Source of the DNA: a bacterium
GTDB lineage: Bacteria > Actinomycetota > Acidimicrobiia > Acidimicrobiales > Bin134
Reading direction: 5' to 3'
NCBI GenBank assembly: GCA_026705465.1
Contig: JAPPAP010000004.1
Coordinates: forward strand, 20,337-84,336
Length of the DNA: 64,000 nucleotides
Both the position numbers and the translations under genes were made by a program. How positions within the stretch are numbered: the first letter of the stretch is position 1; each line of letters starts with the position of its first letter. Positions 1 to 64,000 of the stretch are shown here, piece by piece. The notes under the pieces are model-generated. The model saw nothing but the letters and a program-made list of their open reading frames with translations. It was not told the origin of the DNA and ran no database searches.

Positions 1-1703
1 ACCGGGCCACCGCCATCTGGCACCAAGCCGCCGACGCCGGCCTGCCCCGTATCGTGTTCGTGAACAAGCTTGACCGGGAGCACGCCAGCTTCGAGAACGT
101 CCTCACCGAGCTGCAAGACGCTTTCGGCGCGGGCGTCGCCCCTCTGGAACTGCCCATCGGCGACGGCCCCAGCTTCCATGGCATCGCCGACCTGCTCACC
201 GACAAGGCCTACATCTACGACAGCGGCGCCGCAGAGGAAGTCGACATCCCGGCCGAGATGGAGGATCAGGAGGCCGAGGTCCACGAGCAGCTCGTGGAAG
301 GCATCGTGGTGGCCGATGACGACATGCTGGAGCAGTACCTGGATGGCAATGTCCCCAGTCCCTCCGAGCTCGAAGTAGTGCTTGGACGCGGCGTAGCCGA
401 CGGTTCGGTGTTCCCCGTGGTGTGCGGCTCGGCCACCGGTCCCATTGCGGTGGACCGACTGGCCAATTTCCTGGTGGAAATCGGACCTCCCCCCACCACC
501 CGGGCCATGACCGTCACCATGAGCGACATCGACTCCGAGCCGGCATGCGACCCCAACGGCGACCAGCTTGCCTGTGTGTTCAAGACCATCAGCGACGACT
601 ACGTCGGCCAGATCTCGCTGTTCCGGGTGCTGTCGGGCACCATCCGCCGAGACGACAACCTCACCAACTCCACCACCGGCGACAGCGAGCGGCTGCGAGG
701 CCTGGTCAGCCTGGTGGGCGGAAAGCAACAGGACATCGACAGCATCTCCGCCGGCGACATCGGTGGCGTAACCAAGCTCCAGCAGACTCGCACTGCCGAC
801 ACCCTCACCAATGCCGGTCGGGCGGTTGTCCAGTTGGAGCCCTGGCCCGAGCCGGTGCTGGCCTACGGGCTGTTGCCTAAGACCAGAGCGGCCGAGGACA
901 AGCTGGGCACCGGGCTGCGGCGCCTCACCGACGAGGACCCCTCACTGCGCTTGGAGCGCAGCGAAGAGACCCGCCAGACCCTGCTGTGGGGATTGGGCGA
1001 AGCTCATCTGCGCCTGGCTATCGCCCGCCTCGATCGCATGGGCATCGAGGTGGAGACCGAGGATTTGCGGGTGCCCTATCGCCAGACCATCTCCGGCAAT
1101 GGCGATGCCGAGGGCAAGCACAAGAAGCAGTCCGGCGGCCACGGTCAGTTCGGCGTGGCCTACGTGCGCATCGAGCCAATGCCCCGGGGCAGCGGCTTCG
1201 AGTTCGTGGACGCCATCACCGGGGGGTCGATTCCCCGGTCGTACATCCCCGCAGTGGAAGCCGGCATCCGCGACGCCATGGCCGACGGAGGCGATCTGGG
1301 CTTCCCCATCGTGGACATCAAGGCCACGGTGTATGACGGCAAGCACCACTCGGTGGACTCCTCGGAGTTCAGCTTCAACATGGCCGGCAAGCTGGCCTTC
1401 AGCGCAGCCTTCGCCCAGGCCAATCCCGTCGTGCTCGAACCCATGGCCCAAGTGGAGATCACTGTGGCCCCCGAGTATCAGGGCGACGTGATGGGCGATC
1501 TGTCGTCTCGCCGGGGTCAAGTGCAGGGAACCGACGCCGGTGCGTGGGGCGAGCAGGTGATCCACGCCATCGTCCCCGAGGCCGAGCTGGTGCGCTACGC
1601 CATCGAATTGCGGTCGCTTACCGGCGGGCGAGCCCGGTTCAAGGCCGAGCGGGTGGCCTACGAGATTCTCAGCGGTGCCCTCCCCGAAGCGGCCACTGCC
1701 TGA
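1..1703 (+). CDS. Elongation factor G-like GTPase, 5'-truncated by the window edge
   Basis: Frame 3 is open from nt 3 (RATAIWHQAADAGLPRIVFVNKLDRE...). EF-G-type motifs are present (VNKLDR, GHGQFG, SYIPAVEAG, YDGKHHSVDSSE, C-terminal domain IV/V-like sequence). It is not followed by tuf or ribosomal protein genes, so it looks like a paralog. Confidence 0.85.
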   Translation, partial: RATAIWHQAADAGLPRIVFVNKLDREHASFENVLTELQDAFGAGVAPLELPIGDGPSFHGIADLLTDKAYIYDSGAAEEVDIPAEMEDQEAEVHEQLVEGIVVADDDMLEQYLDGNVPSPSELEVVLGRGVADGSVFPVVCGSATGPIAVDRLANFLVEIGPPPTTRAMTVTMSDIDSEPACDPNGDQLACVFKTISDDYVGQISLFRVLSGTIRRDDNLTNSTTGDSERLRGLVSLVGGKQQDIDSISAGDIGGVTKLQQTRTADTLTNAGRAVVQLEPWPEPVLAYGLLPKTRAAEDKLGTGLRRLTDEDPSLRLERSEETRQTLLWGLGEAHLRLAIARLDRMGIEVETEDLRVPYRQTISGNGDAEGKHKKQSGGHGQFGVAYVRIEPMPRGSGFEFVDAITGGSIPRSYIPAVEAGIRDAMADGGDLGFPIVDIKATVYDGKHHSVDSSEFSFNMAGKLAFSAAFAQANPVVLEPMAQVEITVAPEYQGDVMGDLSSRRGQVQGTDAGAWGEQVIHAIVPEAELVRYAIELRSLTGGRARFKAERVAYEILSGALPEAATA

Positions 1704-1731
1704 TTCAGCCGTCGAACAGTAGACTGGACAG

Positions 1732-2019
1732 ATGCCCGAATCGGAGGAAACCGAGGATCTGGGGGCGAGGTCCGAACCCGAGAGTGCCGAGGAACTGGAG
1801 TTCCAGTGGGCTGATCCGCGGGACTACGAGCCGCCGGAAGGGGTGATGCAGAAAGTCACCGGCTCGGCGGGCGGATCGGCCATCGGCGCGGCCATGGTGG
1901 CTCTGGGCGAGATCTTGGAGCCAGAGAAGGTCCGGGTAGAGATCCAGCAGGAAGACGATGAGCCCGAACCCGATATGCCCTTCACCATCGACTTCGGCGA
2001 CCTGCCCCCGCTGACCTAG
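1732..2019 (+). CDS. Small acidic hypothetical protein (95 aa)
   Basis: ATG ORF with a strong G/C third-position bias like its neighbours. Very acidic (E/D-rich) sequence with no recognisable domain. Confidence 0.5.
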   Translation: MPESEETEDLGARSEPESAEELEFQWADPRDYEPPEGVMQKVTGSAGGSAIGAAMVALGEILEPEKVRVEIQQEDDEPEPDMPFTIDFGDLPPLT

Positions 2020-3409
2020 ATGTTCCCAGTCCGGGCGACCACCGGGCCGATAGCGCCGACAACGAGCCGATGGCAGCGGCCAGGATGAATATGGCGAAGT
2101 ACCGCTCTGCGGACTCGCTCGATCCCAGCACGGTGATCATGATGGTGATGCCGGTAGCCGCTCCGAAGTGACCGATCATCTGCAAAGCGCCCGAAGCCAC
2201 TCCTAGATCGGAGTCGTCCACCGAGTTGGCCACTCCCGCTACTGCGGGCGGTCGAATGGTCCCCTGGCCAATCCCGGCCACAAACAGCAGCACGATCACC
2301 GCGGCCAGCCAACCGGCCAAGATGGCCGCCCCGGTTCCGGCCATCGCCGCCGACATGATGAGCGCCCCGGATACCATGACCGTCCGCCCGCCCCACCGCG
2401 ACTCCACCCGTCCGGCGTACCACGCGCCGACGCTGAACCCCACCGGCCGGGCGATAAGCGCAGCGGAAATTCGGCTGACTTCGGTGATGCCGAACGCCCC
2501 CTCCAGCATGAAGGGGGCCACCACCAACGTGCCCATGTACGCCATGTGGGCCAGGAATGTGACCAGGTTGGGAACCACGAACCCTCGTCGGCCCAAGAAC
2601 TCCAGTGGAAAGAGCGGATCGGCGGTGTGGCGCTCGATGGCAGCAAACAACATGAAGGCCAGGGGACCGACTGCCAGTCCGGCTACCACGAGCGGATGAC
2701 CCCAACCCCATTCTGGGCCCCGGTTGATGGCCATCAGCAGGCCGGTCACCGCCACCCCGAGGCTGATTGCGCCACCGATGTCGAAGCGCACCTCGGGCTT
2801 GCGAGTGGTCTCGGGCAACAGCGGAATAGCGGCCAACAGCGCGATCATCGACGGCACGGCTTGAATGAAGAAGATGGTTCGCCACCCGAAGGCATCCACC
2901 ATGAACCCGCCCAAGGCCACCCCGATGGCCGGCGACAGGGCGGTGACTGCCGTCCAATAGCCCAAGGCCACCGCCCGCTCCCGCCGGGCGAACACCGTCA
3001 TGATGATGGCCATGGACGCCGGGAGGGTGGCCGCCCCGATGAACTGGCCCAGCGTTCGCATGGCCACCAGCGAACCGACGTTCCAGGCCAATCCGGTCAA
3101 AACCGCGAACCCGGTGGCCAAGGCGTATCCCCACAGGTACAGCCGCCGGTGGCCGTAGAGGTCGCCGACCTTGCCGGCAATGGGAGTGCCCACCGCCATG
3201 GCGATCAGCGGGGCAGTCTGCACCCAGCTCACCGCACTCTCCGATGTGGCGAGGTCGTCGGCGATCACGGGCAGCGATGCCGACAGAATCGTGATCGGGA
3301 TGCTGGTGGAGGCGATGCCGGCCATGGTGAGGCCGAGCACCGCCCAGCGGTAGTTGGGCCAATCCTGGAACTGCCGGCGCCGATCAGTCCACGGGGATCT
3401 GGTTCTCAC
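1982..3409 (-). CDS. MFS transporter (multidrug-efflux-like, many TM segments)
   Basis: Hydrophobic multi-TM translation with MFS-like motifs (GKVGDLYGHRRLY, LGQFIGAATLP). The ORF-track N-terminus overlaps the upstream gene. A GTG at 3409 directly after the upstream stop is the plausible start. Confidence 0.8.
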   Translation of the reverse strand: MRTRSPWTDRRRQFQDWPNYRWAVLGLTMAGIASTSIPITILSASLPVIADDLATSESAVSWVQTAPLIAMAVGTPIAGKVGDLYGHRRLYLWGYALATGFAVLTGLAWNVGSLVAMRTLGQFIGAATLPASMAIIMTVFARRERAVALGYWTAVTALSPAIGVALGGFMVDAFGWRTIFFIQAVPSMIALLAAIPLLPETTRKPEVRFDIGGAISLGVAVTGLLMAINRGPEWGWGHPLVVAGLAVGPLAFMLFAAIERHTADPLFPLEFLGRRGFVVPNLVTFLAHMAYMGTLVVAPFMLEGAFGITEVSRISAALIARPVGFSVGAWYAGRVESRWGGRTVMVSGALIMSAAMAGTGAAILAGWLAAVIVLLFVAGIGQGTIRPPAVAGVANSVDDSDLGVASGALQMIGHFGAATGITIMITVLGSSESAERYFAIFILAAAIGSLSALSARWSPGLGTSRSAGAGRRSRW

Positions 3410-4389
3410 CCCCCGGCCGCAGATCCAGCGTTCGGCCCGAGTTTGGCTCGCAGGTCGGATTCGACGGCCTTGATCAACTCCCCGGCGTGCTCGTTGCGCA
3501 ACTCGGCCAGGCGGGGCGCGCCCGCGGCCGCCTCGGCGTCCCATTCGTCGGCGAAGCGGCCTGAAGTGATGTCTTCGATCAGCTCTCGCATGGTGGTGGC
3601 CACGTCCACGTGGTCGAACCGTCCCCTTCGGGAGAGCTGGCCGTACTGGCTGGCCGGGGAGTGGTGGTCGAGCTGGGCCACGAAGCCGATCTCCCGCAGC
3701 AGCCGATAGTTGCGCTCCACCTCCCCGGAATAGAACAGCTCGGTGGTGATGGCCTCCAGCGGGATGCCCAGCTCCAACAGCACCAGCACGAAGTTGACGT
3801 TCACATGGGTCAGCACCGGGGACAACAACTGCTCCACTGCCAAATCCAGCACCGCTTCCTGATGGGGAGTCATGGCGATGGCCCCCTGGCGCAGCCCACC
3901 GATGGCCTTGGCCACCGCCAGCATTCGGGACTGGGCCGTGTTGGTAACATCCCGGTGTACGCCCACCGCAGTGATAAAGCCAACCCCTTCCTCGTAACAG
4001 CGCCGCACCTCGGGGCCCAGCATCCGGGGGGCAACCATGGCGATGTCGCCGTCGGGGGTGAATCGGTCGAAGGCCAGGGTGTAGCCGCTGGCCACGATGG
4101 TGAGCGCCTCAGGGCGAGGGTCGAGACCCAAATGGGGAATGGAGTCGTCGGGGATCAGCACGCAGATGACGTCGGCCGACGAAGCATCAGCGATGTCGCC
4201 AGCGTCGAATCCGTCGGCGATGGCCTGTTCCCTGGTCTCATCGGCCCGTACATGCACTGATACCGCCAAGCCCGAATCCCGCAGATTGAGCGCCCACGGC
4301 CTCCCCTGGTTGCCGTAGCCAACCACCGCCACCTGCTGGCCGACCAGTGCGCCGAGATCAGCGTCTTGCTCGTAGAAGAAATCGGTCAT
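3406..4389 (-). CDS. Ketol-acid reductoisomerase family protein (IlvC-like, divergent)
   Basis: N-terminal Rossmann motif VAVVGYGNQGRPWALNLRDSG and KARI-like C-terminal knotted-domain sequence. Start taken at MTDFFYEQ (4389). No ilvB/ilvN neighbours. Confidence 0.75.
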   Translation of the reverse strand: MTDFFYEQDADLGALVGQQVAVVGYGNQGRPWALNLRDSGLAVSVHVRADETREQAIADGFDAGDIADASSADVICVLIPDDSIPHLGLDPRPEALTIVASGYTLAFDRFTPDGDIAMVAPRMLGPEVRRCYEEGVGFITAVGVHRDVTNTAQSRMLAVAKAIGGLRQGAIAMTPHQEAVLDLAVEQLLSPVLTHVNVNFVLVLLELGIPLEAITTELFYSGEVERNYRLLREIGFVAQLDHHSPASQYGQLSRRGRFDHVDVATTMRELIEDITSGRFADEWDAEAAAGAPRLAELRNEHAGELIKAVESDLRAKLGPNAGSAAGG

Positions 4390-4466
4390 GGCCCCACTCT
4401 CCCAAATCGGCGGTCGATCAGCCGAGGCGAACTGATGCCCCCACCATGCTTGTGCCAATATTTGCT

Positions 4467-5714
4467 ATGACCACTCCGGCGGCTTCCACTGTTCCATTGG
4501 AGGCTCAGACGGTGATCGATCCTGAAGTCTGGGCCAATCCCTACCCGTTATTCGAGCGACTTCGCCGGGAGCATCCGGTGTGGCTGGTGCCGGGTCTCGA
4601 CATGGCCTTCGTGGCCACCCATGACCTCATCGTGGACGCCCTGCGCCGGATCGACGACTTCTCCAACCACCTCGACGTGCTGGTGGCCACCGGCGAAGAC
4701 GGCAGCCCCTTTCTGTTCCGCACCGACGAGTTCGGGGAGGGTACCACCACACTGGCCACCGCCGACCCGCCCGAGCACACCATGCATCGCAGCGTGGTGT
4801 TCCCCGAGCTGGTGGCTCGCCGCATGGAGGCCATGCGACCCGAGATCGAGGCCTTCATCGACGAGCAGTTCGCGGACGCCCGTTCGCAGGGCAACAGAGT
4901 GGAGTGGGCCAACACCGTGGCTCATCCCGTTCCCGCCCGGGTCATCGGGCGGTTAATCGGGCTGCCCGACGAGGACTGGCCCGATGTGATGAAGTGGGCT
5001 CTCCACGGTGGCCAACTGTTGGCCGGCTTCCACACGCGGGAGACTATGAACGCCATCTCCCAGGAAAACTCCGGTGCGAGCCGCTTCTTGTACGCCAAGC
5101 TCGCCGAGGCCTGCGAAAACCCGGGCGACGATCTGATGGGGGTGTGCGCCAAGGCCATGGCCAACGACGACATAAGCAGGGGTGAGGCCATCGGCACCCT
5201 CACGGTGCTTCTCGGCGCTGGCGGGGAGTCCACGGCTTCGCTCATCGGAAACGCGGTGCGAATGCTGGCCGATGATCCCGGCCTCCAAGAACAGATCCGG
5301 GCCGACCACGGCCTCATCGACAACTTCATCGAAGAGGCTGTGCGGCTGGAGTCGCCGTTCCGAGGCCACTACCGGCAGGTCAAGCGCGATTGCGAGCTGG
5401 GAGGTGTGAGCCTGAAGGCCGGCACCACCGCTTTCTTGCTGTGGTCTTCGGCCAACCGCGACCCCGCCGAGCACGACCGGCCCGACGAGGTGGTGCTGGA
5501 CCGCCGCCTCCCCCGTAGCCACCTGGCATTCGGCCGGGGCATCCACCACTGCGTGGGCGCCCCGCTGGCTCGATTGGAGACCTCCTGCTCGCTCAGTCGG
5601 CTCCTGGAGGAAACCAGCTGGTTCTCCTTGGCCGCAGATGACCCGCCCCAATGGGAGAAGAGCATGTTCATCCGCCGCCACGAACATCTCCCCTTGGACG
5701 TGACTTGGAACTAG
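4467..5714 (+). CDS. Cytochrome P450
   Basis: Heme-binding loop FGRGIHHCVGAPLA, an ExxR-type region (EEAVRLESPFR) and an I-helix-like LLGAGGESTA. The start could be the ATG at 4446 or 4467. Confidence 0.9.
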   Translation: MTTPAASTVPLEAQTVIDPEVWANPYPLFERLRREHPVWLVPGLDMAFVATHDLIVDALRRIDDFSNHLDVLVATGEDGSPFLFRTDEFGEGTTTLATADPPEHTMHRSVVFPELVARRMEAMRPEIEAFIDEQFADARSQGNRVEWANTVAHPVPARVIGRLIGLPDEDWPDVMKWALHGGQLLAGFHTRETMNAISQENSGASRFLYAKLAEACENPGDDLMGVCAKAMANDDISRGEAIGTLTVLLGAGGESTASLIGNAVRMLADDPGLQEQIRADHGLIDNFIEEAVRLESPFRGHYRQVKRDCELGGVSLKAGTTAFLLWSSANRDPAEHDRPDEVVLDRRLPRSHLAFGRGIHHCVGAPLARLETSCSLSRLLEETSWFSLAADDPPQWEKSMFIRRHEHLPLDVTWN

Positions 5715-5741
5715 CCGATTGCCCGGCTTGCAGACCTAGGG

Positions 5742-6521
5742 TTGCGGGCCATGGGTGATTTTTCTGGGCGAGCCGGCGGGGCGCTGGTCACCGGGGGCAG
5801 CGGCGGTATTGGTGCGGCGATCTGCCAGCTTCTGGCCGAGCGGGGCAGTCCGGTGGCATTCACCTACCGGTCCAATGCAGAGGCCGCCGAGGAGGTGGCC
5901 GACGAGGTGCGATCCGCGGGCGTGGATGCCCACATAGGAAATCCCGCGTTGGAGGATGCCGATGCCATGCGGGAGTTTGCCGCCGAGGCCGCCGAGCGGC
6001 TGGGTGGATTGCATACCGTGGTGAGCGCGGCTGGTCCCCACGTACCCCAGATGTACGTATCGCAGACCGACCCCGACTTGTTCGCCCGTCAGATCGATGC
6101 CGATGTGGTGGGCGCCTTCAACCTCACGGTGGCTGTGCTCCCCCACCTGCGGGCTAGGGGTGGCAGCATCGTGTATGTCACCACTGCCGCCACCACCGTG
6201 TTCCCCAAGCGGGACGCGCTCTCGTCGATACCCAAGGGGGCGGTGGAATCGCTCATGCGGGCGGTGGCCGTCGAAGAGGGCCGTTTCGGGATCAGGGCCA
6301 ACTGCGTGGGACCGGGCATGCTGGAAGACGGCATGGCCGCCCGCCTCATAGCCGACGGCGATTTGGACGACCGGGCCTTAGAGGTGGCCCGCACCAACAT
6401 CCCCCTCGGCCGTTTCGGCAAGGCGGTGGACATCGCCGAGGCTGCCTGCTTCTTGGCCTCCGACGCCGCCAACTACATCAGCGGCCAGAAGCTTGATATC
6501 GACGGCGCCTTCACTATCTGA
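5742..6521 (+). CDS. SDR family oxidoreductase
   Basis: Glycine-rich cofactor motif VTGGSGGIG, about 259 aa, SDR-like C-terminal GQKLDIDG. Confidence 0.85.
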   Translation: MRAMGDFSGRAGGALVTGGSGGIGAAICQLLAERGSPVAFTYRSNAEAAEEVADEVRSAGVDAHIGNPALEDADAMREFAAEAAERLGGLHTVVSAAGPHVPQMYVSQTDPDLFARQIDADVVGAFNLTVAVLPHLRARGGSIVYVTTAATTVFPKRDALSSIPKGAVESLMRAVAVEEGRFGIRANCVGPGMLEDGMAARLIADGDLDDRALEVARTNIPLGRFGKAVDIAEAACFLASDAANYISGQKLDIDGAFTI

Positions 6522-6535
6522 TCCGTCGCCTGCGC

Positions 6536-7357
6536 CTAGTCCCGCTCCTCCACCGTTACCCGGTGCATGAGGCGGCGTTCGGTGTAGTCGGGGACGGCAA
6601 AGTGCTGGACGGCGCGGTTGTCCCAGAAGGCGATGGAGTCGACCGCCCAGCGGAAGCGGCACTGGAACTCGGGCGAGCGCACGTGGTTCAACAAGAACCC
6701 CAGCAGCGCGTCGCTCTCGGCCTCGGTCACTCCAACAAGGCGGGTGGTGAAGTTGCTGTTCACGAATAAGGCCCGCCGCCCGGTCTCGGGATGAACCCGC
6801 ACCACCGGCCGTATCAACTCCGGGTACTGGGCCTGCATGGTCTCCAGATGCTCTCGGGCGAGCCCTTCGTCGATGGCCCGAGTGAGGGTGTAGGTCAAGT
6901 CGTGAGCCGCCTCTAGTCCGTCAACCAGCGCCCGCATCGGTTCAGAGAGCTCCTCGTAGGCCTTGTACATGTTGGCAAAGCAGGTGTCACCGCCCACGTC
7001 GGGCATCTCCACCGCTCGGAGGACAGAACCAAGCGGCGGGTTGGGCATATAGGTGTTGTCGCTGTGCCAGCGGGCGGCCAGCCCCCCGACCGGAGCCACC
7101 TGATCGAGCACGGTGATCGCGGGATGGGTGTCCAGCTTGGGGCCGAACGGTGCCACGTTGATGGTGCCGAACCGCTGTGCGAATGCCAAGTGCTGATCGG
7201 GGGTAATGGCCTGATCTCGGAAGAACACCACCAGATGGTCGAGCAGGGCCTGACGGATGGCGGCCACCGTGGGGTCATCGAGCTCCTCCCGCAAATCCAC
7301 CCCGAAGATCTCAGCCCCAATGTCGGAGGTCAGCGGGCGGATGTCCAGCGCGGTCAC
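6536..7357 (-). CDS. TauD/TfdA family Fe(II)/2-oxoglutarate dioxygenase
   Basis: Translation resembles the taurine dioxygenase family (WHSDNTY..., RLMHRVTV). GTG start at 7357, just after the marR stop (TAG at 7362-7364). Confidence 0.85.
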   Translation of the reverse strand: MTALDIRPLTSDIGAEIFGVDLREELDDPTVAAIRQALLDHLVVFFRDQAITPDQHLAFAQRFGTINVAPFGPKLDTHPAITVLDQVAPVGGLAARWHSDNTYMPNPPLGSVLRAVEMPDVGGDTCFANMYKAYEELSEPMRALVDGLEAAHDLTYTLTRAIDEGLAREHLETMQAQYPELIRPVVRVHPETGRRALFVNSNFTTRLVGVTEAESDALLGFLLNHVRSPEFQCRFRWAVDSIAFWDNRAVQHFAVPDYTERRLMHRVTVEERD

Positions 7358-7361
7358 CGCG

Positions 7362-7865
7362 CTACTCGGCTTGCTCGTCGAAATCTCCGGCGTCTTTTCG
7401 CAGGGTGCGGATGGCATCGTCCAATGCACCCAGGGTCTCTGCCGACAGCCCGGCCAAGCCGAACTCGATATCGGCCAGCGCATCGGCTGCCTTGGCCACT
7501 ACCCGGCGCCCCTCTTCGGTGATCTCGGCCAACACTGTTCGGCGGTCATCGGCGTGGGGAACCCTTCGGACCAGCCCGTCGCGCTCGAGGCGGTCGATGG
7601 CATTGGTGACACTGGTGGGATGGACCATCAGCCGGACGCCCATCTTGCCCAGTGGCAGCGAGCCGCGCCGGGAGAAGTGGAGCAGGGCCAGGGCCTCGAA
7701 TCGGGAGAAGGTCAGATCGAACGGCGCCAGGGCCTCATTGATCCGCCCGATCACCAGTTGGTTGGCACGGGTGATCGACGTTGCCGCCGACATGGCGTCG
7801 ATGGCCCGCCAGTCGTTGGCCTCCCAGTTTCGCCGGGCTTCGCGGATCGGGTCGAAGGGCAGCAT
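7362..7865 (-). CDS. MarR family transcriptional regulator
   Basis: 167 aa with winged-HTH MarR-like sequence (TFSRFEALALLHF..., VTNAIDRLERDGLVRR..., DRRTVLAEIT). Confidence 0.85.
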   Translation of the reverse strand: MLPFDPIREARRNWEANDWRAIDAMSAATSITRANQLVIGRINEALAPFDLTFSRFEALALLHFSRRGSLPLGKMGVRLMVHPTSVTNAIDRLERDGLVRRVPHADDRRTVLAEITEEGRRVVAKAADALADIEFGLAGLSAETLGALDDAIRTLRKDAGDFDEQAE

Positions 7866-7869
7866 TCGA

Positions 7870-7888
7870 CCGTCACTCTAGGTGACGG
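7870..7888. promoter_or_regulatory. Perfect palindrome CCGTCAC-TCTAG-GTGACGG, candidate MarR operator
   Basis: 7-bp arms with a 5-bp spacer, read directly. It lies in the 94-bp divergent region between marR (start 7865) and the first ABM gene (start 7960). Confidence 0.35.
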
Positions 7889-7959
7889 CTGTCTGATCGC
7901 ACGATCCAGCCTCCCCAATGGCTACTCTGTGGCCGCTCGCCCCACTGTGAGGAGATCTC

Positions 7960-8259
7960 ATGATCGTCGTCGCCGGTTCCGTTTCCGTCCCCGCTGAGAA
8001 CACTGAGGCATTCAGGGCGGCCGCCGCCGACATTTCTGCGGCGTCGCGCACCCTGGACGGCAACATCGACTACTGCATCTCGATGCAGGCACCGGGCGTT
8101 TTCCGGTTCTTGGAAATCTGGGAGACCGAAGAAGCCATGATGGCCCAATTCGCCGCTCCCCACTTCGGGGCGTTCCAAGCCGCAGTCGGCGAGCTGGGCA
8201 TGGCTGGTATGGACGGCAAGAAATACGAAATCTCCTCAGTGGGGCCGCTGTTCGGATAG
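7960..8259 (+). CDS. ABM (antibiotic biosynthesis monooxygenase)-like small protein, copy 1
   Basis: 99 aa with the size and pattern (..FLEIWETEEAMMAQF..) of the dimeric alpha/beta-barrel ABM family. Tandem paralog of 8331-8630. Confidence 0.7.
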   Translation: MIVVAGSVSVPAENTEAFRAAAADISAASRTLDGNIDYCISMQAPGVFRFLEIWETEEAMMAQFAAPHFGAFQAAVGELGMAGMDGKKYEISSVGPLFG

Positions 8260-8330
8260 CAACCCGACCACAAACACCAGCGTCCCCCTGGCTACGCTGT
8301 GACCGCTCATTACCACTTTGAGGAGATCCC

Positions 8331-8630
8331 ATGATCGTCATCGCCGGCACTGGCTCCCTTCCCCCCGAAAACACTGACGCCTTCATGGCGGCCGCCAATG
8401 AGATGGCCGCCGCGTCCCGGGCCGAAGACGGAAACATCGAGTACTGCTTCTCGGTGGAAGCACCCGGGAAGATCCGCTTCTTCGAGATCTGGGAGAGCGA
8501 AGAGGCGCTGGGCGCCCATTTCACCGCTCCCCACATCGCGGCATTCGGGGCAGCCATCAGTGAATTGGGCATCACCGGTATGGACGGCAAGAAATACGAG
8601 GTTGCCTCGGTTAGCCCCCTGTTCGGTTAG
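8331..8630 (+). CDS. ABM-like small protein, copy 2
   Basis: 99 aa, about two-thirds identical by eye to copy 1, with the same length and the same C-terminus (PLFG-stop). Confidence 0.7.
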   Translation: MIVIAGTGSLPPENTDAFMAAANEMAAASRAEDGNIEYCFSVEAPGKIRFFEIWESEEALGAHFTAPHIAAFGAAISELGITGMDGKKYEVASVSPLFG

Positions 8631-8794
8631 TGGTGTGTCTTGGGTTTAGCGCCGTGGATTGCGACGGCAGCGGCGTTCCTCGCAAGGCGCACCGACGCAG
8701 CCATACCCGGAGCGTACGGCAAGGAGGAGCAACGCCGCGAGGGGCGTCGATGCCTAGCACGACACGCGCGAATAAACCCAAGACACACCACTAA
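8627..8794. mobile_element. MITE-like non-autonomous element with perfect 22-bp terminal inverted repeats
   Basis: TTAGTGGTGTGTCTTGGGTTTA (8627-8648) is the exact reverse complement of TAAACCCAAGACACACCACTAA (8773-8794). The 124-bp interior has further imperfect inverted symmetry and no credible ORF. Read another way, it has 19-bp TIRs flanked by TA/TA. Confidence 0.5.
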
Positions 8795-8806
8795 GTCGCT
8801 CAGCCA

Positions 8807-8830
8807 CCCGCCGCCATTCGGCGGGATTCA
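8807..8830 (+). terminator. Candidate intrinsic terminator hairpin downstream of ABM copy 2 and the MITE
   Basis: CCCGCCG-ccatt-CGGCGGG (7-bp GC stem, 5-nt loop) followed by ATTCA. The T-tract is weak. Confidence 0.4.
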
Positions 8831-8851
8831 GAATCAGGCAGACTGAACACG

Positions 8852-9841
8852 GTGGAGGATTACTTCCAGCAGTTGGTGCGCTCTTGGCGCAGCGTCACCT
8901 CCCGAACGGTGCGCGAGGCCGTGGCCGTGCTGTTGCTTCTGATCGTGGTGCTCGGCGCGGGGTTCTCTGCACTCACCACCTATGCCGATGTGGTGGTGTT
9001 CGACGAAGACCGTTTCGCCCAGGAGCTCGCGGGGATTTTTGACGACGAGGACGTCCACAATGTGGTAGCGGCATCGTTCATCGCCACGGCGACCGAGATG
9101 GCCGATTTACCGGTTACCCCCGCAGGCTCAGCCGGTGTCCAGCAGGTCATTCAGCAAGAAGTCCCACCGGTGGTGAGCGAACTGCTCACCTCTGAGGCCA
9201 ACGATCATGTGCTGGATCGGGCGGTGCGCCGGGCTCATGGCGATGTGCTGGCCGTGATGGAGGGCACCCTGGTGGCCAACCCACCGGTTCGGAGCGTGGA
9301 AGTTGACCTGGGGCCGATCTTCATTCAGATGCTCGATGTGATTGTCGCCAATGATGAGCTGGCCGTCCTGGACACCGTGACCCCGCCCTTCGACGCCGGA
9401 GTGGTGACCGTGCTCCAGCGCGCCGAGCCAGGAGACCGGTTCTGGGAATTCCTCGGCCAGCTTCAAGACCGGCGGTCATCCACCATCACTTTGATCCTGC
9501 TGTGCGGCATCGGAGCGCTGCTGATATCGCCGTCTCGCACTCGGGTGGTGTGGAGCATCGGCACCGGCATCGTGGCCATGGCCGGCATCCTGGGAGTGGG
9601 AATCTACGGTTCTCGGGCGTTGCTGGCTGTGCTGATCGACAACACCGATACCGTGCGGGCGGCCCAGTCGATCCATGAGGCCCTACTGGACGATTTGAGC
9701 GGTCGGCTGATGGGCATGGCGCTCATCGGAGCGTTGATGATCGTGGTCGGGGGCGTAGGCGGCTGGCTCTGGCGCCGTTACGGCCCCACACCTCCCGAGG
9801 AAGAGGCTGTGGCTAGCTCCGAGGCTGGCCCGATTGTGTGA
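8852..9841 (+). CDS. Hypothetical membrane protein
   Basis: GTG-start ORF with good GC3 bias. One N-terminal TM segment (AVAVLLLLIVVLGAGF) and about 4 C-terminal TM segments. No recognised domain. Confidence 0.6.
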   Translation: MEDYFQQLVRSWRSVTSRTVREAVAVLLLLIVVLGAGFSALTTYADVVVFDEDRFAQELAGIFDDEDVHNVVAASFIATATEMADLPVTPAGSAGVQQVIQQEVPPVVSELLTSEANDHVLDRAVRRAHGDVLAVMEGTLVANPPVRSVEVDLGPIFIQMLDVIVANDELAVLDTVTPPFDAGVVTVLQRAEPGDRFWEFLGQLQDRRSSTITLILLCGIGALLISPSRTRVVWSIGTGIVAMAGILGVGIYGSRALLAVLIDNTDTVRAAQSIHEALLDDLSGRLMGMALIGALMIVVGGVGGWLWRRYGPTPPEEEAVASSEAGPIV

Positions 9842-9847
9842 CGGTTT

Positions 9848-10630
9848 CTACGAACCGGTGAACTCGGCTTTGCCGGGGCCGTTTTCCAGGAAGCTGGCTA
9901 CGCCGGTGTGGGCGTCGTCGGTGTCGAAGCAGGCGGCAAAGGCCTCCACCTCCACCTCGAGGGCCTCATCGAGCGACAGGAAGTAGCCGTCGAGGATGGC
10001 TTGCTTGGCCAGGGTGATAGCGGCGGGGCCGGCGGCGTAGCGGGCGGCCAGTTTCACCGCCTCGTCGTACACCTCGTCGTCGGGATAAGCGGCCGAGGCC
10101 AGCCCGATGGCCACGGCCTCATCGGCCTTTAAGTTGCGGCCGGTGTAGATCAGCTCTTTCGCTTTTGTAATGCCCACCAGACGGCTCAGCCGCTGAGTGC
10201 CTCCCCCACCGGGAATGAGGCCGAGCAAAATCTCGGGCTGGCCCAGCACGGCGCTCTCGCCGACCAAGCGGAACTCGGCGGCCATGGCCAACTCGCACCC
10301 TCCTCCGAGGGCGTAGCCATTAACCGCGCAGATAGTGATCTGGGGAAGAGACTCAAGCGCCCGAAAGGCGACGTTGATCCGCTGGCTCAGGTCCCGACCC
10401 CGGTCGACATCCATCCCCGAGAACTCGTTGATGTCGGCGCCAGCGGCGAATACCTTGGGCCCGCCCCAAATGACCACGGCCCGGATGTCGGTGCGTCCGG
10501 CCAGTTCTTCGGCGGCCTGGTGCAACTCGGCCACCACCTGGGCGTTCAGGGCATTGACCTTGGGGCGATCTAGCCGCAAGGTGGCCACGCCTTCTGCCGC
10601 GCCGGTCTCAATTCGCACAAACTCACCCAT
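9848..10630 (-). CDS. Enoyl-CoA hydratase/isomerase (crotonase family)
   Basis: Crotonase signatures (VIWGGPKVFAAGADI, AVNGYALGGGCELAMA). Start at MGEFVRIE (10630). Confidence 0.9.
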   Translation of the reverse strand: MGEFVRIETGAAEGVATLRLDRPKVNALNAQVVAELHQAAEELAGRTDIRAVVIWGGPKVFAAGADINEFSGMDVDRGRDLSQRINVAFRALESLPQITICAVNGYALGGGCELAMAAEFRLVGESAVLGQPEILLGLIPGGGGTQRLSRLVGITKAKELIYTGRNLKADEAVAIGLASAAYPDDEVYDEAVKLAARYAAGPAAITLAKQAILDGYFLSLDEALEVEVEAFAACFDTDDAHTGVASFLENGPGKAEFTGS

Positions 10631-10728
10631 GTCCACGCTCCTTGCTGTTGGGACCCGCCAACCGTATTCGTCCTGCACGGTGGTTACTCAGTCATCGAGC
10701 GAGTGGCTCGAAATGGCACACTCAGAGG

Positions 10729-12240
10729 ATGTGGGCCGAGACCATCAGGGCATCGGGAAGGGTGTTCGCCGACCGCCCGGCCCTGATGGCCGAGGAAGGC
10801 TGGCCGATCAGCTTTGCCGAACTCGACCGCCTGACCGACGAGGTGGCCGTCGGCTTGGCCCGCCGTGGCGTGAGCCACGGCGAGGTTGTGGCCCTGCTGG
10901 TGCCGTCGTCGGTGGACTACATCGTGCTGTACGGGGCGCTGGCCAAGCTGGGGGCCATCACCGCCGGAGTAAGTAGCCGCCTGCCCGCCGCCGAGCGCAC
11001 CGTGCTGGTGAACGAAGTGGCCGAGGCCGATCGGGCCATTGCCACTGCCGCCATGGCCGACGGCATGGGCATAGGCATCGATGTGATCGAAGTGGCGCTG
11101 GGCGACGGACCCGGCTCGGTGTGCGCCGACCTCCGGGGGGTGAATGAGGCCCCGCCACCGCTGCCCCCCGACGGCGACCGACCGGTAGCGGTGGTGTTCA
11201 CCTCGGGAACCACCGGTGTGCCCAAAGGGGCGACGTTCACCAACCAGATCTTGGCCGACATCGCGGTGGTGGATACCGGGAATGGCTGGGGAGAAGGCGG
11301 CCCCATCACCTCCAACACCCAGATGGCCCACATCGGGGTCATGGGCAAGATCCCGGCCCAGTTCGCAGTGGGCACCACGCTGCATGTGATCGACAAGTGG
11401 AGTGCCACCGCGGTGCTGGAGGCTGTGTCCCGCTATCGGATGCCTGCGGTCGGCGGGGTGGCGCCCCAAATCGCCCTCATGCTTCGCCACCCCGATTTCG
11501 ACCAGTACGACTTCTCCTCGGTGAAACTCGTGGTGACCGGCGGGGCGCCGTCTCCCCCCGATGTGATCGAGGAGGCCCGCCGACGCTTCGAGGCCGACTG
11601 GACCCAGCGGTACGCCTGCACCGAGGGCGGCGGCATTGGAACCTTCACCTGGATCGATGCCCCGATGGAGGAGATGCTCTACTCCGTGGGGCGACCCCGC
11701 CCTGGCATCAAAATAGAGGTGCGGGATCCAGACAGCGATTTGGCTGTGGCCCCAGGGACGGTCGGCGAAGTGTGCTTCCAGTCCCCCACAGTGATGGCGG
11801 GATACTGGCGCAATCCGACCGCCACCGAGGAAGCACTGCGGGGCGGTTGGCTCCACACCGGGGACCAGGGCTGGATCGACGACACCGGGTGCCTGCGCCT
11901 AGTAGGCCGCCGGGGCGAGGGATTCCATCGGGGTGGATATGTGGTATTCCCAGTCGAAGCCGAGAAGGTGCTGGCCTGGCACCCCAAGGTAACCGGCGTG
12001 TGCGTGGTGCCCCGGCCCGACGATGTGCTGGGCGCGGTCGGAGTGGCAGTGGTGATTCCCGCCGACCCCACCGACCCGCCGACCCTGGACGAACTGCGAT
12101 CCTTCGGGCAACAGCACATTGCCGACTACAAGCTCCCCGAGCACCTCCGCATCACCGACGCTTTCCCCATGACCCCCATGTCCAAGATTGACCGCAAAGC
12201 CTTAGAACTTTCCGAAGACAGGGAAGCGGGTCAAACATAG
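10729..12240 (+). CDS. AMP-dependent acyl-CoA synthetase/ligase (1 of 4)
   Basis: AMP-binding motifs (VVFTSGTTGVPKGA, YACTEGG, WLHTGDQG, PMSKIDRKAL). Start at MWAETIRA (10729). Confidence 0.9.
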   Translation: MWAETIRASGRVFADRPALMAEEGWPISFAELDRLTDEVAVGLARRGVSHGEVVALLVPSSVDYIVLYGALAKLGAITAGVSSRLPAAERTVLVNEVAEADRAIATAAMADGMGIGIDVIEVALGDGPGSVCADLRGVNEAPPPLPPDGDRPVAVVFTSGTTGVPKGATFTNQILADIAVVDTGNGWGEGGPITSNTQMAHIGVMGKIPAQFAVGTTLHVIDKWSATAVLEAVSRYRMPAVGGVAPQIALMLRHPDFDQYDFSSVKLVVTGGAPSPPDVIEEARRRFEADWTQRYACTEGGGIGTFTWIDAPMEEMLYSVGRPRPGIKIEVRDPDSDLAVAPGTVGEVCFQSPTVMAGYWRNPTATEEALRGGWLHTGDQGWIDDTGCLRLVGRRGEGFHRGGYVVFPVEAEKVLAWHPKVTGVCVVPRPDDVLGAVGVAVVIPADPTDPPTLDELRSFGQQHIADYKLPEHLRITDAFPMTPMSKIDRKALELSEDREAGQT

Positions 12241-12247
12241 GCGGGTT

Positions 12248-12316
12248 GGGGGGTGGCGCCGGTGGCGGACCTGGCCGCACCGTCGGCCAGGCCGCTTCCG
12301 GTGACAGGACCCGCCA
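12248..12316. repeat. GC-rich REP-like intergenic element A, copy 1 (69 bp)
   Basis: GGGGGGTGGCGCCGGTGGCGGACCTGGCCGCACCGTCGGCCAGGCCGCTTCCGGTGACAGGACCCGCCA. It matches 39471-39539 at 68 of 69 positions. It contains an 11-bp stem with one bulge (GCGGaCCTGGCC / GGCCAGGCCGC). It lies between convergent genes. Confidence 0.85.
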
Positions 12317-12339
12317 AGCCACCGGAGGATGGCTAATAG

Positions 12340-13536
12340 TCAGCGGGGCTCTCTCGGCAGTCCCAGGACTCCCTCTCCAACACTATTTTTCATTACCTCA
12401 TCAGTACCGCCGCCGATGCGAATAGCACACGCCCCCAGCAGCAACTGCTTCCACGCGTAGGTCCCCCACTCGCCGGTGTCGGCACAGATCCGGGGTCCGA
12501 GCAGACGGGCAATCACCGACGCCGCCCAGTTCACGTGCCGTGCGGTGGCGTACTTGGTGGCTGCCGGGGCCAAGGGGGGCTGACGGTTGGCGTTCCACTC
12601 CACCAACCGGTATCCGATGTAGAGGCGGGCCAGGTCTTGGCGCACCACCGGATCGTCGGCCAGACCGAAGTGCTGGGCCAACTGGACGACTTTCTCGGGA
12701 GCGGCCAAACCCACCAGCCCACTGCCGCCGTAGCCCGCCCCCCTCGAGCCGATCGAGGCCCGCTCCGACTGCAACGAGGTGCGGAACACCGACCAGCCGG
12801 TGTTGACGTCGCCCACCCGGTGGCGGTCGTCGATGCGGGCGTCGTCGAAGAAAACCTCGTTGAACTCCGCCCCGCCCGTCATCTGCCGCAGCGGGCGAAC
12901 GTCAGTACCGGGGGTGTCAAGCGGGTAGATGAAGGCAGTGATGCCTTTGTGCTTGGGCACATCAGGGTCGGTGCGGGCCAACAGCAAGCCGATATCGGAG
13001 AAATGCGCCCGGGAGCTCCACACCTTCTGGCCACTGATCACCCACTCATCGCCGTCGGCAGTGGCCCGAGTGCTGAGTGAGGCCAGATCCGACCCGGCCC
13101 CCGGCTCACTCAGCAGCTGGCAGGCCAGGACCTCTCCTCGGAACAACCGGGCCAGATAACGCTCCTTCAGCCAATCGGAGCCGTGGGCCAGGATGGTGGG
13201 GGCCACCACTCCCAAAGAGCTGCCGAACATGGTCTGCGACGGAACCCGGTAGGCGGCCTCCAGATCGAGATAGGCCCGCTCGTATTCCGGACCGAGACCC
13301 CGTCCGCCGTACTCAGGAGGACCGGCTATCCATCCAAACCCCGCCTCCCACATCTTGGCCCGCCATTGCTGAGCGGCCCTGACTATCGCCTCTTCCTCGG
13401 CCGGGCTCTTCTCGGCATACACGGTGATCTCATCCGAGCCGACTCCCCAGGTGAACTCGTCCCGCACGGCCTGCTCGGCATTGGCGTCCAAAAACGCCCG
13501 AGCCTCGGCGGCGAATTCGTCCAAAGTCGGCGTCAC
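12340..13536 (-). CDS. Acyl-CoA dehydrogenase
   Basis: 398 aa with ACAD-like sequence (LLSEPGAGSDLASL, ISGQKVWSS, GGTDEVMKN). Confidence 0.9.
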   Translation of the reverse strand: MTPTLDEFAAEARAFLDANAEQAVRDEFTWGVGSDEITVYAEKSPAEEEAIVRAAQQWRAKMWEAGFGWIAGPPEYGGRGLGPEYERAYLDLEAAYRVPSQTMFGSSLGVVAPTILAHGSDWLKERYLARLFRGEVLACQLLSEPGAGSDLASLSTRATADGDEWVISGQKVWSSRAHFSDIGLLLARTDPDVPKHKGITAFIYPLDTPGTDVRPLRQMTGGAEFNEVFFDDARIDDRHRVGDVNTGWSVFRTSLQSERASIGSRGAGYGGSGLVGLAAPEKVVQLAQHFGLADDPVVRQDLARLYIGYRLVEWNANRQPPLAPAATKYATARHVNWAASVIARLLGPRICADTGEWGTYAWKQLLLGACAIRIGGGTDEVMKNSVGEGVLGLPREPR

Positions 13537-13703
13537 CCCACGAGTTTGGCCGTTTCATCTGCCCCAGGAGAAGGCCGGACCGCAACGAAGATTTCCACAA
13601 TCAGCATCCTTGCCCCCCAAAGGAATGAGATGTAGTTTCAAACTAGGCAATATGAAGCGGGTTCCGGCCCTCAGGGTCGGGCAGGAGAGACCGGGGGTAT
13701 GAC

Positions 13704-14399
13704 ATGTTGTCGTCTTTGAGTGCGCTACAACGCGGAGGCGTGTACATCTTCTTCGGAGGGGTGGTATCCGCCGTTGGCAGGGGGATGAAACCAGGGATTC
13801 TCGTTGACCAAGCAGATTGGAATGACGTGGATGGCCTGGTGCAAGCGATGGCCGACAACGAGGTTCTCGCCCATACCTCAGCGGTGTTGTATGCCTTCGG
13901 TCTGATGTTCGTCATTACCGGTCTCAACAGCATCAGGCACTTTGTGACCGACAAAGGCCTGGTGGGAGACATGGTTCGCGGCGGAACGCTTTTGGGAATG
14001 CTCTCCATCTTCGTCCTTGGCATGCTCGAGGGGCTTGACCATATGGCGATCAGAGTGCTGAACGACGGCATCGGCGGCAATAGCACGGAGATAGCAGTGG
14101 CGTTGCAATCGGCCAAGCTCGGAATCGTCTTGATCCTCTGGCCAGTGCTCTACGCAGCAATTGGAGTTGCCGGCCTTGGCGGAATGCGCTTGCTGCCTGG
14201 TGGGATTCACCGAGGCATACAGGGCATCGCGTCGCTGGTGATGCTGGCGACCGCTGTGCTGCTCCTCATGGCTGCCTCATTGGAGTCCAACGACTTCTGG
14301 ATGACGGTCAGCGCCATCACCGCCATCGTTCTGGCCATCTGGACCCTTGCGTTGGCCCATGCGTCCTACAAGGGCAAGGTTTCTGCTTCGACTTCGTAG
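13704..14399 (+). CDS. Hypothetical multi-pass membrane protein
   Basis: 231 aa with about 6 hydrophobic segments. GC is somewhat lower than in neighbours. No recognised domain. Confidence 0.5.
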   Translation: MLSSLSALQRGGVYIFFGGVVSAVGRGMKPGILVDQADWNDVDGLVQAMADNEVLAHTSAVLYAFGLMFVITGLNSIRHFVTDKGLVGDMVRGGTLLGMLSIFVLGMLEGLDHMAIRVLNDGIGGNSTEIAVALQSAKLGIVLILWPVLYAAIGVAGLGGMRLLPGGIHRGIQGIASLVMLATAVLLLMAASLESNDFWMTVSAITAIVLAIWTLALAHASYKGKVSASTS

Positions 14400-14433
14400 C
14401 TAGCCCAACAACTTCATCGGCAGTGTCCCGCCA

Positions 14434-15234
14434 GTGATGGTCGCTTCCGGGTTCTATTTCCCCGAAGCACCCCGCTGGCGGGACGGCCAACTGTGGTTCT
14501 CCGATGTGTTCGGCGGCCTGGTCTATTCCTGGGATCCCGAAACCGGCGACCTCACCGAGCAGGCCCGGGTGCCGGGTCGCCCGTCAGGGCTGGGCTGGAA
14601 CCCTGAAGGCGACCTGCTGGTGGTGTCCACCACTGGTCGCACGCTGCGCCGAGCCGACGGGACTGTCGTCGCCGATCTCAACCCCGTGTCGGAGTCCAAG
14701 ATCAACGACATGGTGGTTGACGACGACGGCACCGCCTACATCGGCAACGACGGTTTTGACTTGGAGGCTCGGGCCCCGGAACAGCCCGCCCAGATCCTGC
14801 GGGTCAGCCCTGACGGCGAGGCATCGATGGCCGCCGACGGGCTGCGCTTCGCCAATGGCATGGTCATCACCCCCGACCGGCGATTGATCGTGGCGGAGAC
14901 GTGGGGACGGCGATTGAGCTGGTTTGCGGTGGGCGACGATGGCTCTCTGAATGATCGGCGGGTGTTCGCCGAACTGGACGCCGGATCGCCGGACGGGATT
15001 TGCCTTGCTCCTGACGGTCGAGTGTGGGTAGCAGACCCCATGGGCCGCCGGGTGCTGCTGGTGGCCGAGGGCGGCGCGGTTGGGCCTGTTGTCGATTTCC
15101 CTGGTTGCCGCCCCACCGCCTGCGTGCTCGATGACACCGGCACCCGCCTGTTTGTGTGCACCGCCCCCAGCATCGACCCGGCCAAAGTCCAAGCCCACCC
15201 CGCCGGTGAGATCACGGTTGTCGACTTGGGGTAA
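14434..15234 (+). CDS. SMP-30/gluconolactonase/LRE-like beta-propeller protein
   Basis: Typical SGL-family sequence (PEAPRWRDGQLWFSD, ANGMVITPD, PDGICLAPDGRVWVA). Confidence 0.8.
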   Translation: MMVASGFYFPEAPRWRDGQLWFSDVFGGLVYSWDPETGDLTEQARVPGRPSGLGWNPEGDLLVVSTTGRTLRRADGTVVADLNPVSESKINDMVVDDDGTAYIGNDGFDLEARAPEQPAQILRVSPDGEASMAADGLRFANGMVITPDRRLIVAETWGRRLSWFAVGDDGSLNDRRVFAELDAGSPDGICLAPDGRVWVADPMGRRVLLVAEGGAVGPVVDFPGCRPTACVLDDTGTRLFVCTAPSIDPAKVQAHPAGEITVVDLG

Positions 15235-15251
15235 ACGAGTACCCTCAGCCC

Positions 15252-16340
15252 ATGGGCGACGTCCAACTTGTCTCTGCCGACTCCCACGTCAATCCCCCAC
15301 CCACGATGTGGGCCGACTACTTGCCCAAGGAGTACCGCGATCGCGCGCCGGTGGTGGAGGAGACGGACGAGGGCCAATTCCAAGTGTTCGAAGGCCGGCG
15401 CACCCCGATCCTGGGCATCTCGGCCATGGCCGGCAAACGGCCCGAGGACTACAGCTGGAACGTCCGCCGCCTCGACGAGGTGAGATCGGGCGGGTGGGAT
15501 CCCGACGCCCGCCTGGTGGACCAGGACATCGACGGCGTATCGGCCGAAGTGCTCTACGGCGGTGGGCCGCTCGGCAGCGAGGACTGGGGTCTGACCCGGG
15601 CCAGCTATTCGGCCTACAACGACTGGCTGAGCGACTTCTGTTCTACCGACTCCGCCCGGCTCATCGGCATGGCCTACCTCCCCACCGTCGATCCCGACGA
15701 CACCGTGGCCGAGATCAGGCGATTGGCCGGCAAGCAGACTCTGCGGGGCGGCGTGATCGGCCGGTTCCCCGCCTCCGGCGAGTGGTACGAGGAGCGGTGG
15801 GACCCGCTGTGGGAGACCCTCATCGACGTCGGCTGGCCGGCAGCCATCCACGTCGGGGGCCGAGGCCGGGTTGCGATGATCCCCCGCACCGACGGCATCG
15901 GCTACATCGTGGACCTGTTGATGTCGAAGTTCGCCATGGGCGAGGCGGTTACCACCCTGGCAGTGAGCGGGGTGCTGCGCCGGTACCCCGAACTGCGGGT
16001 AGTCAGCGTGGAAGGCCAGATCGGCTGGATCAGCTTCGCCCATTACTACCTCGACCACCTGTGGGCCAAGCACCGGTTCTGGACCGGCAACGACCTGTCC
16101 GAGCCCCCCAGCGTCTATCTGAAGCAGCAGGTGTGGTCCACGTTCATGGAGGATCCGGTGGGCCTGCGGGAGCGCCACCACATCGGGGTGGACAAGATCA
16201 TGTGGTCGAGCGACTACCCCCATTCGGAGACAACGTGGCCTCACAGCCGCAAGCTCACCGACGAGTGGTTCACCGACATTTCCGACACCGACCGCCGGCT
16301 CATCCTGGCTGAGAACTGCAACCAACTCTTCGGTCTCTAG
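15252..16340 (+). CDS. Amidohydrolase_2 family metal-dependent hydrolase/decarboxylase (1 of 3)
   Basis: N-terminal SADSHV, C-terminal MWSSDYPHSE and NCNQLFGL, as in the ACMSD/LigW-type amidohydrolase family. Confidence 0.85.
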   Translation: MGDVQLVSADSHVNPPPTMWADYLPKEYRDRAPVVEETDEGQFQVFEGRRTPILGISAMAGKRPEDYSWNVRRLDEVRSGGWDPDARLVDQDIDGVSAEVLYGGGPLGSEDWGLTRASYSAYNDWLSDFCSTDSARLIGMAYLPTVDPDDTVAEIRRLAGKQTLRGGVIGRFPASGEWYEERWDPLWETLIDVGWPAAIHVGGRGRVAMIPRTDGIGYIVDLLMSKFAMGEAVTTLAVSGVLRRYPELRVVSVEGQIGWISFAHYYLDHLWAKHRFWTGNDLSEPPSVYLKQQVWSTFMEDPVGLRERHHIGVDKIMWSSDYPHSETTWPHSRKLTDEWFTDISDTDRRLILAENCNQLFGL

Positions 16341-16366
16341 CGCCCTGATCGACTAAGCAAGGCGCC

Positions 16367-17305
16367 ATGACTGCGCTGCTCTCGATCCAACTCCGCAATT
16401 TCGCCGCCGATGACCCCGGGCCGGGCGGCTGGCAATCCGCCTTGGACTTGGCCCAGGCGGCCGATGCTGCCGGCGTGGACAAGATCGTGGTCAGCGACCA
16501 CGTGGTGTTCGGCGAGAACCTGGAGGCCTACGGCCAAGCCGAGTTGGGCGGTATGGCTGGCGGCCGCCAGCCCACCGGTCCCGACGGCCATTGGCTGGAG
16601 CCAACCACTCTCCTTACCGTGGTGGGCGCCATTACCAGCAGCCTCCGGCTGGCCAACAACATCCTTTTGGCCGCCCTGCGCCGCCCGGTGATCCTGGCCA
16701 AGCAGCTGGCCACCCTCGACGTGCTCACCGGCGGGCGGGTGGACCTCGGCGTGGGCGTGGGCTGGCAGGCCGAGGAGTACGAGGCCGCCGGTTTGGACTT
16801 CGCCACGCGGGGCCGCCAGCTCGACCACACCCTGGCGGTGTGCCAAGCCCTGTGGACTTCCTGCCCGGCCGACTTCAGCGACGACCACCTCGAGTTCTCC
16901 CGCATCTACATGCAGCCCCAGCCGGTGCGGCCCGGTGGCGTGCCGGTGTGGGTGAGCGGCACGCTCAATGCCCGGTCGATGCGCCGACTGGCCCGATTCG
17001 GGGCCGGCTGGATCCCCTGGGGCGACGACATGGGCGGCGACATGGCCGCCAACATCGCCCAGATGCGCGACATGGTGGCCGGCTACGACCGCGACCCGTC
17101 CGGCATCGGCGTGGTGGGCACCCTGCCAGTGGTGCGCACCGACGACGGCGTGGACCTGGCCGCCACCATGAACGGCGTCCCTGCTCTGGCCGAGGCAGGC
17201 GTCACCGACTTTCGAGCCCACCTCGCCATCCCTTCCGACCCCGCCGCCGCCCACGACTACCTGGCTGAAGTAGTAACCGCCTTCCGCCCCGCCGTAGGGC
17301 GCTAG
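16367..17305 (+). CDS. LLM-class (luciferase-like) oxidoreductase, probable F420-dependent type
   Basis: Luciferase-like sequence (VVSDHVVFGENLEAY, LATLDVLTGGRVDLGVGVGWQAEEY). Paralog of 39604-40518. Confidence 0.8.
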   Translation: MTALLSIQLRNFAADDPGPGGWQSALDLAQAADAAGVDKIVVSDHVVFGENLEAYGQAELGGMAGGRQPTGPDGHWLEPTTLLTVVGAITSSLRLANNILLAALRRPVILAKQLATLDVLTGGRVDLGVGVGWQAEEYEAAGLDFATRGRQLDHTLAVCQALWTSCPADFSDDHLEFSRIYMQPQPVRPGGVPVWVSGTLNARSMRRLARFGAGWIPWGDDMGGDMAANIAQMRDMVAGYDRDPSGIGVVGTLPVVRTDDGVDLAATMNGVPALAEAGVTDFRAHLAIPSDPAAAHDYLAEVVTAFRPAVGR

Positions 17306-17318
17306 CCCCACCGGCCTT

Positions 17319-18575
17319 TCAGTCAGGCGCCGACCTGAATGCGGGGTCGCGGTCGATGTAGGTGCGAACGAGGGTGACGAATATGAGCATGGCGACAGAG
17401 AGGGCGGCACCGGCCCAGAGGACGAGGCGGGTGCTGCCCACGGCGAGCAAGCCGGCCACGACGGCGGGGCCGCTGACTTGGCCGATGCGGATGGCGGTGC
17501 CCCAGGCCGCCACCATCACGGCTCGGTGCTGCTCAGGGGCAAGCGAAGCGGCCCGACTCTGCAGGGGGACCACCACCAGTTGATCGGCGGCTCCCAACAC
17601 CAGCATGGGGGCGATGATCACCGCCAGCGAAGGTGACAGCGCCATTCCAGTGAGGCAGATCACGAATCCGATGTAGCCGGCCCGCACCATGGTCGAGATG
17701 GAATGGCGACCGGCGATGCGTCCCATGCTCAGCGCAATCAGTCCGGCCGACACCGCAGGCAAAGACAGGATCACGCCCCGAATCCCGGCCGAGGCTCCAA
17801 ACTCGTTCTCCAAGTGGATGGGTATGGTGGTGATTCCCACCGCGAAGAAAACCAGGAACGTGAACGGGGCCACCAGCAGCAGCACTCCAACCTCACGCTG
17901 CATGAGGTGGGGGCGGGCCTGACTGAGCTGGTGACGCAACGGTTCGGGCGTCCGCCGCTCATCGGGGGGCAGCAGGGTGGCCGCAAACAAGGCCAGCAGA
18001 ATGGTGAAGGCGTGCAGGGCGAACGGACCCCGCCAGCCGAATAGCTCGGTGAGCAAACCACCAGCGGCGGGCAGCAAGGCCACGCTCAAGTTCATGGACA
18101 GGGCGTTCTGGCCGATGATCCGGGTGCGTTCCACCCCCTCGTAGTTGTCCCCGATGATGACCAGGGCCAGGCTCAAGAATCCTGATGAGCCCAGCCCCTG
18201 AATGAACCGGAAGGTCAACAGCATGGCCAGGCTGGTGGATGCCATGATGACCAGACCGGCTAGCCCGAACACCAGCAGGCAGGGGACGATGATCCGGCGC
18301 CTCCCGTAGCGGTCGGCGGCCACCCCGATCACCGAGGCCATGAACAGGCCGGGGGCGTGAGCAGTCATCAAGATGAACACCGAGGTCTGGTCGGAGATGC
18401 CGAAGGCATCGGCGATGTCGGGGAGAGCAGGGGCGATTGTGGCGTTGGGGAGGATCACCGCAGCCCCGATCAGCCACACCACCACGAGCTGCGATCGCCG
18501 GAGACCCACGGCTTGACGGTATTGCCTCACCCTGGCGGGTGGCATGATCTGATCGTGGAGAAGCACCGGGAGCAC
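17319..18575 (-). CDS. MFS transporter
   Basis: About 12 TM segments with an MFS motif (GVAADRYGRRR). An internal Met at 18545 is an alternative start. Confidence 0.8.
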   Translation of the reverse strand: MLPVLLHDQIMPPARVRQYRQAVGLRRSQLVVVWLIGAAVILPNATIAPALPDIADAFGISDQTSVFILMTAHAPGLFMASVIGVAADRYGRRRIIVPCLLVFGLAGLVIMASTSLAMLLTFRFIQGLGSSGFLSLALVIIGDNYEGVERTRIIGQNALSMNLSVALLPAAGGLLTELFGWRGPFALHAFTILLALFAATLLPPDERRTPEPLRHQLSQARPHLMQREVGVLLLVAPFTFLVFFAVGITTIPIHLENEFGASAGIRGVILSLPAVSAGLIALSMGRIAGRHSISTMVRAGYIGFVICLTGMALSPSLAVIIAPMLVLGAADQLVVVPLQSRAASLAPEQHRAVMVAAWGTAIRIGQVSGPAVVAGLLAVGSTRLVLWAGAALSVAMLIFVTLVRTYIDRDPAFRSAPD

Positions 18576-18983
18576 TACCGGATCGACCGAGAGATTGGCG
18601 CTTCTCCGGAGTCAGTGTTCGCCGCTTTGCTGGGTTTGATAGGCGGCCCAGAAGATGCCCCCACTTACGCCCGACTCGGCAATCCGGCCCCGCACGGGCC
18701 GGGAGCGCTGGTTGTGTTCGAGCTCCAGGGCTATGAGCTGCACGAGGTGTGTGTGGAATTGGAGGTCCCCCGCAAGCGGCGCTACCGGATGGTGTCGGGT
18801 GCTCCGGTGGATCATTACGAGGCGCTCACCGAAGTGGCTCCTCTAGGCGATGGGTCGCTGCTCACCTGGCAGGGATGGACCGAAGACGCCGATTCAGAAG
18901 TAGCTAGGGCCTGGAACCAACTTGCCCGGGAATCCATTGGCCGAGCAGTGGAAATAGTTTCAACCCTGGCCAAGCAACCGTGA
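18555..18983 (+). CDS. SRPBCC-like small protein (hypothetical)
   Basis: C-terminal part of ORF 18357-18983. The upstream part is antisense to the MFS gene. The in-frame GTG at 18555 gives about 142 aa (YRIDREIGASPESVFAAL...), resembling the polyketide cyclase/SRPBCC fold. Confidence 0.5.
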   Translation: MEKHREHYRIDREIGASPESVFAALLGLIGGPEDAPTYARLGNPAPHGPGALVVFELQGYELHEVCVELEVPRKRRYRMVSGAPVDHYEALTEVAPLGDGSLLTWQGWTEDADSEVARAWNQLARESIGRAVEIVSTLAKQP

Positions 18984-19342
18984 GCTTTCCCCGGATCGCA
19001 TTGCTCTTGGCATTGGTGCTGCTGGCCGCAGGCTGCACCACCAAGACCAAAGAGCTCCCCCAGGGGCCGCCCCGGGAGATTCGCATTATCAACAACGTGG
19101 AGGTGGCCGACGACGACCGCACCCTGACCGTTCGCTATTGGGGCACAGAGTGCGAGGAGTTCAGCGACTCCGAGGTCGACTACGGCATCACCCAAATCAA
19201 GATCACCATCTACGCCCTGGTCACCACCGAGGAGTGCCAACGCTCCGGCCTTCAGCAATCCGCTGACATCGCCCTCGAGCAATCCCTCGACAACCGCATC
19301 ATCATCGATGCCAACACCGACACCGTGGTTTGGGAGCCTTAG
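18980..19342 (+). CDS. Putative lipoprotein
   Basis: Signal peptide with lipobox (LLALVLLAAGC). The GTG start overlaps the upstream TGA (GTGA). Confidence 0.65.
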   Translation: MSFPRIALLLALVLLAAGCTTKTKELPQGPPREIRIINNVEVADDDRTLTVRYWGTECEEFSDSEVDYGITQIKITIYALVTTEECQRSGLQQSADIALEQSLDNRIIIDANTDTVVWEP

Positions 19343-19350
19343 CGATCCGT

Positions 19351-19746
19351 CTAGGTCGGGATCAGCTCAACGCTGTGGCCGTGAAGAGCCGCCAGGGCTT
19401 TGTCGAGTGTCGCCAGCGATCCGCCAAAATATGAGGCCAGCTCGACCAAGTACGCATCCGTCACCTGCCGGTGGCCGATGACGCCGGACATCATCGAGAG
19501 GTCGTAGCCGATCTCATCGGGCCAAAAGACGTGCTGGCGAAGTTCAACGATCTGATGGAGCGCCCCTAGCGCGGCCTGAGTCGTCTCTCCGGCTCGTAGG
19601 AGATATCGAAGGAGAGTTCCCTGGGTAATCGGACAGGTCGCGAATGGGTCGTCTCTGGAGTCGAACCAATCCCACGCCTGATCGTGGTGGACATGTTCAG
19701 AAATCGTCAGGGCAACGAGCACATTGCCGTCGAGCAATGCTGTCAT
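19351..19746 (-). CDS. vapC: Type II toxin VapC (PIN-domain RNase)
   Basis: PIN signatures (LLDGNVLVAL, TDAYLVELA, LATLD). 4-nt overlap with the upstream antitoxin gene. GC is lower than in the surroundings. Confidence 0.85.
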   Translation of the reverse strand: MTALLDGNVLVALTISEHVHHDQAWDWFDSRDDPFATCPITQGTLLRYLLRAGETTQAALGALHQIVELRQHVFWPDEIGYDLSMMSGVIGHRQVTDAYLVELASYFGGSLATLDKALAALHGHSVELIPT

Positions 19747-19958
19747 TCATCTTCCAGCGAGCGGACGTCCTCGGCGGTAACTGGTCGACCCACACTAATG
19801 ATCGGCCAGCCGGAACGAGCAGTCTCTGGGGCAGCCTGGGATGAGATACCCCGGCGGATGAACTCAGTCAGCACCTCGCTCATGGTTTTGCGCTGCTGGT
19901 GAGCCAATTCGCTGGCGAGAGTGTGGATGTCATCAGGCAGATCCACCGTTGTTCGCAT
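19743..19958 (-). CDS. vapB: Type II antitoxin VapB (ribbon-helix-helix type)
   Basis: MRTTVDLPDDIHTLASELA...MSEVLTEFIRRG pattern typical of RHH antitoxins, directly upstream of vapC. Confidence 0.75.
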   Translation of the reverse strand: MRTTVDLPDDIHTLASELAHQQRKTMSEVLTEFIRRGISSQAAPETARSGWPIISVGRPVTAEDVRSLEDE

Positions 19959-19984
19959 CACTGCATCATAACATCACTTCATCA

Positions 19985-20977
19985 TCAATCGTCGAGGTTG
20001 ATACCTACTGGAGCAGGGCTGTGAGGTGGGAGGGGGCATCGACCGTGGGTAACGAGCGGAAGTTCAGCGATGTCTTGCGTGAACAGGTGGGGGGTGATGG
20101 TGCCGTGGACTTGAGGACGGCCAGGGAGAGCGGCGGCCACACTCAGGGCGGCGTGTTGGCCGACAGCAGAATCCATGTAGTTGGTGACGACCACCTTGCG
20201 GCCCTGGTCGGCCCAGTGGCGAGCAGCGGCAATTGCGGTGCGGGGGCCGCCCAAGGCCATGGGCTTGAGCACCACCACGGCAATTGATTCGGGGATCTGG
20301 GCGTCGACAGAGCTCAGGCTGTCATCTACCGCCACCGGTATTGGCGACTGGGGCGCTACTTGGGCCAGAGACTCGATACCGGTCACCGGCTCTTCGACGT
20401 ACTCGATCTCGTACTGCTCCAGCCGGACCAACGCTTCAGCCGCTTCCTCTGCGGTCCAGGCTCCGTTGGCGTCGAGGCGCAGTCGAGTGTCCGCACCGAT
20501 GGCGCTTCGCACTGCGGCTACCGAGGTCACATCCTCGTCCAGATCAGACGCCCCTACCTTTAGCTTCAACGTGCGGAAGCCGGCCGATACCGCGGCCGCC
20601 GCGGTATCGGCATCGCTGACTAATGCATTGAGCTCAATTGAGTCGGCCACCGCTCCGCCAGCGGCCAACACCGCAGCTTGGGTCTGTCCCCTACGCCGGG
20701 CCTCCAAATCGAGAAGGGCCAGTTCGACGGCCCCGTGGGCAAAGCACTCTGAGGGCAATTCCCAGGGATCAGGATCAGCGGCCCATGCTTCCAATGCACT
20801 CTGGGTGGCCGAACGATCGGCCCCCGGCCATCCCGGCAGCGGCATGGCTTCCCCCCAGCCAGTGACACCACCGTCGGATACCTGCACCAATATGCCATCT
20901 CTTTGGGTGATGGCTCCCCGGCTGGTCATCACCGGATGGCGCAGCTTTAGGACGATTTCGCTTAGCTCGACACGCAT
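19985..20977 (-). CDS. menC: o-Succinylbenzoate synthase (enolase superfamily)
   Basis: Enolase-superfamily sequence (GWGEAMPLPGW, LKLKVG, LRLDANGAW, YVEEP) and a position downstream of menF-menD-menH. Confidence 0.8.
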   Translation of the reverse strand: MRVELSEIVLKLRHPVMTSRGAITQRDGILVQVSDGGVTGWGEAMPLPGWPGADRSATQSALEAWAADPDPWELPSECFAHGAVELALLDLEARRRGQTQAAVLAAGGAVADSIELNALVSDADTAAAAVSAGFRTLKLKVGASDLDEDVTSVAAVRSAIGADTRLRLDANGAWTAEEAAEALVRLEQYEIEYVEEPVTGIESLAQVAPQSPIPVAVDDSLSSVDAQIPESIAVVVLKPMALGGPRTAIAAARHWADQGRKVVVTNYMDSAVGQHAALSVAAALPGRPQVHGTITPHLFTQDIAELPLVTHGRCPLPPHSPAPVGINLDD

Positions 20978-21714
20978 TGGATCACCGCGGCGGCGGTCGC
21001 GTCGGGAGCTTCCAGGTGAGCAGCATGGCCAGCATCAGGTATCAGGGAGACGGTGGCCTGGGGGATGGGCCCGGCCAATTGATGGGCGATGGCTTTGAAC
21101 TTGGCGTCGTCGGCACCGGCAATGAGCACACAGGGCATGGCCAGTTCCCCCAGCCGGCAGCCGACGGGCTCGACCGCTCCCGCCCCCATGCCCCGCAGAC
21201 TGTGAGCCAGACCCTGGGGATCGCAGGCCAGCCGCTGGGCTCGCAACTCGGCTTGCTGCTCGGATGACAGGCGAGTTCGCTGGGTGGCAAACAAGGGACG
21301 GTCGGCCCAAAAGTTGGCAAACCATTGGATACCGTCTGACTCAATCCGGTCGGCCAACGCCTCGTCGGCGGCGATGCGCTCGGCCCGTTCGGCAGGATCG
21401 TCGATCCCGGGTCGGGCGCCGATGAGGGCCAGAGCGGCTACTCGGTCGGGATGGGCTAGCGCGAGGTGGAGCGCAACCCGGCCGCCCATGGAGTAGCCCA
21501 CCAAAGCGATCTGCTCTAGGTGGGCGGTGGCTGAAAGCACCCCGGCTACCGTGGCAGCCATGGTGTAGTCGGTCGGGTCATTGGAAATCGGGCCTGCTCC
21601 GTGCCCCGGCAAGTCCAAGGCCAGCACTGGGTCGGGCAGTCGGGTAGTGAGGGGGGCCATGGCCGCGGCCGATCCGGTGAATCCGTGCAGGACCACGGTG
21701 GCCGTAGTGCTCAT
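20962..21714 (-). CDS. menH: SHCHC synthase-type alpha/beta hydrolase
   Basis: Alpha/beta-hydrolase motifs (VVLHGFTGS, nucleophile elbow GYSMGG) and a position between menD and menC. Confidence 0.7.
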   Translation of the reverse strand: MSTTATVVLHGFTGSAAAMAPLTTRLPDPVLALDLPGHGAGPISNDPTDYTMAATVAGVLSATAHLEQIALVGYSMGGRVALHLALAHPDRVAALALIGARPGIDDPAERAERIAADEALADRIESDGIQWFANFWADRPLFATQRTRLSSEQQAELRAQRLACDPQGLAHSLRGMGAGAVEPVGCRLGELAMPCVLIAGADDAKFKAIAHQLAGPIPQATVSLIPDAGHAAHLEAPDATAAAVIQCVSS

Positions 21715-23372
21715 TCGGTCAGGTGTGCAAGCTGCTGGCGCTGCTTCATGGCGGCATCGTGGTCTATCGGTACCTCGATCACTGTCACCCCCGAGGCCTT
21801 GGCGATGGCATCGGCCAGCTCATCGGCCTCTTCGACCTGGTGATAGCGGACGCCCAATCCATTGACCAGTTCGCCCAGTGACACTCCGTGAGGGGTGTGG
21901 AACAGCTCCTCAAAATGGACGTCAGAGCCGCCGTCGGCCACCGGGAGCAGCGAGAAGATGCCGCCGCCGTTGTTGTTGGGCACCACCACGGTGAGATCGG
22001 CCCCCGACAGGGATGCGGCCAGCAGTCCGCCGATGTCGTGCAGTAGGGCCACGTCGCCCACCAGCGCCGCCACCGGCTGGTGGAGAGCGAGAGAAGCCCC
22101 CAACGCCGACGACACCACCCCGTCGATGCCGTTGGCCCCCCGATTGACCAGCACTCGCCGGGGCAGGGCGTCGGATGGCCAAAACGAGGTCACGTCCCGA
22201 ACCGGCATGCTGCTCGACGCATAGAGCGGAACCTCCGGCGGCAGGGCCCGCAGCAAAGTGGCGGCCAGCCGCGGCTCGAGCAACTCGTCGTGGCCCAGAG
22301 CCGCCACCACTCGATCCCACGCGTCGGTGGCCGCTTCGATCCAACTCACCGCCCAGGCATCGTCGGCCGAGGCCATATGCCCAGCGGCCGCACTCAGCAA
22401 GGCCATCGGATCGGAGGCCAGCGCGGCCGTCCACCCGAACGACGGGTCTTCCCATCGACGCCGGGAATCCACTAACAGCCGATCGGCCGCCCCGCACGAC
22501 TCCACGAAGTCGATGACCGCCCGGTTGCTGGGCGGCCCCCCGATGCGCACCAGAACGTCGGGTCTCAGATCCCCACGGCCCAGCACCCACTCGGCCCCAT
22601 CCAAGACCATCGGACCTCGCCCTCGGAGTTGCGACCCGGCATCGGCTACCACCGGCCATCCCGCCGCTTCGGCAAAGCCAACGATGGCTGCGGCACCGAC
22701 CTCATCCACATCCAACGCGCCCGACACGATCAGCCCCCGGCGACCAGCCAAGCGCCGCACCGCGTCCACATCGGCTTCCACGAGAGGCCGGACTGGGACA
22801 ACCGGCTGGCCCACGGATGCATCGAATCGAGGAACGGGTCCCTGAGGCTCCAGCGGCTTGCGGAAGGGCCAGTTCAGATGGACTGGGCCAGGGTTGGGTC
22901 CGGCCCCCGCGGTGGTGGCCGCCCGCACCGCCAGCCGGGCGAAGTAGTCGGGGTCGTCAAAATCACACGGCGTCTCGGCGAACCAGCGGACGTGGTCCCC
23001 GTACAGCTTCACCTGGTCGATGGTCTGGCCCGCCCCCGCATCTCTCAGCTCCGGCGGGCGATCGGCGGTGCATACCGCCAGCGGTACCCCGCTGTGATGA
23101 GCTTCCACCACCGCCGGGAGGAGGTTGGCCGCTGCGGTACCCGATGTGCATGCCAGCGCCACGGGACGACCCGACGCTTTCGCCATCCCCAAGGCGCAGA
23201 AACCGGCCACCCGCTCGTCGAACTGCACAATGACCCGCAGCCCTTCCTGGTTGCGGGCGGTCACCGCCAACGGGGTCGACCGGGAACCGGGCGACACCAC
23301 CACGTCGGTGACTCCACAGGCTGCCAGCTCGGCCCAGAATCGCCCGGCGGCCCGGTAGGCCAGATCGGTCAT
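21711..23372 (-). CDS. menD: SEPHCHC synthase (ThDP-dependent)
   Basis: VVVSPGSRSTPLA and a ThDP motif region (GDVALLHDIGGL...VVVPNNNGGGIF). The ATG at 23372 overlaps the menF stop (ATGA). Confidence 0.9.
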   Translation of the reverse strand: MTDLAYRAAGRFWAELAACGVTDVVVSPGSRSTPLAVTARNQEGLRVIVQFDERVAGFCALGMAKASGRPVALACTSGTAAANLLPAVVEAHHSGVPLAVCTADRPPELRDAGAGQTIDQVKLYGDHVRWFAETPCDFDDPDYFARLAVRAATTAGAGPNPGPVHLNWPFRKPLEPQGPVPRFDASVGQPVVPVRPLVEADVDAVRRLAGRRGLIVSGALDVDEVGAAAIVGFAEAAGWPVVADAGSQLRGRGPMVLDGAEWVLGRGDLRPDVLVRIGGPPSNRAVIDFVESCGAADRLLVDSRRRWEDPSFGWTAALASDPMALLSAAAGHMASADDAWAVSWIEAATDAWDRVVAALGHDELLEPRLAATLLRALPPEVPLYASSSMPVRDVTSFWPSDALPRRVLVNRGANGIDGVVSSALGASLALHQPVAALVGDVALLHDIGGLLAASLSGADLTVVVPNNNGGGIFSLLPVADGGSDVHFEELFHTPHGVSLGELVNGLGVRYHQVEEADELADAIAKASGVTVIEVPIDHDAAMKQRQQLAHLTE

Positions 23373-24493
23373 GTGACCACATCCAATATTGCCGCCAGCT
23401 TGACGTCGGTCTCGCTGAGCTCCTGCTCGGGGTCGGACCCGGCCACGATGCCCGCCCCCGCGAACAGCCGCAGCCCTTCGGAGAAAGCCAGGGCCGAACG
23501 CAAAGCCACATAGAACGATCCACAGCCCCGGTGATCGATCCAGCCCACCGGGCCGGCGTACCACCCCCGTTGGAACCCCTCGTACTCGGCGATCCACTGC
23601 TGGGCGAATGAGCTCGGCGTGCCCCCCACCGCCGGTGTGGGATGCAGGGCACCGGCCAAGCGCAAGGCCAAGCCGGGCTCGGGGGAGATCCTCCCCGTGA
23701 CCTTCGTCCTCAGGTGGTGGATACCGGGCAGGGTCCGGACTTCGGTGTCGACAGTGGGGTCCAAATCCACCCCGGCCAGCGCCAGCCGGGTCCGCAGGTA
23801 GTCAACCACATAGCGATGCTCGGCCTGCTCCTTGGGATCAGACGCCAACCGCTGGGCATTGGCGGCATCTTCATCTGGGGTCGACCCCCGGGGAGCAGTG
23901 CCGGCCACCGCGTCGGTGGCGACCAAGTCATCGTCCAGATCCACCAGCACTTCGGGGCTCGCACCCAGAAAGCACGACCTTCCTCGGCCAAAGCCGAAAA
24001 CCGCACACGACTCAAAGCGATCTGATAGCCGGCCTAGCACTACCGCGGGGTCGATTCTGCCGACGGCTTCCACCTCCCGGGCCACCACCACCTTGCCCAA
24101 CTCCCCAGCGTCGATGGCGTCGGCGGCCTGCTTCACCACATCCCGATACGACGCCCGGGTACCGTCCTCCACCCGAAGTGCCTCGCCTTCATCTGAGTGG
24201 TCTCCTCCTTGAGCCGACCCTCGAACAACCCGCTCCGGTACCACCAACCGCCCGCTGGGGTAACCGTCCCACACCCCTGTACCTGGCCAATCAGCAAAGC
24301 CGAAGCCGGCAAAGGCGACCTCCCCCTCGTCCAGCACATCGGCGGCAGCCGCCGCAGCCGCCTCAAACCGCCACGGACCATCCACCTCAACGGCTCGCGC
24401 CGAGCCCAGCCCAGCCATCGCCTCGGCCCCCGGGGCCCGCCAGAACACCCGATCGCCGTCCCGGCACGAGGCGAATTCATCCAACGGCGTCAT
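23369..24493 (-). CDS. menF: Isochorismate synthase
   Basis: Chorismate-binding domain (ALHPTPAVGGTP, RGWYAGPVGW, ALRSAL) and men operon context. Confidence 0.85.
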   Translation of the reverse strand: MTPLDEFASCRDGDRVFWRAPGAEAMAGLGSARAVEVDGPWRFEAAAAAAADVLDEGEVAFAGFGFADWPGTGVWDGYPSGRLVVPERVVRGSAQGGDHSDEGEALRVEDGTRASYRDVVKQAADAIDAGELGKVVVAREVEAVGRIDPAVVLGRLSDRFESCAVFGFGRGRSCFLGASPEVLVDLDDDLVATDAVAGTAPRGSTPDEDAANAQRLASDPKEQAEHRYVVDYLRTRLALAGVDLDPTVDTEVRTLPGIHHLRTKVTGRISPEPGLALRLAGALHPTPAVGGTPSSFAQQWIAEYEGFQRGWYAGPVGWIDHRGCGSFYVALRSALAFSEGLRLFAGAGIVAGSDPEQELSETDVKLAAILDVVT

Positions 24494-24906
24494 TGCACCC
24501 GCTCCGCCAACCGGGCCGCCGCCCTGCTCAGCAGGGTCCGGCGGAAGTGCTCGCCCACCAATGCCACCACTTGGGGCACCAACGCCTCCACCAGCGGGGT
24601 CAGATTCTCCAAGTCGGTGCTGTCCAAACTCTCGGTGCCCATGGCAGCCAAGAACAGGTCAACCGCCTCGTCCACCACCGCCTCCACGTTGCGGGCGTGG
24701 CGGACAGCCAACGCGGCCAGGTCGGGCACGCTCACCCCGACCGATACCAGAGCAGCACCTGCTTGCAGCATCGTGACTGCATCCTCTTTGAATCGCCCGG
24801 ATCCATCGGGAACCAGCAATCCCGCGTCGATGGCCAAGTCCACCTGCTCAGCAGCCAAACCCGACGCTTCGATCAACTCAGCCCGGCTCAGCCCCTCCAG
24901 CTCCAT
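24490..24906 (-). CDS. Small hypothetical protein with an N-terminal HTH-like (MerR-like) segment, first gene of the men operon
   Basis: Start taken at MELEGLSRAELIEASGLAAEQVDLAIDAGLL (24906). Its stop overlaps the menF ATG (ATGA). The ORF-track N-terminal extension runs through a repeat element and is rejected. Confidence 0.45.
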   Translation of the reverse strand: MELEGLSRAELIEASGLAAEQVDLAIDAGLLVPDGSGRFKEDAVTMLQAGAALVSVGVSVPDLAALAVRHARNVEAVVDEAVDLFLAAMGTESLDSTDLENLTPLVEALVPQVVALVGEHFRRTLLSRAAARLAERVQ

Positions 24907-24973
24907 CCCCAAAGCGTAAACCCAACCACCCCCAAACCATCCAACAGCGCTGGATACCTGGCGCAGGCAGGCC

Positions 24974-25002
24974 GGGGGGTGGCCCGGCTCAGGGCGCCCG
25001 CC
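24974..25002. repeat. GC-rich intergenic element B, copy 1 (29-bp exact core)
   Basis: GGGGGGTGGCCCGGCTCAGGGCGCCCGCC is identical to 39368-39396. Flanking sequence is weakly similar (..AGGC(C/T)GGGGGG.., ..GACAGGACCCGCC..GCCTGCCGG..). Confidence 0.75.
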
Positions 25003-25082
25003 GCCCGGACTCCATGGAGGACGGCGGGCTGGGCCGGGACAGGACCCGCCGGCCTGCCGGTGGATGATGAACCCAACCCGAC

Positions 25083-26768
25083 TCAATGCCGGTCCTGCAC
25101 CACCGTCGTCTCGTCCCCAACACCCATCAAATCCGCAGCCCGAGCCCGCAACTCATGGCGATCCGGCCGTCCCGAGTCCAGCAGCGGCCAATCCTCCTCG
25201 CCAACCACGAAGAACCGCTTGGGGATCTTGAAGTTGGCGATCCGACCCCGGCACGCCACCACCAGGTCGTCGGAGGTCTCGGTCGCCCCTTCGTGAAGCT
25301 CCACGAAGGCCACCACCGCCTCTCCCCACAGCGGATCGGGCACTCCCACCACGATGGCGAATTTCACCGCATCCAGACTGTCCTCACAGAAGATCTCAAC
25401 CTCCCGCTCCGACACGTTCTCCCCGCCGGTCTTGATCATCAGCTTGTAGCGGCCCCGGAAATACAGATTTCCGACCTCGTCCATGAAGCCGTAGTCGCCG
25501 GAGTGGAAGAACCCCTCGTCGTCGAACGCCTCAGCAGTGGCCTCGGGCATTCCCACGTACTCCAGGAACGTCCCCCACCCCCGAAAGCAGATCTCTCCCG
25601 GCTCGTCAGGGGCACACCGCTGGCCGGTGTCAGGGTCTTTGATCACGAACTCCATGCCCGGCATGGGCCGGCCATTGGCGTCGTAACGCACTTTGGGGTC
25701 GCTCTCGTACCGGGGGGTGATGGATCCCAGCCCACCTGATTCGGTGGAGCCGTACACCTGGGCCACCGTCTCCCAGTTCCAATCGGGAAGCACACTGCGC
25801 AGGAAGCTGCCGGTGGCCCCCACATTGCACTTGCGCACCGTGCTGCGGTCCACAGTGTGGTACTCGGGGGCGTTGCGCATCATGGTCAGCTTGGTGTCGA
25901 ACGCCCCCATCACGGTGATCTTCGACCGCTCCATCTCCCGCAGCACCTTGCCGGTCTCGTACACCCCCACCAAACACGAGGTCATCCCCACCAGATGGGG
26001 CATGGTCAGGTTCCACACGATGCCGCCGGTATGGAACACAGGATTCGAGGCCACAAAACGGTCTTCGGGCACCAGGCCCAGGGCGTGCTGCAAGCCGGTA
26101 GCCGCCCCCACCATGCCCCGATGGGCGATGAGTGCTGGTTTGGGAGCAGCGGTGGAGCCCGACGTGAAGATGATGTAGGCCGGATCATCGCCCCTCACTG
26201 GGCTGGCCGGCCCCATGGCGGCTCCGCCATCAGGGCCGAACACCCGATCGCGCTCAGGAGACGAAACCACCCACCCGTCGCTGTCCACCGGCAGCACCAC
26301 GGTCTCGGCAATGCTGTTGAACCGGGCCGCCATCGGCGACAGACGTCCCGCCGTGTCCACATCCCGAAACCGGTCCACGGTGATCAGCAGCTCGGGCTGG
26401 GCCAGGGTGAACAGATGCTCCAGCTCCGCGGCCATGTACGAGGTGTTGATGGGCACTCCGATGGCACCCAAACGGCCCAGCGCATAGTGCAGAGCGGCCC
26501 AGTCAGGGCTGGGATGGAACAGAAACGCCACCCGGCTGCCCTTGGCCACGCCCAACTCGGCCAGCGCGGCGGCGGCCCGCAGAGCCTGTTCGGCCAGCTC
26601 CCGGTAGCTGATGTGGGTGTCGCCGGTGATGATGGCGGCGTTGTCCGGCACTTGCTGGGCGGTCCGCCACAGCATCTCCCAGGTGGACAATTGGGTGTTG
26701 ACCTGCAGGTCGGCGGCCAGCGCGGCGTCGTAGGCAGCCTGAGCTGAGGCCTGCATGGGTTTCGCCAT
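25083..26768 (-). CDS. AMP-dependent acyl-CoA synthetase/ligase (2 of 4)
   Basis: AMP-binding motifs (IIFTSGSTAAPKPA, YGSTESGG, FHSGDYG). Start at MAKPMQAS (26768). Confidence 0.9.
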   Translation of the reverse strand: MAKPMQASAQAAYDAALAADLQVNTQLSTWEMLWRTAQQVPDNAAIITGDTHISYRELAEQALRAAAALAELGVAKGSRVAFLFHPSPDWAALHYALGRLGAIGVPINTSYMAAELEHLFTLAQPELLITVDRFRDVDTAGRLSPMAARFNSIAETVVLPVDSDGWVVSSPERDRVFGPDGGAAMGPASPVRGDDPAYIIFTSGSTAAPKPALIAHRGMVGAATGLQHALGLVPEDRFVASNPVFHTGGIVWNLTMPHLVGMTSCLVGVYETGKVLREMERSKITVMGAFDTKLTMMRNAPEYHTVDRSTVRKCNVGATGSFLRSVLPDWNWETVAQVYGSTESGGLGSITPRYESDPKVRYDANGRPMPGMEFVIKDPDTGQRCAPDEPGEICFRGWGTFLEYVGMPEATAEAFDDEGFFHSGDYGFMDEVGNLYFRGRYKLMIKTGGENVSEREVEIFCEDSLDAVKFAIVVGVPDPLWGEAVVAFVELHEGATETSDDLVVACRGRIANFKIPKRFFVVGEEDWPLLDSGRPDRHELRARAADLMGVGDETTVVQDRH

Positions 26769-26794
26769 CGGTGGGCACGTTATCCTCTCGCCCC

Positions 26795-27970
26795 ATGCAC
26801 GGAGGTCTGCGGTTCGGCATTTTCCAAGCGCCATTTCACGCCCATTGGAAGAACCCGACGGTTCAACTCCAGCGAGACCTCGACCTGTGCGAGTGGCTCG
26901 ACCACCTCGGATTCGATGAGTACTGGTTTGGCGAGCACCACTCCGGCGGGTGGGAGATCATCACCTCGCCTGATCTGATGATCGCCGCCGCCTCGCAGCG
27001 CACCAGCCGCATCAAGCTGGGCACCGGTGTGGTGTCGGTGCCGTACCACACCCCGTTCCAGGTGGCCGAGCGAATGGTGCTGCTCGACCACCTCACCAAG
27101 GGCCGGGTCATGTTCGGCGTGGGTCCGGGAGCCTTGCCGTCGGACGCCTACATGATGGGCATGGACCCCACACAGACCCGGCCCCGCATGGAGCAGGCTC
27201 TGGAGGCCATCTGCCATCTACTGCGCTCCGACGAGCCGCTCACCATGGAGACCGACTGGTTCAAGCTCCGCGAGGCCCGCCTTCAGCTGTCCCCCTATTC
27301 CGACCCGCTGTTCGACATCTGCATGGCCACCACCGTCTCGCCCAACGGCCCCCGCAGCGCAGGCCGATTCGGGGGCGCGGTCCTTTCGATGAGCGCCACC
27401 ACCGACGCCGGTTTCGAGGCGCTGAGCAGCCACTGGGGCATCTGGAACATGAAGGCTGAGGAGCACGGGCACACCGCCGACCGGTCCAAGTGGCGCATCG
27501 TGGCCCCTGTCCACATTGCTGAGACCACCGAGCAGGCATTCCAAGACGTGGAGCACGGCATCGAGCCGTGGGTGCGCTATTTCCGGGAAGTGGTAGCCCT
27601 CCCCGGCGCCCCCGACACCGACGACCGGGACGAGTTCATCCGGGCCATGGTGGACGGCGGCTTCGCGGTGATCGGCACCCCCGATGATGCCGCCGCCCTG
27701 GTCGATCGGCTGTGGGAGCAGTCAGGCGGGTTCGGCGCCCTGCTGGTGTTCGGCAACGACTGGGCCAACCCGGCGGCCACCCGGCGCTCCTACGAATTGC
27801 TGATCGAGGAGGTGGCTCCCCGCTACCAGGGCTCGATCCGGCGGCGCACCAGCTCACACGCTTGGACCGCGGCCAACCGGGAGGAGTTCCTAGGCCGGGC
27901 CGCAGCGGCCGGTCAAGAGGCCCGTGAGCGCCACGAGGCCGAGATGGAAGCCAAGCGCCAACAGCAGTAA
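26795..27970 (+). CDS. LLM-class flavin-dependent oxidoreductase/monooxygenase
   Basis: Luciferase-like sequence (FDEYWFGEHHSGGWE, LDHLTKGRVMFGVGPG). Divergent from the acyl-CoA synthetase gene. Confidence 0.85.
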   Translation: MHGGLRFGIFQAPFHAHWKNPTVQLQRDLDLCEWLDHLGFDEYWFGEHHSGGWEIITSPDLMIAAASQRTSRIKLGTGVVSVPYHTPFQVAERMVLLDHLTKGRVMFGVGPGALPSDAYMMGMDPTQTRPRMEQALEAICHLLRSDEPLTMETDWFKLREARLQLSPYSDPLFDICMATTVSPNGPRSAGRFGGAVLSMSATTDAGFEALSSHWGIWNMKAEEHGHTADRSKWRIVAPVHIAETTEQAFQDVEHGIEPWVRYFREVVALPGAPDTDDRDEFIRAMVDGGFAVIGTPDDAAALVDRLWEQSGGFGALLVFGNDWANPAATRRSYELLIEEVAPRYQGSIRRRTSSHAWTAANREEFLGRAAAAGQEARERHEAEMEAKRQQQ

Positions 27971-27998
27971 TCCAGCCGGGCTCTCCTGCCTGAGGCAG

Positions 27999-29045
27999 CT
28001 ACAGCGCCTGCTCAATCCAGCCGGTGTCGCCCGCTTCCCAGGCGTCGAGGTGGTGGGCCAGGTTCTCGGTGTTGAGGGGGATCTGCGTGAACGCCGGCCA
28101 CGAGCGCATCTTGCCCTCCACGGTCAGCGCCAGTCCTCGGGGCACCACCGCCGATTCCACGAATATCCAGTAGATGATGCAGTAGTGGACCCACTTGGGG
28201 TCGGGCTCGGCGCCGGTGGCCGCCGCGTACAACCCGGCCAGTTCGTCCCAGGTCACCAGCATGCCCATCAGCTCGGGATGTCGGCGGCGCGACAGCGGGT
28301 GGCAGAAGAAGCCCAAGTCCAACAGCGGCGGCCCCACTGCGGCCCGCTCCCAGTCGAGCACCGCCACCAACTCGTCGCCCTGAAAGGCCAGGTTGCCGAT
28401 TCGAAAATCGCCGTGGCTGAGCACCGGCGCAGCGTCGGGCATCTCGGGGGCGTGATCGAGCAGGAACCGGGCGGCGTCTCGCAGGATGGGCAGCGGCGCC
28501 CACTTGGAGTACACATCGCGCTCCACGTTGCCCATCCAGCGGTTGACCAGTCCGGCCATCAGATCGGCCCCTGAGGCCCCCGGCGGGCCGGTAACCAGCT
28601 CGGGCAAGCCGGCCGACGCCCAGTCGAGCCGGTGGAGCTTGCCCATCACGTCCACGATCTGCTCGGCTGCCCGGCGACGACCGGCCTCGGTCTGCCAGAC
28701 AGGCCAGTCGTCGAGGTGGGCCAGATGGGGAAAGTCGGCATCCACGTGGGCCATGGCGAAGAACGGCTGCCCGATCAGGTCGGGATCGTCACACGCCCCC
28801 AACAGGTCGGGCACCGGAATGCCGGCGGAGGCCGCGGCCCGGTGTACCGCCACTTCTTTGTGCACGTCGTAGGGGTCGATGGTGCCGTATGCAGGCGCCC
28901 GCTTGATCACCGCCCGCTCGCCATCCTCGAACGCAGCGGTGAAGACGTCCCAGGAGAGGCCGCCGGTGCGAGCCTCCACCCCGACCATGCTGCGGCCGAA
29001 CCAGTCGGCCAAGTTTGCCTCTTGCTCTGGGGTGAGCGCGGTCAC
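27999..29045 (-). CDS. Phosphotransferase (APH/choline-kinase-like) family protein
   Basis: Kinase catalytic motif LSHGDFRIGNL and DWE. This is the family type often found next to acyl-CoA dehydrogenases in actinobacteria. Confidence 0.85.
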   Translation of the reverse strand: MTALTPEQEANLADWFGRSMVGVEARTGGLSWDVFTAAFEDGERAVIKRAPAYGTIDPYDVHKEVAVHRAAASAGIPVPDLLGACDDPDLIGQPFFAMAHVDADFPHLAHLDDWPVWQTEAGRRRAAEQIVDVMGKLHRLDWASAGLPELVTGPPGASGADLMAGLVNRWMGNVERDVYSKWAPLPILRDAARFLLDHAPEMPDAAPVLSHGDFRIGNLAFQGDELVAVLDWERAAVGPPLLDLGFFCHPLSRRRHPELMGMLVTWDELAGLYAAATGAEPDPKWVHYCIIYWIFVESAVVPRGLALTVEGKMRSWPAFTQIPLNTENLAHHLDAWEAGDTGWIEQAL

Positions 29046-29515
29046 TGGCGGGTGACGAACTCGATGAGGATGCCGTCGGGATCGCGCACTGCGAACGCGC
29101 GAATCGACGACCGGCCCACCTTCAGCGATCCCGGCGGGCCGAGAATGTCGACTCCCGCGGCCGACAGGCGCTCATGGAGCGCATCTACATCGTCGACTCC
29201 CACCGCAATGCGGGGGATGCCGATGCTCTTCCAGGTGAGGGGTCGACCCGGATCGGGGGTGTTCCACTCCAGAAGATCGATGTAAGGGCCCCGGAGGTTG
29301 TCGCCAAAGGCCAAGAACGCGGCCCGGTGGCCGGTGTCGCCGGTCTCTCCCTGGCTCTCCATGAACTCGCTGCGGTCTTTGGCCGATTCGTCCACCACCA
29401 CGCCGCCGAGCAGGTCTCGGTAGAACTCCAGCGAGCGGTCCAAGTCGCTCACACAGAGATTGACGTGGATGAGGTGGTCCATGCGCATGACCTGAGAGGC
29501 TACCGGCTCTGACAA
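29042..29515 (-). CDS. VOC (glyoxalase/bleomycin resistance/dioxygenase) family protein
   Basis: HVNLCVSDLDRSLEFYRDLLG motif. 4-nt overlap with the downstream kinase gene. Confidence 0.8.
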   Translation of the reverse strand: MSEPVASQVMRMDHLIHVNLCVSDLDRSLEFYRDLLGGVVVDESAKDRSEFMESQGETGDTGHRAAFLAFGDNLRGPYIDLLEWNTPDPGRPLTWKSIGIPRIAVGVDDVDALHERLSAAGVDILGPPGSLKVGRSSIRAFAVRDPDGILIEFVTRQ

Positions 29516-29549
29516 AGCCCGCTCATCGGTGGGTTATCGTCGGAGCGCT

Positions 29550-31037
29550 ATGAGCTTCGCCTCGCTCCTGCTGGAGCCCGAGCTTCCCGCTGAACCGGAA
29601 ACCCCGGGAGTGATCGTCGCTCGGTCCGATGGAGATGAGATCACCTCCTACTTCGATCTGGTGGATGCGGCCAAACGAGTGGCCGCCACCCTGGCTGACG
29701 CCGGGGTGCCTCCCCGCACACCAGTGGCCTGCCTATTGCCTCCCAGCGCCGACGTGGTGGCCGCCTTCTTCGGGACGTGGACAGCCGATTGCGTATACGT
29801 GCCGGTGAACCCCCGCCTGTCCGACACCGAGATCGACTACATCCTCGACGACGTGAGTCCCGCCGCGGTGATCGGCTCTGCCGAACAGCTCGACCGGGTG
29901 CAGGCCCCGGTGACCCTGGTTGCCGCTGACGGCAATCTGGGCTGGTCTGTGGCCCAGACCCGGACTGTCAAGGCCAATTCCCACGATCCGGGCATCGCCA
30001 TCGTGTCGTTCACCTCGGGCACCACCGGTCGGCCCAAGCCCATCGAATTGCAGTCCAGCGCCGTCGTGCGACTCATGGACACCATCATCTCCACCGTGCG
30101 CAAGGGTCGGGAGCTCACCGAGCGCCCGACCATGCCCCATGTCATCCCGGTGTCCACCTCGCTGTGGGCCGGGATCTACAACGTGATCTTCGCGGTGCGC
30201 ACCGGCAGCCCCGCTTTGCTGATGCCCAAGTTCGACGCCTTGGAGTACGCCCGCGTGGTTCACAAGTACCAGATCGCCTCCACCGTGATCCCCCCGGCCG
30301 CCATCACCATGCTCAACGACGAACCCGGCATCGAGAGCCTTGATCCATTGAAGATCGTCCGCTCTATCACTGCGCCGCTCTCGCCGTTGCAGGCCCGTCG
30401 CTTCTATGAGCGGTTCGGGGTGATGGTGCTCAACGGATACGGGCAGACCGAGGTGGGCGGCGAGATCGTGGGCTGGACCGCCCGGGATTTCCGGGAGCAC
30501 ACCGACAAGCTGGGAGCGGTGGGCCGCCCCTATGAGGGGGTGGAGCTGCGGTTCGGAGACAAGGACGTGCTGTGGGTTCGCACCGCCTACACCGCTTCAT
30601 TGGACCCGGAAGGACGGCTCGGAGACCGGCTCGACGGCGACGGCTACTTCCGCACCGGCGACATCGCCCGCCTTGACGAAGACGGCTTCTTGTGGATCGA
30701 GGGCCGGGAGTCGGACATGATCAACCGAGGCGGGCTCAAGGTCTTCCCCGCCGAGGTGGAAGAGGTGTTGCTGTTGTCGAACGCAGTGTCCGACGCCGCG
30801 GTGGTGGGGGTGCCCGATGCCCGCCTCGGCGAGGTGCCCCACGCCTTTGTGGTGCCCGCTGACAGCGGTGAACCGCCGAGCGCAGACGATTTGGAACAGC
30901 TGTGCCGCCAGCACTTGGCCCCCTTCAAGGTGCCGGTCGCCTTCGAGACCCTCGATGTGCTGCCCCGAAGCGAGGTGGGCAAGGTGCTGCGCCGAGTGCT
31001 GGTCGACCGGGCCGCCGCACCACAAGACGGCCCATGA
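29550..31037 (+). CDS. AMP-dependent acyl-CoA synthetase/ligase (3 of 4)
   Basis: AMP-binding motifs (VSFTSGTTGRPKP, NGYGQTEVGG, YFRTGD, SEVGKVLRR). Start could be 29529 or 29550. Confidence 0.85.
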   Translation: MSFASLLLEPELPAEPETPGVIVARSDGDEITSYFDLVDAAKRVAATLADAGVPPRTPVACLLPPSADVVAAFFGTWTADCVYVPVNPRLSDTEIDYILDDVSPAAVIGSAEQLDRVQAPVTLVAADGNLGWSVAQTRTVKANSHDPGIAIVSFTSGTTGRPKPIELQSSAVVRLMDTIISTVRKGRELTERPTMPHVIPVSTSLWAGIYNVIFAVRTGSPALLMPKFDALEYARVVHKYQIASTVIPPAAITMLNDEPGIESLDPLKIVRSITAPLSPLQARRFYERFGVMVLNGYGQTEVGGEIVGWTARDFREHTDKLGAVGRPYEGVELRFGDKDVLWVRTAYTASLDPEGRLGDRLDGDGYFRTGDIARLDEDGFLWIEGRESDMINRGGLKVFPAEVEEVLLLSNAVSDAAVVGVPDARLGEVPHAFVVPADSGEPPSADDLEQLCRQHLAPFKVPVAFETLDVLPRSEVGKVLRRVLVDRAAAPQDGP

Positions 31038-32278
31038 GCGACTTCGACCTGCTGGCCATCGACCGGGAAACCGCCGTCGACGAAGCGGAGAAGATCGTCG
31101 ACCAATGGGTGGCCCTAACGGTGCCGGTCGAATGGCAGGATGCCGCCCGCACCGGAGGCAGGGCAGCCCTGCACAGGGTCCGCACGCCAGCCGACTACGA
31201 CGCCTGGTACCCCGCTTTCGCCCACAGCGGGCTGGTGGTTCCCACCTGGCCCCGCCAATTCGGCGGCCTGGGAGTGGGCAACCGGGTGTCCCGGGCCATC
31301 GAGGCCCGGCTGGCCCCCTACAACCTGGTGCGGCGCAACCAGCTCGGTCTCACCCTGGCCGGTCCCACCATCTTGACCTTCGGAACCGACGAGCAGCAGG
31401 CCCGGCTGATTCCGCCCATCGTCACCGCCGAGCAGATCTGGTGCCAGTTCTTCAGCGAGCCCGACGCCGGGTCCGATCTGGCCTCACTGGCCACCCGGGC
31501 GGTGCGCGACGGCGAGGAGTGGGTGCTCACCGGCCAAAAGGTGTGGTCCACCCAGGCAATGGTCGCCGACTACGCCATTTGCCTGGCCCGCACCGACCCC
31601 GACGCCCAAAAGAGGGCTGGCATTACCTACTTCCTCCTGAACATGCGCCAAACCGGCATCGACGTGCGCCCGTTGCGCACCATTAGCGGCGAGGAGGAGT
31701 TCGCTGAGACGTTCATCGACGGGGCCCGGGTGTCTGACCGCGATGTGCTGGGGGAGGTCAACGATGGCTGGCGGCTGGCCAACGCCACATTGAGTGGCGA
31801 GCGTCTGGCGGTGTCGGGACCGGGGTCGGGGGGCCAAAGCCGCATCGGGTCGGGCACTGAGCGCCTCATCGAGCGGGCCCGGGAGTCGGGACGATGGGGT
31901 GACCGGGTGGTGCGCCAGCAGCTCATGCGGCTGTGGTCCGAGGAGCAGATCGTGCGCTGGACCAATGCCCGGGTGCGCGACACCCTGCGGGCAGGCCGAC
32001 CGCCGGGGCCGGAGGCGTCGGTGGGCAAGCTCATGTACAGCCAGCTCAACCAAAGAGTGCAGGCCACCGGGGTGGATCTGCTGGGCGCACCGGCCATGGC
32101 CTGGGCCGAGGGCCACATCGCCGACTACGTGGTGCTCAACTTCCTGCACAGCCGAGCCGAGACCATCGCCGGGGGCACCACCGAGGTACAGCGCAACATC
32201 GTGGGCGAGCGAGCTCTGGGCCTGCCCCGTGAACCCGACCCTTACAAGGACCTGGCCTGGAAAGATGTGCCTCGATGA
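31034..32278 (+). CDS. Acyl-CoA dehydrogenase
   Basis: The ATG overlaps the upstream TGA (ATGA at 31034-37). ACAD sequence (FSEPDAGSDLASL, LTGQKVWST, GGTTEVQRN). Confidence 0.9.
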   Translation: MSDFDLLAIDRETAVDEAEKIVDQWVALTVPVEWQDAARTGGRAALHRVRTPADYDAWYPAFAHSGLVVPTWPRQFGGLGVGNRVSRAIEARLAPYNLVRRNQLGLTLAGPTILTFGTDEQQARLIPPIVTAEQIWCQFFSEPDAGSDLASLATRAVRDGEEWVLTGQKVWSTQAMVADYAICLARTDPDAQKRAGITYFLLNMRQTGIDVRPLRTISGEEEFAETFIDGARVSDRDVLGEVNDGWRLANATLSGERLAVSGPGSGGQSRIGSGTERLIERARESGRWGDRVVRQQLMRLWSEEQIVRWTNARVRDTLRAGRPPGPEASVGKLMYSQLNQRVQATGVDLLGAPAMAWAEGHIADYVVLNFLHSRAETIAGGTTEVQRNIVGERALGLPREPDPYKDLAWKDVPR

Positions 32279-32322
32279 TCGTATTGGTCTTGGAGCCTGT
32301 GCCCCGATGATCGGAGCGAGCT

Positions 32323-32691
32323 GTGTTCTATGAGCTGATGGGGGCGCTGTTGAAGGCCGCGGCCGATCCGGTGGCCACCCAGAACCCCCAAGGCGACGAC
32401 GTCGATCGGTTCCACGCCCAGCGCGTGGCCCAAATGCTGGAGCGCATCGGCGGGGCTTGGCCCTACCTGTGGGCCACCCTTGGCCAAGAGAACGAGATCT
32501 TGGCCGATGCCCTGGGAGTCGAGCCCGAAGACGGCGGCCCCCTGGCCGAGAACCGCCGCCTGCTGGAACTGGCCGAGCACACCATGGCCACCACCGACGA
32601 CGTCGATGCCCGACGCCGGCTTCGGACCGCTCTGGCCGAAGCCGCCCACTTGCAGCGGGCCGCCCTGCGGGCCGGCCGCCAGGCCCGCTGA
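32323..32691 (+). CDS. Hypothetical protein (122 aa)
   Basis: GTG-start ORF with strong GC3 bias. No recognised domain. Confidence 0.5.
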   Translation: MFYELMGALLKAAADPVATQNPQGDDVDRFHAQRVAQMLERIGGAWPYLWATLGQENEILADALGVEPEDGGPLAENRRLLELAEHTMATTDDVDARRRLRTALAEAAHLQRAALRAGRQAR

Positions 32692-32741
32692 ACGGAATCT
32701 CCGCCTGTTCCCTCAGAAATAGCGCGGGTACTCTCGTAGCC

Positions 32742-33923
32742 ATGACTGCGCTCGACTACCGGCTGGTGGACGCCGACAACCACTGCTTCGAGCCCCGGGA
32801 CTCCTTCACCCGCTACATCGATCCCGCCTTCCGCGATCAGGCCGTGCACCAGGAGATCCGCGATGACGGCAAAGAGTGGATCATGATCGGCGAGCAGCCG
32901 CTCACCTTCCTGCCGGGCCACGACCTGTACGACAACGTGGGCAAACCCGGCTCGCTCAAAGAGAAGCTGCGCCGCATGAAAAAGACCGGTGAGGCCGAGG
33001 AGTTCTCCATCTTCGAGCCGGTGCGCCCCGAATATCTGGACCGCGACCTGCGCCTCGACGTCATGGACGCCCAAAACGTGGAGGCCTGCCTGATGTTCCC
33101 GTCGGTGGGGGTCACCGTGGAGCACTTCATGGCCACCCCCGAGCAGTGCTACGCCAACTTCCACGCTTTCAACCGCTGGATCCAAGACGACTGGGGTTTC
33201 GCCTACCAAAACCGCATCTTCGCCCCGCCCATGATGTCGCTTTGGGACCTCGACGCCGCGGTGGCCGAACTGGAGTGGGTGCTGAGCGAGGGCGCCAAGG
33301 TCATCGCCCTGCGCCCCGGCCCCCAGTACGGCCGCTCGCCGTCCGACCCGTACTTCAACCCGTTCTGGGCTCGGCTGAACGAGGCCGGGGGCTCGGTGGC
33401 CTTCCACCTCACCGAGTCGGGCTACAACGAGATGGTGTCTCCCCATTGGGGCTATGAGCCCAACCCGTCGAACTTCACCATGTCGGCCTGGCAGTGGACC
33501 AACTGCTATGGCGACCGCCCCATCATGGAGACGCTGTCGGCCCTGGTGTTCGAGAACTTCTTCGGCCGCTTTCCCAACATCACCGCGGTATCGGTGGAGA
33601 ACGGCGCCGAGTGGGCCCCGTATCTGGTGCGGCTCATGAACAAGATGCGGGGCATGGGCCGCAACGGGCCGTGGATCGGCGGGCGGCTACCGGCCCGCCC
33701 CCCAGAGATCTTCGCCCAACACGTGCTGGTTACCCCCTACCCCGAAGACGACGTCGCCGCCATCGTGCGCGACATGGGCCCCGACTCCATCGTGTTGGGC
33801 TCCGACTGGCCCCACGCCGAGGGCCTCCCCCAGCCCGCCGACTTCATCCACCAACTGGAGACCCTGCCCGCCGAAGAGCAGCGCAAGATCATGCGCGACA
33901 ACGGACTTCGCCTGGTGAGCTGA
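32742..33923 (+). CDS. Amidohydrolase_2 family protein (2 of 3)
   Basis: MTALDYRLVDADNHCFEP at the N-terminus and LGSDWPHAEG near the C-terminus. The upstream part of the ORF-track entry is rejected. Confidence 0.85.
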   Translation: MTALDYRLVDADNHCFEPRDSFTRYIDPAFRDQAVHQEIRDDGKEWIMIGEQPLTFLPGHDLYDNVGKPGSLKEKLRRMKKTGEAEEFSIFEPVRPEYLDRDLRLDVMDAQNVEACLMFPSVGVTVEHFMATPEQCYANFHAFNRWIQDDWGFAYQNRIFAPPMMSLWDLDAAVAELEWVLSEGAKVIALRPGPQYGRSPSDPYFNPFWARLNEAGGSVAFHLTESGYNEMVSPHWGYEPNPSNFTMSAWQWTNCYGDRPIMETLSALVFENFFGRFPNITAVSVENGAEWAPYLVRLMNKMRGMGRNGPWIGGRLPARPPEIFAQHVLVTPYPEDDVAAIVRDMGPDSIVLGSDWPHAEGLPQPADFIHQLETLPAEEQRKIMRDNGLRLVS

Positions 33924-33960
33924 CGCTCGATATCCCACGGGGCCGAAGCCGGCCCCAGTC

Positions 33961-35094
33961 TCAGGATTCCTTGAGCGTGGGGGTGTAGTTCTCGAGCTCG
34001 GGGATGATCTCTTTGCCTATGAGTTCGATGGTGCGCATGATCGACTCGTGGGAGTGGTAGCCGAACTGCACGTAGCAGATGAGCTGGTCGACGCCGAGGT
34101 CGGCGTAGTGCTTCATCTTCTCGTAGCAAGTGTCCACGTCGCCCACCACGATCATGTCGGCCTCGTCGAAGTGGTGGATCAGGTCGTCGATCCCCTCCTC
34201 CATGAGCGGCTTGAGCAGCGGGAACGTGGCGTCCCGCTCCTCTTGCGACAGCTCGGGCAGCTCCCAATCCAGGGTGAACTGGGCCAGATTGGTGTACCAC
34301 CACTCCACTGACTTCCAGACCTCGTTGTCCAGCACCTGCTGGGGTGAGTCGGCGCAGTGCACCAGGGTGTAGGCCGCGGTGGCGTTGGTAGTCACGTCGG
34401 TGATGGGCTCGGGGTTCTCGGCCGCGGCCCGGTAGTTGCGGATGTGACGGGCCATGGCCTCCAGCGGCTGCATAATCGAGAACGACAGCATGCCCATGCC
34501 CGCCTTGCCGGCCACTGCCGCGGAGTTCTCCGAGGCGCACGCCATCCACGCCGGCGGATGGGGGTACTGCATCGGCTTGGGGGTGACCATGCGCTTGGGG
34601 AACTTGAATCGGGGCGAGTCGTACTCGAAGTACTCCTCCCGCCACATGCCGCACACGATCTCAATGGCCTCCTGCCAGTCGTCGCGGGAGCGTTCCCGGT
34701 CGACCCCGAAGGCAATCTGCTCCATCGGGGTAGAGCGCCCGGTGCCCCACACCGCCCGACCGTTGGACAAGATGTCGACGGTGGCCACCTTCTCGGCGAT
34801 GCGCTGGGGCGGGATGAACCCGAATGGGGTCAATGTCACGCCGAAGCCCATCTTGATGTTCTCGGTCACCATCGACAGGGCGCCAAGCAGCACCTCAGAG
34901 GCGGGGCAGTGCGAGCGTCCCTCCCGGAAGTGGTGCTCCACCGCCCAGATGGTGTTGAACCCGAAGGTGTCGGCCAGCTTGATCTGCTCGACAGCGTCCT
35001 TGTAGGCCTTCTGCTCCCGCTCCCTTTGACCCCAGGGATGGGGCTTTCCCCACGGCTTGGGCGCATCCACTTCGTACAGCAAGTCCAACTTCAT
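33961..35094 (-). CDS. LLM-class flavin-dependent oxidoreductase/monooxygenase
   Basis: Luciferase-like sequence (FNTIWAVEHHF, VATVDILSNGRAVWGTGRS). Start at MKLDLLYE (35094). Confidence 0.85.
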   Translation of the reverse strand: MKLDLLYEVDAPKPWGKPHPWGQREREQKAYKDAVEQIKLADTFGFNTIWAVEHHFREGRSHCPASEVLLGALSMVTENIKMGFGVTLTPFGFIPPQRIAEKVATVDILSNGRAVWGTGRSTPMEQIAFGVDRERSRDDWQEAIEIVCGMWREEYFEYDSPRFKFPKRMVTPKPMQYPHPPAWMACASENSAAVAGKAGMGMLSFSIMQPLEAMARHIRNYRAAAENPEPITDVTTNATAAYTLVHCADSPQQVLDNEVWKSVEWWYTNLAQFTLDWELPELSQEERDATFPLLKPLMEEGIDDLIHHFDEADMIVVGDVDTCYEKMKHYADLGVDQLICYVQFGYHSHESIMRTIELIGKEIIPELENYTPTLKES

Positions 35095-35122
35095 GGCGGT
35101 GACGTTACCGACCAGTCTTCGC

Positions 35123-36004
35123 TCAGCGCATCTTGGAGCCTGCGGCGGGGCCGACTTCAGCCTCAACATCGGCCGCCAGCCGGAAACCCATGTTCCCGGT
35201 GGTGGACGTGGGGTCGTTGGCGTGGCGGGCCGCCACCCGGTAGCGGTTGCAATAGGAGTCGTGGCACAGGTACGACCCGCCCCGGATAGCCCTCACCCGA
35301 CCCTCGGACGGCCCCGCCGGATCGATTAGGGGCCGCTCGGGCGGGAACCGGTTGTCGAACCAGTCGGCGCACCACTCCCAAACGTTGCCCGAGCAGTTGT
35401 AGAGGCCGAATCCGTTGGGCTCGTATTCATTCACTGGCGCAGTACCCACAAAGCCGTCCTCCGCGGTGTTGTGGCTGGGGAACTCCCCCTCCCAGATGTT
35501 CAAACGGGGCACCCCGTCGGGGCTCATCTCGTCGCCCCATGGCAGCCGGGCTTGCACCAGCCCGCCCCGAGCGGCGTGCTCCCACTCGGCCTCGGTGGAC
35601 AGCCGGGCCCCGTACCAGGCCGCGCAGGCCGCGGCGTCGAACCACGACACATGCACCACCGGGTGGTCGCCCCGATTTTCCACCGAAGACTGCGGGCCCT
35701 CGGGGCGAGACCAACACGCCCCCTCCACTTGGCGCCACCATTCGGCACCCACCACCCCCCGGGTGGGCTGAAAGTCGTCGGGCAAAAGCCCGCCGAACAC
35801 GAACGACCACCCCTCCCGCTCGGCAATGGTCACATGCCCGGTGGCCGATGCGAACGCGGCAAACTCATCATTGGTCACCGCGGTGGCCGCGATCTGGTAC
35901 GGGCTCAACACCACTTCGCGCACCGGCCCCTCGCCGTCGCCCTCGAACCACACCTCATCGGTGCCCATGAGAAACGACCCGCCCTCCAGCGACACGAAAT
36001 CCAT
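35123..36004 (-). CDS. Formylglycine-generating enzyme (FGE/SUMF1) family protein
   Basis: FGE-sulfatase domain sequence (HPVVHVSWFDAAACAAW, LSTEAEWEHAARGG, WEWCADW, RGGSYLCHDSYCNRYRVAAR with the paired Cys). Confidence 0.85.
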   Translation of the reverse strand: MDFVSLEGGSFLMGTDEVWFEGDGEGPVREVVLSPYQIAATAVTNDEFAAFASATGHVTIAEREGWSFVFGGLLPDDFQPTRGVVGAEWWRQVEGACWSRPEGPQSSVENRGDHPVVHVSWFDAAACAAWYGARLSTEAEWEHAARGGLVQARLPWGDEMSPDGVPRLNIWEGEFPSHNTAEDGFVGTAPVNEYEPNGFGLYNCSGNVWEWCADWFDNRFPPERPLIDPAGPSEGRVRAIRGGSYLCHDSYCNRYRVAARHANDPTSTTGNMGFRLAADVEAEVGPAAGSKMR

Positions 36005-36026
36005 CCCTGGGTCCTACCATGAATTC

Positions 36027-36758
36027 ATGAAGACAACCGGAATCATCTTCGCCGGGCTCGATTGCGACGCCGATGCCATCGAAGGCTGGAACCGCTGGTA
36101 CGACCTAGAGCACCTGCCCCCCAACATCGCCCTGCAAGACGTGATGCACGGCCGCCGCTACGTGGCCCCGCCCAGCCATCAGGAGTTGCGGCCCGAGGAC
36201 TGCGATGAGGCGTTCTCCGGAGGTCGCAGCGCCTTTCTCACCATCTATTGGCTGTGCGGCGATGTGGACGGGGTGATGGCCACCATGACCGAGTACCGGG
36301 AGGTACTGGTGGAAGCCGACCGGATGTTCCCCGACGAGAAGAAGATCGTACGGTTGGGCGACGCCCTAGCCCTCGACTGGGCGGTGGCCGACCCAGCCCT
36401 GAAGGCCGACCCCGGCGACATCCCCCACATCTCCCATACCGACATTCACGTGGTGCTGCGCCGGGGACTCGTCGATCAACATTGGCACCAGGCCATCTAC
36501 GCCCCCGCCGCGGTGGCCGTTGACGGTGTGCACGCGGTGGCGTCGTTCACCTCCCGTTTCGCCCCCGACACCGCCATCGATCTGCATATGATCGAAGGCG
36601 ACCCTGCCGAGGTGGTTCCAGCGCTGCGGGCCGCCACTCCCTCCCGGCCCGTCACCACCGATGTCGGGATGGACGGGCCGTTCCAGCTCATCGAGCCGCT
36701 GCGCTACCCGTGGGCCGAGCAGATCCGCGGGTCATGGATGCCCCAAACGGTCGCCTGA
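36027..36758 (+). CDS. Hypothetical protein (243 aa)
   Basis: ATG at 36027 (MKTTGIIFAGLD...) with good GC3 bias. No confidently recognised domain. Confidence 0.5.
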   Translation: MKTTGIIFAGLDCDADAIEGWNRWYDLEHLPPNIALQDVMHGRRYVAPPSHQELRPEDCDEAFSGGRSAFLTIYWLCGDVDGVMATMTEYREVLVEADRMFPDEKKIVRLGDALALDWAVADPALKADPGDIPHISHTDIHVVLRRGLVDQHWHQAIYAPAAVAVDGVHAVASFTSRFAPDTAIDLHMIEGDPAEVVPALRAATPSRPVTTDVGMDGPFQLIEPLRYPWAEQIRGSWMPQTVA

Positions 36759-37744
36759 GCGACCCGGCCTCGCTTCGGCGGGCCAAGTGGCGAGCCACTG
36801 GCCTGCTGCTGGCCGCTGCCGTGTTGTTTGTGGTGATGCGGCTGCTCACCGAGGGCGACGGCTGGGCCGGCTACGTGGAGGCCGCCGCCGAGGCGGCCAT
36901 GATCGGTGGACTGGCCGACTGGTTCGCGGTGACCGCCTTGTTCAAACACCCGCTGGGGATCCCCATCCCCCACACCGCCATCATCCCCCGCCGCAAAGAC
37001 GCCATCGGCGCCAGCCTGGGCGAGTTCGTGCAGGACAACTTCTTCGAACCCGACGATCTGGCCCGATGGGTGGCCGATCGGGCCCCGGCCGAAGCCCTGG
37101 GCCGATGGTTGGCCACCGAGGGTGATGCCGGTCTGGTGTCGGGCCCAGCGCTGGGCCGGCTGCTGGAGTCGATGGTCGACGGTGGACACCACTGCTCCAT
37201 GGTCGACGCCGCCGTCGAGCGGGCCGATCGCTTCCTGGTGGACAACTACGAGGTGCTGCGGGATCGCATCGTGGAGGAAGCACCCATCTACACCCCCAAG
37301 GTGCTCGACCACCACATCTTCACTCGGCTCCACCGCGGCGTGCGGGGGGTGCTGGCCGACATGGGCGACGACCCCAATCACGAGTTGCGCCTGCGCATCG
37401 ATGCTGGCCTACGGAGCTACGCCCAGCGCCTCCAGACCAACCAGCGACTGGCCAGCCGGGTAGAGGCAGTTCTGGCTCGAGCCGGTGAGTCACTGCAAAG
37501 CGACTCCAGCCTCCAAGATCGGGTAGACGGCTGGTTGGTTTCTGCGGCGGGGCTGCTGGCCCGCCATGCCCAAGCCGAGGTGGCAAACGTGATCGGCAGC
37601 ACCGTGGCCCGCTGGGATGCCGACGACACCAGCGACCGCATCGAGCGCCGCGTGGGCCGCGATCTCCAATTCATCCGCATCAACGGCACCCTCATCGGCG
37701 CTCTCGCCGGCCTCGCCATCCACGGAATCAAACAGGTGCTTTAG
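36734..37744 (+). CDS. DUF445-type membrane-associated protein
   Basis: GGLADWFAVTALFKHPLGIPIPHTAIIPRRKD is characteristic of the DUF445 family, and there are N- and C-terminal hydrophobic segments. Start choice (36710 or 36734) is uncertain. Confidence 0.7.
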   Translation: MDAPNGRLSDPASLRRAKWRATGLLLAAAVLFVVMRLLTEGDGWAGYVEAAAEAAMIGGLADWFAVTALFKHPLGIPIPHTAIIPRRKDAIGASLGEFVQDNFFEPDDLARWVADRAPAEALGRWLATEGDAGLVSGPALGRLLESMVDGGHHCSMVDAAVERADRFLVDNYEVLRDRIVEEAPIYTPKVLDHHIFTRLHRGVRGVLADMGDDPNHELRLRIDAGLRSYAQRLQTNQRLASRVEAVLARAGESLQSDSSLQDRVDGWLVSAAGLLARHAQAEVANVIGSTVARWDADDTSDRIERRVGRDLQFIRINGTLIGALAGLAIHGIKQVL

Positions 37745-37747
37745 TAA

Positions 37748-39277
37748 TCAGTCTGCAAATCGATCCCGGAGCTCGTGCTTCAGCACCTTGCCGGTGGCAT
37801 TCCGAGGCAGCGACTCGACGATTTCTATCTGCTCGGGGATCTTCTGGGGCATGATCCCCGACGCCCGGAAGTAGTCGCCCACCTCACCCAAAGTAAGCCC
37901 CTCAGCACCCGAAGCCAGCTCAACGACTGCGCACACCCGCTCGCCCCGCTCCTCGTCGGGCAAACCGATCACCCCGGCGTCGAGCACCTTGGGGTGGGCG
38001 AACAGCAGATCCTCGATCTCGGTGGCCGAGATGTTCTCCCCCTTGCGGATGATGATGTCCTTCACCCGCCCGGTGAGCGTCACATATCCCTCGGCGTCGA
38101 GAAATCCCACGTCGCCGGTATGGAACCACCCGTCCTCGAACGCGGCCGCGGTCATCGCCTCATCCATGTAGCCCCGGCACACCATGGGCCCCTTGATCCA
38201 CAGCTCCCCTTCCATGCCGACGTCGGCCGGTTCACCGTCGAAGCCCACCACCTTGATTTCCGCCCCGGCCAACGGCCGACCCTCGGTCTCAGCCAGCTTC
38301 TCATCGGGGTCGTCGGGGGTGTTCTGGGCGATGATCGGCGCCTCGGTCATCCCCCAGGCGTGCCCGCATCCCCGCCCACCGATCTCGGCCTGCACCTCGT
38401 AGTGCTGGGATGCCGGCATCGGCGCGCCGCCGCCGGAGAAGAGCCGGAGTCGAGGAAGGATCGACTGGCCGGGCTGCTTGCGCTGCTCGGCCACAAAGGC
38501 CATGAAGAAGGCCGGACCCCCGCCCACCAGGGTGACGTCGTGGCGGGCGAACAGCGCGGTGGTCTCGGTGGGATCGAAAGCCTCGGCGATCACCAGGGTG
38601 CAGCCCGAGCTCAACGACACCGACAGGTTGGACACCCCGCCGATGTGGGCGAACGGAAAGGCCAGTCCGAACTTGTCGTCGGCGGTGACGTGCTGGCGCT
38701 CCACCATGGCGATTCCCGACGCCATCACCGACGTGTCGCAGTGGCGGGCGCCCTTGGGATCAGACGTGGTGCCCGACGTGTAGTACACCCACCGGATTTC
38801 CTCGGGGTCCTCGGGGACGGGAACGTCATCCAATACCGAGATATCGCCCTCGGGGAGTTCGCCGTCGCACACCACCACGTCCAGTCCGTCGACCTCGGCG
38901 GCGATCCCCTCGGCCATGGCTTGGTAATCGAACCCCCGCCACACCGACGGCACCAAGAACAGCCGAGCCCCGGTCTGGCGAATGCAGAACCCCACTTCCC
39001 GCTCCCGGTACACCGGGATGATCGGGTTCTGCACTGCCCCCAACCGAGCCAGCGCGGCCTGCAACACCAGCGTGGACGGCCAAGTCGGCAGTTGCCACGA
39101 CACCGACACCCCCCGCCCCGCCCCCAACTCAACCAACCCCGCCGCCACCCGCAACGCCGCATCCCGATAACCGGCAAAGGTGAGCACCTGATCCTGGTCG
39201 TCGATGATCATCAGAGCATCCGGCGTCAACTCCGCCCGCCGCTCCACCATCCCCCAAAACGTCCCGCCGCTCAACAC
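37748..39277 (-). CDS. AMP-dependent acyl-CoA synthetase/ligase (4 of 4)
   Basis: AMP-binding motifs (VYYTSGTTSDPKGA, WGMTEA, WFHTGD, ATGKVLKHELR). Confidence 0.9.
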   Translation of the reverse strand: MLSGGTFWGMVERRAELTPDALMIIDDQDQVLTFAGYRDAALRVAAGLVELGAGRGVSVSWQLPTWPSTLVLQAALARLGAVQNPIIPVYREREVGFCIRQTGARLFLVPSVWRGFDYQAMAEGIAAEVDGLDVVVCDGELPEGDISVLDDVPVPEDPEEIRWVYYTSGTTSDPKGARHCDTSVMASGIAMVERQHVTADDKFGLAFPFAHIGGVSNLSVSLSSGCTLVIAEAFDPTETTALFARHDVTLVGGGPAFFMAFVAEQRKQPGQSILPRLRLFSGGGAPMPASQHYEVQAEIGGRGCGHAWGMTEAPIIAQNTPDDPDEKLAETEGRPLAGAEIKVVGFDGEPADVGMEGELWIKGPMVCRGYMDEAMTAAAFEDGWFHTGDVGFLDAEGYVTLTGRVKDIIIRKGENISATEIEDLLFAHPKVLDAGVIGLPDEERGERVCAVVELASGAEGLTLGEVGDYFRASGIMPQKIPEQIEIVESLPRNATGKVLKHELRDRFAD

Positions 39278-39321
39278 GCCAAAACCCTAGACCTGCCACT
39301 CCCCGGTAAGCCCCACCAACC

Positions 39322-39451
39322 CCCCTCCCCACAAATCAAGGGATTGGAGGCCAATAGTTAGAAGGCTGGGGGGTGGCCCGGCTCAGGGCGCCCGCCTCCC
39401 CCTTCCCACAAACCAAGGGGTTGGAGGCCCAATGTAGGCAGGCTGGCGGGC
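39322..39451. repeat. Imperfect tandem duplication (~75-bp period) in a divergent intergenic region
   Basis: CCCCTCCCCACAAATCAAGGGATTGGAGGCCAATAGTTAGAAGGCTGG... aligns with CCCCTTCCCACAAACCAAGGGGTTGGAGGCCCAATGTAGGCAGGCTGG..., read directly. Confidence 0.65.
39368..39396. repeat. GC-rich intergenic element B, copy 2
   Basis: Exact 29-bp match to 24974-25002. Confidence 0.75.
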
Positions 39452-39470
39452 CATCAAATTGGGCCGTGGT

Positions 39471-39539
39471 GGGGGGTGGCGCCGGTGGCGGACCTGGCCG
39501 CACCGACGGCCAGGCCGCTTCCGGTGACAGGACCCGCCA
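39471..39539. repeat. GC-rich REP-like element A, copy 2
   Basis: 68/69 match to 12248-12316, in the same orientation. Confidence 0.85.
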
Positions 39540-39603
39540 CCACGGCCCCGCCAGTAACAGCCCGCCAGCCTGCCGGGCGATGGTCTACCCTCCAAACAGA
39601 GCC

Positions 39604-40518
39604 ATGACCACCCTGTCAGTCACGCTGCCGTCGTTCGGCCCCATCTTTCGGGACAACAACTTCCACCAGATCGCCGACCTCGCCCAGATGGCCGAACAAG
39701 CCGGAGTGGACCGCATCATGCTCACCGATCACGTGGTCATGGGCCAGCACACCGATAAGTATCCCTACGGCCCTTTCCCCTTTCCACCCGAGACCGCATG
39801 GCTGGAGCCGCTGGCCGCCATCGCCCACATGGCCGCCGTCACCGAGAGAGTCCGTTTCAGCACCAAGATCCTGATCGCCCCCCTTCGCCCCGCCGCGGTG
39901 CTGGCCAAGACCCTGGCCACCATGGACGTGCTCTCCCAAGGCCGCCTGGAAGTAGGCGTAGGCACCGGGTGGCAACGGGAAGAGTACGATGCGGCGGGAA
40001 TCCCCTGGACAGAACGGGGTCAGCGCCTCACTGACACCATTGCCGCCTGCAAGGCGCTGTGGCGGGATTCCCCGGCCTCGTTCCACTCGACCACCGTCAA
40101 CTTCGACGACATCTGGTGCGAGCCCAAGCCAGCCCAGCCTGGCGGCATCCCCATTTGGGTGGCCGGTGCGCTCCACCCCAACAACCTGGCCCGCCTCATC
40201 GAACACGCCGACGGCTGGATTCCACCCCCCTACGGCACCCTCGAAGAAGTGGCTGATGGCGTGAGGCAACTCAAGGGGGCTCTCGCCGCCACCGGACGGA
40301 GCATGGACGGCTTTGGCGTCCAGGGCGACATCGACGCAGTAGCCGGCAACGATGACCGTCCGTCCATCACAGCCAGCATGGACGCTGCCGCCGATTGGAT
40401 CGACGCGGGCGCTACCACCATCAATGTGGTGATGTCGTTGTTCTGCTGGCGCATGGACCGAGCCCAGGCCTGGTTCGACGACTTGGCCCAGAGTTGGGAA
40501 TTGCTCGGACTCCGCTGA
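39604..40518 (+). CDS. LLM-class oxidoreductase, probable F420-dependent type
   Basis: Start at MTTLSVTLPSFG (39604). Paralogous to 16367-17305 (LTDHVVMG, LATMDVLSQGRLEVGVGTGWQREEY). Confidence 0.8.
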   Translation: MTTLSVTLPSFGPIFRDNNFHQIADLAQMAEQAGVDRIMLTDHVVMGQHTDKYPYGPFPFPPETAWLEPLAAIAHMAAVTERVRFSTKILIAPLRPAAVLAKTLATMDVLSQGRLEVGVGTGWQREEYDAAGIPWTERGQRLTDTIAACKALWRDSPASFHSTTVNFDDIWCEPKPAQPGGIPIWVAGALHPNNLARLIEHADGWIPPPYGTLEEVADGVRQLKGALAATGRSMDGFGVQGDIDAVAGNDDRPSITASMDAAADWIDAGATTINVVMSLFCWRMDRAQAWFDDLAQSWELLGLR

Positions 40519-40555
40519 CTTCAGAGGCAGTCTCCATTCCCACCCGTAGGCTCCG

Positions 40556-41581
40556 ATGATGCAGTTCGTCAACGCTCGGGAGCTTGATCAAAGTCTCTTC
40601 GAGGCAGCCCTGGAACTTCAGCAGCGGCTGGATCGCGCCCGCGACCCCGAGCTCCCTGCCACCCCTGCTGACGAACTGCGGGCTACGTTCGATGACGACG
40701 CCAGCGAGAACGCCCGCCACGAGCGGATTGTGGCATTCGACGAGGGACAAGCCGTCGCCCTTGGCCATTTGGAACTAACCCACGATTCCGCCAACAAAAG
40801 GCTGGCCATCGTGGAGATAACCTCAGTCCGCCACGACATCTCAAAGGTTGTTTTGGGCGAACTGCTGCGAATGGCACGAGCCGACGGCCGAACTTCGGTC
40901 ATCGCCTGGGGCGACTGCACGGCCGAGGCCGATGCATTCTGGACCGGGCTGGGCGCCGAGCTGCGCTCCACCGAGCAGGAGTCCGATTTGGATATGGCCT
41001 CGGTGGACGCCGAACTGATGAGACGGTGGATCGACGCCGCTCCCGACGACATCAATCTGGTGCACTGGGCCGGCCGCTGCCCCGAAGAACACATCGACGC
41101 CCTCGTCGTCACCGCCAACGCCATGAACGATGCTCCCACCGACAGCCTCGAAATCGAGGACATGTCCTTCGACGCAGCCATCCTGCGAGCCGACTTCGAC
41201 GCTCGTGACGCCTGCGGCATCGACTATCTGGGCCTACTGGCCGTGGGCACCGACGGGTCGGCCGCAGGCGCCACCGAGGTATTCGTCAACCGCTTCCGAC
41301 CTGCCTTCGCATGGCAGTGGAATACGGTCGTGCTGCCCGCCTACCGGGGTCGGGGCATCGGGCGCTGGATAAAGGCTGCGATGTGGCAGCGGCTGCGCGC
41401 CGAGGTCCCCGAGGCAACCACGCTGCGCACCGGCAACGCGGAGAGCAACGCCGCCATGCTGGCCATCAACACCGAAATGGGCTTCCAACCATCCCACCTC
41501 ATGGGGTGCTGGCAAGCCGACCTGACAACCCTCGAATCAGGGCTCAGCCGTGGCGGGGGCAGAGGCGGTATCACCGCGTGA
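40556..41581 (+). CDS. GNAT family N-acetyltransferase (two-domain)
   Basis: Acetyl-CoA-binding motif VLPAYRGRGIGRWIK in the C-terminal half. 341 aa suggests tandem GNAT folds. Confidence 0.7.
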   Translation: MMQFVNARELDQSLFEAALELQQRLDRARDPELPATPADELRATFDDDASENARHERIVAFDEGQAVALGHLELTHDSANKRLAIVEITSVRHDISKVVLGELLRMARADGRTSVIAWGDCTAEADAFWTGLGAELRSTEQESDLDMASVDAELMRRWIDAAPDDINLVHWAGRCPEEHIDALVVTANAMNDAPTDSLEIEDMSFDAAILRADFDARDACGIDYLGLLAVGTDGSAAGATEVFVNRFRPAFAWQWNTVVLPAYRGRGIGRWIKAAMWQRLRAEVPEATTLRTGNAESNAAMLAINTEMGFQPSHLMGCWQADLTTLESGLSRGGGRGGITA

Positions 41582-41612
41582 GGCAGCGAAGCCCCGTTGT
41601 TCACAAGTTGAA

Positions 41613-42854
41613 TCAGGGAATGTCGCCGTCGGCCCGGAAGCGCTCAATTGCTTCGGCAGGCCGGCCGGCGATCACCCCGTCAACCGGCAGGTCGATGAGC
41701 TCGGCGTAGTAGTCGGGGTGTTCCTGCCAGTCCTCGTTGGGCCATACCCACACCGCCAAGCCTTCGTCGGCGGCTTTGGCCAACAGGTCGGGAGTGAGCA
41801 CGTCAAGGCCGCTGAAGGTGGGCGGCACCTGCAGAATGAGGTCGTTGGGATGCAGCGGGACCGACGCGAATGCCCACGCCGGCAAGGAGTCCTGACCAGG
41901 GCTGGTAACGACCTCGGGCGCCAGCTCCCGGAATCCGACCAGCGCCTCGTCCCTGAAAGAGACCACCACGACCGAGTCGGTGCGGCCCAGCTCCTCGATT
42001 TCGGCAGCCAGTACTGCCGCCATCTCGAGGATGAAGTCGATGTCGTCCTCCCCGTCGTCGCCCGCGGGGGTCTTGATCTCCACGTCCAGCACGTGCTCTG
42101 GAAACGCCAGCGCCACCGCCCGGAATGTCTCCACCCGGAAGTCGTCAGGACCGTACCCCTCGGGAGGAGCGACATCACCAGTGCGAATGCCCCGATAGGA
42201 GTAAGCATCGGGGGCGAGATCGTGGCTGGGCCACTCCTCCGACCACCAGTAGGCGTTGTCGAGCGCCTGAAGCTCTTCGTAGGTCATGTCCCGCACTCGC
42301 CCGGTGGCATTGGTGGTGCGGTCGACGGTGTCGTCGTGGTGCACCACCAGCACTCGGTCGGCAGTCATCTGCAAATCCATCTCCAACACGTCAACCCCGG
42401 CGTAGGCCGCCTGGGAGAAGGCGTACATGGTGGAGTGGGGCCACGAACGATCGCCGCCCGCGTGGCCGATGACCAACGGCCGACCCAGCGCCAACAACTC
42501 GCGCACCGTGCTGGCCGCCGGAGTCGGAACCGGGGGAAGAACTGCCCCGGTTGGCTCCGGTGTGCTGGTCGCCGGCTCCGCAGTGGGGGTGGCAACAGGT
42601 GTTTGTTCGGCTGGCTCCAGCTCCGCCCCATTCTCCTCAGCGGCCACCGGGGTTGCGGCTTGCGTCGGCGTGGAAGCTTCGGCGGGAGAGGCGGTTGGAG
42701 TTGCGGCAGGAGCCGAGGATGCGGTGTCTTGCTCAGCGCTCGGAGCCCTGTCATCTGAATCGCCGCACGCCGTCAACAACACGCACAGCAGGCTCAAGGC
42801 CAACAGGGTGGACACGAACACCGGCGATACCAATGTCTTCGGCAATTGGCGCAT
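41613..42854 (-). CDS. Glycerophosphodiester phosphodiesterase (GDPD) family lipoprotein with a Pro/Thr/Ala-rich linker
   Basis: Lipobox LLTAC and a low-complexity linker of about 90 aa. The GDPD-like core reads VIGHAGG..WPHSTMYAF..GVDVLEMDLQMTADRVLVVHHDDTVDRTT. Confidence 0.75.
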   Translation of the reverse strand: MRQLPKTLVSPVFVSTLLALSLLCVLLTACGDSDDRAPSAEQDTASSAPAATPTASPAEASTPTQAATPVAAEENGAELEPAEQTPVATPTAEPATSTPEPTGAVLPPVPTPAASTVRELLALGRPLVIGHAGGDRSWPHSTMYAFSQAAYAGVDVLEMDLQMTADRVLVVHHDDTVDRTTNATGRVRDMTYEELQALDNAYWWSEEWPSHDLAPDAYSYRGIRTGDVAPPEGYGPDDFRVETFRAVALAFPEHVLDVEIKTPAGDDGEDDIDFILEMAAVLAAEIEELGRTDSVVVVSFRDEALVGFRELAPEVVTSPGQDSLPAWAFASVPLHPNDLILQVPPTFSGLDVLTPDLLAKAADEGLAVWVWPNEDWQEHPDYYAELIDLPVDGVIAGRPAEAIERFRADGDIP

Positions 42855-42904
42855 GCTAAAGACTCTAGGGCCAAATTTCAGGATGCCTCGCTGGCACCAT
42901 CCCG

Positions 42905-43549
42905 CTAGTACTGGGGCGCGGCTACTACCCCATCGCGCATGAATCCGGTGACGCCGGTGCGGGTGGCACAGCAGTGGCCCGTCTCGTTCATGCTCATCAG
43001 CACCCGGCGGTCGTCGTCAACCCACACCCGGCAGATGCCGGAGTAGGACACCTGGAGGTGGATGCGCTCCGACGCCATCACCAGCTCCGACACCACCCGA
43101 TTAACCACACCCCCGTGGCAGGCCACCGCTATGTGCTGCCCAGGCCGGGCCTCGCACAGCCGATCGAAGGCGGCCATCACCCGCTTGTGGAACTCCTCGG
43201 GGGTGTCCCAACCGATGGCGGCGTAGTCCTGAGCCCGAATGGCCTCGTAGTACTCACCGCCCTCAGAAGCCAAGAGCTCGGTGGGGAGATACACCTTGGA
43301 GTTGCGGTCGATCTCGGTAAAGTCCTCTTCCAACTCGATTTCCAGCCCCAGCCGGACAGCCAGCGGCTCGATGGTCTCGATGGCCCGTCGCTTGGTGCTG
43401 GAGATGATGTGGTCGAAGGGCTCGTGCTCCAGCCAGTCGGCCAGCCGCTCGGCCTGCCACTTGCCCAGTTCGCTGAGCCCGGGGTCGGCCACCGCATCGG
43501 TATTCCACTCTCGCTCGGGCTGGCCGTGGCGGATAAAGGCGATCTGCAC
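42905..43549 (-). CDS. Histidine phosphatase (phosphoglycerate-mutase-like) family protein
   Basis: N-terminal catalytic motif IAFIRHGQPE, with a downstream HGG. Confidence 0.8.
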   Translation of the reverse strand: MQIAFIRHGQPEREWNTDAVADPGLSELGKWQAERLADWLEHEPFDHIISSTKRRAIETIEPLAVRLGLEIELEEDFTEIDRNSKVYLPTELLASEGGEYYEAIRAQDYAAIGWDTPEEFHKRVMAAFDRLCEARPGQHIAVACHGGVVNRVVSELVMASERIHLQVSYSGICRVWVDDDRRVLMSMNETGHCCATRTGVTGFMRDGVVAAPQY

Positions 43550-43571
43550 CTCAATACCCTACGCTGCCCAG

Positions 43572-43937
43572 ATGAACAACAAAGAAGCAGATCGTGTCGC
43601 CTGGAACAACATCATGCTGGTCGATCCTCCTGACAGCGACGACCTGTACCTGCGGTTCACCAAGCGGGTATTCACCGACGTGTGGGCCCGTCCCCGCTTG
43701 GAACGGAGAGAGCGGCGCCTGATCACCCTGACCGCCATCGCCGCCACCGGCAACGGCCCCATCCTGCCCCATCATTTGAAGCCGGCCATGGAGTCGGGCG
43801 ACCTTACCCCCGACGAATTGGAAGAGTGGGTGGTGCATTTGGCCCACTATGCCGGGTGGCCGGCCAGTGCCCAGGCCTATACCGCCCTGCGGATGGCTGC
43901 CGCCGAACTCGGCCTGGAGTTTGAAGGAGGCGACTGA
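43572..43937 (+). CDS. Carboxymuconolactone decarboxylase (CMD) family protein
   Basis: ATG at 43572. CMD-like sequence (RERRLITLTAIAATG...HHLKPAMESGDLTPDELEEWVVHLAHYAGWP). Confidence 0.7.
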   Translation: MNNKEADRVAWNNIMLVDPPDSDDLYLRFTKRVFTDVWARPRLERRERRLITLTAIAATGNGPILPHHLKPAMESGDLTPDELEEWVVHLAHYAGWPASAQAYTALRMAAAELGLEFEGGD

Positions 43938-43956
43938 CGGTTCCGGCCACCAACCC

Positions 43957-45312
43957 CTATTCCAGCGCCACCTCTTCGCAAAGCGACGGTGCACTGGCTG
44001 GATCGAACACCCTGGGTCGCGAGACGAACCCCGTGCCGGGGCGATCAGTAGTCAAATAGGCCTCAATGGCATCGGCGGTGGCATTGGCAGCGACGCTGAT
44101 GTACCCATCGGTAGCGAACAGCGCAGCTTCGGAAGGGTTGGACAAGAAGCCGTACTCGATGAGAACAGCCGGAACATTGGGATGACGGATCATGCCGTAG
44201 GCGTCATGGCCGTCGGGGAGCAACACCCGCAGCACCCCAGCGCCAGCGTGCCTGCCCCAACTGATGTTGGGAAAGCCGTTCAGCGCCCTGGTGATCTCCT
44301 CGTAGAGGAGCCCGCCAAGACGAGCTGAATCGGCTCGGGACTCTGAGCGCGACACCGACTGCACATACACCTCGGTGCCAGGCGTGCTGCTTCTCCGCCC
44401 CGTGGGTGCGTTGTGGTGGATCGAGATGATGGCATCGGCCCTCAGGTCGTCGGCCAAGGCGGCCCGTACCGACAGGAGCGAGCCGTAGGAACCGGTGCGA
44501 GCGAGCACCGCAGAGATGTCGCGATCAGCGAGCTCCTTTGCAATGGCGCGGCTGAGAGTCAGGTTCAGATCGCGCTCCACCAGGCCGTTGGGTCCCACCG
44601 CCCCGGTGTCCCACCATCCCCCGTGGCCCGGGTCGAGCACGATCTGCGCCCCGTAGATGGGCTGACCGCCCGACACCTCCGCGGTATTGCCGCATGGCGT
44701 GCGAACCAAGTAGCCGCTGCCGACTCGGCCGAGAACGGCGACCGGCACTCCTCTCGGCGTGATCAACCCCCGCGGGGTGTCTTCTTCAGCGCCTGCTGGA
44801 GATTCACCAGCATCGAGGGGCGGCGACAGAGTCACCGGGGGGGAGATCGTAAGCGGCGAACTGGAACGCCAGCGCCCGATCTCGACATCGCTAGACAAGA
44901 ACCGGCGAGTAGGAAGCATCCGGTCCCCCCAGCCCAAGCCCTCCCCCAACTGCTGCAACGCTACTTCGGTTCCCCTGGTGCCAACTCGGCGGGCGGCAAT
45001 GCGAACCCACTGCTCTCCAGCCAGGGTTTGCAATGCTACCGGGGAGCTATAGCGCCAGCGCCCGATCTCTACGTCGTCAGACAAGAACCGCTCCGCCGGC
45101 AACACCAGATCGCCCCAATGATTGCCGCCCTCGTACGGCTGCAAGGCCACCTCTGTTCCCCCGGCGGCAACCCGGCGGGCGGCAATCCGCACTTGGACCT
45201 CGCTCTGGGCACCGGCAAAGGAGCAGATCGGACCCAACACCGCCGATACGAGCACGATCGCCACCGCCGCCAGCAGGCGAGTGGGCCGCCTGCCACACCT
45301 CCGCGCCCTCAC
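43957..45312 (-). CDS. N-acetylmuramoyl-L-alanine amidase (Amidase_3) with a signal peptide and duplicated N-terminal domain
   Basis: Catalytic domain sequence (VLDPGHGG, NLTLSRAIAKEL, ISIHHNA). N-terminal hydrophobic signal. Two copies of an uncharacterised module of about 54 aa. Confidence 0.85.
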   Translation of the reverse strand: MRARRCGRRPTRLLAAVAIVLVSAVLGPICSFAGAQSEVQVRIAARRVAAGGTEVALQPYEGGNHWGDLVLPAERFLSDDVEIGRWRYSSPVALQTLAGEQWVRIAARRVGTRGTEVALQQLGEGLGWGDRMLPTRRFLSSDVEIGRWRSSSPLTISPPVTLSPPLDAGESPAGAEEDTPRGLITPRGVPVAVLGRVGSGYLVRTPCGNTAEVSGGQPIYGAQIVLDPGHGGWWDTGAVGPNGLVERDLNLTLSRAIAKELADRDISAVLARTGSYGSLLSVRAALADDLRADAIISIHHNAPTGRRSSTPGTEVYVQSVSRSESRADSARLGGLLYEEITRALNGFPNISWGRHAGAGVLRVLLPDGHDAYGMIRHPNVPAVLIEYGFLSNPSEAALFATDGYISVAANATADAIEAYLTTDRPGTGFVSRPRVFDPASAPSLCEEVALE

Positions 45313-45415
45313 TGTGCCCCACTATCCATGACACTCCACAACTAGTAGCCCACAGCCAATCCCGCCAAACGAGGCGGCTGTTGGTGGTCCGTCTGTGAAT
45401 TGGCAGGGCGTCCTG

Positions 45416-47893
<2,478 letters not shown>

Positions 47894-47950
47894 CAGCGTG
47901 CACCTCGTTGTTGGGCAGTTTTTCGGTTCTTCTATTGATAACCGCCAGAA

Positions 47951-47971
47951 GTTGAGGGTATTCCACTCAAT
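47951..47971 (-). promoter_or_regulatory. HAIR-like inverted repeat (candidate HspR operator) upstream of clpB
   Basis: On the clpB sense strand it reads ATTGAGT-N7-CCTCAAC, against the HAIR consensus CTTGAGT-N7-ACTCAAG (11/14). It lies 58-78 nt upstream of the clpB ATG and overlaps the stop of the upstream MFS gene. Confidence 0.45.
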
Positions 47972-49313
47972 TTTTCTTCTTATGGGTAACCATGCCTACG
48001 GCAGCCACTCCGGCAACCCCGCAAATGACGGCCAACACAGTGAAAAACGTGTCGTAGTCACCCAGATCGCCTCCCAGCATGGCCACTCCAACGGCTACTC
48101 CCACTGCACCACCGATGCGGATGACGGTCTGGACAGTGCCCGCGGCCAAGCCCAACTGACTCGGGGGCACACCAAAGGCGATGGCGCTGTTGACTCCGGG
48201 AAACACCGTGCCCACCCCGAATCCCATCAACAGTGCGGCTGGAAACCAGACTGCCGCCCATTCCCTCTCGGTCCCCGCGAACGCCGCCATCCACAGGCAT
48301 CCCAACGCGATGCAGCCGGCGGCGGGCACCATCACCACCCGGTGGCCGAACCGCTCCATGATCCGGCCGGTGGCATATCCCACTGTGCTGGACGCCGCAG
48401 TGAGAGGAGTGAGCAGCAGCCCCGCGGCCAGCGTGGAATACCCCCACGGTCCCCGGAGAAATTGCACCAGCGCCAGAAAGATGCCGAAGAACGCCACCCC
48501 CACCAGCACGGCCACCACCGCGGTGGACGCAAACACCCGATGGCGGAACAGGGCGAGGTCGATCACCGGTGAGGGGTGCCGCCCACAGCGGATCAGGAAT
48601 GCCGCAAACCCCACGGCCGCGGCCGCAAAGGCACCGATAACCCGGGGATCGTCTGACCCCCATTCGTTGATCTGCACGATGCCCAGCACCAGCGCCGCCG
48701 TGCTGAGCCCGGCCAACACCACCCCGGTCATATCGGGCAACTCGGCGGCATCGTCCACGGCTGACTCGGTGATGAGGCTCCGGCGGGCCAGCACTGCCAC
48801 CCCCACCGGAGCCACGAGGAAGAATGCCGCCCGCCACGAGGCGAATTCGATGGCCAGCGCGCCCAGCGTGGGGGCCATCGAAGCCACCACTCCGGCCACC
48901 GTGGCCCATACCCCCACTGCAATAGCCCGGCGTTGGGGACCGAGTGTCGACATCACTAGGGCAAGCCCCGAGGTGATGAGACTGGAACCGCCGAAGGCCT
49001 GGTAGCACCGGGCCACAATCATGGCCGGTGCGTTGGGCGCCAACCCCACGGCGGCGGAACCGGTCACGAAGATGGCGATAGCCCACAAGAACACCCGGCG
49101 GTGGCCGATCCGGTCGGCTAGGCGCCCCGCGGGAATGAGCAGGGCCGCCACCATGATGTTGTAGCCGCTGATCACCCACGACACTTGGGTGGCCGGGGTA
49201 CCGCTGAAGGTGTCGATGATCTCCGGGTAGGCCACGAACATCAGCGTCACGTCCAGGGAGCTGGCTGCGGAGGCCAGCGACACCAACCACAACGCCTTCC
49301 ACTCCCGGCTCAC
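47967..49313 (-). CDS. MFS transporter
   Basis: 14-TM-like hydrophobic profile with an MFS motif ([11 protein letters not shown]). Confidence 0.8.
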
Positions 49314-49337
49314 GACTCACGACGGTACTCTCAGGCC

Positions 49338-50255
49338 ATGAACACCACGCCGGTCATCATCGAAGTCGCCCTCAACGGCACCACTACCCGAGAGCGCAAC
49401 CCCTACGTGCCCATCAGCCGGGACGAGCTCATCGAAGAGGGCTTGGCCTGTATCGAGGCTGGGGCCACCATCGTTCACTGCCACATCGCCAACATGCGGG
49501 TGCCGGCCGCTGAGGCGGCCGCCGAGTATCGGGCCACCTTCGAGCCGTGGGTCGCCGCCGACCCCGACGTGCTGGTGCTGCCCACCCTGGGGTGGGGCCA
49601 GGACATGACCGAGAAGCTCGGCCACCTAGAGCTTCTGGCCGAGGGGGGATTGCAGCGGCTGGGGTTCATCGACCCCGGCACCATGATCTTGGGCAAGGCC
49701 GGGGCCAATGGCCTGCCCGATCCCAACAGCCATGTGTACATCAACACCTACGCCGACATGGAGGTGGCCATCGAGCAGTGCAACCGGCTGGGCCTGGGCA
49801 TGCACTTCGCCATCTTCGAGCCTGGATTTCTCCGCAACGTGCTCTCCTATTGGCGCTACGGCCAGCTCACCCCCGGCTCGTTCGTGAAGTTCTACCTCGG
49901 CGGTCCGGGCGGCTACTTCGCCATCGGCGACAGCGTGAGCTTTGGCCTGCCCCCCACCGAGAAAGCGCTGGATGCCTACCTGGAGATGCTGGAGCTGGCT
50001 GGCTGCGACCTGCCGTGGTTCGCCGCCGTGGTGGGCGGCGACCTCATCGAGTCTCCGATTCCCCAGCTGACTCTGGAGCGGGGCGGCCACCTCCGAGTGG
50101 GCCACGAGGACTACGCCGGCGACCGGCCCCGGCCCAACCATGAGCTGGTGACCGAAGTTGCCGCGCTGGCCGCCGATTTGGGCCGCCCGGTGGCCACCGC
50201 CGCCCAAGCCGTCGAGATCCTCGGCCTCCCCGCCCGCCAACCCGCCAGCGTCTAG
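49338..50255 (+). CDS. BKACE family enzyme (3-keto-5-aminohexanoate cleavage enzyme-like, DUF849)
   Basis: Start at MNTTPVIIEVALNGTTTRERNPYVPISRDELIEEGLACIEAGATIVHCH, which is characteristic of the family. Confidence 0.8.
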   Translation: MNTTPVIIEVALNGTTTRERNPYVPISRDELIEEGLACIEAGATIVHCHIANMRVPAAEAAAEYRATFEPWVAADPDVLVLPTLGWGQDMTEKLGHLELLAEGGLQRLGFIDPGTMILGKAGANGLPDPNSHVYINTYADMEVAIEQCNRLGLGMHFAIFEPGFLRNVLSYWRYGQLTPGSFVKFYLGGPGGYFAIGDSVSFGLPPTEKALDAYLEMLELAGCDLPWFAAVVGGDLIESPIPQLTLERGGHLRVGHEDYAGDRPRPNHELVTEVAALAADLGRPVATAAQAVEILGLPARQPASV

Positions 50256-50331
50256 AGCCAAGTCTCGTCGAGGCTCGCAGCGCATCTGCGGCGGGTTCCT
50301 ATTCGTTGGAGAACCTTCCTAGGATTCAGTT

Positions 50332-51468
50332 ATGGCCAGCGTTTACCTTGACCGGGCTCGGGAGTTGCGTTCGTTGATCGACGAGAACGCGGCCAAGACC
50401 GATGGGCTGCCCATCCCTCAGGAGACGGTCAATGCCCTCGTTGACGCCGAGCTGCACAAGGTGATGGTGCCGGAGGCAGTCGGCGGGATCGAGATCCCCA
50501 TAAACGAATGCATCGATGTCTGGGCCGAGATCTCCCGGGCTGACGGCTCAGTGGGCTGGTGCCTCATGGCCAGCGGTGCGGCCACGGCTTACTTCGCTGC
50601 CTGGTGCCCCGATGAGCACATCGAGCGGATGTTCGCCGACGGGGTGCCCCTGTCGGCGGGGCAGTTCGCCCCCAATGGCACCGCCACTCCCGACGGCGAC
50701 GGCTTTCGGATCAACGGCCGCTATTCCTTTGGCAGCGGCATCAACCATGCCCAATGGGCTGGCGCGGGGGTGTTCACCGAGGAGCCCGAGGGCGTGGACC
50801 CCCGCTTCTTGTTCGCCATCTACCCGGTGGAGAAGGCCCAGATCACCGGCAACTGGGACGTGATGGGCCTCCAGGCCACCGCCAGCTTCGACTACACCCT
50901 CGAAGACGTGTACGTGCCGGCTACGGCCACCTTCGACATGTTCGACCTCACCGTGTACCGGGGCGGCCCCCTCTACAAACTGGGAGTGATGCCGCTCACC
51001 GCCGCCGGCCACGCCGGATTCGCCATCGGGGTGGTCCGGCGGGGCCTCGACGAGCTGCTTGCGGTAGCCCGCTCCAAGCACCGCATGGGTGACGCCGCTC
51101 CGCTGGCCCAGAACGAGCGATTCGTCCACGAGATCGGGGAGTTGGAATCCCGCTTCCGAGCGGCCTGCTGCTGGCTTCACGACACCTTCACCGCCGCCGA
51201 GCGCACCGTGATCGAAACCGGAGCGCCCGACCCGACGGAAGCGCTCCTCACCCGCCAGGCCACCGCCTACATCACCCAGGAGGGGGCCGACATCCTGCGC
51301 CGGGCCTATCTGCTGGCCGGCACCGACGCCCTGAGATCTGGCGGCCTTCAGCGGGCCTTCCGGGACATCCACGCCGGTACCCAGCACTACTTCGCCGGTG
51401 CCGGCCCCGCCCTCGAACTGGGCCAAGCCCTCCTCGCCGCCGCCCCCGACAACCCCCTCGATGCCTGA
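50332..51468 (+). CDS. Acyl-CoA dehydrogenase-fold flavoprotein (possibly group-D monooxygenase-like)
   Basis: 378 aa with ACAD N-terminal, middle and C-terminal-like sequence (INGRYSFGSGINHAQW). It lacks an obvious canonical ACAD C-terminal signature. Confidence 0.7.
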   Translation: MASVYLDRARELRSLIDENAAKTDGLPIPQETVNALVDAELHKVMVPEAVGGIEIPINECIDVWAEISRADGSVGWCLMASGAATAYFAAWCPDEHIERMFADGVPLSAGQFAPNGTATPDGDGFRINGRYSFGSGINHAQWAGAGVFTEEPEGVDPRFLFAIYPVEKAQITGNWDVMGLQATASFDYTLEDVYVPATATFDMFDLTVYRGGPLYKLGVMPLTAAGHAGFAIGVVRRGLDELLAVARSKHRMGDAAPLAQNERFVHEIGELESRFRAACCWLHDTFTAAERTVIETGAPDPTEALLTRQATAYITQEGADILRRAYLLAGTDALRSGGLQRAFRDIHAGTQHYFAGAGPALELGQALLAAAPDNPLDA

Positions 51469-51516
51469 TTGGCGATCAGACGGAACCTCTCTGGGGTCCT
51501 ATGCGTCTTACTGGCA

Positions 51517-54500
51517 ATGAACAAGGGACTTGTTGGCGTCCTTGCCTGCCTCGCCCTGGTTGGCACAATCTCGGCAATAGAGTCCAGCGCAACGGCTTCC
51601 GACGAGGCTGACCCGGCAACGGTCTCGGGCATCGACTGCGAAGCTCGCTACCGCTTCGGCACCGGCGATTGGTACTCACCCGACGGGGCCACCTGCGTGT
51701 TGGTCAACTACTTCCCCGGCGAAGATCCTGCACTGAGCTTTGCCATCGAACTCTGGCGTACCGAGAACCACGACCAATACCAGAACTACCTCAACCGAGT
51801 CATCGAACAAGCCAGCGGCGAACCCCGTTTTTCTGACGAGAGGAACCGGGTTAGCCGAAATTCGACCACTACGGCTGATGCACCAACCGAATTCCCTTCT
51901 ACCGACCTTATCTGCACATTTCGCCACGGCTTCGGCTCCGGCGACTGGTACTCACCCGACGGCAGAACCTGCGCCCTTGTCAACTACTTCCCCGGCGAAG
52001 ACCCCGCCTTCGGCACCGCTGTCAAACTTTGGCGTACCGAGAATCCCGACCAATACCAGAGCTACCTGGACCGGATCCCCGCACCGGCCACGCCAAACCG
52101 ATACCAGGCTGTCGTGGCGGGCGGACCACAGACTTGCGGCCTGCGAGTAAACGGCACCATCAACTGCTGGGGTGGATACCCACACGACCGAGTCGAGCCA
52201 CCCGAGGGCACCTATACTTCCATCACAAGCGGTAATAGTCACATATGCGCACTCGCTACCGACCAGACCATCGCCTGCTGGGGCAACAATCGGCATGGTC
52301 AAAACGACCCGCCTGAGGGCACATTCACATCCATCGCGACCCAACGCTCACACTCGTGTGGCATCCGCACCGACGGCACCGTCGCCTGCTGGGGGGGCAA
52401 TTACTTTGGCCAATCAACGCCACCCGAAGGCACATTCACCGCTCTCGCGACCGGCTACAGCCACTCATGCGGCATTCGGACAGGTGGCACCATCACCTGC
52501 TGGGGCGATGACTGGGACGGTCAACTATCCGCCCTTGAAGGCACGTACACCACGATCGCAACCGCGTCCGATTACCTGTGCGCAATCGCCACCGATCAGA
52601 CCATCGCCTGCTGGGGCGAAAACAGTTACGGCCCGATCAACGCACCTGACGGCACATTCACCGCCATGGCTGGCGACCATCCCTCTTGTGGTTTGCGCAC
52701 CGACCAGACCATCGCCTGCTGGGGTCTTCCCTCCTATCTTGAGCGCCAGATCCCTGACGGCACATACACCGCAATCACCCCCGGTTTGTGCGCACTGGCC
52801 ACCGACCAGACCATCGCCTGCTGGGGCAACAACGACTACGGCCAAACCGACGTCCCCGAAGGCACCTATACGAATGTTACATCGGGTGGAGGTTTCGCAT
52901 GCGGGCTGCGCACCAACCAAACCATCATCTGCTGGGGCCTGAACCAGCTTGAACAGGCCACCACTCCAGACAGGCAGTTCACCGCAGTGGACTGGACCAG
53001 TGACTCTGGCCTTACCGCCAGCCCCTATTGGTGCGGACTGCACACCGATCAGTCCATCTCTTGCTGGGGCTACCGAAACGAATTCCCCAGCGGCTCCTTT
53101 ACGTCCGTCTCGTCTGGGCACAGATTCGGATGCGGCATCCGAACTGATAAGGCCATTGCCTGCTGGGGCAACAACGACTACGGACAGATAAACGCCCCTT
53201 CCGGCACATTCGTATCCGTCGCAGCTGGCGGCAGCAAGGCATGCGGTATCCGAACCGATCAAACCATCACCTGCTGGCCCGGCCAGGAGTCTGTGCCAGA
53301 GGGCACATTCACCGCCGTAGCGGTCGATTTTGGCCATGCGTGCGGCATCCGAACTGCCCAGACCATCACCTGTTGGGGCGACAACAGTTCCGGCCAACTC
53401 GACGCGCCCGACGGCACCTTCATTGCAGTCTTGGTAGGCACCAACTTCGACGCCATGTATGGCGATGATGACTACTACTCATGCGCCCTTCGCACCAGCG
53501 GCAAAGTCGCCTGCTGGGGCAGCTACCGCTACGACGGAGAAACTGAAAGTCCAAGCATGACCTACATTGCCATCTCTCCAGGTGGGGACCACTATTGCGG
53601 TCTTCTAGTCGACAGAACTGTCACCTGCTGGGGCCGCAACGAGTACGGCGAGGCGGAGGCTCCAGACGGCACCTTCTCTGCCATCGGAGTCAGCAGGTAC
53701 CTATCTTGTGGAATTCGATCCGACGGGACCATTGCCTGCTGGGGCGCCCCTGGACTCGTTCATGGCATACCTGAGGGCACCTTCACCTCCATCACACTTG
53801 GCTCCTACCACACCTGCGCGCTGAGCACAGAAGGCACCATCGCCTGCTGGGGCGCCATCGACGATGATGGCCAGCTCAATGCGCCGAAAGGCACCTACGA
53901 TTCCATCAGTGTCCACTCCGATCACACTTGTGCGCTGAGCACCGACCAGACGATCGCCTGCTGGGGAAGTAACGACCAGGGACAGACTGATGCCCCCGAA
54001 GGCACTTACACCTCCATCGAGTATTTTGGTTCCCGCTCATGCGCTCTGAGCACAGAAGGCACCATCGCCTGCTGGGGAGACAAAGCCATCGGAATGGCTG
54101 ACGCCCTCGAAGGCACCTACACCTCCATCGCTCTCGGCTTTCGCCACAGTTGCGCTCTGAGCACAGAAGGCACCATCGCCTGCTGGGGGAGCAACTCCAC
54201 CGGCCAAACCGACGCCCCCGAGGGCGCCTTCTCGGTCATCTCCGCCGGCTACGACCACTCATGTGGGCTGCGCATCAGCGGTGCTGTTGCATGCTGGGGC
54301 TCGAACGTACACGGCCAGACCGACGCCCCCGAAGGTGCTTTCTGGTACATCGCTGCCGGATTCCACCACACCTGTGGAATTCGCACAGACCAGACCATTA
54401 CCTGCTGGGGCAGCAACACCATGGGCCAAAGCGATGCACCCAACGGGACCTACAAGAGCCTCATCGTTGATGGCTATACCTCGTGCGCGCTGCGGTCCGA

Positions 54501-54558
54501 TGATGTATTCCTTTGCTGGGGCTACGACCTCGCTTTCCAGCGGGACGAATTCAGATAG
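51517..54558 (+). CDS. Large secreted RCC1-like repeat protein (22 short Cys-containing blades) with a duplicated N-terminal module
   Basis: The ATG at 51517 gives a Sec-type signal (MNKGLVGVLACLALVGTISAIESSA|TA). The ORF track starts at a TTG at 51469. There are 22 copies of the pattern GT(F/Y)TxIxxGxxHxC(A/G)(L/I)xTDQTI(A/T)CWGxNxxGQxDxP. Confidence 0.8.
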   Translation: MNKGLVGVLACLALVGTISAIESSATASDEADPATVSGIDCEARYRFGTGDWYSPDGATCVLVNYFPGEDPALSFAIELWRTENHDQYQNYLNRVIEQASGEPRFSDERNRVSRNSTTTADAPTEFPSTDLICTFRHGFGSGDWYSPDGRTCALVNYFPGEDPAFGTAVKLWRTENPDQYQSYLDRIPAPATPNRYQAVVAGGPQTCGLRVNGTINCWGGYPHDRVEPPEGTYTSITSGNSHICALATDQTIACWGNNRHGQNDPPEGTFTSIATQRSHSCGIRTDGTVACWGGNYFGQSTPPEGTFTALATGYSHSCGIRTGGTITCWGDDWDGQLSALEGTYTTIATASDYLCAIATDQTIACWGENSYGPINAPDGTFTAMAGDHPSCGLRTDQTIACWGLPSYLERQIPDGTYTAITPGLCALATDQTIACWGNNDYGQTDVPEGTYTNVTSGGGFACGLRTNQTIICWGLNQLEQATTPDRQFTAVDWTSDSGLTASPYWCGLHTDQSISCWGYRNEFPSGSFTSVSSGHRFGCGIRTDKAIACWGNNDYGQINAPSGTFVSVAAGGSKACGIRTDQTITCWPGQESVPEGTFTAVAVDFGHACGIRTAQTITCWGDNSSGQLDAPDGTFIAVLVGTNFDAMYGDDDYYSCALRTSGKVACWGSYRYDGETESPSMTYIAISPGGDHYCGLLVDRTVTCWGRNEYGEAEAPDGTFSAIGVSRYLSCGIRSDGTIACWGAPGLVHGIPEGTFTSITLGSYHTCALSTEGTIACWGAIDDDGQLNAPKGTYDSISVHSDHTCALSTDQTIACWGSNDQGQTDAPEGTYTSIEYFGSRSCALSTEGTIACWGDKAIGMADALEGTYTSIALGFRHSCALSTEGTIACWGSNSTGQTDAPEGAFSVISAGYDHSCGLRISGAVACWGSNVHGQTDAPEGAFWYIAAGFHHTCGIRTDQTITCWGSNTMGQSDAPNGTYKSLIVDGYTSCALRSDDVFLCWGYDLAFQRDEFR
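52102..54540 (+). repeat. Intragenic tandem coding repeats (22 units, ~105-135 nt each)
   Basis: Counted from the 22 CWG/CWP motifs in the translation. Several units share near-identical DNA, for example a 38-nt string at 54040 and 54151. Confidence 0.85.
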
Positions 54559-54634
54559 GCCACCCAGTCCACAATCACGCGCAAAAGGGTCGCTGCCATC
54601 TGCCTTCCCAACGCCTGAGAAGTACGGTAGCGCT

Positions 54635-55804
54635 ATGAGCACTGATCTGTTTGAGCGGTTCAAGGTCATTGATGTCGACACGCACCTGACCGAGCCGCCT
54701 GATGTGTGGACGGCGCGGATGCCGGCCAGCTTGCACGACAAGGTGCCCCACATTGAGCGGGTGGATGGGCGTGACACCTGGATGGTGAACGGGGAGAGTC
54801 TGGGAGCTCCCGGCTACTACTCCATGGCCGGTTTCGACGGTCTTCTGCCGGTGAAGATCCCCCAGACCTACGACGAGATCGCGCCTTCCATGTACGACGC
54901 CCAGGCCCGGTTGGAGTTCATGGATGCCCAGGGCATCTGGGCCCAGATCCTGTACCCCAACGTGGGCGGGTTCGGCAACGGCTACTTCCTCCGCCTCGGC
55001 GACCGGGAGGTGGTAGCCCAGTGCGTGGCCGCCTATAACGACTTCCTCACCGATTGGACCACCGCGGATGCCGACCGGCTGATCCCCATCACCGCGGTGC
55101 CGTTCTGGGACCTTGAATTGTCCCGGGCCGAGATCGAGCGGTGCGCTGAGTTGGGCCATCGGGCCATCAACTTCTGCAACCAGCCCCAGGACTATGGTCA
55201 GCCCCCGCTGGGCCACCAGCACTGGGATCCCATCTGGGGGCTGGCCCAAGAAGCTGGCCTGGCCGTGAGCTTCCACGTGGGCGGCGGCAACATGGGCACC
55301 CTCATGGCCGACGAGGCCGAGATGGGGTGGCTGACCAACTACGCCAAAGTGTCGTCGATGATCTTCCTCGACAACATGCGCTGCATCGCCGATCTCATCT
55401 TCGGCGGGGTGTGCCACCGGTTCCCCGAACTGCAACTGGTTTCGGTGGAGAGCGGGGCAGGCTGGATTCCCCCCGCCCTCGAGGCTTTCGACTGGCAGTG
55501 GCGCAACGGCGGCGTCCACCTCGAGCACCCCGAGTACGACCTCTTGCCCAGCGAATACTTCGAGCGCCAGATCTACGGCTGCTTCTGGTTCGAGCAGGCC
55601 GGTGCAGTGACCGCCATCGAGCGCTTCCCCGACAACATCCTGTACGAGACCGACTACCCCCACCCCACCTGCCAGCACCCCGGCCCGGCCACCCCGGCCC
55701 AGTACCCCCGGGACTACGCCCAGGGAGCACTTGGCGACCTCAGCGACGACCTTCTGGCCAAGGTCCTCCACGACAACGCCGCCCGGGTTTACCGCCTGGA
55801 CTGA
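54635..55804 (+). CDS. Amidohydrolase_2 family protein (3 of 3)
   Basis: Start at MSTDLFERFKVIDVDTHLTEP (54635). C-terminal ETDYPHPT. The upstream part of the ORF-track entry overlaps the RCC1-like gene and is rejected. Confidence 0.85.
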   Translation: MSTDLFERFKVIDVDTHLTEPPDVWTARMPASLHDKVPHIERVDGRDTWMVNGESLGAPGYYSMAGFDGLLPVKIPQTYDEIAPSMYDAQARLEFMDAQGIWAQILYPNVGGFGNGYFLRLGDREVVAQCVAAYNDFLTDWTTADADRLIPITAVPFWDLELSRAEIERCAELGHRAINFCNQPQDYGQPPLGHQHWDPIWGLAQEAGLAVSFHVGGGNMGTLMADEAEMGWLTNYAKVSSMIFLDNMRCIADLIFGGVCHRFPELQLVSVESGAGWIPPALEAFDWQWRNGGVHLEHPEYDLLPSEYFERQIYGCFWFEQAGAVTAIERFPDNILYETDYPHPTCQHPGPATPAQYPRDYAQGALGDLSDDLLAKVLHDNAARVYRLD

Positions 55805-55837
55805 CTCATCTGATGGGCGCGCCGGTACGCTGAGCCG

Positions 55838-56983
55838 ATGGCTCTCGGGGTACCTGCGCAAACCGTCACCGACGCCTGCGGTCCCGATCCGGGTTTCTTC
55901 TGCGAGCTGGTCTTCGACAACACCGAGAACGAGCGGCTGGCCGAGATCATCGGCTGGGTCGTGGAGCGGCCCCTGCGGATCATCCTCATCCTGCTAGTGG
56001 CCTGGATCGTCAAGAAGATCGTTCACAAGGTGGTCGAACGGGCAGTGGCCCGACTGGTGCGCCAGAGCGAGACCGAAACCGAAGAACAGCTGGAGAGCGC
56101 CGGCAAGCTGGACTTCGGCGCCCGTGCGGCCAAAGCCATCAACAGGATCCAAGAGCGCCAAGTGCGCAGCTCTCAGCGAATAGAAACCATCGCCGCCGTG
56201 TTGAAGAGCCTGTCCACTGCACTCATCCTGGCCGTGGCTGCGCTGTTGTGCTTGAGCGAGCTCAACATCGATCTGGCCCCGCTGATCGCCGGTGCCGGTA
56301 TCGCCGGCCTGGCAGTGGGCTTCGGGGCTCAATCGCTGGTGCGCGACTTTCTGGCCGGGATGTTCATCCTGATCGAGGACCAATTCGGCGTGGGCGACGT
56401 GGTGGATGTGGGCGACACTTCGGGCACCATCGAGAAAGTCAGCTTGCGCACCACCACCCTGCGGGACGTTCACGGCGTGGTGTGGACCGTGCCGAACGGA
56501 GAGATCCATCGGACCGCCAACCACTCGCAGCTGTGGTCTCGGGCCATCTTGGACATCGGGGTCAGCTACGACACCGACATCGACCAGGCCAGCGAGATTA
56601 TGAAGGCAGTGGCCGTTGAGCTGTGGCAGGAGGACGACCCGGACCTCACCATCCTGGAGGAGCCCTCGGTATGGGGGGTTCAGGAATTGGGCAACGACGC
56701 GGTGGTCATCCGCCTGGTGGTCAAGACCGATCCCAGCGAGCAGTGGGCAGTCGGTCGCGTCCTCCGAGCCCGCATCAAGAAGGCTTTCGACGAGGTGGGC
56801 ATCGAGATCCCATTCCCCCAGCGCACCGTGTGGATCCGCAACGAGGACGACGCCGACGAAAGCGCCGAGCCTGCCTCAGTCGGCGGGAGTGAACGTGCCG
56901 TCAGCGTTGACGCTGACGATGCGGCCGGAAAACTCCCCGACCACAGCGGCGGCCATGACGGCGGGGACGGAGGAGACGAGTAG
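55838..56983 (+). CDS. Mechanosensitive ion channel (MscS family)
   Basis: MscS core (GIAGLAVGFGAQSLVRDFLAGMFILIEDQFGVGDVV...GTIEKVSLRTTTLRD) with N-terminal TM helices. Confidence 0.85.
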   Translation: MALGVPAQTVTDACGPDPGFFCELVFDNTENERLAEIIGWVVERPLRIILILLVAWIVKKIVHKVVERAVARLVRQSETETEEQLESAGKLDFGARAAKAINRIQERQVRSSQRIETIAAVLKSLSTALILAVAALLCLSELNIDLAPLIAGAGIAGLAVGFGAQSLVRDFLAGMFILIEDQFGVGDVVDVGDTSGTIEKVSLRTTTLRDVHGVVWTVPNGEIHRTANHSQLWSRAILDIGVSYDTDIDQASEIMKAVAVELWQEDDPDLTILEEPSVWGVQELGNDAVVIRLVVKTDPSEQWAVGRVLRARIKKAFDEVGIEIPFPQRTVWIRNEDDADESAEPASVGGSERAVSVDADDAAGKLPDHSGGHDGGDGGDE

Positions 56984-58354
56984 GGTCCGGGCACCGTCGG
57001 CAAATTCGCCGATGGCCACTGCCCGCTCCGGACCCTCCCGGCCCCAGATCACGGTGTAGGACACCACTTCGGCCCGCTCTCCGTCGCCCGTGCGATAGGG
57101 CTTGGGCTGGAGCTCAGCGGCCACCGCATCGGTCACATCGATGTTGGCAAACGGCTGCTCTGGGGGTTGGGCCGACCACATGCTGGCCCCTTGCTTGGTG
57201 ATCATCCCGCTGATTGAAGTCAGCAGACCGGTCGACTCAGGATCGGCTCGTAGTACCTGGACCAGCTTCGCCGCGGCTTGGATCACGTAGTTGTTGAGTG
57301 GCCCGCCAGCCCAAGTCATCCCCCCGGTCACGGTCAGATCTCGGGCTAGGTCCATGCCCAACTCCAAGGCCTGCGTGCGCACCGCAATGGGGAAACAGGA
57401 GTACAGGTCCACGTGATCGGCCTCATTGGGGGCCATGCCCACATGGTTGGCCAGGGCCCGGCCGGCGTGGGCGAATCCCGGACTGCGGTGAAGCTCGGGA
57501 CGCTCGGTCACCGGCACCATGTGGTTGGACTCGGCCGCGGCCCAGGGGAACACCCAGCGATCCGAGGAGACGCCCAGCGCCCGGGCGGTTCCCGCCGAGC
57601 AGAAGATCAGCGCGGCGGCCTGATCCACGTTCCACTGGGAGTTGTGCCACTTGGTGTAGGGCCAGGCCAGCATCCGGTTGCCCTTTTCTGGGGTGGCGAT
57701 GGCCGCGGCATCCAGACCGTCTTGGAACCAGGCATCGGGGTTAGCCGCAGCCACCTGGGCGAAGCGGGCCCACAGTCCGGCCACCTCGTCGCGGTGCTCT
57801 TCGATGGACTGGCCGTCGGCGAACCGACGGGCGTTCTCGATCATGGCGTAGTGGTGGGTGGCCATCACCAGTCCGGTGTCGATCTCTGCTCGGCTGATGA
57901 TCATTCCGTGAGGAGTGACGAAGTCGTCGGGCTCGGCACCGCCTTGGTCGGTATCGGGAGCCTCGATGCCGGTGATCGACGCCCGCAGTCCCCGATACTT
58001 GGCCTCCCCGCCCACTACCGCGATCACATCGGCCGACCCCAACGCGATGGCCGCGGCCGCATCGCCCATCACCGCGGTCTGCAAGATGCCCACATCACCC
58101 AAATAGCTCCGGGCCTGGGTCGCCCCCACCTCGTCAGCCACCCACCGGGCCGGATCGGCATAGCCCCAGGTGCCTTGGGTCACCCTCACCTGATCCAATC
58201 GGTCTATCAGGCTGCTGGACCCGGCGTCATCAGCCGCCGCCACCAGCGCCTGAGCCATGAGGGCCACTGCCTCATTCGCCTCGGTGGGATCATCAAACCG
58301 CTGAGTAGCCGTCCCCACCCCCACCAACACCGGAGTCCTGTCGTCAACGCTCAC
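56876..58354 (-). CDS. Thiolase-like (SCP-x/Ltp-type) protein lacking the N-terminal nucleophilic Cys, with a C-terminal extension
   Basis: Thiolase-fold sequence (DVIAVVGGE, HVDLYSCFP, VTGGMTWAGGPLNNY). There is no Cys in about the first 260 residues. An extra C-terminal domain of about 100 aa is present. Confidence 0.7.
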   Translation of the reverse strand: MSVDDRTPVLVGVGTATQRFDDPTEANEAVALMAQALVAAADDAGSSSLIDRLDQVRVTQGTWGYADPARWVADEVGATQARSYLGDVGILQTAVMGDAAAAIALGSADVIAVVGGEAKYRGLRASITGIEAPDTDQGGAEPDDFVTPHGMIISRAEIDTGLVMATHHYAMIENARRFADGQSIEEHRDEVAGLWARFAQVAAANPDAWFQDGLDAAAIATPEKGNRMLAWPYTKWHNSQWNVDQAAALIFCSAGTARALGVSSDRWVFPWAAAESNHMVPVTERPELHRSPGFAHAGRALANHVGMAPNEADHVDLYSCFPIAVRTQALELGMDLARDLTVTGGMTWAGGPLNNYVIQAAAKLVQVLRADPESTGLLTSISGMITKQGASMWSAQPPEQPFANIDVTDAVAAELQPKPYRTGDGERAEVVSYTVIWGREGPERAVAIGEFADGARTLLVSSVPAVMAAAVVGEFSGRIVSVNADGTFTPAD

Positions 58355-58389
58355 GTCCGCACCCTAACGGCCCCCATGGCGCCGAGACG

Positions 58390-58866
58390 ATGTACCGTCA
58401 CCCTATGGAGCAATGGGAATTGATCGCTCGGGAATCGATCCGGGACTTGGTGGCCCGGTACAACGCCAACGGAGATTCGGGCCGATTCGACCAAGTGATG
58501 GACCTGTTTGCCCCCGACGCCATCATGCGGACGCCGACGCAGCCCGACAAGTACGGCATCGACGAAATCCGCACCATTTTCACCGGAGCCAAAGACACCC
58601 TGTCCGAGATCGGCGGCGGCACCCCCAAGTACATCCGCCACCACACCGCCACCCACCAGATCGACTTGCTCTCGCCCACGGAGGCCAAGGGCCGCTGCTA
58701 TTACCACGTGATCATGGAGCACGGCCTCGACCACTGGGGCCGCTACATCGACCGCTACGGCGTGGTCGACGGACAATGGCTGTTCACCGAACGGTCGGTA
58801 ACCATGGATGGCTACATTCCCGGCGGCTGGGGCGACCATAACGCCAGCCGGGGCCGTGATTACTGA
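58390..58866 (+). CDS. SnoaL-like/NTF2-fold protein
   Basis: About 158 aa. IRDLVARYNANGDSGRFDQVMDLFAPDAI... is typical of SnoaL_4/NTF2-like proteins. Confidence 0.65.
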   Translation: MYRHPMEQWELIARESIRDLVARYNANGDSGRFDQVMDLFAPDAIMRTPTQPDKYGIDEIRTIFTGAKDTLSEIGGGTPKYIRHHTATHQIDLLSPTEAKGRCYYHVIMEHGLDHWGRYIDRYGVVDGQWLFTERSVTMDGYIPGGWGDHNASRGRDY

Positions 58867-58872
58867 GTTTCG

Positions 58873-58911
58873 TACACCTTTTTTACACCTTATACATCTA
58901 TAGAATGTATA
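58873..58911. promoter_or_regulatory. AT-rich promoter/operator region upstream of vapB
   Basis: Direct repeat TACACCT (58873 and 58885), then the inverted repeat TATACAT-N7-ATGTATA (58891-58911). Ends 11 nt before the vapB ATG. Confidence 0.4.
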
Positions 58912-58921
58912 AAGTGGCTCT

Positions 58922-59155
58922 ATGGAGCAACCCAGCACCCGTACTCGCACTAATATCGAGATTGACGATCGGCTCCTCGATGTAGTCATGCGCCGCTACA
59001 ACCTGCGCACCAAGACTGAGGCAGTTGACATCGCATTGAGTCGCCTAGCAGGGCTTCCTCTGACCACTCAGGAGATGCTGGGAATGCAGGGAGCCCAGTT
59101 GATCGGCGAAATCCCGCCTGACACCGGCCTCCACCCCATCGGGCCTCAGCCGTGA
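58922..59155 (+). CDS. vapB: Type II antitoxin VapB (Arc/MetJ-like)
   Basis: RTNIEIDDRLLDVVMRRYNLRTKTEAVDIALSRL pattern. 4-nt overlap with vapC. Confidence 0.75.
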   Translation: MEQPSTRTRTNIEIDDRLLDVVMRRYNLRTKTEAVDIALSRLAGLPLTTQEMLGMQGAQLIGEIPPDTGLHPIGPQP

Positions 59156-59556
59156 TCCTGGCCGACACCTCCGCGTGGATGGAGTACGACCGGGGCACCA
59201 ACTCCCCGGTTCGCGCCCGGCTGGGCCAACTCATCGCCGATGGCGGTCGCCACGTGGCCGTCACTGAACCGGTACTGATGGAGGTGTTGGGAGGAGCCAA
59301 GGACGACCAAAGCCACCAAAAGCTCTACAACCTGCTGACGTCGGTGTCGTGGCTGGCCATGAACCCAACTGCCGATTTTGAGGGCGCGGCCCGCATCAAT
59401 CGGGTCTGCCGAACCAATGGGGTGGCCGCGCCGGGCTACATCGTGTGCATGATCGCCAATATCGCACTGCGAACCGGGTCAGAGATCCTGACCGCCGACC
59501 AGGATTTTCACCGCGTGGCCGAACTATTCCCTCTCAAGATTGCTGCGGTGCCCTAA
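59152..59556 (+). CDS. vapC: Type II toxin VapC (PIN domain)
   Basis: MILADTSAWMEY, MEVLGG and TADQDF acidic PIN residues. Confidence 0.85.
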   Translation: MILADTSAWMEYDRGTNSPVRARLGQLIADGGRHVAVTEPVLMEVLGGAKDDQSHQKLYNLLTSVSWLAMNPTADFEGAARINRVCRTNGVAAPGYIVCMIANIALRTGSEILTADQDFHRVAELFPLKIAAVP

Positions 59557-61253
59557 GAGGGCACCGGCGTGTTGGCGTCGAGCACCGCACCGGGGTTGGA
59601 ACCGGTAAGGGTGCCCTCCACTTGGGTGAGCACGCCGTTGACCGCGGTGGCCCGATAGCCCCCCGCCGGGCGGCGCAAACGGGGAGCACCCGAGGGCAGA
59701 TCGGACACAAACCTGTCGGTGTCCCACGACAATTCTTCCAAGTCGAAGACGGTCACATCGCCGGCGTAGCCGGGCAGCAGGCGTCCCCGGTCGTTGAACC
59801 CCAAGACCTCGGCCTGCCGACCGGTGATCTCGTATACCGCGTCCTCCAGCTCCAGATCGCCCCGGTCGCGCACATGCCGGGTCAACAGCAGGGTGGTGTC
59901 GCCCGCCGCACACATCATCTGCACATGGGCGCCGGCATCAGAGGCACTGATCAGACAGCGCTCATCGGCGATCATCTGGGCTACGCCGTTGGTGTTGCTG
60001 TTGCTCACGCCCATGGCCACGACCCCGGGCTCCAAGTCGTTCTCCAGAATCCAGTCGGCAAACACGTCGGAGGGGTGGCCGCCCCGAGCCTCGGTCAGCT
60101 CGGCCAGCGAGCGGCCCAGCCAAGCTTCGTTTTCGGGTCGGGTCACCGAGGTGAACCGCGCGAAGTCGGGCCGGTTGATGGGGAACAGCGACTTCTCGGT
60201 GGCATCCCACTCGTTGCGGGCAATCTCACGCCAGCCGGGATCGGCCAGCATCTCCCGCCGGGCCTCACCGGACACCCCCATGATCTGGTTCCAGCCCTTG
60301 GGGAGCATCATGAACACCATGGTCTGCTCCCAACTCACGTTGAGGTCCACGGTGCGGGGCGAGGATATTGGCCACATGTCGCAGCCCTCATCCCGGATGG
60401 CCTGGGTGAACGCCATGTATTCCTCCGGGCGGTGCGGGGCCATGTCGCTGTGAGAAACCCCATTCCATATGGAGGTCACCCCCCGGGGACCGAGCACCCG
60501 CGCCATCCGGCGAATATCAGCCTCGGGATCCTCGCCAGTGAGGTTGGGGATGAACTCGACCACTCCGTGGCCCGCGGCCGACAGCACGTTGGCCAACGCG
60601 CTCAGCTCCCCGTCGCAGGCCAGCCGACTGGGCACCGGACGGCTGCGCCGGTCCAAGTCAAAGAATGATGTGCTGAAGCCGTAGCAACCTGCCTCCATGG
60701 CATCGGCCATCTCGGCAGCCATGGCGGCGATCTCGTCTTCGGTGGCCTCTCGGGTCCAGGCGTCGTCACCCATCACGTAGATCCGCAGCATGGAATGGCC
60801 GATCAGCGAGGCCATGTTCAGCGCGATTCCCCCCTGATTCATGGCGTCGCGGTAGTGGCGCCAAGAACCCCAGGTCCAGGGAATGCCCGACTCGAAGTCG
60901 GCCACCGGCATGTCCTCGATGTAGCAGAACACGTCGATGAGTTCGTCGAGATGCTCGGGCTTGGCCGGAGCCAGCGACAGTGAGCAGTTGCCGATCAACG
61001 CGGTGGTCACCCCGTGCTGGGGCATCGGATCGCACCCCCGGTCCCAAAACATCGACGGATCCAGGTGGGTGTGGGAGTCGATGAACCCGGGGCTCACGTA
61101 GCAGCCCCCAGCGTCTAGTTCGGTCTCACCATCGGGAGTCAAGCCGAGGCCAACCTCGGTGACAACGCCGTTGTTGATGCGCACATCGGCAGATCGGGCC
61201 GGGGCCCCGGTGCCGTCGATCAAATTGCCACCGCGAATTATCAGGTCGGACAT
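59553..61253 (-). CDS. N-acyl-D-amino-acid deacylase (D-aminoacylase) family amidohydrolase
   Basis: MSDLIIRGGNLIDGTG...VSPGFIDSHTHLD, with size and sequence typical of the family. Confidence 0.85.
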   Translation of the reverse strand: MSDLIIRGGNLIDGTGAPARSADVRINNGVVTEVGLGLTPDGETELDAGGCYVSPGFIDSHTHLDPSMFWDRGCDPMPQHGVTTALIGNCSLSLAPAKPEHLDELIDVFCYIEDMPVADFESGIPWTWGSWRHYRDAMNQGGIALNMASLIGHSMLRIYVMGDDAWTREATEDEIAAMAAEMADAMEAGCYGFSTSFFDLDRRSRPVPSRLACDGELSALANVLSAAGHGVVEFIPNLTGEDPEADIRRMARVLGPRGVTSIWNGVSHSDMAPHRPEEYMAFTQAIRDEGCDMWPISSPRTVDLNVSWEQTMVFMMLPKGWNQIMGVSGEARREMLADPGWREIARNEWDATEKSLFPINRPDFARFTSVTRPENEAWLGRSLAELTEARGGHPSDVFADWILENDLEPGVVAMGVSNSNTNGVAQMIADERCLISASDAGAHVQMMCAAGDTTLLLTRHVRDRGDLELEDAVYEITGRQAEVLGFNDRGRLLPGYAGDVTVFDLEELSWDTDRFVSDLPSGAPRLRRPAGGYRATAVNGVLTQVEGTLTGSNPGAVLDANTPVPS

Positions 61254-61328
61254 GGGTCAAACGATAAACAACAGAACTGCCGCTCATCTCATCAACACCG
61301 AGGCACTTCTGCGATAGAAAATAGGGTT

Positions 61329-61850
61329 ATGACTGATCCCATCAGCAGTGACGCACTTGAGACTCTGGTCGCCAAGCAGGCCATTACCGAGGTGATCTAC
61401 GGCTACTGCCGAGCGCTCGACCGCATGGACAAAGACGCGGCCTATGCCATTTGGCACGACGACGGGACGGCCGACTACGGCGAGGACATCTACCAGGGAA
61501 CTGGTTGGGGGTTCGTGGACTGGGTGTGGACAGCCCACGCCGCTATGTCCACTCACTCCCATCAGATCACCAACGTGTTGATCCAGGTGAACGGTGACCG
61601 AGCGGTCAGCGAGGCCTATGTGACGGTCGCGCTGCGCACCTTGCCATTCGGCGACAGTGCCGACGTTGCCGACATCTACAGCCGAGGCCGCTACGTCGAC
61701 CAGTGGTCCCTCCGTGACGGGCGGTGGGCTATCGACCACCGCAACTACATCACCGACCACTCCGTGACCCTGCCCAACTCAGACCCCGCTCCCCACGATC
61801 CCCGATCCATCCGCGGCCCCGAGGACCTCTCTGTTGCCCTATTCGACTGA
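61329..61850 (+). CDS. SnoaL-like/NTF2-fold protein
   Basis: AITEVIYGYCRALDRMDKDAAYAIWHDDGTADYG pattern (SnoaL_4-like). Confidence 0.65.
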   Translation: MTDPISSDALETLVAKQAITEVIYGYCRALDRMDKDAAYAIWHDDGTADYGEDIYQGTGWGFVDWVWTAHAAMSTHSHQITNVLIQVNGDRAVSEAYVTVALRTLPFGDSADVADIYSRGRYVDQWSLRDGRWAIDHRNYITDHSVTLPNSDPAPHDPRSIRGPEDLSVALFD

Positions 61851-61880
61851 GGTCTGAAGGGCCTATCGCGCGCCGACAAG

Positions 61881-61908
61881 TTGATCAGATATAGCGAATC
61901 GATATAAT
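61881..61908 (+). promoter_or_regulatory. Candidate sigma-70-type promoter giving a leaderless or near-leaderless padR transcript
   Basis: TTGATC, then 16 nt, then TATAAT (61903-61908). The padR ATG (61918) begins 10 nt after the -10 hexamer. Confidence 0.4.
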
Positions 61909-61917
61909 CGCGGTCCA

Positions 61918-62520
61918 ATGTTGGATCTCGCGGTGCTCGGATTGCTCAAAGAGGGCGACCTTCACGGCTACGAGCTGAACAAGCGGCTCAAGTCGCTGGT
62001 CGGCGGATACTCCACTTCGTTCGGCGCGCTGTACCCCGCGCTGGCCAGACTGGAGCGGCGGGGCTGGGTCAGCTCCATGGCGGTGGCCCCAGAACTCGTC
62101 GTCGACGACGAAACCGCTGAGCCAGCCCGAAAAAACCGACGGCGCAGCACCAAGTCCAAATCAGGCCGAACTCGCAAGGTGTACCACATCACCGAAGCTG
62201 GCGAGTCCTACCTGTTGGAGCTTCTCCAAGAAGACGCCAACAACGAGCGCCGCTTCCGCTTGCAGCTGGCCTTCTGCCGCTTTCTGCCCCCAGACCGGCG
62301 GTTGGCGTTGTTCGAACTGCGCCGGGCCCACTTGGTCAGCCTGCAAGCCATGGCTCGCCGCGACCCCGTTCAATCCACCGATCCCTACGTGCGTTCCCTA
62401 TTCGAACGAGACCAGGAGCGCCTCGAACACGACTTGGCCTGGCTCGACCGGTTGATTGCCGATGAGCGCGCCAACCGCCCACAAGAACCGAAGACCGATG
62501 ATCGACACAATTCGATCTGA
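61918..62520 (+). CDS. PadR family transcriptional regulator
   Basis: N-terminal winged helix LAVLGLLKEGDLHGYELNKRL...GALYPALARLERRGWV. Confidence 0.85.
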   Translation: MLDLAVLGLLKEGDLHGYELNKRLKSLVGGYSTSFGALYPALARLERRGWVSSMAVAPELVVDDETAEPARKNRRRSTKSKSGRTRKVYHITEAGESYLLELLQEDANNERRFRLQLAFCRFLPPDRRLALFELRRAHLVSLQAMARRDPVQSTDPYVRSLFERDQERLEHDLAWLDRLIADERANRPQEPKTDDRHNSI

Positions 62521-62544
62521 CCTTGCCCAGGGAGGGCAGCCATT

Positions 62545-63624
62545 ATGAGCAATCCCATCCGCATCGCAATCGCCGGTGTTGGCAACTGCGCCAGCTCATT
62601 GGTGCAGGGCCTGTACTACTACGCCGGCGCCGAACCCGATGACCACGTCCCCGGCTTGATGCACGTGGTACTCGGGGGCTACCACATCAACGACGTCGAG
62701 CCAGTGGCGGCCTTCGACGTGGACGCCTCCAAGGTCGGACTGGATCTAGGCAAGGCCATCAGCGCGACGCCCAACAACACCGTGCAGTTCTGCGATGTGC
62801 CCGAACTGGGGGTGAGGGTGCAGCGAGCTCCCACCATGGACGGATTCGGCGAGTACTACCGAACCCAGTGTGAAGAATCGCCAGCCGCAGAGGTGGACGT
62901 GGCCGAGGCCCTGCGGGAGGCCGGGGCCGACGTGCTCATCTCGTATCTGCCGGTGGGCTCCGAAGAAGCCCAGCGCTACTACGCCGAGTGCTGCCTTGAG
63001 GCCGGCGTGGCCTTTGTGAACGCCATCCCGGTGTTCATCGCCTCCGATCCTGAGTGGGCCCAGCGCTTCACCGATGCCGGTGTGCCGGTGGTGGGCGATG
63101 ACATCAAGAGCCAAGTGGGCGCCACCATCCTGCACCGCACCCTGGCCCGGCTTTACGAAGACCGCGGGGTGGAACTCGACCGCACCTACCAGCTCAACTT
63201 CGGCGGAAACATGGACTTCATGAACATGTTGGAGCGGTCCCGGCTGGTGTCCAAGAAGATCTCCAAGACGCAGTCGGTCACCAGCCAACTCGACAAGGGC
63301 ATCGCCGCCGATGACGTGCACATCGGCCCCAGCGACCATGTCCCGTGGCTGAACGACCGGAAATGGGCCCACATCCGCCTCGAGGGTCGGGGCTTCGGCG
63401 ACATACCCCTCAACATCGACCTCAAGCTGGAAGTAGTGGACTCCCCCAACTCCGCCGGCGTCATCATCGACGCCCTGCGCTGCGCCAAGCTCGGTTTGGA
63501 CCATGGCATCGGTGGCCCCCTCCTCGGTCCCTCGGCCTACTTCATGAAGAGCCCGCCCATTCAGTACCGCGACGAGGTCGCCCGAGAGCTGGTCGAGGCC
63601 TACGCCCGAGGCGAGGTCATCTAG
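62545..63624 (+). CDS. ino1: myo-Inositol-1-phosphate synthase
   Basis: [22 protein letters not shown] and actinobacterial Ino1-like sequence throughout (359 aa). Confidence 0.9.
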
Positions 63625-64000
63625 CAAGCCAGCTCAGCAGATGCTCCCGAGCCTCTTCGGGGGTGAGTGGGCCAGAATCGAAGCGGTGGCGGCGCAGTTC
63701 GTCGACGGCTGCTCCCACTTCGGGGCCCGGTTCCAGGTCGAGCAGGGCCATGACCTCTTCACCGTCAAGAACGAGGGGTCCGCACAAGTCGGGCTCCGCT
63801 TCCATGAGGGCGGCTACGTCGCTGGCCAATGCGCCAACCTCCCCCAGAACTGACGCCACCGCCAGCGACTGGTCCACAAGATCACCGGCATCGACCACCC
63901 ATCGCCGCAGCTCGGGCAGAGTCCGAGACGGCTGTTCGACGACCCTTTCGGCCGCAGTCAACACGGCTGCAACCGCTCGGCTCATCGCAGTGGGAGCTCG
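63617..64000 (-). CDS. Hypothetical protein, probably the 3' part of a gene continuing beyond the window
   Basis: The frame stays open upstream of the annotated Met to the window edge. GC3 bias is good. No recognised domain in the visible 122+ aa. Confidence 0.4.

Follow-up and report, generated by a model that had tools for sequence, protein, structure and literature searches.

A putatively secreted array of 22 RCC1/BLIP-II-type short blades with conserved cysteine pairs in an Acidimicrobiia genome

The canonical propellers of RCC1, UVR8 and the HERC RLDs are built from four-stranded blades of about 50–60 aa. They belong to the same superfamily as the repeat protein described here, but they are intracellular and without disulfides. 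BLIP-II from Streptomyces exfoliatus (PDB 1jtd, 3qhy) is a secreted actinobacterial short-blade protein consisting of one 7-blade propeller, with a period of 39 aa (37 in the protein described here) and three antiparallel strands per blade (PMC4617170); it binds class A β-lactamases with picomolar affinity. The CRINKLY4 plant receptor kinases (Arabidopsis ACR4 and PpCR4; PDB 7a0j, 7a0k) carry, in their ectodomain propeller, extracellular repeats of ~37–39 aa with the pattern CG[LIV]...CWG, as in our protein, and the two sub-motifs CG[LIV] and CWG have been described (PMC4617170). ACR4 has one 7-blade propeller, whose pore is filled by an N-terminal strand; a TNFR-like Cys-rich domain, a transmembrane helix and a kinase come after it. 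Each of its seven blades contains one disulfide, a pattern that its authors regarded as unique to CRINKLY4 (bioRxiv 10.1101/2020.08.10.245050). In bacteria, RCC1/BLIP-II proteins make up one of the largest groups of highly repetitive propellers (PMC9218822), and members of the RCC1_2 (PF13540)/COG5184 group, the "alpha-tubulin suppressor-like RCC1 family", share the 37-aa unit and the Cys pair with the protein reported here.

Within the window (the whole stretch of 64,000 nucleotides that was analysed), positions 51517–54558 of the forward strand contain a single ORF encoding 1013 aa, stop codon included in the coordinates. The preliminary description had read this ORF from the ATG at 51517 or from a TTG at 51469, with the same end at 54558, and the public gene call contains the identical 1013-aa product. 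The ATG at 51517 is the likely start, since it agrees with the public gene call, the resulting N-terminus MNKGL is that of three orthologues, and the extension on the TTG side is unconserved among them. The features of the gene are:

51517..54558, + strand: complete gene for a putatively secreted RCC1_2/BLIP-II-type repeat protein (ORF, public gene call, Pfam, orthologues).
51517..51597, + strand: putative Sec-type signal peptide, aa 1–20 or 1–27 (MNKGLVGVLACLALVGTISA/IESSATA/SD, slashes marking the candidate cleavage sites), read from the sequence and conserved in orthologues.
51622..51816, + strand: N-terminal module copy 1, aa 36–100, with a ~55-aa core and two Cys (C41, C60); the copies align.
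51898..52101, + strand: N-terminal module copy 2, aa 128–195; the copies align.
52102..54519, + strand: array of 22 short-blade units, predicted to be three-stranded, aa 196–1001, each with a C-x9-11-CW pair (CW anchors, consensus, AlphaFold2, Foldseek, family profile).
52102..52824, + strand: units 1–7, aa 196–436, probable first 7-bladed propeller (high-pLDDT block, family linker, homologue run lengths).
52936..53067, + strand: unit 9, aa 474–517, 44 aa long, the most divergent unit, modelled as disordered (pLDDT, unit comparison).
53743..53850, + strand: unit 16, aa 743–778, absent or replaced in both aligned orthologues (orthologue alignment).
54031..54141, + strand: clean 37-aa one-unit segment, aa 839–875, missing from both aligned orthologues (orthologue alignment).
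54520..54555, + strand: conserved 12-aa C-terminal tail, GYDLAFQRDEFR (orthologue conservation; low pLDDT).

The array is defined by 22 "CW" anchors spaced 33–47 aa apart (mode 37), with the unit consensus GxNxxGQxxAPEGTFTxIxxGxxxxCGLRTDxTIACW, in which both Cys and the Trp are invariant. Positions G1, N3, G6, P11, G13, C26, T33, C36 and W37 are conserved, and the variable positions (2, 4, 5, 8, 12, 17, 19 and 22–23) lie in loops. The 22 units with two invariant Cys each that had been proposed initially were thus upheld. The accompanying figure of about 44 Cys is correct for the repeats (44) and too low for the whole protein, which has 49 because the N-terminal modules contribute another 4 and the signal peptide 1; leaving out the signal peptide, the count is even both here (48) and in the orthologues (44). 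Two further parts of the preliminary description did not stand. The repeats had been placed straight after the signal peptide, but ~170 aa with two 55-aa two-Cys modules lie between them. The 22 units had tentatively been divided into three 7-bladed propellers plus a closure strand, but the 22nd is a full three-strand unit and the orthologues have 20 units. Neither 22 nor 20 is a multiple of 7, and neither corresponds to a single closed 7-bladed propeller of the BLIP-II type. Comparing the 22 units for similarity at a period of 7, which might have phased the propellers, gave no signal. Units 1–7 would form a probable first 7-bladed propeller: in the structural model this block of high pLDDT is followed by a dip at aa 438–446, a longer linker stands behind unit 7 in the family consensus, and runs of 7 and 14 units dominate in homologues. 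Unit 9 falls below pLDDT 50 over aa 483–521 and shows the lowest similarity to all other units, yet it is conserved in the orthologues.

The RCC1-like identity initially assigned to the repeats was borne out by both profile searches and structure prediction. Pfam RCC1_2 (PF13540) matched far beyond chance, with E = 2.1e-104 and 339.5 bits over 14 stretches (cut-off 22), and WD40_RLD reached 184 bits, its cut-off being 150; NCBIfam gave no match to the repeat protein. A single-sequence phmmer search against the PDB returned weak matches only, to WD40 designs and RCC1, and profiles were required. Searched against solved structures, the family profile matched ACR4 (E = 1.6e-41), BLIP-II (1e-25), UVR8 (5e-24) and RCC1 at 1e-4 or better (yeast RCC1, E = 2.5e-17). 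The AlphaFold2 model has three strands (E-E-E) per 37-aa unit, pLDDT ≥ 70 for 659 residues and values mostly above 80 in the repeat region, with a pTM of 0.43 and pLDDT below 50 for the N-terminal 195 aa. The top Foldseek matches of this model were BLIP-II 1jtd (E = 7e-17, TM by target 0.67), ACR4 7a0j (E = 3e-15, rmsd 4.2 Å over 269 columns), UVR8 and RCC1, with a Foldseek probability of 1.00 each. As modelled, the repeat region is a β-propeller-type fold of the RCC1/BLIP-II lineage.

Among the Pfam hits of this protein, the canonical RCC1 model PF00415 is missing, which, together with the three strands per unit, agrees with the initial view that canonical RCC1 blades are longer than these units. 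The implication that such a "miniaturised" unit is unusual has to be dropped: it corresponds to the short-blade type already known from BLIP-II and CRINKLY4, and the 37-aa Cys-pair unit is found in more than 1,900 database proteins. Pfam and the PDB already cover the repeat type, the fold and the family, bacterial homologues number in the thousands, and as a propeller protein this one is ordinary. Membership of the RCC1 superfamily could also suggest a canonical RCC1-type guanine-nucleotide exchange factor or an intracellular eukaryote-like effector. We find this reading scarcely credible, given the missing PF00415 match, the three-strand 37-aa blades and the fact that RCC1 itself is only a distant profile match; moreover, a signal peptide (by reading) and 48 paired Cys point to an oxidising extracellular location.

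The repeat protein is very probably secreted, judging from its N-terminal sequence. The putative signal peptide consists of MNK followed by GLVGVLACLALVGTISA and, by reading, begins with a basic stretch, continues with 17 hydrophobic residues and has small residues at positions -3 and -1 of the candidate cleavage sites ISA/IE or ATA/SD; its assignment rests on this layout and on conservation in the orthologues. Read from the ATG start, the protein has no twin-arginine motif, and Tat export, suggested by an RR in the TTG-extended N-terminus, was rejected on the grounds that the extension is unconserved in the orthologues. A lipoprotein was likewise rejected, Cys11 being too near the N-terminus and preceded by a Lys within 6 residues. 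The conserved C-terminal tail has no recognisable anchor motif; LPXTG, an SLH domain or a transmembrane segment were not seen in it by reading.

Among solved structures, ACR4 is the best relative by profile as well as a top Foldseek match, and both Cys columns of the family profile align with ACR4 cysteines. This homology, combined with the even Cys count, suggests that each unit probably contains one intra-blade disulfide, and the bacterial family shares the Cys pattern of the CRINKLY4 blade. The architectures differ: in place of one propeller, our protein has a soluble 22-unit array and a different N-terminal module, it ends 12 aa past unit 22, and the TNFR-like Cys-rich domain, transmembrane segment and kinase of ACR4 are absent. 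BLIP-II, the best Foldseek match, lacks a Cys pair per blade, unlike the repeat protein. Because BLIP-II is the top structural match (profile E as given above), and both are secreted actinobacterial proteins with three-stranded blades of 37–39 aa, we also considered a BLIP-II-like secreted inhibitor that blocks hydrolases of a competitor or host, such as a β-lactamase, a PBP-like enzyme or proteases. This role seems quite unlikely, as BLIP-II is a single 7-blade propeller without Cys pairs, its sequence similarity to our protein is weaker than that of ACR4, and the neighbourhood contains no β-lactam or cell-wall genes; nothing found here points to class A β-lactamases as a target.

The two N-terminal modules align with each other over 55 aa (BLOSUM62 local score 236) and gave nothing significant against Pfam and the PDB. 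The module was found in just 3 clusters among 1.84 billion representatives, and it is likewise present in secreted CAP proteins and an adhesin-like protein of 2,893 aa; it is a rare unannotated domain common to three kinds of secreted protein. Its AlphaFold2 model, built on a 6-sequence alignment, has a pLDDT of 59 and is unreliable. The pair is possibly a docking or anchoring module. If so, the whole protein could be a structural component of the cell envelope or surface layer, in which the module pair tethers the array to the wall as SLH domains do elsewhere. Many homologues in other phyla indeed join propeller arrays to SLH triplets (PF00395), and the module itself sits at the ends of secreted proteins that have nothing else in common, as is typical of anchoring modules. 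We nevertheless judge a structural role unlikely, since the module has no detectable similarity to known wall-binding domains and is poorly modelled, and since the fast evolution and the gain and loss of blades described below suit an interaction surface better than a lattice.

By sequence, the protein belongs to the RCC1_2/COG5184 multi-propeller family, whose COG5184-type members are 30–45% identical to it over 50–80% of its length. Among the homologues carrying the 37-aa unit, totals of 14 and 21 units and uninterrupted runs of 7 and 14 are the most frequent, and the unit is fused to SLH, fn3, CAP, S8 and M6-like protease, Calx-beta and cadherin domains; these fusions to extracellular domains argue for an extracellular setting. 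Most COG5184-type members combine 14 or 21 units with SLH, fn3, CAP, Ig-like or protease domains, whereas our protein has 22 units (20 in its orthologues) and a lineage-restricted N-terminal module instead. Membership of a common, already characterised family had been named at the outset as an argument against novelty. The family is common and its fold characterised, but we found no COG5184-type member with an experimentally shown function. A literature search on RCC1 in sponge symbionts and on bacterial relatives of crinkly repeats yielded nothing relevant, and an exact-sequence cluster look-up showed that the repeat protein and its orthologues are absent from that collection.

The genomic setting agrees with what had been noted initially on two points. 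The repeat gene has a lower G+C content than its neighbours (0.605 versus 0.64–0.68; GC3 0.71 versus 0.81–0.89), and it shows no evident co-function with the flanking genes (BKACE, acyl-CoA dehydrogenase, amidohydrolase, MscS). The analysis revealed no ligand, partner gene or regulatory link, the neighbours being unrelated metabolic genes, no paralogue occurs within the 64-kb window, and a promoter and terminator scan around the gene returned nothing exceeding shuffled expectation. The deviating GC3, with lower GC and odd codon usage as the expected signs, and the lack of a functional link with the neighbours could indicate a foreign gene acquired recently, or else a decaying, functionless repeat ORF. 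However, three other Acidimicrobiia genomes carry the gene at the same position and in the same orientation, equally low in GC3, between flanking genes of 88–96% amino acid identity, which argues against recent acquisition as the cause of the low GC. Furthermore, all of these genomes have an uninterrupted reading frame for it, and conservation extends to every Cys and Trp. The dN/dS of the repeat gene (0.30–0.32) is 3–5 times that of its neighbours (0.06–0.14) but below 1, which, together with the syntenic orthologues, indicates that the gene is still functional. Acquisition or decay is thus largely refuted by synteny and dN/dS, and we consider it very improbable. A dN/dS of 0.3 fits relaxed constraint and diversifying selection equally well.

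The reading that we favour, with moderate confidence, is that of a Sec-exported multi-propeller extracellular binding scaffold of Acidimicrobiia with disulfide-stapled short blades. Export by Sec and removal of the signal peptide would yield a mature extracellular protein of two parts. The first would consist of the tandem rare 55-aa disulfide modules, with a possible docking or anchoring role, and the second of the 22 short three-stranded blades, arranged in several propellers, for which seven blades each are most likely. In every blade the invariant Cys on strand 2 would probably be linked to that on strand 3, giving one disulfide as in CRINKLY4, and ~24 disulfides in all would add to the stability of the extracellular protein. 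These propellers would most likely serve as binding platforms for an extracellular macromolecule of a host, matrix, prey or competitor, with specificity residing in the variable loops, namely the loop that joins one blade to the next and the turn connecting strand 1 to strand 2. The probably disulfide-stapled short blade, although described as CRINKLY4-unique, is widespread in bacteria, which bears on how the plant ectodomain originated and makes available many naturally occurring templates for extracellular propellers of great stability. A bolder extension, which we put forward tentatively and think rather unlikely, would have the bacterial Cys-pair arrays as the closest relatives, and possibly the source, of the CRINKLY4 ectodomain, and the arrays of sponge-associated Acidimicrobiia as fast-evolving host- or matrix-recognition proteins docked via the previously undescribed 55-aa disulfide module.

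The orthologues come from Acidimicrobiia MAGs, at least one of them from a sponge metagenome, and from these sample labels the host bacterium is probably sponge-associated. Between the Acidimicrobiia genomes the repeat protein is 58–71% identical, far less than the flanking genes; in global alignments its orthologues reach 64–71% identity to it. Such a fast-evolving gene with a changing number of blades, set in a strongly conserved syntenic symbiont block, is a candidate interaction protein for sponge–symbiont biology; its evolution, several-fold faster than that of the neighbours, and the gain and loss of whole blades suggest that the target of the proposed scaffold changes over time. At the DNA level, the sole tandem repeat lies at 53953–54229 (111 bp × 2.5, 75% matches) and encloses the one-unit segment at 54031–54141. 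With just this one weak 111-bp repeat, the array is old and does not stem from recent amplification.

The RCC1-like gene occupies the + strand of the window as a single long ORF that opens at TTG 51469 or ATG 51517 and ends with the stop codon at 54558. Translation likely begins at ATG 51517, since this 1013-aa product is also the one in the public gene call on an identical metagenome scaffold, the residues MNKGL open three orthologues, and the TTG extension is not conserved at the orthologous loci. The protein carries 49 Cys residues and 22 CW anchors spaced at 33–47 aa (mode 37), and its aligned units yield the consensus GxNxxGQxxAPEGTFTxIxxGxxxxCGLRTDxTIACW, in which the two Cys and the Trp are invariant. 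Pfam RCC1_2 matched 14 stretches (E = 2.1e-104) and the RCC1-like domain model WD40_RLD exceeded its curated cut-off; the Pfam output contained no match to the canonical RCC1 repeat model. Thus, the 22 Cys-containing RCC1-like units reported in the preliminary description were correctly observed. Its count of about 44 Cys holds for the repeats, to which four in the N-terminal region and one in the signal peptide have to be added. The repeats do not, as had been stated, directly follow the signal peptide, because two copies of a module missed in that account intervene:

51622–51816, + strand, module copy 1 (aa 36–100), two Cys, 55-aa core
51898–52101, + strand, module copy 2 (aa 128–195), two Cys, 55-aa core

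The full-length AF2 model (mean pLDDT 73, repeat region mostly >80, pTM 0.43) shows three beta-strands per unit with tight turns between them and a 13-residue loop joining the units. [quoted passage not shown] A profile of 21 aligned units gave E-values near 1e-10 for ACR4 and Physcomitrella CR4 but only 0.2 for BLIP-II, and a profile of 37 family members retrieved ACR4 at 1.6e-41, BLIP-II at 1e-25, UVR8 at 5e-24 and RCC1 proteins at 2.5e-17 down to 1e-4. In the profile alignments the cysteines of ACR4 align with both Cys columns of the window units. The repeat period of BLIP-II itself is 39 aa. The ACR4 crystal structure contains seven blades with one conserved disulfide each; structurally it comes closest to BLIP-II, in which these disulfides are missing (bioRxiv 10.1101/2020.08.10.245050). 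Therefore, the units first described as miniaturised RCC1-like repeats represent the Cys-stapled form of an already known branch of the RCC1/BLIP-II lineage, that with short blades. On the basis of ACR4 homology and the even Cys count left by signal-peptide removal (48 in the window protein, 44 in the orthologues), we infer one disulfide per blade. An intracellular RCC1-type GEF is excluded by the blade type, the signal peptide and the Cys pattern. The hitherto unremarked sequence kinship with plant CRINKLY4, Cys pattern included, is of mild interest: the Cys pattern was called unique by the authors of the ACR4 structure (bioRxiv 10.1101/2020.08.10.245050), and our literature search found no paper tying crinkly repeats to bacterial relatives besides BLIP-II.

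The window protein belongs to a known and abundant kind, and its earlier interpretation was right in part. At least 1,958 homologues were found at E <= 1e-5 among 8,000 candidates scored, the best being 30–45% identical to it, and those inspected share its 37-aa unit and Cys pair. Among the best 120 matches, an anchor spacing of 37 aa occurs in 1,279 cases, and unit totals have maxima at 14 (51 proteins) and 21 (19 proteins), as do unbroken runs of units at 7 and 14. This pattern speaks for 7-unit propeller modules as the family norm. The homologues are named in their sources as "alpha-tubulin suppressor-like RCC1 family protein", or not at all; RCC1/BLIP-II proteins are already known to form one of the biggest groups of highly repetitive propellers in bacteria (PMC9218822). 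Furthermore, family members sharing identical longest-contig sizes (for example P0029 and P0056, both 4,590,681 bp, and P0072 and P0084, both 2,009,871 bp) suggest that some lineages carry more than one or two such paralogues in a single genome.

The arrangement first proposed for the window protein, a closure strand added to three 7-bladed propellers, lacks support in that form, since in the AF2 model unit 22 has all three strands, comparison of the 22 units with one another gave no similarity at a period of 7, and each of the two full-length orthologues contains 20 units. Some observations are consistent with a first propeller formed by units 1–7, as a high-confidence block of the model ends in a pLDDT dip at aa 438–446 and the linker after unit 7 is longer in the family consensus. 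Of all units, the 44-aa unit 9 diverges most; it is disordered in the model, yet conserved among orthologues. A layout of three 7-bladed propellers, made of units 1–7, then unit 8 with units 10–15 (unit 9 being displaced), then units 16–22, may be put forward with low confidence.

An identical protein is encoded on ENA metagenome scaffold ROBB21-1_SAMN13943209, and orthologues are present in three other assemblies:

Acidimicrobiia MAG GCA_009843305.1, gene cut by the contig end
Acidimicrobiales MAG OZ242355.1, locus L007, 6001–8856
Acidimicrobiia MAG SB0677_bin_11, locus L008, 6001–8856

The lineage is very probably sponge-associated, because another bin of sample SB0677 belongs to the Entoporibacteria, which we take to be sponge-associated poribacteria. 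That MAG bin is described in PMC7883664. The window and the three assemblies share the gene order MFS transporter, BKACE, acyl-CoA dehydrogenase, RCC1-like gene, amidohydrolase, MscS and thiolase-like protein, and none of these neighbours hints at a shared function. Within this conserved symbiont locus the RCC1-like gene alone evolves fast, which is again mildly interesting:

Divergence from the orthologues
Amino-acid identity: flanking proteins 88–96%; RCC1-like protein 58–66% (BLAST), 64–71% (global)
dN/dS (Nei-Gojobori): flanking genes 0.06–0.14; RCC1-like gene 0.30–0.32
dS: flanking genes 0.32–0.62; RCC1-like gene 0.55–0.87

The 22 blades of the window protein and the 20 of both MAG orthologues reflect two unit-number differences. 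Unit 16 (aa 743–778; 53743–53850) is missing or replaced in both, and a clean 37-aa segment (aa 839–875; 54031–54141), lying inside the gene's only DNA-level tandem repeat (53953–54229, 111-bp), is absent from both. Orthologue identity is lowest at unit positions 2, 4, 5, 8, 12, 17, 19, 22 and 23, with the minimum at 23; the variable positions fall in the inter-blade loop and the strand 1–2 turn, and structural positions are fixed. The low GC3 of the gene (0.71, neighbours 0.81–0.89) is shared by the orthologues (0.69–0.74); it is therefore characteristic of the gene itself and does not indicate recent transfer. Moreover, a foreign or decaying gene is largely excluded by the synteny, the intact frames and dN/dS < 1.

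Several features together suggest that the protein is a multivalent binding scaffold, either secreted or docked at the surface, with a changing extracellular target: the Sec signal peptide, some 24 probable disulfides, a fold that in its solved members is, to our knowledge, known only as an extracellular binding platform, the extracellular partner domains of relatives (SLH, fn3, CAP, Ig-like, Calx-beta, cadherin, S8 peptidase and M6-like metalloprotease), and the concentration of change in loops together with the gain and loss of whole blades. BLIP-II is a beta-lactamase binder, and a putative groove for a ligand is present in ACR4; a BLIP-II-like hydrolase inhibitor or a wall-tethered structural protein are both possible.

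The rarity of the N-terminal module is likewise of mild interest. Both tandem copies carry the motif C-x3-FG-x-GDWYSPDG-x-TC-x-LVNYFP...LWRTENPDQYQ-x-YL, for which sequence comparison with Pfam and the PDB returned no relative; an AF2 model from a shallow alignment was unreliable (pLDDT 59) and was set aside. Searched by profile among 1.84 billion representative proteins, the module turned up in only three clusters: the orthologues of the RCC1-like gene; the small secreted proteins P0122 and P0123, which combine a single module with a signal peptide and a CAP domain; and P0124, a repeat-rich, adhesin-like protein of 2,893 aa with two copies at its extreme C-terminus. Because this small disulfide module occupies the ends of secreted proteins that are otherwise unrelated, it is a candidate new domain that might serve in docking or anchoring. 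A more distant syntenic genome carrying the P0122 gene lacks the RCC1-like gene after BKACE; therefore, the partners of the module differ between related genomes, at sites that lie close together. In that genome (loci L003–L005), the P0122 gene (5001–5678) lies between Amidase_3 and ClpC, which in the window are separated by only ~100 bp (45312 to 45416). Other family members bear a different duplicated two-Cys module of ~55 aa, C-x-EHH-x-FG...GCYL-x-LD, at one terminus (N-terminal in P0090, C-terminal in P0003), a placement resembling that of the window module.

Elsewhere in the window, two ORFs with no Pfam match, 58351–58989 (-) and 59445–60668 (+), have atypical GC3 values of 0.57 and 0.64, and a local G+C dip to ~0.59 (58400–59300) lies around them. 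The latter, of 407 aa, overlaps an opposite-strand 566-aa amidohydrolase ORF (59553–61253), which is probably the real gene of the pair.
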